A DNA stretch of 64,000 nt from an uncultured Clostridia bacterium (lineage in GTDB: Bacteria; Bacillota; Clostridia; Christensenellales; CAG-314). This document shows, piece after piece, positions 1-64,000 of this stretch. The stretch spans positions 1,108-65,107 of the forward strand of contig CANQGD010000004.1 of assembly GCA_947601445.1 (NCBI GenBank), read 5' to 3'. The position numbers were made by a program, and so were the translations under genes. Under the pieces are notes generated by a model that did not search any database, was not told the origin of the DNA, and saw only the letters and a list, made by a program, of their open reading frames with translations. Each line of letters starts with the position of its first letter. Position 1 is the first letter of the stretch.

Positions 1-240
1 CGGGAAAAGCGCAAATAGTGCAGTGCGTCACGGATTACTCGCCCCAAAAAGAATTGCGGCGTTTCGGCGAGACGATATTTTTCACAACGGGCGATGTCGC
101 GGCAACGGAAAAGGCCTCGAAGTTTTTCCCCGAGGCACATTTTGCTCATTTGAATATTTGAAATATGCGTAAATAAACCGCTTGTTTGAAACAGAACTAT
201 TTTGTGCTACGAGTAAAATATAGCGTCGGCAATGCCTGTC

Positions 241-852
241 TCATTCCGAGATTTTGTCCGTTGCGTTGTATTCTTTGTTTGTCGGATTGAGTCGTCTCGT
301 TAATTTTTCAATTGTTTTGGATTCCTGTATACCTGCTATCAAAATTGCATTAACGGCGATATTGACCGCCGACATCGGCGCGCGACCGGCAAGATACAGC
401 CAAAAACTCTTTTTTATTGTCTGATGACCGTTAAAAAACTCCCACAGTCCAAACAAACTCGGTTTAACTCCTACTATATATTGCAGCCACAGTCCAAATG
501 TGTTCAAACCGCATAGACACACGGTGTAACAAATCAATACCGACAATGTAAGTTTTGCCAAACGCGGCATTTTTATTTTGTATACAAGCGCGCATATCAC
601 GCCGTACAGTGTGATGGAAATTGCCATAAACCAATTGTAATCCCCGAGAGGATGTATCAAGTGTGCGATCAAGTCTCCGACATATCCGACCGTGGCGGCG
701 GGCAAAGCCCCGAAATATATTCCGGTAAAAAAACACACCGCAATGGTAACGGATACGGCGTTGTTGCCGGGTAATGGAATAGTGCAAAAATTTGCAACCA
801 CGGATAAAGCGGTCAACATAGCTATGCAAGCCAATTTCAATGTTTTGTTCAC
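241..852 (-). CDS. ECF-transporter S-component-like integral membrane protein (folate-family-like; substrate unknown)
   Basis: ORF 241..882 is hydrophobic throughout with about 6 TM segments. The motif GYVGDLIAHLIHPLGDYNWF resembles S-component loops. Start moved to GTG 852 (AAAGGGG 11 nt upstream) because the TTG 882 and ATG 876 lie inside a terminator hairpin. Confidence 0.5.
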   Translation of the reverse strand: MNKTLKLACIAMLTALSVVANFCTIPLPGNNAVSVTIAVCFFTGIYFGALPAATVGYVGDLIAHLIHPLGDYNWFMAISITLYGVICALVYKIKMPRLAKLTLSVLICYTVCLCGLNTFGLWLQYIVGVKPSLFGLWEFFNGHQTIKKSFWLYLAGRAPMSAVNIAVNAILIAGIQESKTIEKLTRRLNPTNKEYNATDKISE

Positions 853-854
853 AA

Positions 855-887
855 TAAAAAAATCCCCTTTTTGCATTCGCAAAAAGG
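855..887 (-). terminator. Intrinsic terminator inside the leader of the S-component gene (attenuator)
   Basis: On the minus strand, CCTTTTTGC-GAAT-GCAAAAAGG forms a 9-bp stem followed by GGATTTTTTT. It ends 3 nt before the GTG start. Confidence 0.6.
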
Positions 888-1043
888 TCCGATGAGCAGC
901 GTAAACCGCTATATATCAACGCCTCGCGTATGGGTTTCGGCTTGAAAGGGCAACGGACCAAACGACGCATCGCAGCGCAAATGAGCACTTTCGTCCGCGC
1001 TTTTTCCTAAACGCAGCACTTGACGCGCGCCGTCAACTTTGCT
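888..1043 (-). promoter_or_regulatory. Candidate riboswitch-like 5' leader, class not assigned
   Basis: About 150 nt lies between a good promoter and the leader terminator. It is GC-rich with several local helices (TTGAC..GTCAA, AGCGC..GCGCT, CGGAC..GTCCG). CCCTTT could pair with the AAAGGG of the terminator 3' arm as an antiterminator. Confidence 0.35.
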
Positions 1044-1049
1044 GATTTA

Positions 1050-1078
1050 ATTATATGTGCAAGACTTTATTTTGTAAA
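1050..1078 (-). promoter_or_regulatory. SigA-type promoter for the leader and S-component gene
   Basis: On the minus strand: TTTACA (1078-1073), 17-nt spacer, TATAAT (1055-1050). Confidence 0.5.
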
Positions 1079-1226
1079 GCGAATATACGATATTGCTTTG
1101 CGTATTATTTTATTTTTAAGCCCCGTTTAGTGTTTGTTTGGATAAAACTTGTCGGTAATAATCGGCTTTTGTTGCCGCAATGCAGCAAATTTGCATATTT
1201 CCGCCTCGTTTGCTCACACTACGGGT

Positions 1227-1901
1227 ATGATAATCATATTTATCCGTGCAATAATACTCTTTGCGGTATTGCTTTTTGTGTTTCGTCTCATGGGAAAACG
1301 GCAGATCGGCGAGATGGAACCTTTTGAACTTGTAATCACATTGGTAATTTCGGAATTGGCTTGCATTCCCATGTCGGATCGATCCATTCCCATTACATTC
1401 GGCATTGTGGCAATTCTCACTATGTTTGTGATTCATCAATTTATTTTGATACTCTCACACAGCGACAAACTGCAAGGCATCATCAACGGCAAGCCCGTAA
1501 TGGTAATTAACGGAGGCAATATAGATGTTCAGGCGCTAAAAAGTTTGAATATGCACGTCAACGACCTGTTGCAAGCCATGCGCGCAGCGGAGTATTTTTC
1601 GCTTGAAGAAATAATTTACGGCATAATGGAAACCAACGGACAATTGACCGTCGTTGCCAACAAAGATATGGAAAATAAACAACAAACATTACCCGTGCCG
1701 GTTATTCTCGAAGGCAAATGGAATGATGAAAATATAAACGGAAACGGATTTGACAAGGCGGAGTTGCAACAATTGCTTATAAAAGAGCATGTCAAATTGA
1801 AAAATGTCGTGTTGTGTGCCATTGACGAAAACAAGCGTATGACGCTGCAACGCCGCAATCAGGCTATTTGTTTCAAAAATGTGGAGGTTACTCGCAAATG
1901 A
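1227..1901 (+). CDS. DUF421 / YetF-family membrane protein
   Basis: The N-terminal TM region and the GKRQIGEMEPFELVITLVISE motif are typical of DUF421. Start placed at ATG 1227 (MIIIFIRA...). Confidence 0.7.
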   Translation: MIIIFIRAIILFAVLLFVFRLMGKRQIGEMEPFELVITLVISELACIPMSDRSIPITFGIVAILTMFVIHQFILILSHSDKLQGIINGKPVMVINGGNIDVQALKSLNMHVNDLLQAMRAAEYFSLEEIIYGIMETNGQLTVVANKDMENKQQTLPVPVILEGKWNDENINGNGFDKAELQQLLIKEHVKLKNVVLCAIDENKRMTLQRRNQAICFKNVEVTRK

Positions 1902-2275
1902 CGAAAAATATTTGGGCAGGGCTTATTGCCCTTGTGTTGGTTATTACCTGCGGTGTGTTGGAAGTCGTGCTTTTATCCAAAAGTTACGAACGTCTTGCCG
2001 CCGATTGCGATGAGATTATTGTCAAATGCGAACAGGAAAGTCTGACGGTTGCGGAATACAATAAATTTCGCGATAAGTGGGTGGATTTACGAGAAAAGAG
2101 CGAAATACTGCTTCCGCACCTCGATGTGTACGAAATAAATCTTCGATTTGCCGAGGGACAAGCGTATGCCGAACAGAAAGATTACGAACAACTTAAAGCG
2201 CAAATGTCGGTGGTGCGGGAATTGCTCGACTATGTGCCGCATCTGATGAAACCTTCGCTCAAACATATTGTTTGA
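1898..2275 (+). CDS. DUF4363-like small membrane-anchored protein
   Basis: ATGA overlap with the DUF421 stop. It has one N-terminal TM plus a helical domain. DUF421-DUF4363 pairing is common in Firmicutes. Confidence 0.55.
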   Translation: MTKNIWAGLIALVLVITCGVLEVVLLSKSYERLAADCDEIIVKCEQESLTVAEYNKFRDKWVDLREKSEILLPHLDVYEINLRFAEGQAYAEQKDYEQLKAQMSVVRELLDYVPHLMKPSLKHIV

Positions 2276-2528
2276 CGACAAACCAAATCGTAAATAAATG
2301 CAAAAAGCCGTCCGCGTTTGTTGAAATTCAATACGCGCGGCGGCATGATTTTATATGAAACGTGTAAACGATTTATTTGTTTGAGATGTTTTCGGTTATG
2401 TGGTGTAGCTCATTTTTAATCTTCGAAATGATGTTCGCCTCAAAAGTTGTACATTGCTTGTACGGCTTTTTAGGTTTACAATAAGATTGTCTGTCGGCTT
2501 TTGCATATCAAATTGAAAAACCATATTT

Positions 2529-5180
2529 TCAGTAGCTTACCACCAATTCGTTATCTTCTTTTTTGAGAGATGAGGCATAAAAAGGTGCATAACACTGTTG
2601 CCCGTTCAGCGTCATACATTGCACGCTTGATTTGGCGAATGTGGTATCGATACGTTTTCCCGCGATATTAAGGGCAAATTGCTCCAAAACGTTTTCCGTC
2701 GTCACCTTGGGCTGAATCTGCAATTTCCCCGCGGAAATACTCAAACCGTAGAGATTTTCCAATTGCGACACGTAGTACCAGCTTTTGGGAATATTGTATT
2801 TATTGCAAAGTTCTTTCAGACGCGCCTTGGACGGAGTTAGCAGCGGCATCGCTCCTATTGCCTGTGCATATTCGTACAAATTTTCATCTTCGCATATCAG
2901 TTTTTTGGTTCTGTCGTATTCTACAAGACACCGTACCCTGTCGAAATTTGCAAGTTTAGACGCATTGAGCAAGGCCAGCGCTTTTATGCACAAATCGTTC
3001 CCCTCGAAATCGTCGGAAAACAATTCCGATGTTGCTTTTTTTATCCAATCCGAAGGCAATTCGCCTACAAGGTTCAGATAGTAAACGGTCGCAAGCGGTG
3101 CGCTCAATCTGTCAAAAAAGACGTGCGGAATACCTTTCGAATCGTAATAAAAGAATTTTGTTTCGTTTTTTTCATAAATTTTTTCCAAAAATTCTCTTAT
3201 AAATCTTGGATTGGTATAACATATTGCCGCAAGCGTAAGACTGTCCGGACGTTTAATGAAGTTTTTCAGACAGAAAACATTTTTTTCATTTACGTAATTG
3301 AGATACGTTGATACCAGACTTTCTCTGATAATCGGCGTTGCGGCGGGAGTTTGTTCGAGAGATTCCAACGTTATGCTTGGTTTGAGTTCGCGTCCGATTG
3401 TTATTGCAATACAGTTGCCGGTGCCCGTTCGATTGCTGAGCTTGTAGCGGAGTTTGTCCGACGAACATTCCAATTCGTTTACCGTATAACTTTCCACTTT
3501 GCCATTGCAATGCAATACGTAACGCCGCAATCCGTCCGAAACTGCAAATGTGTTGGTTGCCTCGTCGAAATCAACTTTCGAAGTTCGTTCCAACGGAAAG
3601 TAAAACAGCGTACGTTCGGGGCGATTGTATTCGATTTGGTAAATTTTCCCCTTTTCATGACGGATACACAGAACCGCGTCAGGCTTTTCATAAACCAACT
3701 TGTCCGCATCTAACTTAAATTGTTTTTCGTTTAATTTGGAAAGTATTCCGTGGCGCACAGCATATATTCCTTCTCCTCCCACTCCGAAAACAAACCCTTT
3801 CAACAGAGTGGCGGAGTTTCCGCCGTTGTCTACGAACGTCGCCACGTCGGCGTTCCCCAAACGATAACTGAAATTTATTTGTTCCGACATGATTTTCGGC
3901 GGCAATAATTTTGTGTGACCGTGTGAAGACAAAAACAAATTCATACCGTCCGAGTCGATACGAGAGCAGGCATTGTCCCACAAATAAGGACAGCGCGTTG
4001 TTCCGAATTGTTCCAATTCTGAAAGCGATTCTGCAAGTTGGGGCGTATTGTCGGCAAAAACGGAAACTATTTCAAATTGATAGCATTCGTTGCTTTCGAG
4101 CGTTATTTGAAACGTTCTGCTTTCTTTGCCGTCGCATTTGATAATTTCGGCGTCATGAACTATTGCGGTTGCGGCAAATAAATCCGACGCGATACATATT
4201 GCGTTGCCCATTTCGAAATATTCCGTTTTGACGTCCAAAGCTGTGTTTCGTACTTTGATTTCGACAGTGAATTTGCGCGATTTTTTCCCCGTATTGGTAA
4301 TGGTGCATCTGCGTATTTCGCTGTTTCCCGTTACAAAGTACTGCATTGCGACATTGACAGTCAGGCTGTATCCCGAAAATTCGGCAATTCGTTCTCCGAA
4401 TTTGCTTTCCATAAAAGTATCGAATACGTTTCTTCCGTTTGCATATACAAACAATTTTGTATCGATATGAGTTGATTTTGTCCCCAATCGAGAAGCCGAC
4501 ATTCCGAGACAGTCTACAACCGCCGCAATCTTCCCTCCCGCATAGGCAACTCTGAGATATTTTGTGTTTGGCAAAAATTCGTTTTTCAAAAGTGACGGTT
4601 TCAAAAAACGCCCCAAATATTTTTCCGCGTAAGTTTTTTTGCAAAGCAATTCGGCGGTGGCAGCGCAGTAATATTTTACTTTATACAACCTGATTGCTTC
4701 TTCGAGATACCGATCTTCGCGTTCTGTCAACTCCACATATTGACGGGTTTTGTCCAACAAGTTGCCGATAGCGTTATCGGACAATGCAAATTGAGTGCAT
4801 TTACAAAACAGCTCGGCAATTTGTTCTATACGCGTTGAGTCGGTATTTGAAGGGAAAATCAAATATTTTTTTTCGAAAACATTTCTCAGCCGAACATATT
4901 GCGCCCAAAATTCGTAGAAATATCCAAGTGCGGCTCTCTCGGCTACATTGTCGGCATGCGATAGAGCCAATTTGTTGAGACAAAACTCTATGTCCGTCGT
5001 TTCGACTGCACGAGAAAGCGGATAGTAGCTGTTTGCTATGTGTTCCAACTGCTCTAAATATTGTTTTTCGGTGGTTCCGGGTCCGATCAATCGGGAAAAC
5101 GGCTTTCTGTTGAAATTCCATCGGATGTTTTTGTAAATATATTTGGCAATCATATTATACCTCGCAAAAATTGTTGCCAT
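2529..5180 (-). CDS. Large uncharacterised protein (883 aa); C-terminal part weakly reminiscent of GH94/GH65/GH15-clan glycoside phosphorylase or hydrolase folds
   Basis: Long ORF 2529..5273. Start moved to ATG 5180 (GAGGA upstream) because codons 1-9 overlap a terminator. The layout is helical N-terminus, beta-rich middle, helical region, then a C-terminal LYGLSISAGKLQIQPKV beta-sandwich-like tail. Confidence 0.6.
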   Translation of the reverse strand: MATIFARYNMIAKYIYKNIRWNFNRKPFSRLIGPGTTEKQYLEQLEHIANSYYPLSRAVETTDIEFCLNKLALSHADNVAERAALGYFYEFWAQYVRLRNVFEKKYLIFPSNTDSTRIEQIAELFCKCTQFALSDNAIGNLLDKTRQYVELTEREDRYLEEAIRLYKVKYYCAATAELLCKKTYAEKYLGRFLKPSLLKNEFLPNTKYLRVAYAGGKIAAVVDCLGMSASRLGTKSTHIDTKLFVYANGRNVFDTFMESKFGERIAEFSGYSLTVNVAMQYFVTGNSEIRRCTITNTGKKSRKFTVEIKVRNTALDVKTEYFEMGNAICIASDLFAATAIVHDAEIIKCDGKESRTFQITLESNECYQFEIVSVFADNTPQLAESLSELEQFGTTRCPYLWDNACSRIDSDGMNLFLSSHGHTKLLPPKIMSEQINFSYRLGNADVATFVDNGGNSATLLKGFVFGVGGEGIYAVRHGILSKLNEKQFKLDADKLVYEKPDAVLCIRHEKGKIYQIEYNRPERTLFYFPLERTSKVDFDEATNTFAVSDGLRRYVLHCNGKVESYTVNELECSSDKLRYKLSNRTGTGNCIAITIGRELKPSITLESLEQTPAATPIIRESLVSTYLNYVNEKNVFCLKNFIKRPDSLTLAAICYTNPRFIREFLEKIYEKNETKFFYYDSKGIPHVFFDRLSAPLATVYYLNLVGELPSDWIKKATSELFSDDFEGNDLCIKALALLNASKLANFDRVRCLVEYDRTKKLICEDENLYEYAQAIGAMPLLTPSKARLKELCNKYNIPKSWYYVSQLENLYGLSISAGKLQIQPKVTTENVLEQFALNIAGKRIDTTFAKSSVQCMTLNGQQCYAPFYASSLKKEDNELVVSY

Positions 5181-5257
5181 TTTCCTCGTCTGATACACAG
5201 ACAAACAATTATTTGAAGGCGAATTTTGGCTTGAAGTGTCGTATTTGACGTTTTTAT

Positions 5258-5284
5258 AAAAAAGCCCCGTCATTTCAACGGGGC
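5258..5284 (-). terminator. Intrinsic terminator after the 441-aa membrane protein gene
   Basis: On the minus strand: GCCCCGT-TGAAATG-ACGGGGC followed by TTTTTT. Confidence 0.6.
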
Positions 5285-5308
5285 GGTAAAAAATTCCTGT
5301 TTTACGTT

Positions 5309-6631
5309 TTATTTGCGATTTCTTTTGGAAAATCTGTTGCAGTTTTCTTCAATCAGCTGCGCCTTGTTATTCAACAGATTGTCGAGATTTTCCACATATA
5401 CATTGAAGCGTCTCAGCGTCGCAAGTAAATTGGTGTCCAGGATAAAATGTAAATCGTTGCTCATATCCGACGGGTTCGGCAAAATTTCCGGACTTTGCAA
5501 TCTGCTTTTAATTACGATATAAAAACAATGATCTTTTTTGCGGTAATAGGGCAGCGCCTCTAAATTCAGTTGTTCGTAAGATATATCGCATAGATATTCC
5601 GTTTCGGGGGTTTCGCCGCCGGTATCGAAAACGTCTTGTACGTCGGGTACGGATTCATATGGTTCATCTGGAAATTCCAAGGACAAACTTATTCCGTTTT
5701 CCGTAAAGTCGCACAAATAGCCGTTGCCGCCGTCTGCATAGCGGTGCGGAAAATTTCTGCGTTCCTCTATCAACTCCCGTTGCAGTTGTTCTTTAACTTT
5801 TTTGCGGATTGCGACATGCGATAAGTCCGTAAAGTCAAACGGGTAATTAGTGGAATAAAATTCGCGCTCTTTTTTCGGTAGCCATACCCAATAAAGGATG
5901 GCGAAAATGACCGAGACGGAAATAAATACTGCGTTTACGCTTATATTCAAGACAATTCGAACGGCGTCTGATAGGTCCACAGATTCAAATACTATTCCGA
6001 ACAAAACCACGTAAATTACTACGATCAACCAGTAAGAAAAATTCAAAATAAAACTTTTTCTATAAGCCGGACAGCTTGGTTGGCGGAGCAAAGAGTATTC
6101 GCAGTAGGATACGTACAGATCCGTTTCCACCGACGGCGAAGTTTTCTTTTGCCAAACGTATAGTCCGCCGCTGGCTAAAATTAACGCCCCCATAATCGCT
6201 CCGCAAACGCCCATTACCGTAGTGTTATTCTTGCGCATGTTGCTTATGGTTACGTTATAATCTACGATTGTTGAATCATCTTGCTTTATGCCCAATATCC
6301 AGGGGTATGTGCTCTCAATTTGTCTCAAAGGCAGTAACAGAGTTACTTCTTTGTTCACCAAGTTGTCGGGCGTAGTCAGATAGTCGCGCACGGGATTAGC
6401 CATATACGTATCTTTATCGTCCAATACAATGACGAATTGTTCGTTTTTGTCCTCGCCGATAAACGTTATTGTCCCGTATGCTTCTCGCACGTTTCCGTTA
6501 AGGTTGCGGCTGTTGAGTACCCCGCAGAAAACCATTAATGCTGCGGCAAAAATTGCCATAGCAAAAAGCGCAAGCGACGACCATTTTAGACGTCTGTATT
6601 TTGGATTTTCCGTTGAAACTTTGTTGTACAT
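5309..6631 (-). CDS. Multi-pass membrane protein with acidic cytoplasmic C-terminal domain, unknown function
   Basis: ORF 5309..6718. Start placed at ATG 6631 with SD AGAGGA. It has about 5 TM segments and no motif I recognise. Confidence 0.6.
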   Translation of the reverse strand: MYNKVSTENPKYRRLKWSSLALFAMAIFAAALMVFCGVLNSRNLNGNVREAYGTITFIGEDKNEQFVIVLDDKDTYMANPVRDYLTTPDNLVNKEVTLLLPLRQIESTYPWILGIKQDDSTIVDYNVTISNMRKNNTTVMGVCGAIMGALILASGGLYVWQKKTSPSVETDLYVSYCEYSLLRQPSCPAYRKSFILNFSYWLIVVIYVVLFGIVFESVDLSDAVRIVLNISVNAVFISVSVIFAILYWVWLPKKEREFYSTNYPFDFTDLSHVAIRKKVKEQLQRELIEERRNFPHRYADGGNGYLCDFTENGISLSLEFPDEPYESVPDVQDVFDTGGETPETEYLCDISYEQLNLEALPYYRKKDHCFYIVIKSRLQSPEILPNPSDMSNDLHFILDTNLLATLRRFNVYVENLDNLLNNKAQLIEENCNRFSKRNRK

Positions 6632-7281
6632 AATTCCTCTATTCTTTGGAACGATACGTTTGTAAAATCTTTTATTGCCGGTACCGCATCTGTAAAATAT
6701 GTTTGTATGCCTATGCAATACATTCCTGCGTTAAGCGCTGCTTGTATACCGTTTGCGGAATCTTCGAACACAATGCATTGCGAAGGTTTGACGCCCGTTT
6801 TATGTGCCGTGAACAAAAAAATATCGGGTTGCGGCTTGTGAGGCAGACCCGCTGTCCCGTCCACAAAGACATCAAACAAGTCGGCTATTTTCAATCGTGT
6901 TGCCACCGATAGGCTGGACGTGCTTGCCGAAGCCACCGCGCATTTGATTCCAAGCGTTTTGATTTGTGCGATAAATTGCAAAACCCCGGGAATTATATCT
7001 TTGTCGGATACCCTCGCAAGCGCAGTCGCGGCACACTGTTGACGTATCGCGCTGTAATATTCTATGTCCTGTTCCGTTGCCGTTTTTCCCGATTTCGTCA
7101 ATAAATAGGGTATCACTTTTTGGCGACCCGCGCTTTTGAAGGGAGCATATTCTTCATAGGTAAAATCAACGCCGAGTATATTTGCGATACGTTGCCAGGC
7201 AAGGTGGTGGTATTTTTCACTGTCCACAACAACTCCGTCAAAGTCGAATATGCACGCCGCAATATTTATATTTGTATCCAT
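6586..7281 (-). CDS. HAD-superfamily hydrolase, beta-phosphoglucomutase family
   Basis: HAD motifs are present: FDFDGVVVDS (DxDG), ASAS, HKPQPDIF and FEDSANGIQAA. Confidence 0.8.
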   Translation of the reverse strand: MDTNINIAACIFDFDGVVVDSEKYHHLAWQRIANILGVDFTYEEYAPFKSAGRQKVIPYLLTKSGKTATEQDIEYYSAIRQQCAATALARVSDKDIIPGVLQFIAQIKTLGIKCAVASASTSSLSVATRLKIADLFDVFVDGTAGLPHKPQPDIFLFTAHKTGVKPSQCIVFEDSANGIQAALNAGMYCIGIQTYFTDAVPAIKDFTNVSFQRIEELCTTKFQRKIQNTDV

Positions 7282-7392
7282 AGATGAATTTTATCACACG
7301 CCGACAGACTTTTCAAGTATATAAAAACCAAAAAATCTGTTTTGGCTCTCGAAAACATAAAATACAACTTTGCAAAAGTTTTTACAAAACGG

Positions 7393-7421
7393 TTGACAAA
7401 TTTTATGTAATAAACTATTAT
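7393..7421 (+). promoter_or_regulatory. SigA-type promoter of tRNA-Leu
   Basis: TTGACA (7393-7398), 17-nt spacer, TATTAT (7416-7421). The tRNA starts 12 nt downstream. Confidence 0.6.
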
Positions 7422-7432
7422 ATTAGAGTAAT

Positions 7433-7515
7433 GCGGGATTGGCGGAACCGGCAGACGCGTGCGTTTAAGGGGCGTATGGGAGACCGTGTGAGTTCAAGTC
7501 TCACATCCCGCACCA
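7433..7515 (+). tRNA. tRNA-Leu (anticodon UAA), CCA encoded
   Basis: Hand-folded cloverleaf: acceptor GCGGGAT/ATCCCGC, anticodon loop TTTAAGG, long variable arm, T-arm GTGAG-TTCAAGT-CTCAC. Confidence 0.9.
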
Positions 7516-7542
7516 AAAAAGGTTTTATAAAACTTTGCAGAA

Positions 7543-7578
7543 AGAAAAAGTGTGTTCTAAACACGCTTTTTCTTTTTG
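7543..7578 (+). terminator. Intrinsic terminator after tRNA-Leu
   Basis: AGAAAAAGTGTGT-TCTAA-ACACGCTTTTTCT followed by TTTT. Confidence 0.7.
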
Positions 7579-7976
7579 TGTTAACTTTATTTGTAAAAGA
7601 ATGGAAATTTGAGTTTTTACCGATAGTTTGTCGATATTTATTTGTGTTTTTGGATTTTTACAAAGTTTAACGGCTTGCGCGACAAACTCAAATCGCAGTT
7701 CGGTTTATTGGAGGGCGCTGTCAATACGCATGAGCTTATTTGTTCTAAACATAAAAAAGTATAAGAATTATATTCTTTTGTTTAGCAATAAGATGTTCTT
7801 TTGTATTGCGATAGTGCAAGTCGAATAAAATCGGCGAGTACTAAGTTTTAATCGATAAAACAACAATTGTAAACGAAACGGAACGGCGTCTCGATTTACA
7901 TTTCGGAAAGGATTATATATCGTCGTATATTTTAAGATATTTTACCGCCAAATAAAAAAGCGCCGCAGATAGGCGC

Positions 7977-8513
7977 TCAGTCAATGAGGTTGTCGGAAAT
8001 TTTGCTGTAAATCGTCGGGGCTTTTTCTGCCCAAGTGCGTTCGATATATTTGGCGATATTACGAGTCATAACATTAAGTTTTACTTCCAAAGTGGTTTTT
8101 GTCGGTTCAACAATTTTGAGTATCACGTCGTAACTGCCGTCGGGACATTTTTCATAAGTGGCAATATAGTCCTGACGTCTGCGATAATCTATGCGTTTGT
8201 GTTTTATGTCGTCTGCGATCAACTGACGGACGCTGCTCGGAATACGTGTATAAAAATTTTTCAAACACCATCTTCCTTCTGCGGTCAAATCGAACAGTTC
8301 GTCGCCTCCTCCCATAGGAATGCTTTTGTAGACAAAGCCGTTTTGAACAACGTCGTAGAGAGTTTGCTTGCAATTGGCAAAGTCTATCCAATTGTTTTTG
8401 TAACTGCAAAGGTCTAAAATGGTAGCTTCTGTCAACGCCGTTTCCATCTTGTCGAAAACGAACAAAAGTATCAGTTTATTTAGCGTGCTGTCTTGCGTGA
8501 TACCTGCTTGCAT
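7977..8513 (-). CDS. DUF4364-like putative transcriptional regulator
   Basis: 178 aa. The N-terminal LNKLILLFVFDKMETALTEATILD pattern resembles DUF4364 of Clostridia. SD is AGAGAGG. Confidence 0.5.
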   Translation of the reverse strand: MQAGITQDSTLNKLILLFVFDKMETALTEATILDLCSYKNNWIDFANCKQTLYDVVQNGFVYKSIPMGGGDELFDLTAEGRWCLKNFYTRIPSSVRQLIADDIKHKRIDYRRRQDYIATYEKCPDGSYDVILKIVEPTKTTLEVKLNVMTRNIAKYIERTWAEKAPTIYSKISDNLID

Positions 8514-8664
8514 AGTTACCTCTCTCTGCTAACCCAATAAGTATACACTAAAACTTTGTTTTCTACAAGAGTTTTCAACGTTTTTGCACAAAAATACTTC
8601 CAAAACCATACCTTTTGTGATAAAATATATTTTACATATACACGCGCGTGCAATTGGAGAAATT

Positions 8665-9414
8665 ATGGGTACAAACGAAATAGCTTATTTTACCGAGAGC
8701 GTCAACACGCTTATCGAAGGCAAGCTAATATTGATAGACAAGCATATCGCCCAGGTACTCAAATGCGTTGCGGCGTCTCGAACGCTGTGCAATATTCTTT
8801 CCGAAACGGTGCAGACAATGTCCTATGCCACGGAGTTTTCGCGCGCACGCGTAACTTGGACGCGCCCCGACGGTACGGTGGAGTGTAGTCTCAAACTGCC
8901 TACCGACCGAAATCGTTTGTTTTCGTTTGTGGTGTGTTTGCTTACCGAAGTGGACGCCGGGCGTCGCAATATATTGGAGTTTCTCAAAGAATACTATTAT
9001 GCGGGCAACAACGATCGCAGTTATCAACGCTTTGCGGACGAGGTTTTGAAACCTTTTAAGCAAGCGGGCGAAGCGTTGTTAAGCAGTATCGATCCCGAAA
9101 GCGTCAACGTGCAATATGTTGCGCAGGCGGAACATTTTTTTCAGGCGGAAAAGATTTATATCGGAACGACGCTGCTGAAACAAATTTTAGATACGGTGGA
9201 ACAAATACGGCAAACGGTTTTACGGCAAAACCCGTCTTCGGGAGCGTCCTCCGAATATAACTTTGCGTCCGAATATCTTGTAAATTCGCTGTATCTCAAA
9301 AATCCCAAGATTATTTCCGTGTCTTTTTTGGCGTACAAATATGTCGCGCTCAAATACGCGGGAACCGAACAGTATGTGCAAACATTGGCGCAACTGTTGG
9401 ACAGAGTGTTGTAA
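8665..9414 (+). CDS. Hypothetical protein (249 aa)
   Basis: ORF 8584..9414. Start placed at ATG 8665 behind GGAGA. No recognisable motif. It lies immediately upstream of cysE. Confidence 0.55.
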   Translation: MGTNEIAYFTESVNTLIEGKLILIDKHIAQVLKCVAASRTLCNILSETVQTMSYATEFSRARVTWTRPDGTVECSLKLPTDRNRLFSFVVCLLTEVDAGRRNILEFLKEYYYAGNNDRSYQRFADEVLKPFKQAGEALLSSIDPESVNVQYVAQAEHFFQAEKIYIGTTLLKQILDTVEQIRQTVLRQNPSSGASSEYNFASEYLVNSLYLKNPKIISVSFLAYKYVALKYAGTEQYVQTLAQLLDRVL

Positions 9415-9432
9415 AAACAGGGTGGCTTAATC

Positions 9433-10035
9433 ATGAAAAAAAAGACAGGTTTTTTTAAGTCCATAAAACAACGCGATCCCGCAGCTCGCAGTTCGTTGGA
9501 GATTTTTTTGCTCTATCCGGGAGTACATGCGTTGATTTGGTACAGGATAGCGCGCTTTTTTTACAAGATAAAGTTTAAATTTGTGGCGCGGTGGATTACG
9601 GAAATCACGCGCATACGCACCGGTATAGAAATTCATCCGGCGGCTACAATCGGTAAAAATTTATTTATAGATCACGGAATGGGCGTTGTAATCGGAGAAA
9701 CGTCCGTCGTTGGGGATAATTGTACCATATATCAGGGAGCAACGCTCGGCGGTACGGGAAAAGAACACAACAAGCGCCATCCCACTTTGAAAAACAACGT
9801 TGTCGTAGGAGCGGGCGCCAAGGTGTTGGGCAATATAACAATAGGCAACAATGTGAAGATAGGCGCAAACTCCGTTGTATTGAAAGACGTTCCGGACGAT
9901 TGCACGGTGGTCGGAGTGGGGCGTATCGTCAATGCCAAGCAAAAAGCGTCCGATTCCGCTTGCGAATCTTGTCCTAATTTCGACGAATGTTGCAACACAG
10001 TCAATGAAACCGATATTTGCGATGGCAACCGATAA
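9433..10035 (+). CDS. cysE: Serine O-acetyltransferase
   Basis: Hexapeptide-repeat acyltransferase carrying [41 protein letters not shown], characteristic of CysE. Confidence 0.85.
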
Positions 10036-10079
10036 AAGTTTCGTTCGCAGATTGGGGAATGTATAATAGGAGTGAGTAT

Positions 10080-10958
10080 ATGAAAATAAAAATCAGCGCA
10101 GACAGCACGGCAGACCTTTCCGAGGAAATGCTGCAACAGTACAATGTGGCGACAATGCCGCTGCATGTCAGTTTGGGAGAAAACGATTATCTCGACGGAG
10201 TAAATATCAAGCCCGAGGACATCTACAAGTACTACGCGGAAACAAAAAAACTTCCCAAATCCGGCGCGCGCAGCACCGAAGAATACAAGGAGTTTTTTGA
10301 AACATTGCTTAAAGAGGAAAATGACGCTGTGGTGCATTTTTGTATTTCAGCCGAAATGTCCGCATCATTTGCAAATGCGGAACTCGCAGCAAAAGCCTTT
10401 TCCAATGTGTTTGTCGTTGATAGTCGTCAGCTTTCCACCGGCATAGGATTGTTGGTATTGGACGCATGCGATATGGTTAAATGCGGACTGACCGCCCATC
10501 AAATTTACGATCGCGCAATGGCTCGCCGCGACGAATCCAAATCTTCTTTTATTGTAGATACTTTGGAATTTTTATACAAAGGCGGCAGATGTTCGGCATT
10601 GGCTTATCTGGGCGCAAATTTGTTGTCTATCAAACCCTGTTTGGAAGTGAAAAACGGTCTTATCGGCGTAGAGTCCAAACCTATGGGCAGATACCGTCGT
10701 TGTGTAGCCAAGTATTGCGAAAATATCCGTCAAAAAATTACCAATCCCGATCCGACGCGAGTATTTGTAACTCATACTAAAATGGACGAAGGTTTGGCGG
10801 AAGAAGTGATTGCAACCGTCAAGTCTTGGGGAATTTTCAACGAGATTCTGGAAACCACGGCGGGATGTACCGTAACTACCCACTGCGGTGCGAATACTAT
10901 CGGAATCTTGTATCTTAACGACGGACCGCAAACGACGCCGACTCCTTCTAAAGAGTAA
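10080..10958 (+). CDS. DegV-family fatty-acid-binding protein
   Basis: MKIKISADSTADL start is typical of DegV, and the length is typical at 292 aa. SD AGGAG lies upstream of ATG 10080. Confidence 0.85.
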   Translation: MKIKISADSTADLSEEMLQQYNVATMPLHVSLGENDYLDGVNIKPEDIYKYYAETKKLPKSGARSTEEYKEFFETLLKEENDAVVHFCISAEMSASFANAELAAKAFSNVFVVDSRQLSTGIGLLVLDACDMVKCGLTAHQIYDRAMARRDESKSSFIVDTLEFLYKGGRCSALAYLGANLLSIKPCLEVKNGLIGVESKPMGRYRRCVAKYCENIRQKITNPDPTRVFVTHTKMDEGLAEEVIATVKSWGIFNEILETTAGCTVTTHCGANTIGILYLNDGPQTTPTPSKE

Positions 10959-11017
10959 CAAATTGTATTTTTCCAAAGCTAAAAATTCGAATACATTTTG
11001 TTTGCAAAACAATGAAA

Positions 11018-11055
11018 ATAGTCTTCCGTCGCAATCGGAAGGCTATTTTGTGTTT
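11018..11055 (+). terminator. Intrinsic terminator after degV-family gene
   Basis: ATAGTCTTCCG-TCGCAAT-CGGAAGGCTAT followed by TTTGTGTTTT. Confidence 0.7.
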
Positions 11056-11517
11056 TAACTGGTTTTTCAATTGTACAATAATAATAAAGAGATAGTTCAT
11101 ATAAATTCTCCTCGCGTGTAATTGTTTTGTTCCAACTACCATTATACCAGAGATTTATATGAACTTCTTTTTTTCTTCAAGTGTTGCACTTGTCTGACTT
11201 TCGGGAATGGAAACATTTACGTAACGTCGGCTGATTCGGTAAATTTCAACAAACACGCAGTTAAATATCGGAAAAATATCGATTTGCAGAAAAAATCCAT
11301 TTAATTTAATCAAATATTTGCTTTTATGGAATGTAGACCGTTTTAATGATACGTCAGTTATCCACCCGTTTATCGAAATATTTCGAACGAAGTGTTTATA
11401 AAGACAAATATTTTACTTGAAAATAGTTGCAAACGTGTTTGTATATATTAGAGATATTTTGTAACGTGAAATAAAACCGTATAACATAGGTTTGTGCTTG
11501 CGCTCATATAATTTTAT

Positions 11518-11985
11518 ATGTTCAAAGTAACTTTGAAAAGCATTGCGACGGCGTTGTCTGTTTTGGCGGCAATTATATTGATTTTAACGGCAGTAGACGG
11601 AGTTAAAAACGTAAATCAAACATTGGACGATACTTATATCAAAGTAACGGTGGTAGACCTTGACGGCTTGCCGATACACAATGCGAATGTAAGTGTGGGC
11701 GGTCAAAGTTTTTTTACCGACAATAAAGGTGTATCTCCATCCATTGAATTATCCGATTTACACAATGCATATGACAATTCTCTGTCCGATTGGAGTACCG
11801 TAACTGTAAAAATAACCAAAGAAGGTTATGTACCGACATTTGTTTTTAATTGCATAGTTTTTCACTGTGAAACGCGCAATCTTACCGTTAAAATATATCC
11901 GCGCGACGGTTCCGATCTTCCGTATGTAAATTATGTCGAATCTCCTCCGGAAGATTATATTCGGAGTTTGCTGAAAGAAAACTAA
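11518..11985 (+). CDS. Membrane-anchored protein with carboxypeptidase-regulatory-like beta-sandwich segment
   Basis: It has an N-terminal TM. The IKVTVVDLDGLPIHNANVSVGGQSFFTDNKG pattern is typical of CarboxypepD_reg-like domains. There is no SD, and a TATAAT sits 5 nt upstream of the ATG. Confidence 0.5.
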   Translation: MFKVTLKSIATALSVLAAIILILTAVDGVKNVNQTLDDTYIKVTVVDLDGLPIHNANVSVGGQSFFTDNKGVSPSIELSDLHNAYDNSLSDWSTVTVKITKEGYVPTFVFNCIVFHCETRNLTVKIYPRDGSDLPYVNYVESPPEDYIRSLLKEN

Positions 11986-12286
11986 TTGATTGTTTTTTTT
12001 AATGGCGGCAGTGCGGTAGTGCAAATATTTACTTGATTACTAATAAATTCGCGTTATTTAATAATACTATTTCAGACATAGTATAAAATTATGCGATATT
12101 GATATTTCGTATATGTCATATTTTGGTGTTTTTATAGTCTTTTTTGAAAGTTAAAGAAAGCAAATCTATCTTATGATTTTATTTTATTTTTTTGCCTTGC
12201 AACAGTACACAACCACAGTAATTTATGATAGAATTATAAATATAAATAAAAAGGCATTTATTTGAGCGGAATCGGGGTGGCAAAGT

Positions 12287-14695
12287 ATGGACGGTGGAAG
12301 CATTGTAAAACAATTGACAACAAATCAAAAAATGCTGTTGACGCACGGTAAAGGAGCTTGGCACACCAATCCGGTAAATAAGCTTCCTGCCATAATGATG
12401 ACGGACGGTCCTCACGGACTGAGAAAACAATCCGATTCAAACAACGGAATAAACGATAGTAAACGCGCAACTTGTTTTCCGACGGCAAGCGCTATCGCAA
12501 CGTCTTGGAATAGAGCTAACGCCGCGGCTGTGGCGGAAGCCGTTTCCGAAGAAGCGATTGCAGAGGGAGTATCGCTTGTGCTCGGACCGGGAATAAATAT
12601 CAAACGCAGTCCGTTGTGCGGACGCAATTTCGAATATTATTCGGAAGACCCGCTTTTGGCAGGCGAATTGGCGGCGAGTTTTGTTTCGGCAATGCAATCC
12701 AACGGAGTGGGATGCTGCGTCAAACACTTTGCGGTAAATTCGCAAGAAACGGATCGGATGACCGTCAACTCGATTGTTGATGAAAGAGCTTTGCGAGAAA
12801 TTTACTTATCGGCATTCGAGAAAACGGTAAGGCAATCCAAGCCGTGGGCAGTCATGGCGGCGTATAACAAACTGAACGGAGAAAGCTGTTCGCAAAACAA
12901 GCGACTTTTAACGGATATTCTGCGTGATGAATGGGGATTTGACGGTGCCATTATTTCCGATTGGGGCGCAAGCTACGATATGGCAAAGTCTTATTCCGCC
13001 GGCATGGACTTGGAAATGCCCGACGGCGGTAAATTTCACGAAAGAAAAACTTTGCAGGCGTTGGAGCGCGGCACGCTTCTCGAAAGCGACTTGGACAGAG
13101 CGGCGACAAATGTCGCAAATCTTGTTTTAAAGTGTGTTTCCTCTAAAAAAGTTCAAACCGTCGATTATGAAAAGCATCGCCTGCTTTGTCGTAAATTGGC
13201 GGCAGACAGCGCAGTTTTGCTCAAAAATCAAGGCATATTGCCCCTTCGTAAGGATAGGCATGTATTGGTGGTGGGTGAACTTGCGGAGAAGCCTCGTTTT
13301 CAGGGTGCCGGCAGCAGTCACGTCAACGCCGTATGCAAGAGTTTTTTGGACGTATTGAAAGAAAACGGCATAGATTACACCTATACGAAAGGGTACACGT
13401 TATACGGTGAAACAAGCGAGCAATTGGAGTTTGATGCGGCGAGATTGGCTTTAAAATACGATACCGTGCTGTTTTTCGGCGGGCTGACGGATTTTGCGGA
13501 ATGTGAAGGCTACGATCGTGACAGTTTGGACATACCGGATAATCAGCGCAGCGTGTTAAACGCTGTTACGCAGCACAATCCCAACGTGGTATTTGTAGCA
13601 TGCGGTGGTTCTCCTTTTGCCACGCCTTGGATAAATCAGGTAAAAGCGTTGTTGAATATGTATTTGGGCGGGGAAGCCGTTACCGAGGCCGCGTTCGATT
13701 TGCTGTTCGGAAACGTATCTCCGAGCGGGCGTTTGGCGGAAACTTACCCATTGCGTATCGAGGACACCCCCTGTTACCGTTATTTTGCCACACCTAACAG
13801 ATTGGCGGAATATCGCGAAAGCATTTATGTGGGTTATCGGTACTACAATACTTTCGATGTCCCCGTTCAGTTTCCGTTTGGGTATGGCTTGTCCTATTCG
13901 GTATTTACTTACTCAAACCTTCGCGTAGAAAAAACGGCAAACGGATACGACGTGACCGTGACTGTAAAAAACATCGGCACTATGGCGGCGAGCGAAGTGG
14001 TTGAGGTGTATGTTGATAGCAATGACTGCGGATTTATGCGTTCAAAGCGCAGGCTTGCCGGTTTTGAAAAAGTACATATAGAAAGCGGTGCCGCAACAGA
14101 CGTGACCGTACATTTGGATATGCGTGCTTTCGAAATTTATTGCAACGGAGCGTTTCATACGGTTGGCGGCAAATACAAAATTTCCGTATGCAAGGACGTG
14201 GAACACGTTATACTCAATCAATTGGTAGAGGTGGAAGGAGAAACGCTGCGCGGAACGGACAGAAAGAAATATCCCACCTATTACGAGCGGCGCGCGCAAT
14301 TGAAAAAGGGTATGCAGGACAATCCCAACCGAGAACCTTGGGATATTGACGAAAGTCAATTTTATGCTTTGGTAAATACAACAAAGCAACAATATGTTCC
14401 GCCGCAACGAGATTTTACTTTGATGTCTACGTTGGAAGAAATGGCGCCCTATTCGCGATTGGTACGCACACTTTTGCGACATGTGAAAAAATATTCCGTC
14501 AAACATTCGCCAAGTAAGAGCGACGCTGATCCCGTGGCAAAAATGACTTATATTTCCGCATGCACAACGCCGTTGATTTCCGTTATGAGTGTAGGCGGTA
14601 TCAAGGCGAAATATGTGATGTTTATACTTTACAGCGCCAATAAAAAGCGCGGAAAGGCATTGGCTGCACTGCGCGGAAAATACGAAATAGAATGA
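12287..14695 (+). CDS. Glycoside hydrolase family 3 beta-glucosidase
   Basis: GH3 N-terminal motifs MTDGPHGLRK and GAIISDWGA (nucleophile Asp) are present. It also has the C-terminal alpha/beta and FnIII-like domains. Length is 802 aa. Confidence 0.9.
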   Translation: MDGGSIVKQLTTNQKMLLTHGKGAWHTNPVNKLPAIMMTDGPHGLRKQSDSNNGINDSKRATCFPTASAIATSWNRANAAAVAEAVSEEAIAEGVSLVLGPGINIKRSPLCGRNFEYYSEDPLLAGELAASFVSAMQSNGVGCCVKHFAVNSQETDRMTVNSIVDERALREIYLSAFEKTVRQSKPWAVMAAYNKLNGESCSQNKRLLTDILRDEWGFDGAIISDWGASYDMAKSYSAGMDLEMPDGGKFHERKTLQALERGTLLESDLDRAATNVANLVLKCVSSKKVQTVDYEKHRLLCRKLAADSAVLLKNQGILPLRKDRHVLVVGELAEKPRFQGAGSSHVNAVCKSFLDVLKENGIDYTYTKGYTLYGETSEQLEFDAARLALKYDTVLFFGGLTDFAECEGYDRDSLDIPDNQRSVLNAVTQHNPNVVFVACGGSPFATPWINQVKALLNMYLGGEAVTEAAFDLLFGNVSPSGRLAETYPLRIEDTPCYRYFATPNRLAEYRESIYVGYRYYNTFDVPVQFPFGYGLSYSVFTYSNLRVEKTANGYDVTVTVKNIGTMAASEVVEVYVDSNDCGFMRSKRRLAGFEKVHIESGAATDVTVHLDMRAFEIYCNGAFHTVGGKYKISVCKDVEHVILNQLVEVEGETLRGTDRKKYPTYYERRAQLKKGMQDNPNREPWDIDESQFYALVNTTKQQYVPPQRDFTLMSTLEEMAPYSRLVRTLLRHVKKYSVKHSPSKSDADPVAKMTYISACTTPLISVMSVGGIKAKYVMFILYSANKKRGKALAALRGKYEIE

Positions 14696-14719
14696 AAAAC
14701 CGTTTTTGAGGAGAAATTT

Positions 14720-16114
14720 ATGAGTATCACTGTAAACTACAACAATATGATGCAACATGCGCTTGGCGAAAGAGGAATTTCCGACGCCGAGTTGAAAGAA
14801 TACGATATTATTGCTCAAAGCGCACATTTTCAAGTAGAGGCGGGCAGAGGTCGCGGTATGCAGGGGTGGATGGACAGTCCCTACGATCAGGCAGAGGTCG
14901 TCAAGGCAATTAAAGCGTCCGCTTCACGCATACGCAAGAGGTTTGAAAACTTTGTGGTATTGGGAATCGGCGGTTCTGCGCTCGGTCCCATTGCGGTTTT
15001 TACGGCGCTCAAACATTATTATTACAACGAATTGCCCAAAAAACTTCGCAAAGGTCCGCGTTTCTATGTCGTGGACAATGTTGACCCCGAACGAATGAAC
15101 GCGTTGTTCGATGTAATCAACGTGGAAAAAACCGCTTTCAACGTGATTACCAAATCGGGCGCCACAAGCGAAACCATGAGCCAATATCTTATAATAATCG
15201 ATATGCTCAAAAAAAAGTTGGGCGACAAAGCGCACGAGCATATAATTGCCACCACAAGCGAAAACAAGGGCAATCTGATCAAGTTGGCTCGGCAGGAAGG
15301 ATTTGAAACGTTTACGATTCCCGGACGTGTGGGCGGAAGGTTTTCCGAGTTGAGTCCGGTGGGACTGTTGCCCGCGGCAGTAGTGGGTATAGATATTTCC
15401 AAGATGCTGAAAGGCGCCAGGGATATGGATCGCAAATGCAAATCCAAATATCTCGTCAAAAATCCCGCTTTGGCGCTTGCCACATTGCAATATATTTCTA
15501 TGAAACACGGCAAGAACATCAGCGTTATGATGCCCTATGCCGACAGTCTCAAATACATTGCCGATTGGTATGCGCAATTATGGGCGGAATCTTTGGGCAA
15601 AGAAACGGACAAACACGGCAATACTGTCAATGTCGGTCAAACTCCCGTAAAGGCATTGGGCGTTACGGATCAGCACAGCCAAGTACAACTGTACAACGAA
15701 GGCCCTTACGACAAGGTTATTACGTTTTTGGAAGTGGGAAACTTCCGCAGTGACGTTACGATTCCCGAGGGGTGCGAAGATTTTCCCGACGTTAATTTTC
15801 TTTGCGGACACACTCTTTCCGAGCTGATGACCAACGAACTGCACGCAACGCGCTACAACCTTACTCGTCGCGGCAGGGCAAACTACACAATATATATGGA
15901 TGCGATAGACGCTTATCATATAGGCGGACTGCTGTATTTGTTACAAATGCAAACGGCATATACGGGTGCAATGTTGGAAATCGACGCATACAACCAACCG
16001 GGAGTAGAGGGCGGAAAGGACGCCGCTTATGCATTGTTCGGAAGAAAAGGCTATGAAGAAAAGGCAGAAGAAATGCGTTCATTCAAACCGGACAGCGATA
16101 AATATATCATTTGA
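14720..16114 (+). CDS. pgi: Glucose-6-phosphate isomerase
   Basis: Firmicute-type PGI of ~450 aa with LGIGGSALGP, KSGATSET and the C-terminal isomerase region. SD is GAGGAG. Confidence 0.9.
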   Translation: MSITVNYNNMMQHALGERGISDAELKEYDIIAQSAHFQVEAGRGRGMQGWMDSPYDQAEVVKAIKASASRIRKRFENFVVLGIGGSALGPIAVFTALKHYYYNELPKKLRKGPRFYVVDNVDPERMNALFDVINVEKTAFNVITKSGATSETMSQYLIIIDMLKKKLGDKAHEHIIATTSENKGNLIKLARQEGFETFTIPGRVGGRFSELSPVGLLPAAVVGIDISKMLKGARDMDRKCKSKYLVKNPALALATLQYISMKHGKNISVMMPYADSLKYIADWYAQLWAESLGKETDKHGNTVNVGQTPVKALGVTDQHSQVQLYNEGPYDKVITFLEVGNFRSDVTIPEGCEDFPDVNFLCGHTLSELMTNELHATRYNLTRRGRANYTIYMDAIDAYHIGGLLYLLQMQTAYTGAMLEIDAYNQPGVEGGKDAAYALFGRKGYEEKAEEMRSFKPDSDKYII

Positions 16115-16125
16115 CAGGAGACAAA

Positions 16126-17367
16126 ATGTTACCTAAAACACCGGCAAAGGGCATGAGAGACTTTTTGCCCAAGGAATTTTCTTTAAGACAGCAAATTTTA
16201 ACGACTATACAAAGAACCTACGAGAGTTTCGGCTTTACGCGTATAGAAACTCCCGCTGTGGAAAATATCGAATTGCTTACATCCAAGCAGGGCGGAGACA
16301 ACGAAAAACTTATTTTCAAAATCTTGAAAAGGGGAGAAAAACTCAATTCCGCCGAAAATGGGGAATTGTGCGATTTGGGACTCAGGTATGACCTGACGGT
16401 TCCCCTTGCCCGTTTTTACTCTAACAATGTCGGGCAACTTCCGGGCGTTTTCAAGGCGATACAAATGGATAATGTCTGGCGTGCCGACCGTCCGCAACGG
16501 GGCAGATACCGTCAATTTATGCAGTGCGATATAGATATTATCGGCGAACAGAGCAACTTGGCGGAAATCGAACTTATTACCGCAACAATGCAAACGTTGA
16601 GCAACCTCGGCTTGGATAACGTAACCGTTCGAATATCGGACAGACGGTTGCTAAACGCTCTTGTGGAGCGCTGCGGATTTGAAGAAGAACAAAAGTCCTC
16701 CGTATTTATCGCATTGGACAAGTTGGACAAGATCGGCGTTACGGGGGTTATGCAGGAGGTTGAAGCGATTGCTCCGGGCAAAGCGGTGGAATTCGTCAAC
16801 CTCATCAATCGTATAACGTCCTCACCCGATCCTTTCCGTCGTTGTACGGAGGAACTGGGCGATTATCTGCCGCAAGAGGTCAAACAAAATCTCGAAGAAA
16901 TTTTGTATGTTACGGGTAAAACCGTAAAAAACGGCAATGTGGTTTTCGATGTAACGTTGGTAAGAGGCATGGGATACTACACGGGCACGATTTACGAACT
17001 TTCCGTCAGCGGATTGGGTATTTCGGTAGGCGGCGGCGGACGATATGACAAAATGATCGGCAAATTGACGGGACAGGATGTTCCCGCTTGCGGATTTAGC
17101 ATCGGATTCGAACGCATTGCTTTGTTGTTGTCCGAGCGTAATATGCAAAACACCGTCAATCGAGGCGCCGCAGTTCTTGTAGACAAAAATATCGAACCCG
17201 ATGGGATCGTCGCTGTTATGGAGTCTTGCCGCAATGTTCGTCAAAACTCAAATGTCACTCTTCTCAAAAAAATCAAAAATTTCAATTTCCAAATCAAGCA
17301 GTTGAAAGAACAAGGTTACGAGTCGATATACGAATATAAAAACGGAGCTTTCAACAAAATAGACTGA
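16126..17367 (+). CDS. hisS: Histidine--tRNA ligase
   Basis: GMRDFLP, class II motifs (RYRQFMQCDIDIIG, GGGGRYD) and a C-terminal anticodon-binding domain. ATG 16126 follows SD CAGGAG. Confidence 0.9.
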   Translation: MLPKTPAKGMRDFLPKEFSLRQQILTTIQRTYESFGFTRIETPAVENIELLTSKQGGDNEKLIFKILKRGEKLNSAENGELCDLGLRYDLTVPLARFYSNNVGQLPGVFKAIQMDNVWRADRPQRGRYRQFMQCDIDIIGEQSNLAEIELITATMQTLSNLGLDNVTVRISDRRLLNALVERCGFEEEQKSSVFIALDKLDKIGVTGVMQEVEAIAPGKAVEFVNLINRITSSPDPFRRCTEELGDYLPQEVKQNLEEILYVTGKTVKNGNVVFDVTLVRGMGYYTGTIYELSVSGLGISVGGGGRYDKMIGKLTGQDVPACGFSIGFERIALLLSERNMQNTVNRGAAVLVDKNIEPDGIVAVMESCRNVRQNSNVTLLKKIKNFNFQIKQLKEQGYESIYEYKNGAFNKID

Positions 17368-17369
17368 AT

Positions 17370-19928
17370 ATGAACGAAACAACCAAAAAGCGTAGCAAGC
17401 GCATAAAACTTCCGGCGGATTTGAATGGAGTGGAACGTTTCGAGCCGTCAGTTGAACAAGGTCTCACCGATCAACAAGTTGATGTGCGCAAAGAACAGGG
17501 ATTTATAAATGTCGACACGACTAAAAAAGGTAAAAGTATTCCGAGAATAATTTTTTCGAATATATTTACTTTTTTCAATGTGTTGTATATAGTGATTGCG
17601 ACCATCCTTTGCATTTACGGATTATGGACGCAGTGTACTTTTATTCCCGTTGTGCTTTCCAATACGGCAATTGCGATAGTGCAGGAAATAAAATCCAAAT
17701 TGACGCTTGACAAACTCAATCTTATCACTGAACCGCACATAAAAGTCAGACGCAACGGCGCCGACGCGGATATTACAGTTACCGAATTGGTTTTGGACGA
17801 CGTATTCAGCGTCTCCGGCGGTGAGCAAATTTCGGCAGACAGTGTGGTTTTGGATGGATATGTAGAAGTAAACGAAGCAATACTGACGGGTGAAAGCGAC
17901 GCCGTTATCAAACGTAAGGGCGATACCTTGTACGCCGGCAGTTTTGTGGTATCCGGCAATTGTGTGGCTCGCGTTGAAGCAATCGGAAAGTACAATTACA
18001 TCGCCAAATTGACGGGACGTGCCCGTCAGTATCAAAAACCGCGTTCGCAGATGCTTAAAGCTCTCAACGGTATTCTGATATTTGTGGCGCTTGTTATTGT
18101 ACCTATGACAATATGCCTTTTCATGGTAAACGCCGCTGCCAACAACTATACCGATTGGACGGAATTTACATTGGCGGATTTATACGGAAAGCAACTGAAT
18201 TCTGCCCTTAACTATACGGCGGGGTCCATTATTTCTATGATACCGGCAGGTCCGTTTTTGTTGACAAGCATTGCTCTTGCGGCGTCATTTTTACGTCTTG
18301 CCAAAAACAAAACCATGGTGCAGGAATTGTACTGCATAGAAATGTTGGCGCGCGTTGACACGCTTTGTTTGGATAAAACCGGCACAATAACAGACGGGAC
18401 CATGCGCGTAATCGAAGGTATAGATTTACGTTCGAGCGGCGGACAATATACGTTGAGAGAAATTGTTTCGAGTTTGAATGTGGCGTTAAAAGCGGACAAT
18501 ATGACCAGCAAGGCTCTGAAAAAGTATTTCGGTTCCCCAAAAAAGCCGACTCTCGAAGCGGCGACGGTAATACCGTTTTCGTCTCAACGCAAGCTTTCGG
18601 CGGTCACATTCAAAACGGGAGGTACCTATTTGTTGGGCGCCCCCGAATTTGTACTTAAAACAGGAAACGAACGAGTAAATGAATTGGTAACCAAGTATAC
18701 TCAAGAAGGAATGCGCGTACTGCTGTTGGCACATTCGCCCACGGCTATCTACAACAATACTTTGCCGCAAACGCGCAGACCTATCGCGTTGATAGTTATC
18801 GAGGATCATATTCGTTCTGACGCCAAGGATACTATCGAGTGGTTCCGCAAGAACGACGTAAAAATAAAAGTAATAAGCGGCGACAATCCGATAACCGTAT
18901 CCAATATCGCAATGCGTGTCGGCGTTGAAAATGCCGATAGATATATCAGCCTCGAAGGCATGACGGAAGAACAGGTAAAGAGTATTGCAACGCAGTATAC
19001 CGTTTTCGGACGAGTTTCACCCGATCAAAAGGCAATTTTGGTGCGCGCTTTCAAGGCGGATGGCGCAACTGTCGCAATGACGGGGGACGGAGTAAACGAT
19101 ATATTGGCTATGAAAGAATCGGATTGTTCCATTTCGCTTGCAGGCGGAAGCGACGCCGCGAGACAGGTCTCTCACCTCGTATTGATGGATGACAGTTTCG
19201 GCAATTTGCCCAAGGTTGTTGCCGAAGGTCGCCGAGTAGTAAACAATATTCAAAGCGCCACGTCCATGTATTTCATGAAAACGCTGTATGTTATAGTTAT
19301 CAACATTTTGTTGGTAATTTTGCATTTCGGTTTTGACAAAACAATGCAATCGCCTCTTACCAACCGAAGCGTGATGCTGATGGATTGGGTCATAGTTGCT
19401 TTGCCCACTACATTTTTGGCATTGCAGCCAAACGAAAAGTTGATAAAAGGCAATTTCTTCGCTAACGTTCTCAAACGTTGTATGCCAGCGTCGTTGACAT
19501 TTATAGTTACAACCGTGACTCTCTATGTAATACATGCCACGGACACGTTGCTGTTTCCGCTTGTGCCGGCGGATCAACTTGCTACTCTTGTTACGATCAC
19601 CTATACGTTCGGAGGTCTGTTTGCGCTGTTTTATGCGTGCCGTCCTTTTAACAAGTGGAAAATAGCAATGTATTTGGGTATTTGGGCAATAGTAATATTA
19701 TGTTTTTCGGTACCGTTCCTTTATACAATGTTGGATTACGGTCCGCTCAAAAGAGAGCAGACTTTGTTGCTGATTGCCGAGATACTTGCAACTCCTTTTG
19801 TGTTGACGGCATTTATGTGGGTTTTCGACAGGGCAAAGACGCCTGTTTTGCACGGCAAATTGCCGCCGTCGACAAAGAAAACCGGCATCTCCGAAAAGAC
19901 AACAAATAAAATTACCGGGAAAAAATAA
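17370..19928 (+). CDS. Cation-translocating P-type ATPase (type II-like, specificity unknown)
   Basis: TGES, DKTGTIT and GDGVNDILAM motifs with 10 predicted TM segments. It has no metal-binding CPC motif. Confidence 0.85.
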   Translation: MNETTKKRSKRIKLPADLNGVERFEPSVEQGLTDQQVDVRKEQGFINVDTTKKGKSIPRIIFSNIFTFFNVLYIVIATILCIYGLWTQCTFIPVVLSNTAIAIVQEIKSKLTLDKLNLITEPHIKVRRNGADADITVTELVLDDVFSVSGGEQISADSVVLDGYVEVNEAILTGESDAVIKRKGDTLYAGSFVVSGNCVARVEAIGKYNYIAKLTGRARQYQKPRSQMLKALNGILIFVALVIVPMTICLFMVNAAANNYTDWTEFTLADLYGKQLNSALNYTAGSIISMIPAGPFLLTSIALAASFLRLAKNKTMVQELYCIEMLARVDTLCLDKTGTITDGTMRVIEGIDLRSSGGQYTLREIVSSLNVALKADNMTSKALKKYFGSPKKPTLEAATVIPFSSQRKLSAVTFKTGGTYLLGAPEFVLKTGNERVNELVTKYTQEGMRVLLLAHSPTAIYNNTLPQTRRPIALIVIEDHIRSDAKDTIEWFRKNDVKIKVISGDNPITVSNIAMRVGVENADRYISLEGMTEEQVKSIATQYTVFGRVSPDQKAILVRAFKADGATVAMTGDGVNDILAMKESDCSISLAGGSDAARQVSHLVLMDDSFGNLPKVVAEGRRVVNNIQSATSMYFMKTLYVIVINILLVILHFGFDKTMQSPLTNRSVMLMDWVIVALPTTFLALQPNEKLIKGNFFANVLKRCMPASLTFIVTTVTLYVIHATDTLLFPLVPADQLATLVTITYTFGGLFALFYACRPFNKWKIAMYLGIWAIVILCFSVPFLYTMLDYGPLKREQTLLLIAEILATPFVLTAFMWVFDRAKTPVLHGKLPPSTKKTGISEKTTNKITGKK

Positions 19929-19993
19929 TTTAATATTTTTACTGCGTTTTGGCGGCTTTTGCCGTCAAAATTGCTATATGAGGAAAAGCGTGT

Positions 19994-21874
19994 ATGTTAT
20001 TGCAAATAAAATCGGCGGAATTTCGATACGGAGATGCGATAATTTTCAAAAATGTTAATTTGGATGTAAACGAGGGCGACTGCATTGGTATTGTCGGCGC
20101 AAACGGAGCGGGCAAAAGTACTTTGCTCAACTGTATTGCCGGACAGTTGCAATTGTTTGACGGTACGCTGTCTATACGTGGCAATCTGAGTGTAGGCTAT
20201 CTTCGTCAAAACTGCGATTTTGATTCCTCGAATACATTATTCGACGAACTGTTATCGGTTTTTTCTCATCAATACGAACTTTTAGAACAAATAAAAGCTG
20301 TTTCCGACAGTATGTCGCGTGTTTCGCCGTATAGTCACGAATACCGGGTCCTTGCGGAAAAATATCACCGTCTCAATGTGGAAGCGGACGTAGAGGAGGC
20401 GTATAACTCCGAAGTTAAGGTGAGGACTGTTCTTAACGGTATGGGTATGGCGGAATTTGCTTCTCATATGGTGTCTACCTTGTCGGGTGGCGAAAAGACC
20501 AAAGCTGCGCTTTGCAAATTGTTGTTGCAACGACCCGAATTGATGATATTGGATGAACCGACCAATCACCTTGACTATAAAACTCTCGATTGGCTGGAAA
20601 ATTTTCTTTCGGATAAAAAGTCCACTTTGTTGATAGTTTCTCATGACAGATATTTTTTAGACAAACTGTGTACATCCGTCTGGGACGTGTGCAATCATAC
20701 CGTCACTGCCTACAACGGAAATTATACCAAATACAAACTGCTCAAAGAGGAACGGCGCAAAGCACAACTTGCCGCATATGAAAAACAGCAACGCGAAATA
20801 GCCAAATTACAGAATTATATAGCGCGCAACAAGGTTAGGGCAAGCACTGCGGATATGGCAAAATCTCGCGAAAAAGCACTTCTGCGAATGGATATGGCAG
20901 AGGCACCTTCAAAGGATGAACGTCCGCCGAAATTCGGTTTTTCTTATACGTCGGAACCTTCTGAATTTCCGTTGACGTTGCGAAATGTGGAGTTGAAATT
21001 TCTCGACAAAGTATTGTTGAAGGAAGGCAATTTGCAGCTTCGACGTGGGCAAAAGATGGCGCTGTTGGGATTGAACGGAGTTGGCAAGACAAGTTTGATA
21101 AAACGTATCGCGGCATTTAATCCCGCGGATTCAGGCAAGATTATTTTCGGAAAAAACGTACGTTTAGGCTATTACGATCAAGAAAATATAAATCTTGACG
21201 GCAATTTGCGCGTATTGGATCAACTGTGGTTCGATAACACTCGCATGTCTCAAACGGAAGTAAGAAGTCTTCTTGCCGAGGTTGGTCTCGGTGCGGACGA
21301 TGTATATAAACGTGTGTCCGAACTAAGCGGCGGAGAACGTGCAAAATTGGGTATTGCAATGATAATGGCAAAGGACTGCAATCTTTTGCTCTTGGACGAA
21401 CCGACGAACCACTTGGATTTACCCTCTCGCGAGGCGTTGGAAGACGCACTAAAAACATATACGGGAACAATACTGTTTGTTTCCCATGACAGATACTTTG
21501 TGAACAGTGTTTCGGATTGCATTGCGGAACTTGCCGACGGAACTCTAACGCTTCAACAGGGAAACTACGATGATTTTATTTCTCGCAAAAGAGCTGCCGA
21601 GCAACCCGTATCAAGCGTAAAGCCAAAGCCTGTGACAAATTACCGTAGTCCCAAGCAACGGGCGGAGGCTGCCAATCGCGCTCGCAGATTGAAAGAGCTT
21701 GAATCGCGCATAACCGATCTGGAACAAATGACGGCGCTTTTGAACGAACAGATGGTCTCCACCGAAGTGGCGTCCGATTACGTGAAACTTTCTGCCGTAA
21801 TGAAACAGCTGTCGCAAGTGGAGCAAGAATTGGAGCTGACGCTTTCCGAATGGGAAAAATTGAGTTTGGAATAA
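19994..21874 (+). CDS. ABC-F family ATPase (two NBDs, no TMD)
   Basis: Two Walker A motifs (GANGAGKST, GLNGVGKTS), two LSGGE signatures, an inter-domain linker and a C-terminal coiled-coil tail. Confidence 0.85.
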   Translation: MLLQIKSAEFRYGDAIIFKNVNLDVNEGDCIGIVGANGAGKSTLLNCIAGQLQLFDGTLSIRGNLSVGYLRQNCDFDSSNTLFDELLSVFSHQYELLEQIKAVSDSMSRVSPYSHEYRVLAEKYHRLNVEADVEEAYNSEVKVRTVLNGMGMAEFASHMVSTLSGGEKTKAALCKLLLQRPELMILDEPTNHLDYKTLDWLENFLSDKKSTLLIVSHDRYFLDKLCTSVWDVCNHTVTAYNGNYTKYKLLKEERRKAQLAAYEKQQREIAKLQNYIARNKVRASTADMAKSREKALLRMDMAEAPSKDERPPKFGFSYTSEPSEFPLTLRNVELKFLDKVLLKEGNLQLRRGQKMALLGLNGVGKTSLIKRIAAFNPADSGKIIFGKNVRLGYYDQENINLDGNLRVLDQLWFDNTRMSQTEVRSLLAEVGLGADDVYKRVSELSGGERAKLGIAMIMAKDCNLLLLDEPTNHLDLPSREALEDALKTYTGTILFVSHDRYFVNSVSDCIAELADGTLTLQQGNYDDFISRKRAAEQPVSSVKPKPVTNYRSPKQRAEAANRARRLKELESRITDLEQMTALLNEQMVSTEVASDYVKLSAVMKQLSQVEQELELTLSEWEKLSLE

Positions 21875-21927
21875 ATAAAAATGCGGAAACGCAGACTACT
21901 ATTGCAGACATAGTAGTCGTTTGGGGC

Positions 21928-21978
21928 AAAAAAAAACAAGGATTGTGGTGCATGCACAATGTCCTTGTTTGTTGTTTT
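21928..21978. terminator. Bidirectional terminator between convergent genes
   Basis: A-run, then CAAGGATTGTG...CACAATGTCCTTG hairpin, then T-run. Confidence 0.6.
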
Positions 21979-22056
21979 GGGAAACTCTTTATTAACTGTA
22001 TTTGTTGTTTGTTCCTGTTTTGCAGTCGGATTTTGTTTTCTTTTAACTTTGCGGAG

Positions 22057-22917
22057 TTATTTTTGTTTTTTATACAACGGCAGCAACATTCTTGTTTGTT
22101 TTTTGTATTCGGCAAAGCCGTCTTTGCGCGCTTGCCTTTTATCCGCCATTGGAATACTGACGCACAAGAACAGCAGCGTATTTGCAATCGCGCCGGCAGC
22201 AAGATACCATCTGTTCGGAGCGATACAGACGTATGAGAGAGCAATACCCCACCACATAAGTATTTCTCCGAGGTAATTGGGGTGACGGCTGTATTTCCAC
22301 AATCCGTTTCTGATAAAAGGTGCGTTTCTGTTTTTGCGGTAACGGTGCATTTGAACGTCCGCTGTGCATTGCAGTGCCGTCGCGCAAACCGAAACTACAA
22401 AAAATGCCAAAGCGCCGAAGTTAAATGCGGGATTTTCCGTAAATGTAAATACAACGGGCAAAGTACAACCGTACACAACCAGCGTAGGCACAAGATGTAT
22501 GCCGACAAAATTTACAACGGGATACAGCTTTCCCGTTTTTTCGTGCAACATTGTATAGCGCCAATCCTGGTATCCCAATCCGTTAAACGTATAAGCCCAA
22601 TTTGCGGTCAGTCTTATTCCCCACAACATTATTGCGATAAGCGGTAGTATTTGTACCAAATTCAAATTTTTCGTCGCTATTGCAAAACCGATCGTAATAA
22701 CCATCGGTTGAACGCTCCAATACGGATCATACACCGAGGCGTTTGCGAATATCAGGCTGAAAACAAACGTCACGACTGTGGCTACAATATCGGCAAGCAG
22801 CAAATTCAGCCAAGTTTGAAAAGGAAAATATATACAGCAAACTATACCCGCGGCACTTGCTAAAATGTAAATCAATGCAATAATAACAAAACTCCACGCC
22901 CGTCCGATATTTTTCAT
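22057..22917 (-). CDS. DUF1295 / steroid-5-alpha-reductase-like membrane protein
   Basis: WKYSRHPNYLGEILMWWG motif in a multi-TM protein. Start placed at ATG 22917 behind AAAGGAG. Confidence 0.75.
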   Translation of the reverse strand: MKNIGRAWSFVIIALIYILASAAGIVCCIYFPFQTWLNLLLADIVATVVTFVFSLIFANASVYDPYWSVQPMVITIGFAIATKNLNLVQILPLIAIMLWGIRLTANWAYTFNGLGYQDWRYTMLHEKTGKLYPVVNFVGIHLVPTLVVYGCTLPVVFTFTENPAFNFGALAFFVVSVCATALQCTADVQMHRYRKNRNAPFIRNGLWKYSRHPNYLGEILMWWGIALSYVCIAPNRWYLAAGAIANTLLFLCVSIPMADKRQARKDGFAEYKKQTRMLLPLYKKQK

Positions 22918-23178
22918 CACTGGTACTCCTTTGGGATAAATTATATCAAAATATATCGTTGTGTCAATACCCAATCAGTATACTTAAATCTATATGCAAG
23001 GTTTGTTGTTGCCAAATTTGCCGCCTTGTGATAAAATCAATAAATAAATCGTTTCAAAGCGCTCCGCCGAAAAAGTGGAGATCGTTTGATTGTTACCAAA
23101 CGGATTATTGAAAAAAAATTCGAGAAACAGTTGTGTTCTATCGATTGTTTGCAAATATCGGAGAATTTTATCTGGCAT

Positions 23179-23880
23179 ATGAAAACTTGTCTTATAACGG
23201 GCGGCAGCCGAGGAATAGGGGCTGCCACGGCAGTAAAGTTTGCTAAGGAAGGATATACCGTAATCCTCAATTACAATCGCAGCGCGTTTCAAGCGGAAAA
23301 TTTGTGCAATACCTTGCGTGCAGAAGGTTGCGACGTACATCTTTTGCATGCAGATTTGTCCGATTTATCACAGCTCAAACAAATGTTTGCCGAAACAGAA
23401 AAATATTTTAAAAAACTCAACGTCCTGGTAAATAACGCGGGCATTGCTCTTACAAAGCAATTACAAGACGTGTCCGAATCGGAATACGATTCGATATTTG
23501 CAGTCAACGCGAAAGCAACGTTTTTTTGTTGCCGAGAAGCGTTGCCGTTGCTTGCGAAAACAGGCGGAACGATAGTAAACGTGGCGTCTATATGGGGACT
23601 TTACGGTTCTTCTTGCGAAAGTGTTTACAGCATGAGCAAGCATGCCGTTGTAGGGCTGACGCGCAGTCTGTCCGAAGAACTTTTTCCTATGGGCATCAAT
23701 GTAAACTGCGTTTGTCCGCCCATTGTCGAAACGGATATGTGCGCTCACCTCACCGAAAGGGATATTGCCGATTTTTGTGCCGAACGAAATACGCGTCTTT
23801 ACACACCTCAACAGGTTGCGGAAGATATTTTTTCTCTTGGTACCTGCGGAGAAACCGGTAAAATTTTGTTGGAGAAATAA
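23179..23880 (+). CDS. SDR-family oxidoreductase (3-oxoacyl-ACP-reductase-like)
   Basis: TGGSRGIGAA Rossmann motif, NNAG, and the catalytic S...YSMSK tetrad region. Confidence 0.85.
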   Translation: MKTCLITGGSRGIGAATAVKFAKEGYTVILNYNRSAFQAENLCNTLRAEGCDVHLLHADLSDLSQLKQMFAETEKYFKKLNVLVNNAGIALTKQLQDVSESEYDSIFAVNAKATFFCCREALPLLAKTGGTIVNVASIWGLYGSSCESVYSMSKHAVVGLTRSLSEELFPMGINVNCVCPPIVETDMCAHLTERDIADFCAERNTRLYTPQQVAEDIFSLGTCGETGKILLEK

Positions 23881-23883
23881 ACT

Positions 23884-24861
23884 ATGGAGTGGTATTGGAT
23901 ATTACTTATCGTATTTGGAGTTGTCGCGTTACTCGTTGGATTGTATCTTATTTTGGCGTATATCGTGGCAAAAGGTACGTTGAAAGCGGCGACTACGCCT
24001 GTGGCGCATACCATCGAGGAGGCACGCGCATTTCAAACGGAATATGAAGGTATGGACTATACCGACTATGACGCGGTTTGGCGCAAGCAATCCTTTGAAG
24101 TAGAAGGTACGCAGGGGATAATTCGCGGTGAAATTATTTTTAATGACGGCAGTTTATCGGAAAATAAGGTCGCGATCATTTGTCACGGTCATACCTGGAA
24201 TCGGATAAATTCTTTGAAGTACGCGCGCATTTTTTATTCAAAGGGATACAACGTAGTAATTTACGACCATGCTTATTTCGGTTTGTCCGACGGCAAATTT
24301 ACCTCTCTCGGCTACTATGAGCGTTATGATCTATCGGCGGTGCTTGACTATACGCGCGGTTTGTTCGGTAAAAATGCTTTTTTTGTACTGCACGGAGAAA
24401 GCATGGGAGCGGTAACGGTACTTTGCGAACTGTCTTTACGTAAGGATATAGATGCGGTTATTGCCGATTGTGCTTTCAGCGATACTATTACGTATTATCG
24501 ACAACTGTGTTATAAATCCACGCATTTACCCGGATTTCCGATTGTAGATATATCGAATATCATGTCAAAGCGAAAATTCGGTTATGATTTTGCTGCGGTA
24601 AAGCCTATCGAGGATGTAAAAAACAGCAACGTTCCCATTTGTTTTATTCACGGCAAATCCGACCGTTTTATACGTCCGGAACATAGCGAGAAGATGTTTG
24701 ATGTGGCAGAAAACCCCTTGTCCGAACTGCATTTGATACCGAATGCCGGGCATGCTCGCAGTTATCATGTAGATAATGTCGGATACGAACGTATCATATC
24801 CGAATTTCTCGACAAGGTTTACAGTTTGAAATACGGTCAATCCGACGAAACAAATAAATAA
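23884..24861 (+). CDS. Membrane-anchored alpha/beta hydrolase
   Basis: N-terminal TM, nucleophile elbow GESMG, and later D and H (NAGH). Confidence 0.75.
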   Translation: MEWYWILLIVFGVVALLVGLYLILAYIVAKGTLKAATTPVAHTIEEARAFQTEYEGMDYTDYDAVWRKQSFEVEGTQGIIRGEIIFNDGSLSENKVAIICHGHTWNRINSLKYARIFYSKGYNVVIYDHAYFGLSDGKFTSLGYYERYDLSAVLDYTRGLFGKNAFFVLHGESMGAVTVLCELSLRKDIDAVIADCAFSDTITYYRQLCYKSTHLPGFPIVDISNIMSKRKFGYDFAAVKPIEDVKNSNVPICFIHGKSDRFIRPEHSEKMFDVAENPLSELHLIPNAGHARSYHVDNVGYERIISEFLDKVYSLKYGQSDETNK

Positions 24862-24873
24862 AGGAGAACTTAT

Positions 24874-26550
24874 ATGGTAAAAATTTCCGAAATCGTCTAC
24901 ACACGTCCGGATAAAAATTTTATTTTGGGCGAATTCGCTCGTTTCAAAAACAGATTCGAATCTGCACATGACGCACAGGAATTTTATACGATTCACGAAC
25001 AGTTCAGAGATTTTTTCGAAAAGATTAACAGCAATATACAACTTGCTTTCATTCGTTTTACGCAAGATACACGCAACGAGTTTTATGCTGCGGAAAAAGA
25101 TTATCTCGATGAAATCGGTCCGGAATTAAATGCCGCAAGCGCCGAGATATTCAATTGTTATCTTACCGCACCCTTCCGTGACGAATTGGAAAAGCGTTTT
25201 CCTCACGTAATGTTTGTCAATTTGCAAATGAGCGTGGATGCAAACGATCCCCGTCTTATACCGTATCGTATAGAGGAAAATAAACTTACTACTCGTTATT
25301 CCAAACTGATGAGCGGGATAGTCATCGATTTCAACGGCGAAAGGCTTCCCATGAGCGGTATTTCCAAATATTTTACGTCAAGCGATCGCGATTTGAGAAA
25401 ACGCGCATACGTTGCTTGGGGACAGGCAATAGAGGATAACAAAGTCGAGTTGGACGATATATATGATAAATTGATTGATGTACGCACGCAAATGGGCAAG
25501 GTACTCGGTTTTGACGGATTTTCCAAGCTCGGCTATATGCAGATGCAGCGTAATTGTTACAACAAAGAGGATATTGCACGTTTTCGCGCTAACGTATTGA
25601 AATATATGGTACCGCTTGCGCAAAAGGTTCGTGCAAAAGTGGGCAATACTTTACATTTGGGAAAACAGTATTTATACGACATAAATGTGTATACGGCGGA
25701 GGAACCGAAACCGATAGGCAATCCGCAGGAGATGTTTGCTGCCGCGTCACAAATGTACAATGAAATGTCCGAAGAAACGGGTAAATTATTTGATACAATG
25801 GTGGAAAGCGAATGTTTTGACGTCATGTCGCGCGAAGGTAAGGAGGGCGGCGGCTATTGCGAAGGATTGCCGGCATACAAATTGCCGTTTATTTTCTCCA
25901 ATTGGAACGGTTCTGCCGGGGATGTCGATGTATTGACGCATGAGTTCGGACACGCCTTGGAATTTTACAAGAGCTTTTTTATCGACAGCGAATTTTTAAG
26001 CAGCGTCAGTATGGAAACTGCAGAAGTTCACAGTATGTCGATGGAGTTTTTGGCATATCCATGGATACATTTATTCTTTGGAGATAAAACGGAAGAATAT
26101 AAATTTACCCATATAGGCGGAGCTGTTACGTTTATTCCCTACGGAACAATAGTGGACTTTTTTCAGCAAAGCTGTTACGACAATCCCGATATGACTCCTG
26201 CACAGCGCAACGAACTGTACAATAAATTGGAAAAGCAGTTTTTGCCTTATATGACTACCGAAGGATTGCCCGCATTTCAGGACGGACGGCGCTGGCAACG
26301 TCAGGCACATATTTTTCACAATCCGTTCTATTATATCGATTACTGTCTTGCGCAGTTTACGGCACTGCAATTTTTGGCATTGTCGCAAAATGATTACAAA
26401 AGCGCTTTTGAAAAGTATATTGCATTTCTCAATTACGGCGGCACGAAAACCTTCACGGAGTTGTTGGATGTTTGCGGTTTGATGTCGCCGTTTGAAGAAG
26501 ATAGTTTCAAGACGGTGGTGGAAACTTGCGAGAAGATACTCGGTTTGTAA
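24874..26550 (+). CDS. M3-family oligoendopeptidase (PepF-like)
   Basis: HEFGH zinc motif at the expected position. Length is 558 aa. SD is AAAGGAG. Confidence 0.85.
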   Translation: MVKISEIVYTRPDKNFILGEFARFKNRFESAHDAQEFYTIHEQFRDFFEKINSNIQLAFIRFTQDTRNEFYAAEKDYLDEIGPELNAASAEIFNCYLTAPFRDELEKRFPHVMFVNLQMSVDANDPRLIPYRIEENKLTTRYSKLMSGIVIDFNGERLPMSGISKYFTSSDRDLRKRAYVAWGQAIEDNKVELDDIYDKLIDVRTQMGKVLGFDGFSKLGYMQMQRNCYNKEDIARFRANVLKYMVPLAQKVRAKVGNTLHLGKQYLYDINVYTAEEPKPIGNPQEMFAAASQMYNEMSEETGKLFDTMVESECFDVMSREGKEGGGYCEGLPAYKLPFIFSNWNGSAGDVDVLTHEFGHALEFYKSFFIDSEFLSSVSMETAEVHSMSMEFLAYPWIHLFFGDKTEEYKFTHIGGAVTFIPYGTIVDFFQQSCYDNPDMTPAQRNELYNKLEKQFLPYMTTEGLPAFQDGRRWQRQAHIFHNPFYYIDYCLAQFTALQFLALSQNDYKSAFEKYIAFLNYGGTKTFTELLDVCGLMSPFEEDSFKTVVETCEKILGL

Positions 26551-26734
26551 TTGATTTTGTATGCGGCGTATGACTTTGGGATGTTACGCAATGTAGGTTT
26601 TTACATCCGTTTATCGCTCGCGGTAAAATCCGTGCCGTATACAAGTGAATGTCGCAATTAAAATTTTTAGATGACAAAGGGCTGATTCAAATGTGATTTT
26701 CATTTGCAACAGCCCGTTTTGTTTGCATATTACG

Positions 26735-27157
26735 TTATTTCCCGAATGTAATTTTGGGAATATCGATTTTGCGCGGATGACGTCTCGTGACTTCTTCGAT
26801 TATTTTCTTGATAGTTTCTTCTCGTGCGTCATCGTCCAGCTCAGACAGTTCTTCTATTTGCGCCATTACCTTTGGATTGCGAGTTACAAACACATGATCC
26901 AGCTCGCACTCCGATTTGATTTTTGAAATAAGCGTGTTTACAAAGGTATCATATTGACTTTTTGCGGAAAATTTTTCCGTTTTGACGGCAACCACGGCAA
27001 CTCGTTTGTAAATTAAGCATTTGGCGTCCGTTACATTGTCGTTTTCCATTGCCATTTCACATATTTTCTTTTCGCAATCCGTTTCGGCAATAGCAATAGA
27101 CGTTACGCTCAACGCCAACAAAAGTATTGTCAATACAACCGTTACAATTTTTTTCAT
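26735..27157 (-). CDS. YhcN/YlaJ-like sporulation protein (secreted)
   Basis: Signal peptide MKKIVTVVLTILLLALSV, a VAVVAVK core and an acidic C-terminus as in the YhcN/YlaJ family. SD is GGAGG. No canonical lipobox is seen. Confidence 0.45.
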   Translation of the reverse strand: MKKIVTVVLTILLLALSVTSIAIAETDCEKKICEMAMENDNVTDAKCLIYKRVAVVAVKTEKFSAKSQYDTFVNTLISKIKSECELDHVFVTRNPKVMAQIEELSELDDDAREETIKKIIEEVTRRHPRKIDIPKITFGK

Positions 27158-27296
27158 ATAGCCTCCTTTGCGAAATGTCGTCAGACACTGCATTTAGCTT
27201 TGTTTTGGCAATAGTATCTGCATTTTCTCGCGTATTATTACACACTCGTATTTTTTTCGTCAATTGTACCGCTATACAATTGTGCAGAGGTGAAAT

Positions 27297-27470
27297 ATGA
27301 ACGGAGTAATCCCGATAATAATAGTGTGCGGAGTCGGCATAGTTGCAAGTTTTGCTTATATAATAATTTTATGCGTAAAGGCTGTGCGTCGTCGCCCTCC
27401 ACGCAAACGCGAGTTGGAAATAGAAGAGGACGTGCTTACCGTGAAACTGAATAAACGTCGCAAGCACTAA
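27297..27470 (+). CDS. Small single-TM protein (57 aa)
   Basis: Not in the ORF track because it is under 60 aa. SD AGAGG lies 6 nt before the ATG. Sequence is MNGVIPIIIVCGVGIVASFAYIIILCV followed by a basic tail. Confidence 0.4.
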   Translation: MNGVIPIIIVCGVGIVASFAYIIILCVKAVRRRPPRKRELEIEEDVLTVKLNKRRKH

Positions 27471-27553
27471 GTCGGTTGGGTACAATTTTTGCGAAAACCT
27501 TGTACGTTTTGATTAAATTTGTTTAATTGTAAAACTTATTTATGTATTTGCTA

Positions 27554-27582
27554 TTGAAACATAAAACTATTTATGATAAAAT
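27554..27582 (+). promoter_or_regulatory. SigA-type promoter upstream of deoC
   Basis: TTGAAA, 17-nt spacer, TAAAAT. This leaves a ~100-nt 5' UTR before ATG 27690. Confidence 0.45.
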
Positions 27583-27689
27583 AATAAAGCACAATCTTTC
27601 CGACTTACAGTGAAAGGTGCGGCGACAAGCGATAAACGGCGTTTGAACAATCAACGCGAATCGCGACATAAATATTTCGGAGGAAAAAT

Positions 27690-28337
27690 ATGACAAAACA
27701 AGAAATCGCAAAAATGATCGATCACACTCTTTTGAAACCGGCAACCACATCTCAGATCGTGGCTTTGTGCAATGAGGCAAAGCAATACGGTTTTGCTTCC
27801 GTATGCGTAAATCCCTGTCACGTAAAAACGGCAGCCAAGGAACTTGAAGGTTCCGATGTGAAAGTTTGTACGGTTATAGGGTTTCCTTTGGGAGAAAATA
27901 CGACGCGTGTCAAGGTATTTGAAACCAAAGACGCAATAAAAAACGGCGCAACGGAAATCGACATGGTAATCAGTCAATCCCTTGCCAAAAGCAATTCGTG
28001 GAAAAAGATTCAAAAAGAGGTTGCCGCGGTCAAAAAGGCGTGCGGAGAAGTTTTGTTAAAGGTGATTCTCGAAACTTGCAATCTCACCAACAAACAAATT
28101 GTGTCGGCAAGTAAAGCGTGTGTCGAGGCGGGCGCTCAATTTGTTAAAACAAGCACCGGTTTCGGCAGCGGCGGAGCAACAGTCGAAGCTGTCGCTTTAA
28201 TGGCGGAAACAGTTCATCCTTATGGATTGAAAGTGAAAGCCAGCGGCGGTATCCACAACTACGACGAAGCCGTTGCAATGGTGGAAAACGGTGCGGATCG
28301 AATCGGCGCAAGTTGCGGCGTAAAAATTTGTGAGTAA
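27690..28337 (+). CDS. deoC: Deoxyribose-phosphate aldolase
   Basis: IDHTLLKP, VCVNP, the Schiff-base Lys region FVKTSTGF, and KASGGI. Confidence 0.9.
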   Translation: MTKQEIAKMIDHTLLKPATTSQIVALCNEAKQYGFASVCVNPCHVKTAAKELEGSDVKVCTVIGFPLGENTTRVKVFETKDAIKNGATEIDMVISQSLAKSNSWKKIQKEVAAVKKACGEVLLKVILETCNLTNKQIVSASKACVEAGAQFVKTSTGFGSGGATVEAVALMAETVHPYGLKVKASGGIHNYDEAVAMVENGADRIGASCGVKICE

Positions 28338-28353
28338 ATTTTATAAAGCAAAA

Positions 28354-28388
28354 AAATCCCGTGAAAAACGTTTTCACGGGATTTTTGT
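28354..28388 (+). terminator. Intrinsic terminator after deoC
   Basis: AAATCCCGTGAAAA-ACG-TTTTCACGGGATTT followed by TTG. Confidence 0.75.
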
Positions 28389-28552
28389 GTTTCATTACCC
28401 TTCAATTAAATTGACTCGGACAGGAAATATAACATTAAATTGCAACAATTAAAGTGCAGTACAAATTCTTTGTAAATTTGTTTTTGATTTGACGTTGTTT
28501 TTTGAGATTTTCAATATAAGAGAGTTTTGATTTGGACAGTTTAATCAATTTC

Positions 28553-28581
28553 TTGACAATTTATCTGACTTATATTATACT
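28553..28581 (+). promoter_or_regulatory. Near-consensus SigA-type promoter of the structured leader
   Basis: TTGACA (28553-28558), 17-nt spacer, TATACT (28576-28581). Confidence 0.6.
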
Positions 28582-28587
28582 AAATTT

Positions 28588-28743
28588 GCCAAACAATTCT
28601 TAATAATTCGGGGAGTACTTTTTATGTTTACATAAAGATGTATAATTTTTACGCATATCAATACAATGGAATTGGTAAAAATGCAAATTCCACTTATGTT
28701 TGGTATGCGTATTTCGTACTCTGCGTAAGAATTGTTTGGCGAC
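28588..28743 (+). promoter_or_regulatory. Unclassified highly structured leader RNA (candidate riboswitch or cis-regulatory RNA)
   Basis: A perfect 15-bp helix pairs 28588-28602 with 28726-28740. Nested helices are 28609-28618/28716-28725, 28629-28633/28638-28642, 28650-28657/28704-28711 and 28667-28673/28686-28692. Confidence 0.5.
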
Positions 28744-28763
28744 AATCGGAGTTTGCGTTTTTC

Positions 28764-28792
28764 GTGCGCCGGCTTCGGTTGGCGCACTTTTT
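28764..28792 (+). terminator. Intrinsic terminator ending the leader, just before the SD of the next gene
   Basis: GTGCGCC-GGCTTCGGTT-GGCGCAC followed by TTTTT. SD AGGAGA is at 28801 and the ATG at 28812. Confidence 0.65.
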
Positions 28793-28811
28793 ATATTATA
28801 AGGAGAAACAA

Positions 28812-29207
28812 ATGAAGAAAGTAACAGCTGTTTTTTTAACATTCATGGTGATTTTTGCATTATTTTCTTTAACTGCTGTAGTTCTGATATGGAGAAATAT
28901 GAATTGGTTGATGTGTATTTCGCTACTATCACAGTTGATCATTATGAATACAATTTATATTGAGTTTGATTTTGGAAACGGAACTTATAAATTGAAAAAC
29001 AAAGTAAAAATAAACGAGATTGTCAGTATACAAAAAGGAGATTTTTGGGTTGATGACGATAATCATATTACAATTACAAATGATGATATACCGTCTCAAA
29101 ATTATCTCTTATGTCCGGGTGAAGAGATTTATTTCGAGGGTAATAAGCTTATCATAAAAGGCTATGTTTTGGGATATGGGGATATTTCCATGACTTTTCA
29201 AAAATAA
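28812..29207 (+). CDS. Small membrane protein (131 aa), unknown family
   Basis: SD AGGAGA, then ATG. It has two N-terminal TM segments and a beta-rich C-terminal part. The longer track ORF from 28638 runs through the leader and terminator, so I rejected it. Confidence 0.55.
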   Translation: MKKVTAVFLTFMVIFALFSLTAVVLIWRNMNWLMCISLLSQLIIMNTIYIEFDFGNGTYKLKNKVKINEIVSIQKGDFWVDDDNHITITNDDIPSQNYLLCPGEEIYFEGNKLIIKGYVLGYGDISMTFQK

Positions 29208-29228
29208 AATGTTGAGAGAGGGTTGATT

Positions 29229-29834
29229 ATGTTGGTAGTAACTTATATTCTTTTCGCCGCATTTCTTGGTGTTATGATCGGAGGCTTTGCTTTCGGAAAC
29301 AATACGGTTGGTATTATAGGCGTTACTCTTGCAGTAGTTGATGCCATAGTAGGCATTGCAATTACTTATTTCAGAAATAAAGCTAACATTACAAAGTCCA
29401 CTGTACAATTACAAAACAACGTCAGGAAGATACAGCATCTTACCGCAGAGCCATATGCAACAGAATCATTTACTATTGCGGAATTAGCGACAGGCGTTGT
29501 CAATTTATTAGATGGATTGCATACTTTATCAAGCAATGAATATTTTTATTTAAAAAAAATATACGATGCATATCAGCATGACTTATCGCGTATAACGGTT
29601 ACATATCAAGGACTTATGTCTTATAGCGATAAAATAATATCAAATTATGATATGGTCGTACCTTATTATAAAGTTTGCGGAAAATCAGGATTTAGCATTG
29701 CAGAACTTTTGGAAGAAAACAAGCTACCATATAGAGTAAAAGCTAAAATACTTATAGATAATGGTAAATTATTTTCTAACGAATGGAAAGAGTTAAACTT
29801 AAAATTTTACGAAGAATTTTATAATGAAGTATAA
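29229..29834 (+). CDS. Small membrane protein (201 aa), unknown family
   Basis: GAGAGAGGG upstream of the start. It has two N-terminal TM segments and a soluble ~140-aa domain. It lies 21 nt after the previous gene. Confidence 0.55.
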   Translation: MLVVTYILFAAFLGVMIGGFAFGNNTVGIIGVTLAVVDAIVGIAITYFRNKANITKSTVQLQNNVRKIQHLTAEPYATESFTIAELATGVVNLLDGLHTLSSNEYFYLKKIYDAYQHDLSRITVTYQGLMSYSDKIISNYDMVVPYYKVCGKSGFSIAELLEENKLPYRVKAKILIDNGKLFSNEWKELNLKFYEEFYNEV

Positions 29835-29965
29835 TAATGATGATTTTGTATAAAATATTCGACTTTTTGCGCTGCTGTGTAATATATTAGTGCATTTGTG
29901 AAGTAACAAATATTAAATTCAAACTTATATTCCGCAGGCACTATGAAATTTGGGTTTATTATTTT

Positions 29966-30112
29966 AGGGCGTACCCGACGGGAGTTGTCCCGAGCAAAGC
30001 GAGGGTGAGCGGAACGCCGTGTAGCGCCACATTCTCAGTCGAGGCACGAAGTACCGAACGCCGCGAAGCACGCAGTGCGGAGTATTTCAAAATCATGTCC
30101 ATTCGCCCCCTC
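29966..30112. other. GC-rich non-coding island (candidate ncRNA or relic of foreign DNA)
   Basis: By hand count it is about 60% G+C, against about 23% in the preceding 100 nt. There is no credible ORF. It has internal half-repeats around GAACGCCG and a local hairpin CGGGA-GTTG-TCCCG. Confidence 0.3.
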
Positions 30113-30144
30113 CAAAGGCAACAAGCACAAAGAAATCAATGGAA

Positions 30145-30170
30145 AAGGGAAACCTTTGTGGTTTCCCCTT
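30145..30170. terminator. Strong hairpin, terminator-like on both strands
   Basis: GGGAAACC-TTTGT-GGTTTCCC, with T-rich runs following on either strand. Confidence 0.55.
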
Positions 30171-30258
30171 TCTGTTTGCAACTAAAAGCGCAGTTGCCGC
30201 TATGGTGTGCTGTTTGAAAACAATGTTGAACTTTACTTATAGAGCGAAGCGCAATAAG

Positions 30259-30287
30259 TATAGTATACTATACCTATCTATACCTAT
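30259..30287. repeat. 14-nt perfect palindrome overlapping a tandem decamer
   Basis: TATAGTATACTATA (30259-30272), and CTATACCTAT twice (30268-30287). Confidence 0.6.
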
Positions 30288-30352
30288 GCTCTATGAATGG
30301 TCAGTTAAATTGAAATTTATCTTACATTCCATTGTTCTAATAGTTCAAAACT

Positions 30353-30658
30353 TTACCAAAGACCTAATATTTCCAAATCCATACTTTGAATATATGTAAT
30401 TTTGTCCCAATCTCTTTCTAAAACAATATTGTCTATTTGTTGTGCCTTATATAATTCATCTAATGTTGGGTAATTATATTCTCCACTCTGTTGTTCGGAC
30501 GTTCCACACCTTTGAAATGAGCAATGGTCGTGATAAATTATAATCATATACTCATTGTCTTTGTCTGCAAATGTTAAACTCAATTCAACTTCACAATCAC
30601 ACTCATTTATACTTTTTAATAACAAAGACTTAATTTCTTCAAACGTTATTTTTGGCAT
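30353..30658 (-). CDS. Small cytoplasmic protein (101 aa), unknown family
   Basis: ATG 30658 is preceded by AGAGGAAG. The longer track ORF to 30913 reads through tRNA-Leu, so I rejected it. Confidence 0.5.
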   Translation of the reverse strand: MPKITFEEIKSLLLKSINECDCEVELSLTFADKDNEYMIIIYHDHCSFQRCGTSEQQSGEYNYPTLDELYKAQQIDNIVLERDWDKITYIQSMDLEILGLW

Positions 30659-30802
30659 TACTTCCTCTGCTAAATTCCTGTTTATCGTTCCAATATTATA
30701 CAAAAAAACTCCGCATAAATCAAGCCCGAAACTATACTCATAAATAAAAGTAAATCCGAACCGATTACTCGTTGTGAGTATTTGGTTCGGATTATACTTA
30801 TT

Positions 30803-30888
30803 TGGTGCTGGTGGTGGGACTTGAACCCACACGTTGTCACCAACATCGGATTTTGAGTCCGACGCGTCTGCCATTTCACCACACCAGC
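30803..30888 (-). tRNA. tRNA-Leu (anticodon CAA), CCA encoded
   Basis: Hand-folded: acceptor GCTGGTG/CACCAGC, anticodon arm TCGGA-CTCAAAA-TCCGA, long variable arm, T-arm GTGGG-TTCAAGT-CCCAC. Confidence 0.9.
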
Positions 30889-30985
30889 TCAAATTGCCCT
30901 TACAATATATCACAAATTGATAGATTTATCAACAGTTTTGCGCCATTTTTACGAAATTTTTTGTCTTGTGCGGATATTTAATTTA

Positions 30986-31014
30986 TTGCGTAATAAATGA
31001 ATGTGTGCTATAAT
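30986..31014 (+). promoter_or_regulatory. Promoter of tRNA-Arg with extended -10
   Basis: TTGCGT, 17-nt spacer, TATAAT, with TG at -15/-14 (TGCTATAAT). Confidence 0.5.
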
Positions 31015-31029
31015 GTTCAAGCATACTAA

Positions 31030-31105
31030 CTACCTGTAGTCTAATTGGATAAAATAACGCCCTCCGACGGCGTTGTTTCGGGTTCGAGTCCCGACAGGTA
31101 GACCA
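31030..31105 (+). tRNA. tRNA-Arg (anticodon CCG), CCA encoded, slightly atypical
   Basis: Acceptor CTACCTG/CAGGTAG (C1-G72), D-loop AATTGGATA, anticodon arm ACGCC-CTCCGAC-GGCGT, T-arm TCGGG-TTCGAGT-CCCGA. There is a C12/A23 mismatch and a 4-nt variable loop. Confidence 0.75.
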
Positions 31106-31695
31106 TATACTTCCGGACTCAATTGAACGCTATTCGCGGTACATCGGTTGAATCCGGATTTGTATATACGCAAAATTTGCGACAAAATTTCAATGTGGTA
31201 AAAAGCAAATATAATAAAATTTTTATACAGTATACACAATAATTCAGAGGATAGATAACAATACCTCTTATGCTCTTTTCAATACTTTTTGGAGTAGGAC
31301 ATATAACGATTAGTTATAAAGACACCGGATGTTGATTTATATTTGTCGCAGCCGTTGTTTTGCCGTCAAATAAGGATAATCGATACAAAAATAGCGCGCC
31401 TTAAAATAATATTTTTAGCGGTTTGAGTTTTATAAAAACACCTTATCCAAATTATACAATCGGAGACAGGGAATATAAAACACTCTCGGCGAATGGGGTA
31501 AAAGCCAAACTATTGAAGTACATATTACGATTGAAATGCAACCAAAGTGTACGCGAGTCCCCCGATGTCAACAAGAGAGGAAAGGTGATAACAGGCTCAA
31601 AAAAAGTAAAGGCAATCAAATACATTCTGTCGCAGCGATTAAGTGATGAGGAGCGTTTGCTTTTGCTTACATTAGCCGGCAACTTGCACAAAAGT

Positions 31696-31779
31696 GTGGG
31701 TTTACCGTAAAGAATGGCAAAATTATTGGTAAACAAAGTGGGTTTACGGTTAAAAACGGAAGAATAGTTTTCGGGTAAA
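31696..31779 (+). repeat. Imperfect tandem duplication, 2 x 42 nt
   Basis: Both copies start GTGGGTTTAC and end GGTAAA. About two-thirds of positions match without gaps. Confidence 0.5.
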
Positions 31780-31809
31780 AAAATTAGGCGCAACCGCGTG
31801 GTGCGCCTA
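31777..31809 (-). terminator. Intrinsic terminator of the 161-aa membrane protein gene
   Basis: On the minus strand: TAGGCGCA-CCACGCGGT-TGCGCCTA followed by ATTTTTTT. Confidence 0.65.
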
Positions 31810-32292
31810 TTTATTTGTTTCGTCTTCTGTAGGGAGTGGAGGATCGTAACGAATTGCTGTCGGGTCGTATGATTCGTTGCTCCAATCAATATCTTTCAAA
31901 AGTTCAGGATCGATGTCGCCAAATATTTTCTTTATTTTGCGATGGCTAACTTTGCCCGTTCGGGCGTGTTTTTCCTCTCTTTTTGACATTGCCTTGTCGG
32001 AGAAGAAAATGCCGACAATCAATAGGTGGATTATGTTCAATCCAACGAATATCGCAGCGAAAGATCCGACAACCAAAGCCAACCCAATAGTTAGTCCATA
32101 GAACACGGTGCCAACAGCCAATCCTGCTGCAAGTCCTTTATTCTTTGCGGAGTTGAGATACGAGTCGTGGTAACGAATTGTAAAAAACATTGGCAGTGCT
32201 ATCAACCAGGCTCCCGAACCTGCCATGTAATAGTTGTGAAACGCTTTTCGAGGGTTCGTTCGCTCCGTCATTTGAAAGGTGTAACCAGCCAT
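31807..32292 (-). CDS. Membrane protein (161 aa), unknown function
   Basis: SD GGAGG, then ATG 32292. It has 3-4 TM segments and a charged C-terminal tail. Confidence 0.55.
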   Translation of the reverse strand: MAGYTFQMTERTNPRKAFHNYYMAGSGAWLIALPMFFTIRYHDSYLNSAKNKGLAAGLAVGTVFYGLTIGLALVVGSFAAIFVGLNIIHLLIVGIFFSDKAMSKREEKHARTGKVSHRKIKKIFGDIDPELLKDIDWSNESYDPTAIRYDPPLPTEDETNK

Positions 32293-32599
32293 ACTTTTGC
32301 CTCCACTTTCACATTATACCACAATAAATTCGGCTTTTCAACATATCGCGCAGAATAAATAGCGACAATTGCATGTTTTCCGTGTGCTATAATAGCGGCA
32401 GGAGGCGAGGTATGCTCAAAATCGTGCAAACCGAGCAATCAGAAATCACAAAATTGGTCTGTCCGAAGCGCATTATTTTGGAGGTGTTTTGCTGTTTTTT
32501 CCGCTTTTTTGATATTTTGCGCCGCAGAATGTTAAAATACATTGTTCTTTGATGTATTGTATGGTATAATAAAATAAAAACTAAGGAGCGGTTCATAAT

Positions 32600-33736
32600 A
32601 TGTTTTTTAACGGAGTAAGCGGAAAATTCGGATTCGGATGTATGCGGTTTCCAATGAAAAATGACGAAATAGACGTCGGACAGGTTCAGCTTATGGTGGA
32701 CGAATTTATTTCCAAGGGATTTAATTATTTCGACACAGCGCACGGCTATCACGGAGAATTGAGCGAACCGACGATACGGCAATGCTTAACAAGTCGTTAT
32801 CCGAGAAGCAGTTATATTTTGACAAACAAATTGTCGGACGCCTATTTTCATTCGCAGGAAGAAATTCGCCCCTTTTTTGAAAAGCAACTATCTATTTGCG
32901 GTGTGGATTACTTTGATTTTTATTTGATGCACGCGCAAAGTCGCCGCAATTACAAACAATACGTCGATTGCCGCGCTTATGAAACGGCATTCGAGTTGAA
33001 ACGTGAAGGCAAGGTAAGATATGTCGGCATTTCTTTTCACGATACCGCCGATATTTTGGAGGGTATTCTTGACGATTATCCCGAATTGGATGTAGTGCAG
33101 TTGCAACTTAACTATCTCGATTGGGAGGACCCTGCCATTCAGTCGCATGCGTGTTATGATGTGTGCGTAAAACACGGAAAGCCTGTTATTGTTATGGAAC
33201 CTATCAAGGGCGGACATCTGATAAATCTACCCGATAAGGCACGTAACGTCGTGGATGCGCTCGGAGTTTCTCCCGCAAATCTTGCATTGCGTTTTGCGGC
33301 GTCTCTGGATAACGTTTTTATGGTTATTTCCGGAATGAGCAGTATTGAGCAAATGCGGGAAAACGTTTCATTTATGCGTGATTTTACGCCGCTTTCCGAA
33401 CGGGAAATCACTGTGGCGCACGGTGCGGCAGGCTTGATACGCGGCGAAAATATTATTCCTTGTACGGCTTGTCGATACTGCGTTGACGGATGTCCCAAAA
33501 AAATCTCCATTCCCGATTTGTTTGCCTGTCTCAATAGTAAGCGGCATTTCAACAATTGGAACGCCGATTTCTACTACAACAACGTTTATATCAAGGGACA
33601 CGGCAAGGCTTCCGAGTGTATAAAGTGTGGCAAATGCGAGAGAATATGCCCGCAAAATCTGCCTGTGCGCACGTTGCTTCAAGACGTTGCAAAAGAATTC
33701 GAAGACGATCCGATGGGCGAGGGTAATTATGACTAA
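32600..33736 (+). CDS. Aldo/keto reductase fused to a C-terminal 4Fe-4S ferredoxin-type domain
   Basis: AKR N-terminus (GFGCMRFP, DTAHGY) plus two Cys clusters, CTACRYCVDGCP and CIKCGKCERICP. Confidence 0.8.
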   Translation: MFFNGVSGKFGFGCMRFPMKNDEIDVGQVQLMVDEFISKGFNYFDTAHGYHGELSEPTIRQCLTSRYPRSSYILTNKLSDAYFHSQEEIRPFFEKQLSICGVDYFDFYLMHAQSRRNYKQYVDCRAYETAFELKREGKVRYVGISFHDTADILEGILDDYPELDVVQLQLNYLDWEDPAIQSHACYDVCVKHGKPVIVMEPIKGGHLINLPDKARNVVDALGVSPANLALRFAASLDNVFMVISGMSSIEQMRENVSFMRDFTPLSEREITVAHGAAGLIRGENIIPCTACRYCVDGCPKKISIPDLFACLNSKRHFNNWNADFYYNNVYIKGHGKASECIKCGKCERICPQNLPVRTLLQDVAKEFEDDPMGEGNYD

Positions 33737-34142
33737 GCCTTATATACACAAAGTAAAGTATTACGAAACGGACAAAATGGGCGTTACGCATCATTCCAAT
33801 TATCTCCGTTTTATGGAAGAAGCGCGCGTCAATTATTTGGATGAGATCGGTTACGGCTATCGACGAATGGAAGAAGAAGGTTTGGTTTCTCCCGTAGTTT
33901 CGGTAAATATCGATTACAAAAAAGCCACGACATTCGATGACGAAATTTCAATAGACGTGAAGGTAGAAAGCGTTTCTGCCGTCAAACTTATTATCGGTTA
34001 CACAATGACTTGTAACGGTGAAATCGTCTGCAATGCAACAAGCGTACATTGCTTTGTAGACAAAAATTCTCGCCCCATTTCATTAAAACGTACTCGACCG
34101 GAGTTGTTTGAGTTGCTCAGTTCGTCGGCAATTAAAAATTAA
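33729..34142 (+). CDS. Acyl-CoA thioesterase, 4HBT/YbgC hotdog family
   Basis: The start VKYYETDKMGVTHHSNYLRFMEEAR is typical of YbgC-like thioesterases. ATGA overlap with the AKR stop. Confidence 0.75.
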   Translation: MTKPYIHKVKYYETDKMGVTHHSNYLRFMEEARVNYLDEIGYGYRRMEEEGLVSPVVSVNIDYKKATTFDDEISIDVKVESVSAVKLIIGYTMTCNGEIVCNATSVHCFVDKNSRPISLKRTRPELFELLSSSAIKN

Positions 34143-34217
34143 AATATCATAAAATCTGTATTTCAAAAGTTGAAAAACGCCTAACTTACAAACAAAACAA
34201 TCTTTTGCTCTTATATT

Positions 34218-34250
34218 AAAAAACCGCTTTCCGAGTGAAGCGGTTTTGTT
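34218..34250. terminator. Bidirectional terminator
   Basis: A-run, then AAACCGCTT-TCCGAGTG-AAGCGGTTT, then T-run. Confidence 0.65.
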
Positions 34251-34302
34251 TATATGGTATTTTTATGAATTGAAATTTCGTGATTGGATTGGCGTCGTAA
34301 TA

Positions 34303-35457
34303 TTATTTTATCGCAAGCCCCCAAAGAAGTTGTGTTCCTACAAGCACCGCCAAGAAGGAAAAATTTATTAGCAAAAAAGTAATTATATATCTTCCGAATG
34401 CTTTGCGGTTGTGTTTGCGAAATTCGTTGAGCGTAATCAAGCTGGCAAGCGAAGCAATAGGAGTACCAAGACCGCCGATATTTACGGCAACAAGCAAATT
34501 GGCGTAGTCTGTCGTAAATTTTGACAATAACACGGCAGTTGGAACGTTGCTGATAAACTGACAACTTGTAACGCCGACAAGCAAAGGCGAAAAAGACACA
34601 AGATGGGACAGAAAATCGCTTATCGCGTCTATTCGCGCCAAATTTCCGCTAAACACAAAGAATGCGGCAAATGTAATCAGCAAACCGTAATCGACTTTGC
34701 CGAGAGCGTTGCTATCCAGAATAATCATTGCCGTCAAAACAATCGCAAATACAATATACCATGGCAGTACATCGAAAACAATCAAAAGAGACAAGACGAA
34801 CAATAACGAGTAAACTATGCTGCGCCAAACGGAGGGACGTTTTTCCGGTTCGGCAAATAGCTGTATTTTATCTTTTTTTACGAAAATACATACTCCTATG
34901 ATCAACAATAGTGCAACCGCGCACGGTACCGACATGATTTTTAAAAATTCCAATGTATCGATCCCGTAAAAACTGTACAAATAAATGTTTTGCGGATTGC
35001 CGAATGGGGTAAGCATGCCTCCGAGGTTTGCGGCAACATTTTGCATTACAAACACAATGGGCATTTTGTCTTTTCGCTCACAGCTTTCCAATACTATGTA
35101 TCCCAACGGTAAAAACGTTATCAACGCCATATCGTTTGCCATTACCATGCTTCCGAAATAGGTAATAAATACAAGTGCAAACACCGTGTTGCGCAAGTTA
35201 CCGAATTTCAATACTATTTTCTTTGCAAGCCAAGTGAAAAAACGGATATTTTTGAATGCAGACACAACCGCCAACGTACAGAAAAGCGTTGCAAGCGTAG
35301 AAAGATTGAAATATCCGAGATATTGCCTGTCAAAGGGCACGAAAATACAAGTTACGGCAGCAAGCGCAACGGCAATTACAGGCATCAAATGCGCTACGAT
35401 AAATTTGCCGAAGCGCGGCACCGATATATTGTTGAATTTTGCTGTTTTAGTACTCAT
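34303..35457 (-). CDS. Anion permease of the ArsB/NhaD / citrate-transporter-like (CitMHS/SLC13) superfamily
   Basis: About 10 TM segments. The NLGGMLTPFGNPQNIYL and NIGGLGTPIASLASL hairpin-like motifs are typical of this superfamily. Confidence 0.7.
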   Translation of the reverse strand: MSTKTAKFNNISVPRFGKFIVAHLMPVIAVALAAVTCIFVPFDRQYLGYFNLSTLATLFCTLAVVSAFKNIRFFTWLAKKIVLKFGNLRNTVFALVFITYFGSMVMANDMALITFLPLGYIVLESCERKDKMPIVFVMQNVAANLGGMLTPFGNPQNIYLYSFYGIDTLEFLKIMSVPCAVALLLIIGVCIFVKKDKIQLFAEPEKRPSVWRSIVYSLLFVLSLLIVFDVLPWYIVFAIVLTAMIILDSNALGKVDYGLLITFAAFFVFSGNLARIDAISDFLSHLVSFSPLLVGVTSCQFISNVPTAVLLSKFTTDYANLLVAVNIGGLGTPIASLASLITLNEFRKHNRKAFGRYIITFLLINFSFLAVLVGTQLLWGLAIK

Positions 35458-35623
35458 ATTTTACCGTTGCAAATTGTAGAACTTTGTTAAAATTTCGTCA
35501 AGCGTATTAAATACTTTTATTACAAATTATTTCCGATACACTTTATTGGTTAAAAATTGCAACGAGAGTTTTTTATATGCGAATTGTTTATTATTTGTGA
35601 CAAAATTATTTTTTGTAAAATCG

Positions 35624-35652
35624 TTGCAAAATAAAAATATTAAGAGTATAAT
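35624..35652 (+). promoter_or_regulatory. SigA-type promoter of copA-csoR
   Basis: TTGCAA, 17-nt spacer, TATAAT. Confidence 0.55.
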
Positions 35653-35678
35653 ATACACGGACACGGGGAGGGGGTATT
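35652..35678 (+). promoter_or_regulatory. Possible CsoR operator (G-tract dyad)
   Basis: ATACACGGACACGGGGAGGGGGTAT sits directly after the -10. It resembles the ATAC..G-tract..GTAT architecture of CsoR boxes but is longer than the ones I remember. Confidence 0.3.
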
Positions 35679-35681
35679 CCG

Positions 35682-38192
35682 ATGAAAAGGAAATTTAACA
35701 TTACAGGTATGACATGTTCGGCTTGTTCGAGTCACGTGGAAAAAGCTGTTGCAAAACTCAAAGGCGTGCAAAACGTTTCGGTCAGTTTGCTTACCAACAG
35801 TATGACGGTGGAGTACGATGAAAAAGCGACAAACGAAAAGGCTATTTGCGCCGCTGTCAAAAAAAGCGGATACGGTGCAAGCGCCGTCGGACAAAATGAA
35901 GAAAAAAATATCGTGCATACTGCGCCTACAAACACTGTAACGCTGACTCGGCTGATAATTTCCGTTGTTTTTTGCGTAATACTTATGTATTTTTCCATGG
36001 GACAAATGATAAATCTGCCATTGCCGAGTTTTCTTGTCGGGAGCGAAAATGCCGTATCGCTTGCATTGGCACAATTGATTTTGTGTATTCCCGTCTGGTT
36101 TGTAAACTTTCCTTACTTTTCGGTTGGTTTCAAGCGTTTGTTTAGGGGTTCACCAAATATGGATACGCTTATTGCCGTGGGGTCTGCCGCAAGCGCGCTG
36201 TATGCGATAGCGGTCACGTTTGTCATGAGTTATGCTTTGGGTAACAAAGATGTGGCAGTTTTGGAAAAATATCAAAATATGCTTTATTACGATTCGTCCG
36301 CTATGATACTTGCGCTTGTCGATCTCGGAAAATATTTCGAAGGGCGCAGTAAATTAAAAACGGGAGACGCTCTTGCAAAATTGCGTAAACTTGCTCCGGA
36401 TAAAGCGCTGCTCGTTGTGGACGACGTCGAGACGGAAGTTGACGGAAAATCGTTGAAGGCGGGGGACGTGGTTGCGGTAAAAGCGGGGATGTCCTTTCCC
36501 GCAGACGGAAAAGTTATTTTCGGAAACTGTTTTGCCGATGAAAGCAGTATCAGCGGCGAAAGTCTTCCCGTAGAAAAGCAAACAGACAGTTCCGTTATCG
36601 GCGGAACGGTGTGTACAGGCGGGTACGTCAGAGTGAGGATTACCACTGTAGGACAAGACAGCGTGTTGGAAAAAATAATTACATTGGTTGAAGAAGCCGG
36701 CACTTCCAAAGCTCCTATACAGCGTCTCGCCGATAAGATTTCCTCGGTATTTGTGCCCATAGTTATGTCCGTTTCGCTTGTAACTTTTATTGTGTGGCTG
36801 TGTTTGGGGCAGTCGATTGCCAACGCGCTGAATTTTGCCGTATCCGTGCTGGTTATTTCCTGTCCTTGCGCATTGGGCTTGGCAACTCCCGTTGCAATAA
36901 TGGTCGCCACAGGTAAAGGGGCGGAGAACGGTATACTTATCAAAAACGGCGAAATATTGGAACGATTGGCAGATATAAAACAGGTTGTATTGGACAAAAC
37001 CGGAACGGTAACGCTTGGCAAGCCTCACGTCAGACAGTTTGCCTCCGATATTGATGAAAATCTTTTTTTCGCGTTGGTAGGCGGAATAGAAAAGCAAAGC
37101 GAGCATCCTCTTGGGAAAGCCGTAGCGGAGCGTGCGGAACAAATGAATGTACCGTTGAGAATGCCTGCGGAATTTCAAACATTGCCGGGCAGAGGAGTGA
37201 TCGCAAATGTCGACGGGAAAATATATATTGTCGGCAATAAGCGCCTTATGGAAGAACAGGGTGTGAATGTTGAAAAATATATAGAAAAATTGCAGGAGTA
37301 TTCTCAAAATGCGCTAACTTGTTTGCTCGTGGCATGCGACGAAAAATGTATCGGAATAATCGGCGTAGGAGACGAAATAAAATCCACGTCAAAGCAAGCG
37401 ATCTCATTGCTAAAAAAACAAAATATACAAACGGTATTGCTTACAGGGGACAACGCATTGGCGGCAAAAGCCGTTTGCAACGAGTTGGATGTGGAAAATT
37501 TTTATGCGGAAGTATTGCCGGATCAAAAAGAACAAAAGGTGCGCGAATTGATGAAAAACGGCGTCACTGCAATGGTGGGAGACGGGATCAACGACGCGCC
37601 TGCGTTGACGCGCGCCGATATTGGATTCGCAGTTGCCAACGGAGCTGATATTGCCATCGACAGCGCCGACGTGTTGCTTGTCAAAAACGATATACGCGAT
37701 GTGTCTACCGCCGTTGAACTGAGTCAAAAAACAAAACGCAATATCAAACAAAACTTGTTTTGGGCGTTCTTCTACAATGCTCTCGGGATTCCTCTTGCCG
37801 CCGGCGTGTTGGCTCCCATCAATTTGACTCTGAGCCCTATGATAGCCGCAGCCGCAATGAGTCTCAGTAGTTTGTTTGTTGTAACCAATGCTTTGCGTTT
37901 GAGATTTTTCAAACCGCACAGTTTTATAAATAAAAAAATATCCGAAAAAAATTCAAAAAAATCTAAGGAGGCTACCATGAAGTATCAACTTGTAATCGAA
38001 GGAATGATGTGCGGACATTGTACCGCACGCGTGCAGCAGGCGTTGCAGTCAACACGCGGCGTAATATCTGTGGATGTGAATTTGGAAAACAAATCCGCGA
38101 CGGTAGAGGTCAAGGAAAAAGTAAAATGCGACGTTCTTAAAAAAGCCGTGGAAAAAGCCGGTTATACCGTTATCGGAGTGACGCAGTTATGA
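35682..38192 (+). CDS. copA: Copper-translocating P1B-type ATPase with N- and C-terminal HMA domains
   Basis: N-terminal GMTCSACSSHVE, CPC in SCPCALGLATP, DKTGT, GDGINDAP, and a second HMA (GMMCGHCTARVQ) at the C-terminus. Confidence 0.92.
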   Translation: MKRKFNITGMTCSACSSHVEKAVAKLKGVQNVSVSLLTNSMTVEYDEKATNEKAICAAVKKSGYGASAVGQNEEKNIVHTAPTNTVTLTRLIISVVFCVILMYFSMGQMINLPLPSFLVGSENAVSLALAQLILCIPVWFVNFPYFSVGFKRLFRGSPNMDTLIAVGSAASALYAIAVTFVMSYALGNKDVAVLEKYQNMLYYDSSAMILALVDLGKYFEGRSKLKTGDALAKLRKLAPDKALLVVDDVETEVDGKSLKAGDVVAVKAGMSFPADGKVIFGNCFADESSISGESLPVEKQTDSSVIGGTVCTGGYVRVRITTVGQDSVLEKIITLVEEAGTSKAPIQRLADKISSVFVPIVMSVSLVTFIVWLCLGQSIANALNFAVSVLVISCPCALGLATPVAIMVATGKGAENGILIKNGEILERLADIKQVVLDKTGTVTLGKPHVRQFASDIDENLFFALVGGIEKQSEHPLGKAVAERAEQMNVPLRMPAEFQTLPGRGVIANVDGKIYIVGNKRLMEEQGVNVEKYIEKLQEYSQNALTCLLVACDEKCIGIIGVGDEIKSTSKQAISLLKKQNIQTVLLTGDNALAAKAVCNELDVENFYAEVLPDQKEQKVRELMKNGVTAMVGDGINDAPALTRADIGFAVANGADIAIDSADVLLVKNDIRDVSTAVELSQKTKRNIKQNLFWAFFYNALGIPLAAGVLAPINLTLSPMIAAAAMSLSSLFVVTNALRLRFFKPHSFINKKISEKNSKKSKEATMKYQLVIEGMMCGHCTARVQQALQSTRGVISVDVNLENKSATVEVKEKVKCDVLKKAVEKAGYTVIGVTQL

Positions 38193-38446
38193 CAGCGAAT
38201 AAAGAAAAAGTAGTGCGGCTTCTCAAAACCGCGCGCGGACAAATAGACGGCATACTGAAAATGATAGACGACAATCGTTATTGCATAGATATTTCCAATC
38301 AAATTATGGCATGTCAGGCAGTATTGTCCAAAGTAAACCGAGAAGTACTGAATGCGCATTTGCAGAATTGCGTACTGAGCGGTAACGGCGACGACAGCAA
38401 GGAAAAGCTTGCGGAAATAGCCAAAATCCTCGATCAACTGCTCTAA
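38189..38446 (+). CDS. csoR: CsoR-family metal-sensing repressor
   Basis: 85 aa with ARGQIDGILKMIDDNRYCIDISNQIMACQAVL...H..C, the C-H-C ligand pattern of the DUF156 fold. ATGA overlap with the copA stop. Confidence 0.85.
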   Translation: MTANKEKVVRLLKTARGQIDGILKMIDDNRYCIDISNQIMACQAVLSKVNREVLNAHLQNCVLSGNGDDSKEKLAEIAKILDQLL

Positions 38447-38484
38447 AAAAGAAAGAATTGCCGATTGTACCAATATAATAAGGT

Positions 38485-38760
38485 ATGAGCAATTCTTTTT
38501 TAAATTGCGTCGCCGATATTTGCGGCGTGGAATTGGCAACGCTTTTGACCGAGTGTAAATATACTGTGTTCGGAAATCATACTGCGGTAATAGAAGGTCA
38601 CAGAGGCATTGCGGAATATTCGTCCAATGGCATATCCTTTGCCGTAAACAAATCGTTTTTGCATATACGGGGTGCAAATTTACGGATAAAATGTTTGGAA
38701 AAAAATTTTGCCGTGGTAGTCGGTGAAATTGATTCCGTTGAGGTGCGCCGTGAAAAATAG
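38485..38760 (+). CDS. yqfC: Sporulation protein YqfC (YabP/YqfC family)
   Basis: 91 aa. VIEGHRGIAEYSSNGISF...LRIKCLEKNFAVVVGEIDSVEV matches the family pattern. It sits in the conserved position upstream of yqfD. Confidence 0.75.
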   Translation: MSNSFLNCVADICGVELATLLTECKYTVFGNHTAVIEGHRGIAEYSSNGISFAVNKSFLHIRGANLRIKCLEKNFAVVVGEIDSVEVRREK

Positions 38761-39832
38761 TTGCAAAATCAGCTTCGAGGGATTGAATGTCAACAGACTG
38801 ATGACGGTATTGGGTAAAAAGGGAATTACAATTTACGGCGTTATCAAACAGGGTAAAAAATATATTTTGGAAGTTCCTGCAAGTCGATCTCGGCAGACTA
38901 TTGCATTATTAAAAGAAAAGTGCTATAATATACTCGGTATAGAATTTTTCGGCATATCCAAGGTCGTAAAGTTTTTGAAAAAACACTTTGTTTTGCCGAT
39001 ATTTTGCCTGTTTGCCGTGATTGTAATTGCGGTTTCGTCGCAATTATGCTTTCGTATAGAGGTCAACGGTGATTTTGAACAGCAGATCGTATGCGACGCT
39101 TTGCAAGATTTGGGCGTAAAAGTCGGCGCCGATCTGCACAAATTAAATATAAACCGTCTGCAAAATGCTTTGGCAAACAAATTGGACGCCACGTATGCGG
39201 TTGTCAGGCGATCCGGCAGCGTTTTATACGTCAACGTTATTGCTAAAAAGGAAATAGACCCGCCGATAAAGCTCGATGTAAAGCGAAACATTGTGGCGAC
39301 GCGTTCGGGTACGGTAGTCGGCGTTTTGTGCGAACAGGGTACTCCGTTAGTCAAAATCGGCGATTCGGTAAAAGCGGGCGACGTACTGATAGAGGGTAAA
39401 AGACTTTTCAACGACGGTACGAGCGAAGACGTATATGCCCTCGGACGGGTGACGCTTGAAATTACATCAAGCGGTTTTGCCCCGTTTGACGGAACAAAAA
39501 CGGTTACGGTTGAAACCGGAAAAACCTTTAATACAACGGGAGTGGTGTTGTTTGGTAAGGAATATGCAAAGACTTGTCCTTTTGCACAATACAACGTCGA
39601 AACCGTTGTTACAAGGCTTTTCCCGTTGAATTTGGAAATTCGCAAGGAGTGCTATCGTGAAACGGTAACGCAGCGCGTCCCCGCAGCTATCGAAGAATGT
39701 ATCGAGGAGTTGAAGTCGGAAGCATACAGGTCGGCTTTTGCCATTGCGGATTTTGCGGTCAAGGATATTAAATACGACATTCAATCGGATGGAGTACACG
39801 TAACTCTGTACGGAGAGGTATGTCTGGAATAA
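38748..39832 (+). CDS. yqfD: Sporulation protein YqfD
   Basis: GTG 38748 follows GAGGTG. The N-terminus VKNSCKISFEGLNVNRLM parallels the B. subtilis YqfD start. It has a single central TM and conserved synteny. Confidence 0.75.
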
Positions 39833-39844
39833 TCGGAGGGATAT

Positions 39845-40795
39845 TTGCTTTCTCAAAAGATTGAAGTAAACTCGATGGACGAACTGATGAAACTGTTCGG
39901 ACCGTTTGACGAAAATATCAAGGCGATTTGCAGTTCTTTCAACGTAAAGGTTATTATGCAAGAAGGGCAGAACAGCCTTTATGGTGAAGATGCCGATGTC
40001 AATATGGCAATGAGCGTAATTGCAAAACTATGCGATTTTATCGCAAACGGCGACAGCATCGATATTGGCAGAGTAAACTATCTTTGCGAACTTGCCAAGT
40101 CTGACAAACTTAACGAAGTCGACGAACTGCTTGACGATGTGGTGGCGATTACATCTCGCGGAAAACCCATTAAATGTAAAACCGTAGGGCAGAAAAAGTA
40201 CGTCGATTTGATGAAAAAGAACACAATAACTTTCGGCGTAGGACCTGCCGGCACGGGCAAAACTTACCTTGCGGTGGCGATTGCCGTAAACGCCTACAAG
40301 TCCAAACAGGTGGAAAAAATCATTCTCACACGCCCCGCAGTAGAGGCAGGGGAAAAACTCGGATTTTTGCCCGGCGACTTGCAAGAAAAAGTAAACCCAT
40401 ATCTTCGTCCGCTTTATGACGCCTTGCAGGAATTGCTCGGTATGGAAAGTTACTCCAAAATGATGGAGCGCGGAACAATAGAAATAGCGCCGTTGGCGTA
40501 TATGCGCGGGCGCACTCTCAACAATGCTTATGTAATTTTGGACGAGGCTCAAAATACCACAAGAGAACAAATCAAAATGTTTTTGACAAGATTGGGCGAG
40601 GGCAGTAAAATGGTAATAACGGGCGATCTCACGCAAATAGATTTGCCCAAAGGTTTGACTTCGGGTTTGAGACATGCGATAAAAATCTTGAAAGACATTG
40701 AAGATATAGGAATTATTCGTTTGAATGACAGGGATGTTGTGCGCCATCCGTTGGTGCAAAAAATTGTCAAAGCATACGAAACAGAGGATAAATAA
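39845..40795 (+). CDS. phoH: PhoH-family ATPase
   Basis: Walker A GPAGTGKTYLAVA, DEAQN, and a PhoH C-terminus. TTG start behind GGAGGG. Confidence 0.9.
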   Translation: MLSQKIEVNSMDELMKLFGPFDENIKAICSSFNVKVIMQEGQNSLYGEDADVNMAMSVIAKLCDFIANGDSIDIGRVNYLCELAKSDKLNEVDELLDDVVAITSRGKPIKCKTVGQKKYVDLMKKNTITFGVGPAGTGKTYLAVAIAVNAYKSKQVEKIILTRPAVEAGEKLGFLPGDLQEKVNPYLRPLYDALQELLGMESYSKMMERGTIEIAPLAYMRGRTLNNAYVILDEAQNTTREQIKMFLTRLGEGSKMVITGDLTQIDLPKGLTSGLRHAIKILKDIEDIGIIRLNDRDVVRHPLVQKIVKAYETEDK

Positions 40796-42222
40796 TGAGA
40801 AAAATCAAAAAAATAACCAATATTAAGTGGAAAGACATAATAACGAGCTACATAGCCGTATTTGTGATTTTTTCCGCAGTGACAATATTGGTAAACCTTG
40901 ACCGACTTACTTGGTTGAGGGTAGGCGTGCAGTTGGCAACATTGGTAATTTTGTTGGTTGCCCTGGCGCTTTACACATATTTTTCGGACATTGCCGTCAT
41001 GGAAAGCACGCGAAAAACTTGGGCAATGTTCGCCACCATGTTGGTTGCTTACGGTTTGATTCAGCTTGCGCCAATCTGGGAATATGTAATAAATTTGGTT
41101 CCATTTGCGCTTTGTTCATTGATATTATCTCTTATTGTCTCCGGTAAAAGCGGTTTCTTTGCAAACTTTATTGTTATCATGCTATGCTTTATGCAGGACA
41201 TAAATTGGCAAATTTCGGCGACGGTGGCAACGGAGAACTTCTTTTATTTGCTATTCAGCGGCGTGATCGAAGCGGTATTTGCATCTTTTGTACTTGGAAA
41301 ACATTATCGTCGTTCTCGCTATTTGGTAGTTGGATTGGTATTGGGCGTAATTTCCGTTATTTGTGCAACCATCAGCTACCTTATGTTCAGCGACGATTGG
41401 TCTTGGATAGTGTACGGTATTAAAGCGGCTTGTTCGTTTGCCAGCGGAATCATAGGCGTAATGCTTATGTTTGTACTGGTGCCGTTGTTTGAAAAAATCT
41501 TCAATGTAAGTTCTGTATTCAGATTTTCCGAAATCGCAACATCCGACAGCGAACTTATGCGCAAACTGTTTGAAAAGGCTCCCGGTACTTACAACCACAG
41601 TCTGACTGTGGCAACCTATGTCGAGGCATGCGCGGCTGCAATAGGCGAAAGCGCCGTTATGGCGCGTGCAGCAGCCTACTATCACGACATCGGCAAGATG
41701 AAAAACCCAAGTTATTTTGCGGAAAATCAATTCAGCGGAATAAATCCGCATGACAGTATGACTCCCGAAGCCAGCGTCAATATGATAAAATATCACACGT
41801 TGAACGGTTTGGCAATTGCAAAAGAGTACGGACTTCCCAAGGAGGTTCAGTCGGCTATTGTGGAACATCACGGCACAATGGTTATAAAATATTTCTATCT
41901 TAAAGCGCAAAAATATACCGACGGAACTTTACCCTATGACGGGTATTGTTACGACGGTCCAAAGCCGACTAATAAAATCTCCGCGATACTTATGATATGC
42001 GATGCCGCCGAGGCGGCGCTCAGAGCCAACGGCGACAAGAGCAATGTGGAAAAAATTGTGGATGATATAGTGGCAGAGCGTATGGCTTTTGAACAGTTTT
42101 CCGATTGCAACATCTCTTTGAAAGAGTTGGATATAGTAAAAAGTACGATTATTTCTACATTTGCGGGTATCAGACACAAACGTGTATCCTACCCCGATGT
42201 TCGTTTGACCGGTGAAAAATGA
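40795..42222 (+). CDS. 7TM-HD (HDIG) phosphohydrolase, PgpH/YqfF-like, short form
   Basis: Seven TM segments are followed by an HD domain (YNHSLTVA, YYHDIGK, EHHGT). It lacks the N-terminal extracellular domain of B. subtilis YqfF. Confidence 0.8.
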   Translation: MRKIKKITNIKWKDIITSYIAVFVIFSAVTILVNLDRLTWLRVGVQLATLVILLVALALYTYFSDIAVMESTRKTWAMFATMLVAYGLIQLAPIWEYVINLVPFALCSLILSLIVSGKSGFFANFIVIMLCFMQDINWQISATVATENFFYLLFSGVIEAVFASFVLGKHYRRSRYLVVGLVLGVISVICATISYLMFSDDWSWIVYGIKAACSFASGIIGVMLMFVLVPLFEKIFNVSSVFRFSEIATSDSELMRKLFEKAPGTYNHSLTVATYVEACAAAIGESAVMARAAAYYHDIGKMKNPSYFAENQFSGINPHDSMTPEASVNMIKYHTLNGLAIAKEYGLPKEVQSAIVEHHGTMVIKYFYLKAQKYTDGTLPYDGYCYDGPKPTNKISAILMICDAAEAALRANGDKSNVEKIVDDIVAERMAFEQFSDCNISLKELDIVKSTIISTFAGIRHKRVSYPDVRLTGEK

Positions 42223-42704
42223 CAATTTATTTTACTGACGTAGGTACTCACAAACACAAAATAAAACATGTTTTGGAAAGGGCGCTGAAATATTTGAAAC
42301 AGCCGTCGCGTCATATAGAAATGTCTCTTTCCGTAGTCGGACCGGATGAAATACAACGGCTGAACAAGCAATTTCGCGGAGTGGACGCAGTGACGGACGT
42401 TTTGTCTTTTCCCACTCTCGAACTTAACAAAGCAAAGTTGGATCACGCCGATCTTCCGACTGACGCCGTCAATTCCAAGACGGGAAAGGTCAACATCGGC
42501 GATGTTATTATATGTTTCGATCGCGCAAAAGAACAGGCAGCGAATTTCGGACACAGTCTCAAACGGGAATTGTGTTTTTTGTCGTTGCACGGGTTGTTGC
42601 ATTTGCTCGGTTACGATCATGTTGAGGCAGATGACGAACGAGAAATGAACGAATTGCAGGAACAGATACTTTCCAAATTACGTATTACAAGGGACGAAAA
42701 ATGA
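42219..42704 (+). CDS. ybeY: rRNA maturation endoribonuclease YbeY
   Basis: HGLLHLLGYDH zinc motif. ATGA overlap with the upstream gene. Confidence 0.9.
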   Translation: MTIYFTDVGTHKHKIKHVLERALKYLKQPSRHIEMSLSVVGPDEIQRLNKQFRGVDAVTDVLSFPTLELNKAKLDHADLPTDAVNSKTGKVNIGDVIICFDRAKEQAANFGHSLKRELCFLSLHGLLHLLGYDHVEADDEREMNELQEQILSKLRITRDEK

Positions 42705-43591
42705 GAAAAACCGGTTTTATTGCAATTGTGGGAAAAGCCAATGCGGGAAAATCCACCTTGATCAACTCGTTTGTGCGCCAAAAAGTATCGATAGTTTCCC
42801 CAAAGCCTCAAACAACTCGGGAACAAGTGCTCGGTGTGTGGACGGATGACGACAGCCAAATGGTTTTTGTGGATACTCCCGGATTTTTTCAAAGTAAAAA
42901 TGCATTGGGCGACTATATGTTGAAAAGTATCGACAATGCGGTACAAAACGTGGATTGTATTTTGGTGGTAATAGACGGGCACGACGGGATCGACGAACAG
43001 GAAATCGCACAAATTTCGAGATACCGCAAGCAAAATGTGCCTATTGTTGTCGCCGTTACCAAAACGGATATTTCTCAGCCGGAAAAATTGATGCCCGAAT
43101 TGTCCAAGCTCAACGGTTTGGAAGGCGTTGCGGAGGTGTATTGCGTATCGGCAAAGCGCAACAAAGGCGTGGAAGAGTTGAAACAGGCGCTGAAAAAGTA
43201 TCTGAACGGCACCGAGATGTATTTCGAAGAAGATGATGTGACCGACAAAACACAACGTTTTGCTGTAAGCGAAATAATTCGTGAAAAGGTGTTGCTTGCA
43301 TGTGAAAACGAAATCCCGCACGGAGTAGGCGTTGCAATTAACATTATGCGTCAAAACGGAAATACGTGGGATATAGACGCCACGGTGATAGTGGAAAAGG
43401 CGTCTCACAAGCCGATAGTGTTGGGCAAACACGGTGCGATGATCAAAGGTATAGCGACTCATGCCCGCGAAAGCATAGAAAAATTGCTCGAAGCAAAGGT
43501 GTTTTTGACATTGTGGGTCAAAGTAAAGGAAAATTGGCGTAACAATCCATCTATGCTTAACGAGTTGGGTTACTCAAACAGAAGCAAGTAA
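42701..43591 (+). CDS. era: GTPase Era
   Basis: G1 GKANAGKST, G3 DTPG, G4 TKTD, and a C-terminal KH domain. Confidence 0.92.
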   Translation: MRKTGFIAIVGKANAGKSTLINSFVRQKVSIVSPKPQTTREQVLGVWTDDDSQMVFVDTPGFFQSKNALGDYMLKSIDNAVQNVDCILVVIDGHDGIDEQEIAQISRYRKQNVPIVVAVTKTDISQPEKLMPELSKLNGLEGVAEVYCVSAKRNKGVEELKQALKKYLNGTEMYFEEDDVTDKTQRFAVSEIIREKVLLACENEIPHGVGVAINIMRQNGNTWDIDATVIVEKASHKPIVLGKHGAMIKGIATHARESIEKLLEAKVFLTLWVKVKENWRNNPSMLNELGYSNRSK

Positions 43592-43644
43592 ATTTTGTAT
43601 ACAACGGTGTCAATTTAGACAAACTAAAAGGCAAGGAGGTTTGC

Positions 43645-43764
43645 ATGAAAAACACCGTTTGGAAATTGTTTCGGGAAACAGGCAACCCCGTATATTACCT
43701 GCTGTACAAGGAACTTGCACAAGATGGACATAACGACAAAGGGCATCGCCCTAAAAGCCACTGA
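43645..43764 (+). CDS. yqzL: YqzL-family small protein (39 aa)
   Basis: Not in the ORF track. SD AAGGAGG precedes the start. WKLFRETGNPVYYLLYKEL matches the YqzL pattern, and it holds the conserved era-yqzL-recO position. Confidence 0.55.
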   Translation: MKNTVWKLFRETGNPVYYLLYKELAQDGHNDKGHRPKSH

Positions 43765-44449
43765 TTACAAAGAAAACGACAAACTAATTTTGCTGTACTC
43801 TCTCGAGTACGGCAAAATTACCGTTTACGCCAAAGGAATACGCAAAGGCAGCGCAAAATTGAAATTCGCTGCGGATCAGTTTTGTTTCGGTCAATATGAA
43901 CTGTCAAAAACAGACGATCGATTTACTTTGAAGACCTGCGACCAGTTGGAAAGTTTCTATTCCATTCGTGAAGACGTCGCCGCGTACTATTCCGCCTGTA
44001 CCGTTGCGGAATGTCTTATGAGTTACACCGAAGAAGGACAGTCGGAGCCGAATGTTTTTGTGGAAACGCTTAAAGCGCTGGCGGCTCTTGCGGACGGGAC
44101 CGAACCGTTGATCGTTTCTCTCAGATATATACTCGCGTTTTTGGAAATGCAGGGCGTAAAGTTACAATTTGATAGGTGTATGGTATGCGGAGAAAAGAAA
44201 AAGAATATTTTTCTCGATTTGCAGCGGGGCGGCATTGTTTGCGACGTTTGCGGAACGGCTGATTGCATTACGATTTCCGCGCGTACTGCCGCATTGTGCA
44301 AAATGGTGGAAAACATGCCGTATGACAAACTGAAAAATCTCAATTTTACGCAGGAATCTCTTAAAGACGCTTTGCAGATTTGTTACCGTTACATATCACA
44401 CAGTTTTTCTCAACCGAAAAGTCTCGGCGAATTGCTCAGAATAAAATAG
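43724..44449 (+). CDS. recO: DNA repair protein RecO
   Basis: N-terminal OB fold (GIALKATDYKENDKLILLYS) and zinc finger CMVCG...CDVCG. ATG 43724 chosen. Confidence 0.85.
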   Translation: MDITTKGIALKATDYKENDKLILLYSLEYGKITVYAKGIRKGSAKLKFAADQFCFGQYELSKTDDRFTLKTCDQLESFYSIREDVAAYYSACTVAECLMSYTEEGQSEPNVFVETLKALAALADGTEPLIVSLRYILAFLEMQGVKLQFDRCMVCGEKKKNIFLDLQRGGIVCDVCGTADCITISARTAALCKMVENMPYDKLKNLNFTQESLKDALQICYRYISHSFSQPKSLGELLRIK

Positions 44450-44467
44450 TTTGTGATGAAAATTTTA

Positions 44468-44497
44468 AGACAGAAAAATCCTTTCTGTCTTTTTTTA
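44468..44497 (+). terminator. Intrinsic terminator after recO
   Basis: AGACAGAAA-AATCC-TTTCTGTCT followed by TTTTTT. Confidence 0.75.
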
Positions 44498-44589
44498 TTT
44501 GTGATTGCACGATATTGTATGCAATTATTTGACGTGGCAAATAAAGTAGTGATATACTATAATGCTATATCAAAAGATTAGAGGACCTG

Positions 44590-46362
44590 ATGATTTTCGG
44601 CAAATATATAAATAGATTTTATCTTAAATATGCGTTGCTGATACTGTGCGGATTGATTGCGCTTGCTGCCGTGGATTACGCGCAAACGCTCATTCCCGAA
44701 ATGTACCGTATGGTAATAGACGGCGCCGACAAAGGCGTTGTCGGAATCGGCAACGAAATTTTTACATTCGATTTGCAGTTTGTTTGGGATAAAATTTGTG
44801 TTCCGATGTTTTTTATCATTGTGTTTATCGTTTTCGGCAGATTTCTGTGGCGTATCTGTCTTTTCGGGAGCGGAATACGCGTCGAGCGAGATTTGCGCAA
44901 ACAAATGTTCGCTCATTGCGAGCAGCTGTCGTGCAAATTTTATTCGGGCGAAAAAATCGGTAACTTGATGTCTCTGTTTACAAACGATTTGGAAACGGTT
45001 CAGGATTGTTTCGGAAACGGCATTATGATGACGTTCGACGCGCTGTTTTTAGGCGGCTTATCGCTGTACAAAATGTTTTATATGGATGGGTTGATGACAT
45101 TGCTTGCGCTTATTCCTATGGCATTGATGGTGGCAGTAAGTTTGTTGGTGGGCAAATATATGACGCTTAAATGGCGCACCCGACAGCAAGCATTTTCCGA
45201 CCTGTCGGATTTTTCACAGGAAAGTTTTTCGGGCATAGCGGTAATAAAGGCGTTTGTAAAAGAATTTAAGGAGTTGTTGGCATTCAGGTGGTTAAACAAA
45301 AAGAATGAAGACGCCAATGTGGCTTACACCCGAATAAGCACTCTGCTGAATGTATGCGTTACATTGTTTGTGGAGTCGGTAATATGCATCATTTTGGGGT
45401 ACGGTTCCTTTTTGGTATATAAAGAAGATTTTACCGGCGGACAGTTAATGGAGTTTATCGGTTATTTCAATGCTGTAATATGGCCGATAATGGCTGTTAC
45501 CGAACTTATAGAAATGCACTCTCGCGGTAAAGCGTCTTTGCGCAGAGTGTCCGACCTGTTGAATGAAAAATCCGATGTGGTGGATCAGGAAGAAGCTTTG
45601 CCCGTACAACACGTTTGCGGGGAAATAGAATTCCGCCATGTAACGTTTCGTTATCCCGGCGCTGATTACGATGCTTTATCCGATGTCAGTTTTCATATCG
45701 ATGCGGGAGAAAACGTGGGCATTATAGGCAAAACAGGAAGCGGTAAGACTACCGTCGCAGACCTTATTTTACGCTGTTACAATGTGGCAGACGGCACATT
45801 GTTTGTGGACGGAAAAGATGTCAATTGCATTACGGTAAAAAGTTTGCGCGATTTTTGCACATATGTGCCTCAGGACAACTTTTTGTTTTCCGATACCATA
45901 TACAATAACATAGCTTTTGCGGTGGATGACGCAACCGAAACGGATGTCGAACAATCTGCGAAACTATCCGATATAGACGAGAATATCGGCAAATTTACGC
46001 ATCACTATCAAACCATGATGGGCGAGCGCGGCGTAACGGTATCCGGTGGGCAAAAACAGCGTATTTCCATTGCCCGTGCATTGATGAAGAATGCTTCGGT
46101 TTTGATTTTGGACGATTCTGTTTCAGCTGTGGACACGGATACCGAAAAAACAATTTTAAGCAATTTGCGTACTGCGCGCAACGGTAAAACCACAATATTT
46201 ATCGCACACCGTATTTCGACGGTAAGAGGATTGGACAAAATAATTCTTTTGGACAACGGTAAAGTGGTTGATGTCGGAAATCACGACGAACTTATGCAAA
46301 GATGCGATGCTTACAGTACTATGGTGAGGTTGCAGGCTTTGGAAGAAGAGGAGGGCATTTGA
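44590..46362 (+). CDS. ABC exporter, fused permease/ATPase (heterodimer subunit 1)
   Basis: Six-TM ABC_membrane domain, Walker A GKTGSGKTT, signature VSGGQKQR, Walker B ILILDD. Confidence 0.85.
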   Translation: MIFGKYINRFYLKYALLILCGLIALAAVDYAQTLIPEMYRMVIDGADKGVVGIGNEIFTFDLQFVWDKICVPMFFIIVFIVFGRFLWRICLFGSGIRVERDLRKQMFAHCEQLSCKFYSGEKIGNLMSLFTNDLETVQDCFGNGIMMTFDALFLGGLSLYKMFYMDGLMTLLALIPMALMVAVSLLVGKYMTLKWRTRQQAFSDLSDFSQESFSGIAVIKAFVKEFKELLAFRWLNKKNEDANVAYTRISTLLNVCVTLFVESVICIILGYGSFLVYKEDFTGGQLMEFIGYFNAVIWPIMAVTELIEMHSRGKASLRRVSDLLNEKSDVVDQEEALPVQHVCGEIEFRHVTFRYPGADYDALSDVSFHIDAGENVGIIGKTGSGKTTVADLILRCYNVADGTLFVDGKDVNCITVKSLRDFCTYVPQDNFLFSDTIYNNIAFAVDDATETDVEQSAKLSDIDENIGKFTHHYQTMMGERGVTVSGGQKQRISIARALMKNASVLILDDSVSAVDTDTEKTILSNLRTARNGKTTIFIAHRISTVRGLDKIILLDNGKVVDVGNHDELMQRCDAYSTMVRLQALEEEEGI

Positions 46363-46363
46363 T

Positions 46364-48256
46364 ATGAAAGAATACCTTCCGTTGTTTATCGTGGGCGCAA
46401 TCATAGGAGTCTTTGCGACGGCGCTTATAATCGCATATGCGTTGGTTAAAGACAAAAAGGAATCTATGGGTTTCGAGCGTAACATGAAGGACGGCGAATT
46501 GCTCAAACGTTTGCTGTATTACGCCAAACCGTATTGGTTTAATTTCGTAATTGTAGGTTTGGTGATGTTGCTCTCCATTTCTTACAATATATTGTCTCCG
46601 ATAATTATTTCGAGAATAGAAAAAATAGTGCAAAATGAGGCGGGTTTTGCATATAGAGAAGTGTTGTGGCGCGTAATCGTCTATGCCGCAATTCTTATCG
46701 GATCGCTTGTCGGCACGTATGTTCAAGCCATCGTATTGCAAAAAACGGGACAAAAAATTATTTCCCGTTTGCGCGAGGACACATTCACTCATATCGAAAG
46801 TTTGTCTCACTCGCAGTTGTCTCATTTACCCGTCGGCAAGTTGGTGACACGCGTAACAAACGACACAAATGCCATTTCCATGATGTTCACGGGTATGCTT
46901 GTCAATCTCGTAAAGAATATTTTTGTGATATTCGGCGTGTTGATCGCAATGTTGTTTATCAATTATATGTTAACGCTGATGGTACTGTGTTTTGTTCCGT
47001 TTATCGTGTTGTTTACGATAATTTTCCGTAAATTTTCACGTCGCGCTTATCGGAAAGTCAAAAACGGCACCACAGACATCAATACCTATCTATCCGAACA
47101 TCTTTCCGGCATGAAGATTATTCAGGTTTTCAATCGCGAAGAACGGAAAATGCGGGAATTCGATGTGAAAAACGATACGCTGTATCGTGCACAGCGCGGA
47201 CAGATATTCGTATTCGGTATTTTCCGCCCGGTTGTATATATGCTGTATATATCCTCTGTATTGTGCCTGTTCTTTTTGGGTGCCAAGGGCGCGTTGGATA
47301 ACCGTGAAATATTGGGACAAATTGTTGACGGCGCTACAATTGTTGCATTCTATATGTTTATTTCGCGCTTTTTTAACCCGATTCAGAATCTGGCAGAACA
47401 ATTTCACCGTTTGCAGTCTGCTTTTGCTTCTGCGGAAAAGATTTTTACCATTTTGGATATTCAGCCCGAAGTGGTGGACGAACCCGACGCAATCGAATTG
47501 GAAAGTATACGCGGCGAAATCGAATTTAAGGATGTGTGGTTTGCCTATAATGAAGGCGAATGGGTTTTGAAAGGCGTGAGTTTTCACGTCGAAGCCAAGA
47601 ATACGGTGGCATTTGTAGGCGCTACGGGCAGCGGGAAAACTACGATTTTGTCATTGCTTTGTCGCAATTACGATATACAGCAAGGGGAAATTTTATTGGA
47701 CGGAATCAATATACGTCATATAAAGATTTCCTCCCTTCGCAAGCACTTCGGTCAGATGTTGCAAGATGTTTTCTTGTTTGCGGGAACAATTCGCGGTAAC
47801 ATTGTTTTGCGGGAGGAATTTAGCGACGAAGAAGTAGAGCAAGCGTGCAAGTATGTCAATGCCGACAAATTTATCGGCAAATTGGCAAACGGTTTGGACG
47901 AAGAGGTTCGTGAACGAGGCAACAATTTCTCCGCGGGACAACGTCAGCTGCTAAGCTTTGCAAGAACCATTATTCATCGTCCGGAAGTTATGATTTTGGA
48001 TGAGGCAACCGCCAATATCGATACCGAAACGGAGTTGCTTATTCAGGACAGCCTGGAAAAAATGATGAACGTCGGAACGATGTTGATAGTGGCGCACCGT
48101 CTGTCTACCATTCAGCACGCCGACAATATCATAGTACTATCCGACGGCAAAATTATCGAGCAGGGCAATCATCACGAATTGCTGCACAACAAGGGACGTT
48201 ATTACGAACTGTATACACTTCAATTTAACAAAGAACAATTGAGAAAAGGTGCATAA
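46364..48256 (+). CDS. ABC exporter, fused permease/ATPase (heterodimer subunit 2)
   Basis: Six-TM domain, GATGSGKTT, FSAGQRQL, MILDEAT. It starts 1 nt after the partner gene. Confidence 0.85.
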   Translation: MKEYLPLFIVGAIIGVFATALIIAYALVKDKKESMGFERNMKDGELLKRLLYYAKPYWFNFVIVGLVMLLSISYNILSPIIISRIEKIVQNEAGFAYREVLWRVIVYAAILIGSLVGTYVQAIVLQKTGQKIISRLREDTFTHIESLSHSQLSHLPVGKLVTRVTNDTNAISMMFTGMLVNLVKNIFVIFGVLIAMLFINYMLTLMVLCFVPFIVLFTIIFRKFSRRAYRKVKNGTTDINTYLSEHLSGMKIIQVFNREERKMREFDVKNDTLYRAQRGQIFVFGIFRPVVYMLYISSVLCLFFLGAKGALDNREILGQIVDGATIVAFYMFISRFFNPIQNLAEQFHRLQSAFASAEKIFTILDIQPEVVDEPDAIELESIRGEIEFKDVWFAYNEGEWVLKGVSFHVEAKNTVAFVGATGSGKTTILSLLCRNYDIQQGEILLDGINIRHIKISSLRKHFGQMLQDVFLFAGTIRGNIVLREEFSDEEVEQACKYVNADKFIGKLANGLDEEVRERGNNFSAGQRQLLSFARTIIHRPEVMILDEATANIDTETELLIQDSLEKMMNVGTMLIVAHRLSTIQHADNIIVLSDGKIIEQGNHHELLHNKGRYYELYTLQFNKEQLRKGA

Positions 48257-48294
48257 TTCTGCAATCGATCAAGAGTACATAATTTTATTTTTAT

Positions 48295-48317
48295 CCTCGC
48301 TTTTTGCGAGGTTTTTC
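48295..48317 (+). terminator. Intrinsic terminator after the ABC exporter genes
   Basis: CCTCGC-TTTTT-GCGAGG followed by TTTTTC. Confidence 0.65.
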
Positions 48318-48394
48318 TTTTATTATAAGTTATTTGTTAATAATGAAATAAAAATGAACTTATTATAAAAATTTTCTTTATACGCGCAAGTTAT

Positions 48395-48424
48395 TGACAA
48401 AACCCCACGGGGGGGGGTATGCTG
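48395..48424 (+). promoter_or_regulatory. Putative fba promoter with a G9 tract in the spacer
   Basis: TTGACA (48395-48400), 18-nt spacer containing CCCCAC plus nine G (48410-48418), then TATGCT (48419-48424). Confidence 0.4.
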
Positions 48425-48459
48425 TTTAAGCAAAATATTCAAGTCGTTCGGAGGAAAAA

Positions 48460-49395
48460 ATGGCATTAGTAACCACAAAGGAAATGTTTAACAAGGCATA
48501 CCAAGGAGGTTATGCCGTCGGGGCATTCAATGTGGATAATGTAGATATAATGCAAGGCGTTTTGGCTGCGGCGGTCAAGACGCAGTCGCCGGTTATAATA
48601 GCTATAAGCGGCGGCGCGCTCAAATATATGCATCCCGCCTATGTTCGTCACGCGGCGCTTGCCGCGGCGGAAGAGTGCGATATACCCATTGCTTTGCATC
48701 TCGATCACGGCAAAAGTGTCGAGTTGTGCAAGCAGTGTGTTGACAACGGTTTTACTTCCGTAATGATAGACGCCTCTGCGTATGACTTTGAAACCAATGT
48801 TGCTATGACGCGAGAAGTTGCGGAATATGCGCACAAGCGCAGTGTTGTGGTCGAAGGTGAATTGGGCGCCCTTGCCGGTATCGAAGATGACGTAATTGTA
48901 GAGGATAAGTACGGCAGTTTCACTCATCCCGACGAGGCAGTGGAGTTTGTACGTCGCACAGGTATAGACAGCCTTGCTATTGCGATAGGCACGGCACACG
49001 GAGCGTATAAATTCAAACCGGGACAGAAACCGCAGCTGCGTTTTGATATATTGGAAGAAATTTCCGCCAAATTACCGGGGTTCCCGATAGTTTTGCACGG
49101 TGCTTCCAGCGTTCCCAAGGATAGGTTGGATACATTCAATAGCTATGGCGGTCAAATGCCGGAGGCAATCGGTATTCCCGAGGATATGCTTCGCAAAGCG
49201 GCTTCTATGTCTGTATGCAAGATCAATGTGGGCAGCGATATACGTATTTGTTATTTCGGAGAGCTTCGTAAGATGTTTGCATTGAAACCGACCAAATTCG
49301 AGGGCAGAGAATTTCTCGAACCGGCTCGTATGGCAGTAGAAGAAATGGTTACGGACAAAATCGTCAATATAATGGGTAGCGCTCACAAAGCATAA
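48460..49395 (+). CDS. fba: Class II fructose-1,6-bisphosphate aldolase
   Basis: GGYAVGAFNV, LHLDHG, and HGAS/GTAHG motifs of class II ketose-bisphosphate aldolases. SD is GGAGG. Confidence 0.9.
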   Translation: MALVTTKEMFNKAYQGGYAVGAFNVDNVDIMQGVLAAAVKTQSPVIIAISGGALKYMHPAYVRHAALAAAEECDIPIALHLDHGKSVELCKQCVDNGFTSVMIDASAYDFETNVAMTREVAEYAHKRSVVVEGELGALAGIEDDVIVEDKYGSFTHPDEAVEFVRRTGIDSLAIAIGTAHGAYKFKPGQKPQLRFDILEEISAKLPGFPIVLHGASSVPKDRLDTFNSYGGQMPEAIGIPEDMLRKAASMSVCKINVGSDIRICYFGELRKMFALKPTKFEGREFLEPARMAVEEMVTDKIVNIMGSAHKA

Positions 49396-49453
49396 ATAAG
49401 TTAATTCTACCGATATTATCGGTAAAAATAAAAAAATTATAAAGGAGAAAAAC

Positions 49454-50692
49454 ATGAAAAGACTATTTGCAATTTTACTTACAGTTGCTTTAATTGTTTC
49501 CGCTGTATTTGTTCTTGCATCCTGTAAGGAAAAGAGCGAAGTGGAGTTGGCAATTGAAGCTGCGGAAAAAATGACTCTCGAAGAGCTTGAAGCTGCTTCC
49601 AAAAAGGAATTTGAGGACAATCCCAATTTGGTGTTCAATGCGGATTCTTTGACTTCCGGCGTCAAGAAAGGTATCGCTGCCTTTATCGAGAAGTATGATT
49701 GGCTCAACGAAGACAATGCCAAGTACAACAGCAAGAAAGGTTCCGAATATCAACCCGTTCTTAACGGCGCTGCCGAAACCGACGGATATGTTGCGGACTT
49801 TGTTATGATTCAGGATGCTTCCTTTGTTTACTCTTTGGTAAATGCCGGATTCCTGCTCAGTTATGTTCCGAGCGGAGACGGATATACGATTGCAAAAGAA
49901 GATCAAGATCCTCTCGTAGGCGTAACTTTCAACAAGATTTGGTACTACAATGGGGTAAACGGTGACGGTTATCTCAAAAACGTATGGCAGCTCACGGGTA
50001 AGGACGGCGCTTCTCTCAAGAAGATCGATACCGTTTCTTATCAAAGCCCCCTCGGTGAAGACATCAATATGAGCTTCCTCATCATGCTCACCAGCCCCGA
50101 GTATGAGAGCAAACTCAAAGAATCCTACAAATCTTATTTCGGAACCGACTATGCTAAGACGGATGATTGCAAGAGCATCGGTTATCACTATGTAGAGCAA
50201 TTCATCAAGGCTGTAACGACTTGGCACGATTCCGACACGTCCGAAGTTAAGAACATGAATAACGATGCTCACAAGACAGGCGTTTACTTTGCCGGTCTTG
50301 CCAAGGTAAAGGATTACGAAGGCTACAAACTTCCCGATGATGATCCCGCAAATTGGAAGAAAGTACTCAAAGGTTCCGGTTTCAACTATCAGGTAGAGGG
50401 CTTCAACGGCTTTGTTTACAATATGTGGACATTGATCCCCAAGACAGCTAAGTGCCCCTATACGGCTTGCCTGTTCATCAGATATTTGCTTTCCGAAGAA
50501 GGATTTGCCAAGAGTTTCGAGAATGTTCCCGGATATTATTGCTCCAATACCAAGTGCGCTCCCACCGACGGAACAACGTTGGCAGGATGGAAGAGCAGCT
50601 GCCTCAGCGAGGATCCCGAATACCTTGCCGCGAACTACGACAGCGTAACTGCTTTCATTAAGCAACAACTGACAGCTGTTGGTCAAAAATAA
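49454..50692 (+). CDS. ABC importer substrate-binding lipoprotein (ligand unknown)
   Basis: Signal peptide with lipobox LASC, ~390-aa mature domain, first gene of the SBP-permease-ATPase trio. Confidence 0.8.
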   Translation: MKRLFAILLTVALIVSAVFVLASCKEKSEVELAIEAAEKMTLEELEAASKKEFEDNPNLVFNADSLTSGVKKGIAAFIEKYDWLNEDNAKYNSKKGSEYQPVLNGAAETDGYVADFVMIQDASFVYSLVNAGFLLSYVPSGDGYTIAKEDQDPLVGVTFNKIWYYNGVNGDGYLKNVWQLTGKDGASLKKIDTVSYQSPLGEDINMSFLIMLTSPEYESKLKESYKSYFGTDYAKTDDCKSIGYHYVEQFIKAVTTWHDSDTSEVKNMNNDAHKTGVYFAGLAKVKDYEGYKLPDDDPANWKKVLKGSGFNYQVEGFNGFVYNMWTLIPKTAKCPYTACLFIRYLLSEEGFAKSFENVPGYYCSNTKCAPTDGTTLAGWKSSCLSEDPEYLAANYDSVTAFIKQQLTAVGQK

Positions 50693-50780
50693 TCTTTGTC
50701 AAAGCAAGGATTGATTACAAAATTCTTACAACAAACGGGAGGAGGATTTGCCTCCTCCCGTTTTGTAATAGGAGTGATAT

Positions 50781-52616
50781 ATGACAAACAACAAGAAGTT
50801 TGATGCTCATCTGCTTGGTCACAAGTTGAAATCCTACTTTTCCAAGCCGGCGAACATCATTACAATAGTATTTTTAGTGATACTTGCCCTAACCGTTATT
50901 CTACCCTTGTGTACGTTGCTGTTCGGCTCATTTCAGCTGAATACAATTCAGGAAGCTATGAGTGCGGGAGGGAAAAAAGGTGATTGGACTATAAACCATT
51001 GGGCAAGACTACTCACCTCCACGGAATACGATTATGCAATCAATTCACTGTGGCTTCCTCTCGGCAAGTCCGTGTTGATGGCTTTGTTGGCTTGCTTTAT
51101 CGCGGTTGTTCTCGGCGGCGTGGTGGCGTGGTTCATCACCCGTGCGGATATTCCCGGAAAGAAATTCATTTCGGCGGTATTTGTGTTCCCTTATATAATG
51201 CCGAGTTGGTCTATCGCAATTTTTTGGGAGAACTTTTTCAAAAATACCAATATGACGGCAGGACCGCGCAACGCCGGTCTGTTGCAGATGATAACCGGAA
51301 TTTGCGTGCCGCAAAGTTGGGTTTACGGCTTGGTACCCTGTGCAATCTGTTTGGGTCTGCACTATGCACCCTTTGCTTATATTCTTATCGGCGGCATTTT
51401 GCGCAATATGGACGCCAACCTTGAAGAGGCAGCAACGGTGTTGGGCGCTTCGCGATTAAAAATTTTGTTCCGCGTCACGTTGCCCATAGTTGCTCCCGCG
51501 TTGATTTCCACGGTATTATTGGTGTTCAGCAGCAGTATCAGCAGTTATACGGTTCCTTTCTTCCTAAACAAGGATGGCAAGTTCATTGCGTTGTCCGTAC
51601 ACCTCAAAAATTTGTTCAGTGACGGTCGCACACAGGGACAAGGTTATGTTATGGCAATACTGTTGATGGCGATTTCCATCGGGATATTGACGCTTAACAA
51701 TTGGTTCACGGGCAAGCGTAAGTCCTTTACAACCGTTACGGGTAAGTCGGGACAGGTGTCGCTCGTCAAGTTTGGCAAGGGTCGTATCCCCATCGCAATA
51801 GTGTTGCTTATCATTGTCGGATTTATCGCAATCGTTCCTCTCTTTACGTTTGCAATGGAAAGCGTGTTGCGTACCAATGCCGACGGAACGCGTACGTTTA
51901 CGATGGATTATTGGTTCTCCAAGGAGGTGCCCACCGGCAGCACCAAGAGCGACACATTGGGCATCTTGGTCAGCGGCACAATGTGGAAAGCTCTCGGGCG
52001 TTCGTTGGGACTTTCGGTGTTGGTGGCGTTGATCGCCGGTACGTCGGGATTGCTTATCGGATATGCCGTTGCTCGCAAACGCGGCAGCCGTGTTGCAACG
52101 TTTGTTTCCGACGTGGCGTTTTTACCGTATCTTATTCCGGCGATGAGTTTTGGCGCGGTTTACCTTTCGTTGAGTTTCACCGAAGGTTTCACTTGGTTGC
52201 GCGGTTCCTTTATTCTGTTGATATTGGTAGGCGGAGTCAAATTTATCCCGTTTGCTTCGCGTACGGGTTCGAGCGCAATGTTGCAGCTTTCCGGCGAGAT
52301 AGAGGAAGCGGCGATTATGCTCAACGTTCCTTGGTGGAAGCGTATGGGACGAGTACTGTTTCCCATTCAAAAGGCAAGTTTCATCAGCGGATATTTGCTT
52401 CCATTCATCAGTTGTATGAGAGAGCTGTCGCTGTTTGTATTACTTACTGTCAGCCATGAAACGTTGCTTACCACGCTGTTGGGAGAATACAGTCGAACGG
52501 GTCTTACGGAATCGGCAAATGCCATCAACCTATTGATAATAATAGTAGTGTTGGTGATTCAATTTGCCGTTAACAAGCTAACGGGCGCGTCTATAGATAA
52601 AGGAGTAGGAGGCTAA
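50781..52616 (+). CDS. ABC importer permease, duplicated (12-TM) FbpB/iron(III)-type architecture
   Basis: Two BPD-transporter halves, each with an EAA-like loop (LEEAATVLGASR and IEEAAIMLNVP). Confidence 0.85.
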   Translation: MTNNKKFDAHLLGHKLKSYFSKPANIITIVFLVILALTVILPLCTLLFGSFQLNTIQEAMSAGGKKGDWTINHWARLLTSTEYDYAINSLWLPLGKSVLMALLACFIAVVLGGVVAWFITRADIPGKKFISAVFVFPYIMPSWSIAIFWENFFKNTNMTAGPRNAGLLQMITGICVPQSWVYGLVPCAICLGLHYAPFAYILIGGILRNMDANLEEAATVLGASRLKILFRVTLPIVAPALISTVLLVFSSSISSYTVPFFLNKDGKFIALSVHLKNLFSDGRTQGQGYVMAILLMAISIGILTLNNWFTGKRKSFTTVTGKSGQVSLVKFGKGRIPIAIVLLIIVGFIAIVPLFTFAMESVLRTNADGTRTFTMDYWFSKEVPTGSTKSDTLGILVSGTMWKALGRSLGLSVLVALIAGTSGLLIGYAVARKRGSRVATFVSDVAFLPYLIPAMSFGAVYLSLSFTEGFTWLRGSFILLILVGGVKFIPFASRTGSSAMLQLSGEIEEAAIMLNVPWWKRMGRVLFPIQKASFISGYLLPFISCMRELSLFVLLTVSHETLLTTLLGEYSRTGLTESANAINLLIIIVVLVIQFAVNKLTGASIDKGVGG

Positions 52617-52619
52617 GCT

Positions 52620-53762
52620 ATGCCAAAAATTATTTTAGAAAATGTAACAAAAAAATTTGACAAATTTGTTGCGGTTGACAATCTGAGTATGACGATAGAG
52701 GATCGCGATTTCGTAATTCTTTTGGGTCCGAGCGGTTGCGGAAAAACCACGACTTTGCGTATGATCGCAGGTCTTGAAACGCCCACAGAGGGACGTATTA
52801 CTATTGGGGAACAAGTAGTGTTCGATTCGGAAAAAGGAATCAACGTGCCTCCCGGAAAACGCGACATAGGTTTTCTTTTTCAAAACTATGCTTTGTGGCC
52901 GCATATGACGGTATACCAAAATATTGCTTTTGGTTTGGAAAACCTCAAATGGAAAAAGGACAGAATCCGCGAACGTGTTAATGAAATGCTGGCTTTGCTC
53001 AAAATCGAACAATTTGAAAAGCGTTATCCAAGCGAACTGTCGGGCGGACAGCAACAGCGCGTAGCTATTGCTCGTACGTTGGCGCCCAGCCCCAAAGTAC
53101 TCTTTATGGATGAACCGCTGTCCAATCTTGACGCCAAATTGCGCCTTGAAATGCGTACGGAACTCAAACGACTGCACGCCAATACGGACTCAACATTTGT
53201 TTACGTAACACACGATCAGTTGGAGGCTATGACCCTTGCAACCAAGGTTTGCCTGTTGGATACAGGTGTATTGCAACAATATGATCCGCCCCTTGTAGTG
53301 TACAACAAACCCAACAATCTGTTTGTAGCGGATTTCGTTGGCAATCCCACAATGAACTTCATCAAGGGTACAGCGGATATTCAGGGCAAAACTGCCAAGA
53401 TTAGTATGCTGGGCACTACATTTACATTCCGCGCAGACGGAGAAATAACTCCCGTTCAGCCTGCCGTTGAGGAGAATACCGAAAGTGACGGCGGTGTGGA
53501 TGTCGTCGTAGGTATTCGCCCCGAATTTATACGTGTAGAGCAAGGCAAGTTGGAAGGTAAGGTTTATACCACATTGCCCTCAGGCATGGAAACTACCGTC
53601 AAGTTGGAATTGGGCGAGGAAATCGTCACATCGGTGGTGTTTGGCAGCGTGGATTATCCTACCAATAGCGATGTTTCCTTTGATATAGTCGGAAACGGAG
53701 TTGTATTATTCGATGCGACAAGCCGCAATAAGATCGCTATGGGTAGCTTGACGATGGAATAG
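52620..53762 (+). CDS. ABC importer ATPase (MalK/PotA/FbpC-like with C-terminal regulatory domain)
   Basis: GPSGCGKTT, LSGGQQQR, LFMDEP, and a C-terminal TOBE-like beta domain. Confidence 0.9.
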   Translation: MPKIILENVTKKFDKFVAVDNLSMTIEDRDFVILLGPSGCGKTTTLRMIAGLETPTEGRITIGEQVVFDSEKGINVPPGKRDIGFLFQNYALWPHMTVYQNIAFGLENLKWKKDRIRERVNEMLALLKIEQFEKRYPSELSGGQQQRVAIARTLAPSPKVLFMDEPLSNLDAKLRLEMRTELKRLHANTDSTFVYVTHDQLEAMTLATKVCLLDTGVLQQYDPPLVVYNKPNNLFVADFVGNPTMNFIKGTADIQGKTAKISMLGTTFTFRADGEITPVQPAVEENTESDGGVDVVVGIRPEFIRVEQGKLEGKVYTTLPSGMETTVKLELGEEIVTSVVFGSVDYPTNSDVSFDIVGNGVVLFDATSRNKIAMGSLTME

Positions 53763-53954
53763 TTATACGAAATAAAACCTGTGTTTAACAAAAAACTCGC
53801 GCGCGAAAACGCGAAAAAACCGTCTTTCTGCGCATAGCTGTCAAGTCTTGAAATTTGGCTTGTTGCGTTTGAGAAATGGTCTGACGGAAAACACTCGTTT
53901 TAATAAAATGTCAGGGGGTTATCGCTTAACGCGGAACCCCTTTTGATATGCAGT

Positions 53955-53985
53955 AAAAAACCCATCGATTGTGCCGATGGGTTTT
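53955..53985. terminator. Bidirectional terminator between convergent operons
   Basis: AAAACCCATCG-ATTGTGC-CGATGGGTTTT. Confidence 0.7.
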
Positions 53986-53997
53986 ACCATAATCTGT

Positions 53998-55896
53998 TTA
54001 TTTTGTTGGTTTGATATTATTTTGTTTGTTTAACGTTTTTTTGATCACCATGGCGCGCATAGCATTGAGTATTGCCAAGAAACACACTCCGACATCTGCT
54101 AAAATTGCTATTATCATTCCGTAAGGCAGCATATCCAATATGCCGATAACGGAAAGAATAAGCACGGCAAATTTTATTACAAGCGAAATTACTATATTCT
54201 CGTGAACTATATTTAACGTCTTTTTGGCAATTCGCTTGGCGTCGGCTATGGCTGACGGGTTGTCTTGCATCAATACTACATCTGCCGTTTCTATTGCCGC
54301 GTCGCTACCCATTGCGCCCATCGCTATACCTACGTCGGCAGTCGCAAGCACGGGGGCGTCATTTATGCCGTCTCCTACAAACGCGACGGTGTTTTTACCC
54401 GTCTTTAACGTTTGTAAATTTTCCGCTTTTTGTTGCGGAAGCAATTCCGCAAGATACATATCAACGTTGACTTTGTCGGCAATTTGTTTTGCCGTTTCGG
54501 CATTGTCACCGGTCAGCATTACAGTTTTACAGCCCATTTCGCGAAGCGATTCAATGGCTTGTTGCGAGTCGCTTTTCAATTCGTCGGCGATAACAATATA
54601 TCCGACGAACTTACCGTTTTCCGCAACATAAACCGTGGTTCCGCCGTTCGTTACGGGACATTCGATCCCGAAGTCTTGCAAGAATTGCGCGTTGCCGCAC
54701 AGTATTTCGGAAGTTTCGGTCAAAGCTTTTAATCCTTTGCCGGCAATTTCCGTAATTTTGGCAGGTACGTCGGTTTTTACTTCTCGCATGATAGAGGCGG
54801 CTATGGGGTGATTGCTGTATTGTTCGGCAATGGCTGCAAGTTTCAAAACGCGTTGACGGTTCTCTTCGGGATATACTTTTGTGACAACAAAGTTTCCTTT
54901 GGTCAAAGTTCCCGTTTTGTCAAATGCAATAATATCTGTTTTGGCAAGTTGTTCGAGGTAATTGCTTCCTTTTACCAATATGCCTCGCTTGCTTGCGGCA
55001 GCTATTCCGCCGAAGAATCCAAGCGGTACGGAAATTACCAATGCGCACGGACAGGAAACAAACAGGAACATCATTGCTCGTTTAAGCCATATACGCCAAT
55101 AATCCCAGATTGCAAAGTTGCCTGTCACAAGCGGAGGCAACACGCCCACAAGCACTGCAAGGGCGACGACGACCGGAGTATAGTATTTGCTGAATTTCGT
55201 TATGAAATTTTCCGCCGGTGCTTTTTGCGATGTTGCATTTTCGACGAGGTCGAGAATCTTTGCGACAGTACTGTCATCATAAGTGTTGGTGGCTCTCACA
55301 TAGAGAACGCCGTCCAAATTTATACACCCGGAAATCACATTATCGCCTGTTTTGACGTTGCGAGGAAGACTTTCTCCCGTTATTGCGGAAGTGTCTACAT
55401 TACATTCTCCGTCTACAATATTGCCGTCAAGCGGGATTTTGTCTCCCGCTTTTACCACAAATATTTCGCCGATAGCAATTTCCGACGGGTGTAAAGATAT
55501 TTCCTCGCCGTCACGTACTACGGTAGCTTCTTCCGGACGAATGTTCATCAATTTTGCAATATCCCGACGGCTTCTGCCCACCGCATAACGCTGAAAAACT
55601 TCACCTATTTGATAGAGTATCATTACTGCGGCAGCGTCGGCATATTCTCCGATTGCAAATGCGCCGATAGTGGCTATCGTCATTAAAAAGTTTTCATCGA
55701 AAACTTTGCCGTGTGCGATGTTTGTCACGGCTTTCCACAGCACATCATAACCCGCCACGAGAAATGCTGCCGCATACGTTGCAAAAAGTATTATCCAATC
55801 GGGAGCAATGGTGTGTTCGAGTATTATAGCTATGATTACAACCGCAGAAGCCACGGCGATTCGAATAACTGATTTGGTATTTCGCGACATAATCAT
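53998..55896 (-). CDS. Heavy-metal (Cd/Zn/Co-type) P1B ATPase lacking a fused HMA domain
   Basis: CPC in SCPCALVISVPLG, DKTGTLT, GDGINDAP, and 8 TM segments. The N-terminus begins directly with TM helices. Confidence 0.88.
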   Translation of the reverse strand: MIMSRNTKSVIRIAVASAVVIIAIILEHTIAPDWIILFATYAAAFLVAGYDVLWKAVTNIAHGKVFDENFLMTIATIGAFAIGEYADAAAVMILYQIGEVFQRYAVGRSRRDIAKLMNIRPEEATVVRDGEEISLHPSEIAIGEIFVVKAGDKIPLDGNIVDGECNVDTSAITGESLPRNVKTGDNVISGCINLDGVLYVRATNTYDDSTVAKILDLVENATSQKAPAENFITKFSKYYTPVVVALAVLVGVLPPLVTGNFAIWDYWRIWLKRAMMFLFVSCPCALVISVPLGFFGGIAAASKRGILVKGSNYLEQLAKTDIIAFDKTGTLTKGNFVVTKVYPEENRQRVLKLAAIAEQYSNHPIAASIMREVKTDVPAKITEIAGKGLKALTETSEILCGNAQFLQDFGIECPVTNGGTTVYVAENGKFVGYIVIADELKSDSQQAIESLREMGCKTVMLTGDNAETAKQIADKVNVDMYLAELLPQQKAENLQTLKTGKNTVAFVGDGINDAPVLATADVGIAMGAMGSDAAIETADVVLMQDNPSAIADAKRIAKKTLNIVHENIVISLVIKFAVLILSVIGILDMLPYGMIIAILADVGVCFLAILNAMRAMVIKKTLNKQNNIKPTK

Positions 55897-56111
55897 ATTT
55901 TCAATCGGCAGTCGGGTTCCGTCTTTCTGACGGTTGCCTTTATTTGTTTAATGATGTTCTCTAAATTTTCATCATCAAGTTCCAATGTCATACGCTGCAA
56001 CAAAAAGTTTATGTTGCAACTTTTTACACCGGGTATTTGACAGATATTACGTTCCATTTTAGCCGCGCAATTTGCGCAGTCAAGATCTTCCATTGCAATA
56101 ACCTTTTTCAT
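55893..56111 (-). CDS. Stand-alone heavy-metal-associated (HMA) domain protein
   Basis: 72 aa with DCANCAAKMERNI, as in the CadA N-terminal domain. ATGA overlap with the ATPase start. Confidence 0.75.
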   Translation of the reverse strand: MKKVIAMEDLDCANCAAKMERNICQIPGVKSCNINFLLQRMTLELDDENLENIIKQIKATVRKTEPDCRLKI

Positions 56112-56114
56112 AAA

Positions 56115-56465
56115 TTACTCCTTTATGTGTTCGAGCGCAAGGTTTATTATGCTAAGCACATGTTCGTCATCCAGGCTGTAAAAAATTTCTTTGCCGTTAC
56201 GTCTGTTTTTAACCAATTTTGCTTGTCTCAAAATGCGAAGCTGGTGCGACACGGCAGATTTAGTCATATTGAGTACAGCTCCTATATCGCAAACGCACAT
56301 TTCTGCCTGTGCCAAAGCGGACAGTATACGTATGCGAGTGGAATCACCGAATATTTTGAATAACTCCGCTACATCGTACAGCTCATTTTCGTCGGGCATA
56401 TCTACTGTAACTTGTTCGCATACTTCATCATGTATGTGATTTTCTTCGCAAAACAAATCTTTCAT
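56115..56465 (-). CDS. ArsR/SmtB-family metalloregulator (CadC/CzrA-like)
   Basis: ELFKIFGDSTRIRILSAL...CVCDI...SAVSHQLRILRQAKLV winged-helix signature. Confidence 0.85.
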   Translation of the reverse strand: MKDLFCEENHIHDEVCEQVTVDMPDENELYDVAELFKIFGDSTRIRILSALAQAEMCVCDIGAVLNMTKSAVSHQLRILRQAKLVKNRRNGKEIFYSLDDEHVLSIINLALEHIKE

Positions 56466-56492
56466 ATAAAACCTCTTTAATCCTGCAAACGG

Positions 56493-56508
56493 TTGAATAA
56501 TTGTTCAA
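56493..56508. promoter_or_regulatory. Probable ArsR/SmtB operator
   Basis: Dyad TTGAATAA/TTGTTCAA (7 of 8 symmetric) with TGAA-N8-TTCA as in CzrA/CadC boxes. It lies 9-24 nt downstream of the -10. Confidence 0.55.
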
Positions 56509-56516
56509 CTATTATA

Positions 56517-56545
56517 ATAATATGCTTGCCATGAAAAAATGTCAA
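56517..56545 (-). promoter_or_regulatory. SigA-type promoter of the arsR-HMA-ATPase operon
   Basis: On the minus strand: TTGACA, 17-nt spacer, TATTAT. Confidence 0.55.
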
Positions 56546-56667
56546 GTGTTTTTTAATATTTTTTTTAGATTATTCACAAGTCTGCATTGCAAGGCAGTAA
56601 CGTCAAATTCGTTTGGTTAATAGTATAAAAGTAGGGGCTTGCCCCGATAAAGTACAAGGAGAGTAAT

Positions 56668-57492
56668 ATGGGTTGTTGGTGGAACAATAATAGCTGCTGT
56701 CACAATGAAAGCAGTACAAATACGGTAATAATAGACAGAGGATTGCGTGGACCGCGCGGATTTACGGGACCTCAGGGCATAATGGGTCCTCCGGGCATCG
56801 GAATAACCGGACCTACCGGACCGCAAGGTATTCAAGGCATCCCCGGCGTAACGGGAGCGACGGGACCGCAGGGTTTGATCGGTCCGACAGGTGCTACCGG
56901 CCCTCAGGGTTTGCAAGGTATCCCGGGTGTAACGGGAGCAACCGGTCCGCAGGGTTTAATCGGACCCACCGGACCTGTCGGAGCAACAGGTCCCCAAGGC
57001 TTGATTGGACCCACCGGTGCGGAAGGAGCAATCGGACCGGCAGGTCCCGCAACAAACGGCTTGGCGGCATACGGCGGATTGTACAGCACTGCTGCGGACA
57101 CAATTTCCGTTCCCGCAACGCCCACGGTGGTGGCGGTTCCTTTGGCGACCGCGATGCCTGTGCTCAATGCGACAACGGGAGCAAACGGCGTTACGGTTAC
57201 CCAAGCGGGGGATTACGAAATTCAATACAAACTTGCGGGTGAAACGGATGTAGCGTCAACCATAACGTTGAGTGTAGACGTGAATGGTGTGATGTCTCCC
57301 TCATCGCCCGTTACACGCGATTTCGTCGCGGGCACGGAAAACGAGTTGGGCGGGAGCGAAATCGTCACACTGCCGGCAAACAGCACGGTTACGCTTCAAG
57401 TGATGGGCAGCACGGCGGCGACATTCACGCCCGCAGACAACGTAAATGCTTATCTTACCGTAAAAAAGCTGAATTCGGGAACAGTAGTGTAG
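56668..57492 (+). CDS. Collagen-like triple-helix repeat protein with BclA/C1q-like C-terminal domain (candidate exosporium or spore-surface protein)
   Basis: Cys-rich N-terminus [11 protein letters not shown], about 34 G-X-Y triplets (GPQ/GPT/GAT), and a ~145-aa beta-rich C-terminal domain. SD is AAGGAG. Confidence 0.85.
56740..57051 (+). repeat. G-X-Y coding repeat tract with internal longer duplications
   Basis: 9-nt periodicity. The block [18 protein letters not shown] occurs twice at the protein and DNA level. Confidence 0.85.
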
Positions 57493-57502
57493 GTAAAACA
57501 AA

Positions 57503-57529
57503 AACAGGACTGCTTTTTGCAGTCCTGTT
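57503..57529. terminator. Bidirectional terminator between the collagen-like gene and mgtE
   Basis: AACAGGACTGC-TTTTT-GCAGTCCTGTT flanked by A- and T-runs. Confidence 0.7.
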
Positions 57530-57545
57530 CGTTTTGTTGGGTATT

Positions 57546-58934
57546 TCAAGCTAAAAAAGGCGGTAAAATGCTCATGGAAATAAAACAGAAGATAATCAAC
57601 GACAAAGCGTCTACGATTGTTGTTATAAAGGGGCTTGCAACTACTGCCGGATCGAGTTTGCAAACCTTTGCAAGCAGCGGCATCATACATCCGACGATCT
57701 TTGCAATTACAACTGTTGCAAACAGCGACAAAGATACCGCAAGGCATATATACCAAGTATAGTTGTAGCCGAATGCCAAGCCGTCCAACAAATAGAGCTT
57801 TCCGAAACAAACAATCGCAAGGCAGGTTGCAAGCATAACGGAAACGCGCAGTTCCTTCCAAAGAACGCGCAGCGCGTCTTTCGGACGTATCTCTTCAAGC
57901 GCCAATCCGCGGATTACTGTAACGGATGCCTGACTTCCCGCATTTCCTCCTGTATCCATCAACATCGGAATACAAGCAAACAGCAGCGGGCTGAGCGCAT
58001 TGAGCCGCCCTTCAAAAGAGTTGATAATAAGTCCCGTAAAAGTAGCGGAGACCATAAGTATCAACAACCAAGGTATACGGTTTTTCCAAATTTGCCAAAC
58101 CGATTGCTCCATATAGGTATCGGTAGAGGGGGTTACTGCCGCCATTTTGGAAATGTCTTCGGTGGCTTCCTGTTGCATTACGTCCAATACGTCGTCTACC
58201 GTGACTATACCTACCATACGGTTTTCGCTATCCACAATGGGAATAGCGGACAAATCGTATTTGGAGATTTGTTGCGCAACGTATTCTTTGTCGTCGTTGG
58301 CTTCGGCGCAGATTATTTCCCGTTGCATAAACTCGGAAATTTCCGTATCATAGTCGTGCAGCAGTAAATCTTTTACCGTTACTCCTCCGATGAGCTTTCG
58401 TTTGGAATCGGTTACGTAGCAGTTGTATATTGTTTCCTTATCCAACGCGATTTTTCGAATCCGATCGAAACATTCTTTTACGGTCCAATTTTCTCGCAAA
58501 CTCACATATTCGACCGTCATGATCGTACCTGCGCTGTCGCGAGGATATTTGAGAATTTCGTTGATTTGTTTGCGAGTTTCCGCATCGGACTGTTTTATGA
58601 TACGTTTTACGACGTTGGCAGGCATTTCTTCGATTATATCCACCGTATCGTCCAAAAACATTTCGTCCAATACCGCTTTAAGTTCTGCATCGGTAAAACT
58701 GTTCAAAAGCAGTTCTTGTCCGTCGGAGGACATTTCTACGAAGGTTTCCGCGGCATTCTCTTTGCTCAACAATCGAAAGATCGGCAATATGTCTTTTTCA
58801 TTCATGGCATCGATCAACAGTGCGCTGTCCTGCGGTTGCAACTCGTTGATCAATCTTTTTATTTCGCGAAAATTTTTCTCGGAAAGCAGTTCCGTCACTT
58901 TTTCGGTAATTTTATCGAGTTCTCCGTATTCCAT
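57546..58934 (-). CDS. mgtE: Magnesium transporter MgtE
   Basis: N-terminal MgtE_N domain, tandem CBS, and five TM segments with GNAGSQ and PFITTIVD motifs. ATG 58934 follows AAAGGAGG. Confidence 0.9.
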   Translation of the reverse strand: MEYGELDKITEKVTELLSEKNFREIKRLINELQPQDSALLIDAMNEKDILPIFRLLSKENAAETFVEMSSDGQELLLNSFTDAELKAVLDEMFLDDTVDIIEEMPANVVKRIIKQSDAETRKQINEILKYPRDSAGTIMTVEYVSLRENWTVKECFDRIRKIALDKETIYNCYVTDSKRKLIGGVTVKDLLLHDYDTEISEFMQREIICAEANDDKEYVAQQISKYDLSAIPIVDSENRMVGIVTVDDVLDVMQQEATEDISKMAAVTPSTDTYMEQSVWQIWKNRIPWLLILMVSATFTGLIINSFEGRLNALSPLLFACIPMLMDTGGNAGSQASVTVIRGLALEEIRPKDALRVLWKELRVSVMLATCLAIVCFGKLYLLDGLAFGYNYTWYICLAVSLSLFATVVIAKIVGCMMPLLAKVCKLDPAVVASPFITTIVDALSLIIFCFISMSILPPFLA

Positions 58935-58950
58935 TTGTACCTCCTTTTGC

Positions 58951-58983
58951 AAAAAAATGTCTGTACTTGTAACAGCACAGACA
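58951..58983 (-). terminator. M-box expression-platform terminator
   Basis: On the minus strand: TGTCTGTGC-TGTTACAA-GTACAGACA followed by TTTTTTT. Confidence 0.75.
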
Positions 58984-59004
58984 CACATCGACTCTCAAAT
59001 TGAC

Positions 59005-59165
59005 GTAGAGCAACGTCCAACCATTACAAGTTTTAGCATCATGGGGCTGTGTAATTGCGTTAGAATAAGCCTTGTTTTCGACAAATCCTGCTGCCCTGAC
59101 GGCGCGTGTCTCCACGCTATGTCGGTAGCAACCCGTATCCCCATGGTAGCCTCACCTACCGGATT
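59005..59165 (-). promoter_or_regulatory. M-box (ykoK-type) Mg2+ riboswitch aptamer
   Basis: The minus strand reads CCGGTAGGTGAGGCTACCATGGGGATACGGGTTGCTACCG...CAGGGCA...AAGGC...ATGCTAAAACTTG. This matches conserved M-box blocks of the B. subtilis mgtE leader, and it sits upstream of mgtE. Confidence 0.85.
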
Positions 59166-59179
59166 TATTATGTACTTTT

Positions 59180-59208
59180 ATTGTAGTTTGATTTTGCGTA
59201 TGTGTCAA
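59180..59208 (-). promoter_or_regulatory. SigA-type promoter of the M-box-mgtE transcript
   Basis: On the minus strand: TTGACA, 17-nt spacer, TACAAT. Confidence 0.6.
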
Positions 59209-59344
59209 CGGTTTTTGCAAAATTTTTTTATGTTTATATTGTTATCTTAATATATTGTATGTTTATGAAAACATAGCCGGTGCGCTTATCGGTTGACATT
59301 TATTATAGGATATAGTAAAATTTGATTACTGCAAGGTAACGGTT

Positions 59345-59728
59345 ATGAAAGAATACTATTTGGATCGACTTCATTGGATATTTCGATACACAAGTAAAAA
59401 CTTTTTTTACATATTATGCAAAACGCTCTGCATTGTCATAGGTTTGCCGATTTATGCGGTTTCCTTCTGTGTGGAAATGATTTTTACTTTTATCAATATG
59501 CTGTTCAGTTGGATACCGGTACTTAATGTTGTGGTAATGTTGTTGTGCAAAGCAATCGTATGGCTGTTTGGAAGTACTTTTTATATTTGTATACTTACCG
59601 ATATTCGCCGATATAAATCTTCACATCGCGTTTCGGATGATATTACGTTTTCCGAAGAGATTGAGGATGAAAATATTGCGTCAAGCGGCAATGAAGAAGC
59701 CGAAATTACGCAGGACGAATCGGAATAA
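59345..59728 (+). CDS. Small membrane protein with acidic C-terminal tail (127 aa)
   Basis: Three hydrophobic segments, then an EEIEDENIASSGNEEAEITQDESE tail. Weak SD. Confidence 0.5.
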   Translation: MKEYYLDRLHWIFRYTSKNFFYILCKTLCIVIGLPIYAVSFCVEMIFTFINMLFSWIPVLNVVVMLLCKAIVWLFGSTFYICILTDIRRYKSSHRVSDDITFSEEIEDENIASSGNEEAEITQDESE

Positions 59729-59778
59729 TGGGCGAGCCGCCGCGGTTCGCTCTTTTTAATTGCATAAAATGTCTTTTT

Positions 59779-59785
59779 TTCGACA
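59779..59785. promoter_or_regulatory. Consensus Spo0A box upstream of the spo0A-like gene
   Basis: TTCGACA is the complement of the TGTCGAA 0A-box consensus. It lies about 90 nt upstream of the start codon. Confidence 0.35.
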
Positions 59786-59875
59786 ATTTCTACTCTAAAT
59801 TCCTTTTTTCTTACTAAAAATCCAGTGCTAAATAGTGGTACAATAAAGGCACAAAGATAAAAGGAGATGTTGTTT

Positions 59876-60604
59876 GTGATTTCGATAGGTTTGATAGGGC
59901 AGGACGGACTCAAAGAAAAATTGCAGGAAAACGAAGAATTTAACGTTGTATTCGATGTTGAGGGCAAGGATGCACGGGCGAATTTGGACAGACAATTGCC
60001 TGATGTGGTAATCACGGAGCTTGTAATGAGCGGCGAAGACGGCTACGCTTTATTGGAAAAATACCATGACGCCAAATTTATTGTCGCCTCCGAGCTGAAA
60101 AGCGAAGTTTTTGTCATAAAAGCCATGGAATTGGGCGCAAAGTATTATCTTGTAAAACCGTTGGAATACGGCGTGTTGGAACAACGGATAATAAATGTTT
60201 ACGAAGGCGCGCGATTGGGAGGTAAAGTTGTGCGTCAAAAAAGCGTTTCGGAAAAGACTTTGGACGAACGTATCAGCAGTATTTTTGTCAGCGTCGGTAT
60301 TCCCGCACACATAAAGGGATACCAATTTCTGCGCGAGGGCATCAAGCTCGCAGTTGACAATCCGCCTATCATAAACGCCATTACAAAAAGTCTGTATCCG
60401 TCTATTGCCAAACGGTTCAACACAACGTCGAGCAAGGTGGAACGCGCAATTAGACATGCGATAGAAGTGGCATGGAATAGGGGAAAAATCGAAAATATCA
60501 ACAATATATTCGGAGTTAAAGTGTACAATTCGTCGGAAAAACCCACAAACGGAGAGTTTATCGCGCTGCTTGCCGACAAAATGCTGTTGGAGTGTGCCTA
60601 TTAG
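59876..60604 (+). CDS. spo0A: Spo0A-like sporulation transcription factor with degenerate receiver domain
   Basis: The C-terminal GIPAHIKGYQFLREGI...ITKSLYPSIAKRFNTTSSKVERAIRHAIEVAWNRG...KPTNGEFIALLADK is the Spo0A_C signature. The receiver has ITELVM instead of ILDIIM. GTG 59876 is favoured (AAAGGAG spacing); ATG 59867 is also possible. Confidence 0.8.
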   Translation: MISIGLIGQDGLKEKLQENEEFNVVFDVEGKDARANLDRQLPDVVITELVMSGEDGYALLEKYHDAKFIVASELKSEVFVIKAMELGAKYYLVKPLEYGVLEQRIINVYEGARLGGKVVRQKSVSEKTLDERISSIFVSVGIPAHIKGYQFLREGIKLAVDNPPIINAITKSLYPSIAKRFNTTSSKVERAIRHAIEVAWNRGKIENINNIFGVKVYNSSEKPTNGEFIALLADKMLLECAY

Positions 60605-60737
60605 CAAAAATGAAAATTTTGTAAAATTGTTAGCGAAATGGGTTGCCTTTCTTTGTCTGATATGTTATAATCAATTTGCGAGTTTATTGAGATACAATTG
60701 TTAAGTCGCACAGCTAATTCAGACGGAGAAATGCCCT

Positions 60738-61322
60738 ATGCAGTACTTAAAGAAGGAAATCAGAGAGAGAATTTTGGCGGCGGCGGTGGAAGAATTTAAG
60801 GAAGAGGGCTATTCCGATGCGTCCATTCGCAACATCGCCAACAATGCGGAAATTTCACTCGGAAATGTTTACAGATATTACACTAACAAAGAGTCGCTTT
60901 ATTTTGCCGTGATCAATCCTTTTATGGCAAGTATAAAGCAATTTGTAGATAACGATTTTACTTTTAACGAAAGTTCCATGAAAGAAATCTCCGAGAAGGT
61001 AATTGCTTTCATAATGAAATACCATGATGAATTGCTTGTAATACGTAAAGGAAACACGATACACTACGATACCTTTGTAAATTATATCATTGAACTCATT
61101 GCGTTGAAAATTAAAGAAATGGTGCAAAGCGTTTTCCCCGAAATTGACAAAAAAATCGAAAATCCCGATTTTTACAGCGCCGTTGCGGAGGGATTTTTGA
61201 CAAGTTTCTTTAAAATATTGAACAATAATGACTCCAAAGAAATTTTGGAACGCAAAGCGCGTGAGTTGATTACCTTCTATTTCGGACATATGAAGGACAG
61301 ATTCAGACATTTTGACGCGTAA
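60738..61322 (+). CDS. TetR/AcrR-family transcriptional regulator
   Basis: N-terminal HTH ILAAAVEEFKEEGYSDASIRNIANNAEISLGNVYRYY. Confidence 0.85.
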   Translation: MQYLKKEIRERILAAAVEEFKEEGYSDASIRNIANNAEISLGNVYRYYTNKESLYFAVINPFMASIKQFVDNDFTFNESSMKEISEKVIAFIMKYHDELLVIRKGNTIHYDTFVNYIIELIALKIKEMVQSVFPEIDKKIENPDFYSAVAEGFLTSFFKILNNNDSKEILERKARELITFYFGHMKDRFRHFDA

Positions 61323-61340
61323 TAATAAATATTTGCGAGG

Positions 61341-61362
61341 CACGCTTTCGAGCGTGTTTTTT
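61341..61362 (+). terminator. Intrinsic terminator after the TetR gene
   Basis: CACGCT-TTCG-AGCGTG followed by TTTTTTG. Confidence 0.7.
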
Positions 61363-61589
61363 GCTTTTCGAGATATTGCAGTGTTTATTGCAGCTCTTTC
61401 AGGTTTCTTTCGAAATTGACAATAATTCAAATATAATTTTTGTGTGTTTTGCTAAAAGATTTTTGTACGATTTCGGGTTGTTCCTCGTCAATTAAATTTT
61501 TCGTATGACGAGCCAACCTTTCTGTGTTTTTATTGATATTTATTATTAATAATCTCTTTGTCGTTCGTCATAATTTCTCCCTTTTAACG

Positions 61590-61736
61590 TTATAAGCCTA
61601 AAATTTGTTTTTTCTTTTGTTCAAATTCTTCTTCGGTAATTAGTCCATCTTTGCACATTTCTTGCAATGTAAGTATTTGTTGTTTAATATCTTCATTTAG
61701 AGTTATCGCTATTCGGTTAAATTTTGTTGAAGGAAC
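61590..61736 (-). pseudogene. Start-less ORF remnant ending in a SHOCT-like motif
   Basis: A 48-codon open frame bounded by an upstream in-frame TAG, with no plausible start. The C-terminus LQEMCKDGLITEEEFEQKKKQILGL fits the SHOCT short C-terminal domain. Confidence 0.3.
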
Positions 61737-61994
61737 CTAAATATATTTTTTACTTAATAAGCGTCAAACAAATTTTATGCGTTATTTCTGTTTTTTGCAA
61801 AGTTGTTTTGCCGATTTGTTTTGCCGATCACACGAAAATTCTTCTTATCTGAGTATGTAAAAAATTTTAGCGTCGGTGAGTAGTATCGTCGTTTTATGTT
61901 GACTCGGAGTAATGTATTGTCGGTTTTAAGTTGATACAATCACGTTTTGCCAATCCTTCTCATACAATAAAATGACTATCATAGGAGGTAATCA

Positions 61995-62642
61995 ATGCCG
62001 GTAAACAATTTAGATGGCAACAATTGCAGTGAAAAAATATGTATTCAAGGTAAAAAGGTATTTGACGCTTGCGTCAAACAAACCACTTTACAACAAATCA
62101 CGGTAAGTATTTCGGATGTGAATCCCGGTTCCCCCGCCGTACCGCTTCGTTTTGTAAGCGCCAAGAGTACCACAACAAAAGGTATAATAGAAAATCTTGT
62201 CGTAGAACGTCTTACGGAACGTCCCAAATACGGTAGGGTACAAGCTGACGTAGTGGTACCCGTCGAAGTTACGTACATAGATAGCAACAATGAGGAAGGC
62301 AGCGGCATGGGCAGTGTAACCGTTCCGGTAGACGTTGTGATGTATTTGCCTGAGCCTTCGATAATACCGTACACTATCGAAGCAAGCGTTTCGGCGGTTA
62401 GTCCCGAAGGTCAATACAGTCAAACCCAGGTTATAGATGGCGTTACGTACTACATTTTCGTAATCAACTGCTGCGTAACGGCTATTCTCAAAGTCACAAT
62501 GGATGTGGAGCTTATTGTTCCAAGCTACGGCTATGCTATCATACCGCCCTGTCAGGAATACACCGAGGAGGTTTGTTCGGGATACTTCGAGCTACCCTTG
62601 TTCCCGGGCGGGCGCACTCCAAACGGAGGGGGCAACAACTGA
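61995..62642 (+). CDS. Cys-containing beta-rich protein (215 aa), unknown family; possible spore-coat or surface protein
   Basis: Strong SD AGGAGG. No signal peptide. Cys pattern is C-X4-C-X9-C at the N-terminus, then CC and two more Cys later. CATACAATA lies upstream. Confidence 0.6.
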   Translation: MPVNNLDGNNCSEKICIQGKKVFDACVKQTTLQQITVSISDVNPGSPAVPLRFVSAKSTTTKGIIENLVVERLTERPKYGRVQADVVVPVEVTYIDSNNEEGSGMGSVTVPVDVVMYLPEPSIIPYTIEASVSAVSPEGQYSQTQVIDGVTYYIFVINCCVTAILKVTMDVELIVPSYGYAIIPPCQEYTEEVCSGYFELPLFPGGRTPNGGGNN

Positions 62643-62791
62643 AAAATTCGACGCGAACTTGCTATCCGGTCGAAAAGGAGATTGGGTTATTCCGTCTCCT
62701 TTTTTATTTTCCGCAAAGTCAAAGCCCATAGCGTATAGTAACACTTGTGATAAAACTTTCATAGTTTGAAATGTAAATTGGAGAGTTTGTA

Positions 62792-63013
62792 ATGAAGTAC
62801 AAAAGGTGTCCGCGTTGCGGATTGAACTATATAACGGAAAATCAACGGCTTTGCAAAGTTTGTATAGATGAAATAGAGGGAAGAAAAAGTATTTTTGACG
62901 AAGAAACATTCGGAGAGTTGCTTTGCCCTTACTGTGAAAAAAATCCGATAGATATAGACGATATAATGTGCGCAGAGTGTCGCGCCAAACGAAAAAGAAA
63001 CGGCAACATGTAG
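62792..63013 (+). CDS. Small zinc-ribbon protein (73 aa)
   Basis: Four CxxC pairs (CPRC, CKVC, CPYC, CAEC). SD is GGAGAG. Confidence 0.55.
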   Translation: MKYKRCPRCGLNYITENQRLCKVCIDEIEGRKSIFDEETFGELLCPYCEKNPIDIDDIMCAECRAKRKRNGNM

Positions 63014-63045
63014 ACAAAACCGATAAACTGTGTTACAATCACTGC

Positions 63046-63741
63046 ATGAAAGTTTTTGCGATAAGCGATCTTCATTTGTCCACCGTGGCGGAAAAGCCAA
63101 TGGACATTTTCGGTAAGGCATGGGAAAATTATTTTGAAGAAATTTCTTCCGATTGGCAATCCAAGGTAATGGATGACGACCTTGTTTTGTTGCCCGGCGA
63201 TTTTTCCTGGGCAATGCGTATAGAGGAGGCAATGCCGGACTTTCGGCTTGTGGCGCAGTTGCCCGGGCAAAAAATAATTTTACGAGGTAATCACGATTAT
63301 TGGTGGAACACGCTTTCACAAGTGCGGTCCATGTTGCCTGACGGATTTTATGCATTGCAAAACGATTGTCACCGTTTCGGCGATGTGTTGATTTGCGGTA
63401 CGCGCGGCTGGGTCTGCCCGGATGGGGACAATCTTTCTGCGGAGGATAAGAAGATTTATTTGCGAGAAATAGAGCGGCTTAAACTTTCTCTTTCGGCAAT
63501 GACAAAGATGCGCAAGCCCGATGACAGAGTTATTGCAATGATGCATTATCCGCCTTTCAACGGAAAGTATGACGACAGCGAATTTATTAGGCAGTTGATA
63601 CTTGCGGAAGTTCCTACGGTGGTTTTCGGTCATCTACACGGCAAGGATTGTAGAGCAAATCTTTATATGAAAAAATTCGGTATCGAGTTTTTTCTCACAA
63701 GCTGTGATCTTGTCGGTAATAAACTTACGCAGATAATTTGA
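63046..63741 (+). CDS. Metallophosphoesterase (calcineurin-like)
   Basis: MKVFAISDLH, GDFSW, GNHDYWW, and GHLHG motifs. ATG 63046 chosen. Confidence 0.8.
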   Translation: MKVFAISDLHLSTVAEKPMDIFGKAWENYFEEISSDWQSKVMDDDLVLLPGDFSWAMRIEEAMPDFRLVAQLPGQKIILRGNHDYWWNTLSQVRSMLPDGFYALQNDCHRFGDVLICGTRGWVCPDGDNLSAEDKKIYLREIERLKLSLSAMTKMRKPDDRVIAMMHYPPFNGKYDDSEFIRQLILAEVPTVVFGHLHGKDCRANLYMKKFGIEFFLTSCDLVGNKLTQII

Positions 63742-64000
63742 TTTTTGCTTTTTTGATTTGAATTCTCAACAAAATATTGCAAATAATTTGATATTATGAT
63801 ACAATACAAATAAAGATATTCCTACGTTTTTTCGTCGGCTGATTTATCGTTGAAAATTTTGACAATTTATCGCTTTTGCGATCGAAAATTGTTTTTTAAT
63901 GAAATTTTTGTAAAATTTATTTCTAAAATGAGACATTTTATGACAAATTTAATGATCTCAAAATTTTTTTTAAAAAAGTGGTCGGAAATGGTTGAAAATG

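Follow-up and report, generated by a model that had tools for sequence, protein, structure and literature searches.

The window analyzed here, a 64-kb stretch of DNA from an uncultured rabbit-gut Clostridia bacterium whose relatives go under the names Candidatus Fimimonas or Christensenellaceae, contains an open reading frame at positions 59867 to 60604 of the forward strand, in which the conserved start codon was the GTG at 59876. This GTG is located 9 nt past the ribosome-binding site, and an alternative ATG at 59867 abuts that site; homologues were nearly all 242 aa long, with the N terminus MI(S/T/K)IGLIGQ. By family scoring, the product is Spo0A. The protein matched Pfam Spo0A_C (PF08769) at 8.8e-40, with residues 136 to 238 of the 245-aa form aligned to profile positions 1 to 103 of 104, and Pfam Response_reg at 2.8e-11 (44 bits versus a cutoff of 30.2). 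It also scored above the cutoff of the NCBIfam equivalog TIGR02875 (spore_0_A), narrowly (211.8 versus 200 bits), the small margin being due to a poorly scoring receiver. This locus therefore encodes, as originally predicted, a Spo0A whose Spo0A_C domain is complete (Table 1).

Table 1. Features of the spo0A locus, with positions counted from the first nucleotide of the window
Feature	Position	Strand	Basis or remark
127-aa predicted membrane protein with acidic tail, conserved upstream neighbor of spo0A (orf127)	59345..59728	+	No family match
Intrinsic terminator of orf127	59730..59752	+	10 pairs, 7 GC, then T-run
0A box TTCGACA (complement of TGTCGAA)	59779..59785	+	Exact match; ~97 nt before start codon
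Extended -10 TGgTACAAT, likely spo0A promoter (putative function)	59836..59844	+	No recognizable -35
Ribosome-binding site AAAGGAG	59860..59866	+	Read from sequence; kept in relatives
spo0A coding sequence, 242 aa	59876..60604	+	GTG start, TAG stop
Pseudo-receiver domain, residues 1-112	59876..60211	+	Pfam, AF2, Foldseek
Codons for Gly8-Gln9, at site of Mg2+-binding Asp-Asp pair	59897..59902	+	Alignment
GAG codon for Glu48, phospho-acceptor position	60017..60019	+	HMMER, MAFFT, AF2 placement
Ser72, conserved Ser/Thr position, end of beta4	60089..60091	+	Alignment, AF2
Lys94, conserved Lys, end of beta5	60155..60157	+	Alignment, AF2
Flexible interdomain linker, residues 113-130	60212..60265	+	AF2 pLDDT <50 at residues 113-126
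Spo0A_C DNA-binding and transactivation domain	60266..60601	+	Pfam, phmmer, Foldseek
Recognition helix SKVERAIRHAIEVAW	60431-60475	+	Within Spo0A_C
TetR-family regulator gene (Pfam TetR_N)	60738..61322	+	Own promoter 60643-60671

The two halves of the protein were compared with reference structures of the Spo0A receiver (PDB 1qmp and 1dz3) and the Spo0A DNA-binding domain (PDB 1fc3 and 1lq1). The Spo0A_C domain aligned to 1lq1 at 7.5e-39 in phmmer, Foldseek matched it to both 1lq1 and 1fc3 (TM scores of 0.85 to 0.93, 56% identity), and about 60 of its columns were invariant among 72 homologues. Judged from its sequence, the DNA-binding half differs little from the canonical form and should recognize 0A boxes.

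The receiver retained the (beta-alpha)5 fold, with pLDDT values above 90 in the AF2 model and TM scores of 0.80 to 0.83 against 1qmp in Foldseek. Canonical Spo0A carries an acceptor Asp (Asp56 in B. subtilis numbering) and an Asp-Asp pair after beta1, neither of which was found here. In the HMMER alignment to the receiver of Geobacillus stearothermophilus Spo0A (1dz3), PDVVITELVMSGEDG was placed opposite PDILLLDIIMPHLDG without a register shift, so that the acceptor is Glu (Glu48), located directly after beta3 (residues 44 to 47) in the AF2 model; the MAFFT alignment likewise placed Glu at this position. A register shift that would put Asp43 or Asp55 at the acceptor position was excluded by the same 1dz3 alignment and the AF2 strand boundaries. 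The acidic pair, which binds Mg2+ in receivers, is replaced by Gly8-Gln9. The residue that follows, Asp10, was considered as a substitute for the pair and rejected, since relatives have P, A, S, Q, E, H, K, or T there. Right behind the Asp-Asp position, helix alpha1, the docking helix for kinases and Spo0B, showed a 5-residue gap relative to canonical Spo0A and was shortened to residues 12 to 17 in the AF2 model. The conserved Ser/Thr and Lys are both present (Ser72 and Lys94) in the alignments and in the model. The replacement of the acceptor, the loss of the acidic pair, and the retention of Ser and Lys were all part of the original prediction and all held. The domain is a receiver by profile that lacks the acceptor Asp and further catalytic residues (the Asp-Asp pair), i.e., a pseudo-receiver.

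An error of sequencing or assembly as the source of Glu48 has a probability close to nil and was rejected: contigs from three DNA runs, each of a different study, and from one RNA run all carried the GAG codon unchanged, and the first search recovered Glu in 85 of the 119 homologues that aligned at the acceptor position.

In the tree, Glu is fixed in an 82-sequence clade that contains the query (SH-aLRT, 99). It lies within a larger clade of 116 sequences (SH-aLRT, 99), all members of which lack the Asp-Asp pair and in which the acceptor was Asp in 22 sequences, Glu in 94, and nothing else; Asp and Glu were interchanged in at least 5 well-supported changes on the tree. The tree shows that Glu was not the founding event and that, in the 116-sequence clade as a whole, loss of the Asp-Asp pair and of five residues of alpha1 came first. 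We conclude that selection at the acceptor position has kept an acidic side chain and not a phospho-site. Purifying selection acts on the receiver, which is not decaying: dN/dS came to about 0.10 there and to about 0.03 in the DNA-binding domain (rough values, as synonymous sites were saturated between most pairs), and the pseudo-receiver diverged no faster than canonical receivers at equal divergence of the DNA-binding domain (0.32 versus 0.61). Clade members that keep Asp (the EQ-D, CQ-D, and GQ-D forms) might have weak phosphotransfer left. In a separate set, consisting of the 116 representatives that aligned at the acceptor column out of the 150 nearest 50%-identity clusters, 24 were without Asp, and judged from these aligned representatives the change may be not rare.

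Upstream of spo0A, the intrinsic terminator of orf127 makes spo0A its own transcription unit. The consensus 0A box between this terminator and the start codon, which had been predicted to fit autoregulation, proved to be conserved: of 29 clade loci, 20 had TTCGACA at the homologous column and 6 more had a one-mismatch form, with the surrounding intergenic DNA diverged. The motif was not enriched across the window (10 copies versus 12.25 expected), and for the 0A box only the phylogenetic footprint, not the count, is informative. A GTGnTAnAAT block that includes the extended -10 element was likewise kept in the upstream alignment of relatives. A promoter scan found no sigma-70 -35/-10 pair before spo0A, and no sigma-H-like GAAT -10 element was seen there by eye.

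On the downstream side, the TetR-family gene adjoined spo0A in 27 of 28 loci of the clade without the Asp-Asp pair (two were cut by contig ends) and was divergently oriented in 4; TetR-family genes were not among the top families of the 98 nearest spo0A neighbors in 52 other loci. The TetR gene appears to have become and remained a neighbor of spo0A exactly in the clade that lacks the pair. An RNA contig (60605 to 61315) begins upstream of the gene's own promoter, and tetR is probably cotranscribed with spo0A. A search for a TetR operator, in the form of a palindrome common to the promoters of spo0A and tetR, found none, and the 5' leader of the query's tetR folded no better than shuffled sequences (z = +1.68). 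Like RefZ (YttP), a sporulation protein of B. subtilis, the neighbor belongs to the TetR family; NCBIfam RefZ (NF037937) was its second-best match, and PDB 6mj1 aligned over its residues 5 to 139. At 41.8 bits versus a cutoff of 180, however, it is not a RefZ member by this score.

Other genes in the window with a sporulation context were yqfD, a YhcN/YlaJ lipoprotein gene, a BclA-like collagen gene, and DUF421/YetF. In a single RNA run (X4), represented by contigs assembled from a strain of about 99% identity, coverage was gene shaped for spo0A, tetR, the BclA-like gene, and a Cys-rich 215-aa gene and was zero for those neighboring transporter genes that the DNA run does cover. The organism carries sporulation genes, and late spore genes appear to be expressed in vivo.

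The reading that we favor, and consider reasonably probable, is that this protein is the lineage's own Spo0A, that it acts independently of phosphorylation, and that it would be governed through the level of its expression or by a partner. With the Asp-Asp pair changed to Gly-Gln, the acceptor changed to Glu, and about half of alpha1 deleted, phosphotransfer would be ruled out; going by the residue chemistry of other receivers, the pseudo-receiver is probably incapable of His-Asp phosphotransfer. The carboxylate, together with Ser and Lys, would lock the receiver into a single conformation that is probably active-like and competent for dimerization, and the activity of Spo0A would then depend on the amount of protein, not on phosphorylation. 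An extended -10 element without a -35 element, combined with the conserved upstream 0A box, is a layout that fits positive autoregulation. Further control may come from a partner or ligand, for which the TetR-family neighbor is one candidate. The change in the receiver is fixed across a whole uncultured clade, and sporulation therefore probably starts there without the textbook phosphorylation signal. A more specific scenario, in which a family-level gut clade sporulates without His-Asp phosphotransfer by means of a locked pseudo-receiver, 0A-box autoregulation, and small-molecule input through TetR, seems doubtful to us. The original proposal of a phosphomimetic, possibly constitutively active protein went further than the evidence allows: a review of ALRs states that Asp-to-Glu replacement alone is often insufficient to make a regulator constitutively active and cites Spo0A as one such case (Green et al. 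1991) (PMC4395418), and on the tree Glu came after the loss of the pair.

The protein might instead be an extra, specialized paralogue, with entry into sporulation run by a canonical, phosphorylatable Spo0A elsewhere in the genome. Parts of Spo0A are duplicated in relatives, one of which has a stand-alone copy of the pseudo-receiver directly after spo0A (locus L026), and proteins with multiple Spo0A_C domains occur among the cluster representatives. We nevertheless regard this as very unlikely, given that the query scores above the equivalog cutoff, is nested among the Spo0A proteins of related Christensenellales-like MAGs and not on a separate paralogue branch, and lies in a locus whose synteny is kept across the clade; among the best 80 loci there was one locus per MAG, and neither the window nor those loci contained a second Spo0A_C domain. 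Where the original prediction had left a choice between Spo0A and a Spo0A paralogue, the first alternative is the more likely: with a conserved locus and one copy per locus, the gene looks like the orthologue of the lineage. Alternatively, the lineage may be non-sporulating and may have kept Spo0A as a regulator of stationary phase or colonization, with a receiver that decayed after its input was lost. Christensenella-type isolates have been described as non-spore-forming, which would agree with this alternative, as would the position of spo0A, which lacks the adjacent spoIVB seen in many Firmicutes. The selection measured on the receiver (dN/dS of about 0.1) contradicts such decay, sporulation-specific genes (yqfD, YhcN/YlaJ, and the BclA-like exosporium protein) are intact within the same 64 kb, and the BclA-like gene and the Cys-rich candidate coat gene were covered in the RNA run along with spo0A, all of which makes a non-sporulating lineage quite unlikely.

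Covalent switching could also persist, through phosphotransfer at Asp43 or at Glu54/Asp55 in the GEDG loop or through a Ser/Thr/Tyr kinase or acylation. Ser72, Lys94, and a strongly conserved SGEDG loop are retained, part of the 116-sequence clade keeps the acceptor Asp, and plant pseudo-response regulators are phosphorylated away from the acceptor site (PMC12632262). We consider this unlikely, since the loss of both Mg2+ ligands and half of alpha1 would remove the known requirements for catalysis and docking, as far as receiver chemistry indicates. Asp43 and Asp55, moreover, are ordinary residues of the receiver framework that lie off the active-site position in the model, and there was no kinase gene within the 64-kb window.

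Phosphorylation of Spo0A is the point at which starvation and density signals converge and is taken to be the universal signal for endospore formation, by way of the phosphorelay in Bacilli and orphan kinases in Clostridia. If the phosphorylation-independent reading is true, the trigger for sporulation has been rewired in abundant uncultured spore formers of the gut. The clade and its relatives would also provide a natural series, from pair plus Asp (canonical) through pair plus Glu and no pair plus Asp to no pair plus Glu, for asking what a receiver does after losing its chemistry. Genome-based predictions of sporulation that count the presence of spo0A alone miss the difference at the acceptor. 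The full-text search of the literature found no description of an Asp-less Spo0A, and a Spo0A without the acceptor Asp appears to be new to the literature searched.

Canonical Spo0A, as in B. subtilis, G. stearothermophilus, and Clostridioides difficile (TIGR02875), is inactive until phosphorylated by the phosphorelay or orphan kinases. The query has the same two-domain architecture, the same receiver fold, and the same conserved Ser/Thr and Lys, a Spo0A_C domain that is 56% identical to that of 1lq1 with a nearly identical recognition helix, and a 0A box in its own promoter region. It differs in having Glu as the acceptor, Gly-Gln in place of Asp-Asp, and an alpha1 helix that is 5 residues shorter. 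Its gene also has no adjacent spoIVB, with a gene for a small membrane protein on one side and a TetR-family gene on the other.

A second group of known systems consists of the ALR/PsR proteins, such as ChxR of Chlamydia, HP1043/HsrA of Helicobacter, BldM/WhiI and GlnR of actinomycetes, the plant PRRs, and fungal Rim15. They share with the query a receiver fold that is recognized by Pfam and is without catalytic residues, and several of them are phosphorylation-independent DNA-binding dimers. Where ALRs have lost the acceptor Asp, Glu is the residue most often found in its place (26% of ALRs; PMC4395418). The output of the query, in contrast, is the master switch of sporulation, and no Spo0A is found among the ALR/PsR proteins in PMC4395418 and PMC12632262. 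Glu cannot generally be relied on to act as a phosphomimetic, because ChxR stayed active after its Glu was replaced.

The third comparison is with laboratory mutants that are independent of phosphorylation, namely, B. subtilis Spo0A sad67 (a deletion in the receiver) and CheY D13K. These mutants illustrate that changes in the receiver, including those at the second position of the acidic pocket, can give activity without phosphorylation. They were engineered or selected, whereas the state found in the query is natural, ancient, and fixed in its clade.

The open reading frame that holds spo0A runs from 59867 to 60604 on the plus strand and offers three possible starts, ATG 59867, TTG 59870 and GTG 59876. 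The ribosome-binding site (RBS) AAAGGAG (59860 to 59866) abuts the ATG, with the GTG 9 nt downstream; homologues are nearly all 242 amino acids (aa) long with the N terminus MI(S/T/K)IGLIGQ, and in relatives the aligned start at the position of GTG 59876 is GTG or ATG. Because of the RBS spacing, the length and N terminus of the homologues and these aligned starts, the gene was taken as 59876 to 60604, and residues are numbered from GTG 59876. By family scoring the product is a bona fide Spo0A: it exceeded the cut-off of the NCBIfam equivalog TIGR02875, "sporulation transcription factor Spo0A" (211.8 versus 200 bits), and the Pfam alignment called for in the original prediction recovered both Response_reg (2.8e-11; 44 bits versus a cut-off of 30.2) and the full Spo0A_C signature that had been claimed (8.8e-40, full profile covered). 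Solved Spo0A DNA-binding domains were 55 to 57% identical to its C-terminal half (phmmer match to 1lq1, 7.5e-39), and the AF2 model (mean pLDDT, 86.8) matched 1lq1 and 1fc3 at TM scores of 0.85 to 0.93 (Foldseek).

In the HMMER alignment to the receiver of Geobacillus stearothermophilus Spo0A (1dz3), PDVVITELVMSGEDG of the query pairs with PDILLLDIIMPHLDG, which places Glu48 at the phospho-acceptor position. In a MAFFT alignment with canonical Spo0A proteins, Gly8-Gln9 occupies the position of the Asp-Asp pair and is directly followed by a 5-residue gap in helix alpha1, and Ser72 and Lys94 stand at the conserved Ser/Thr and Lys positions. The AF2 placements (see table) agree with the MAFFT positions for Gly-Gln, alpha1, Glu48, Ser72 and Lys94, and the receiver matched phosphorylated Spo0A-N (1qmp) at a TM score of 0.80 to 0.83 and an rmsd of 2.0 (Foldseek). 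A register shift bringing Asp43 or Asp55 to the acceptor is incompatible with the HMMER and MAFFT alignments and with the AF2 and Foldseek results; Asp10, right behind Gly-Gln, varies freely among relatives (MAFFT). A sequencing error at Glu48 was ruled out as well: the stretch is present in rabbit-gut metagenomes, and contigs of three DNA runs (three different studies) and one RNA run covered the GAG codon without a variant. From the alignments, the AF2 placements and the exclusion of a register shift, the original observations on the receiver (Glu at the acceptor, loss of the N-terminal acidic pair, retention of Ser/Thr and Lys) are therefore all correct. The receiver has kept its fold, but three features that His-Asp phosphotransfer requires are missing: the acceptor Asp, the two Mg2+ ligands and roughly half of alpha1, the docking helix; the docking role of alpha1 was established by work on Spo0F-Spo0B and on kinase-regulator specificity (summarised in PMC6136694).

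Positions of features in the window, of transcript contigs (RNA-seq run X4) and of structural elements of the pseudo-receiver
Feature	Position	Strand	Remark
DUF421/YetF with DUF4363	1149-2275		sporulation-linked
YhcN/YlaJ spore lipoprotein gene	26735-27193		sporulation-linked
yqfD	38723-39832		in yqfD-phoH-yqfF-ybeY-era-recO cluster; sporulation-linked
Collagen-repeat, BclA_C exosporium-type gene	56668-57492		sporulation-linked
X4 contig, BclA-like gene	56685-57497		depth 12.7, highest in 20 kb examined
Intrinsic terminator	59730-59752		closes gene upstream of spo0A
0A box TTCGACA	59779-59785		upstream of spo0A; exact
X4 contig, spo0A	59925-60631		depth 6-6.7
Glu48 codon GAG	60017-60019	+	HMMER alignment to 1dz3
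X4 contig, tetR	60605-61315		depth 4.7
X4 contig, Cys-rich gene	62062-62685		depth 4.1
beta1	residues 2-7		AF2 model; then Gly-Gln
alpha1	residues 12-17 only		AF2 model
beta3	residues 44-47		AF2 model; then Glu48
beta4	residues 68-72		AF2 model; Ser72 at end
beta5	residues 88-93		AF2 model; then Lys94
Linker	residues 113-126		AF2 model; disordered

The proposed survey of orthologues gave 85 Glu and 34 Asp at the acceptor among the 119 alignable of the best 120 database homologues. In a tree built by maximum likelihood from 189 Spo0A sequences (IQ-TREE, LG+G4, quick search; trait columns removed, SH-aLRT support only), the query fell inside a clade of 82 sequences that all carry Glu (SH-aLRT 99), enclosed in a clade of 116 (SH-aLRT 99) in which every member lacks the Asp-Asp pair, replaced by GQ, CQ, EQ, SQ, AQ or GN. 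The alpha1 deletion is common to all sequences of this larger clade displayed in the N-terminal alignment, and its acceptor is Asp in 22 and Glu in 94, with nothing else. Acceptor identity changed at least 11 times on the whole tree, at least 5 of them forced by well-supported branches. Given the nested clades and these changes, loss of the Mg2+ ligands and of half of alpha1 came first, and repeated Asp/Glu interchange followed; what stays constant at the acceptor is the acidity of the side chain and not its capacity to be phosphorylated. The ratio dN/dS was about 0.10 in the receiver and 0.03 in the DNA-binding domain (NG86, query and 25 close loci; rough estimates, dS being saturated at about 1.7 to 1.9), and at equal divergence of the DNA-binding domain (p ~0.1) the median difference was 0.32 for pseudo-receivers versus 0.61 for canonical receivers. 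The domain is therefore maintained and not decaying; selection acts on the pseudo-receiver state, which is ancient and fixed.

Outside the 116-sequence clade, Asp was lost independently in a clade of nine (locus L037 and relatives, support 100), which has Glu and keeps Asp-Asp, Ser and Lys; two further related loci carry Glu (L076, L036) and one Ser (L034). Such independent losses were seen in other Christensenellales-like Spo0A lineages (L034, L036, L037 and L076; proteins P0101-P0119, P0124 and P0128), with single cases of Ser, Gln or Asn. A search of 1.84 billion 50%-identity representatives returned 746 proteins at E <= 1e-30; of the best 150, 116 were alignable at the acceptor, 92 with Asp and 24 without (10 Glu, 5 Gly, 4 Asn, 3 Ser, 1 Gln and 1 Tyr). 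Other representatives had Spo0A_C behind N-terminal regions no longer alignable as receivers, or in tandem; P0121, P0122 and P0126 (430 to 450 aa) lack a receiver and carry Spo0A_C three or four times in tandem. In a yak-caecum MAG (L026:10889-11209), a stand-alone pseudo-receiver copy of about 100 aa (FNQ...VIDVFMDGIDG...FIVATNLK...YLEKP) lies directly 3' of spo0A, as if only the receiver half had been duplicated.

The host organism is uncultured, and the closest relatives among the best 80 loci are likewise uncultured, being gut MAGs of rabbits, chickens, ruminants and humans (best identity to the query 92%, none 100%); they carry the labels Clostridia, Christensenellaceae, Candidatus Fimimonas and, oddly, "Corallococcus sp." (record titles of L013, L014, L022 and L023). 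Candidatus Fimimonas (NCBI taxid 2840648) is filed under Myxococcaceae in NCBI taxonomy; since their gene content (spo0A, Clostridia-type synteny) marks the MAGs under both names as Clostridia, this placement looks like a taxonomy error.

The 0A box reported upstream of spo0A was exact at the homologous position in 20/29 aligned upstream regions and had one mismatch in 6 more, at about -86 to -149 from the start codon (mostly -93 to -97), with no conservation of the DNA around it, although by count the heptamer was not enriched in the window (10 copies observed versus 12.25 expected). Some relatives have 0A-box arrays: L015 has six boxes spaced 10 to 11 bp, at about -60 to -115 upstream of spo0A (locus start 3636) and reaching the -10 element, the 0A-box-like repeats being TTCGACA, ATCGACA and four copies of ACGACA. 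The upstream alignment also contains a conserved extended -10 element, GTGnTAnAAT (TGgTACAAT in the query, 59836 to 59844), and no -35 element was recognisable before the query gene. Extended -10 promoters without a -35 element are typically activator dependent. The putative 0A box and this activator-type promoter would fit the autoregulation originally proposed, in a positive form.

No histidine kinase was found within the 64-kb window. The gene order orf127 (127-aa predicted membrane protein), spo0A, tetR, Cys-rich 215-aa gene and metallophosphoesterase is kept in the closer relatives. The tetR gene (60738 to 61322) adjoins spo0A in 27 of 28 loci of the clade lacking Asp-Asp (two cut by contig ends), down to 31 to 34% TetR identity (L027, L028), and is divergent from spo0A where the latter is flipped (L016-L018, L020). 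TetR_N was not among the families recurring in the 98 nearest spo0A neighbours of 52 other loci, where zinc-ribbon/acidic-tail proteins, HTH_3 and SipL recur; the double zinc-ribbon protein with a long polyacidic tail encoded after spo0A outside the clade (L036:10861-11433, L037:10776-11324) is replaced by tetR in the query's clade. The N-terminal and core region of the TetR neighbour is weakly similar to RefZ/YttP (second-best NCBIfam match, 41.8 bits versus a cut-off of 180; PDB 6mj1 aligned over 135 residues, E = 4.3e-5), and the protein could sense an input or, equally, act downstream as a RefZ-type factor of early sporulation. Between the -10 element and the start of tetR, the leaders of L002, L003, L005, L007 and L012 have, in the same place, a perfect or near-perfect palindrome or hairpin of 16 to 30 nt that differs in each species; the query leader folded no better than shuffled sequences. 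The Cys-rich protein (61995 to 62642) had no family match, is 94 to 98% identical among nearest relatives versus 90 to 92% for Spo0A, and may belong to the spore coat or the exosporium. The BclA-like protein evolves fast, its identity being just 41 to 58% between close relatives. Two adjacent minus-strand ORFs (2529 to 5273 and 5309 to 6718; 914 and 469 aa) had no Pfam match.

Expression was assessed at contig level in a single RNA-seq run, X4 ("whole organism metagenome"), of a strain about 99% identical. Its contigs track gene boundaries, with no coverage of the intergenic region upstream of spo0A, of the ABC-exporter genes (44668 to 48002) or of most of the P-type ATPase gene, the latter two being covered by a DNA run. 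Since the tetR contig starts at 60605, ahead of the tetR promoter (60643 to 60671), and no terminator was found after spo0A, the data suggest co-transcription of spo0A and tetR by read-through. In this single run, the contigs further point to in vivo expression of spo0A and of late spore-surface genes.

The original prediction read the Asp-to-Glu change, which stands, as phosphomimetic. This label calls for caution: according to a review of aspartate-less receivers, the Asp-to-Glu change by itself often does not make a regulator constitutively active, Spo0A being among the examples cited, and ChxR is still active after replacement of its Glu (PMC4395418). We infer that the pseudo-receiver would now serve as a fixed structural or dimerisation module, in which the Glu or Asp carboxylate may engage Ser72 and Lys94, and that control may have moved to spo0A expression, a partner, or both. 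Pseudo-receivers are well known, and the residue that most often takes the place of their acceptor Asp is Glu (PMC4395418; PMC12632262). No pseudo-receiver Spo0A was described in the literature searched, which included these two papers, a study of Spo0 pathway evolution (PMC6136694) and MAG sporulation surveys. Spo0A and pseudo-receiver regulators are thus each already known as a kind; new to this literature is the combination of a pseudo-receiver with Spo0A, the sporulation master switch.
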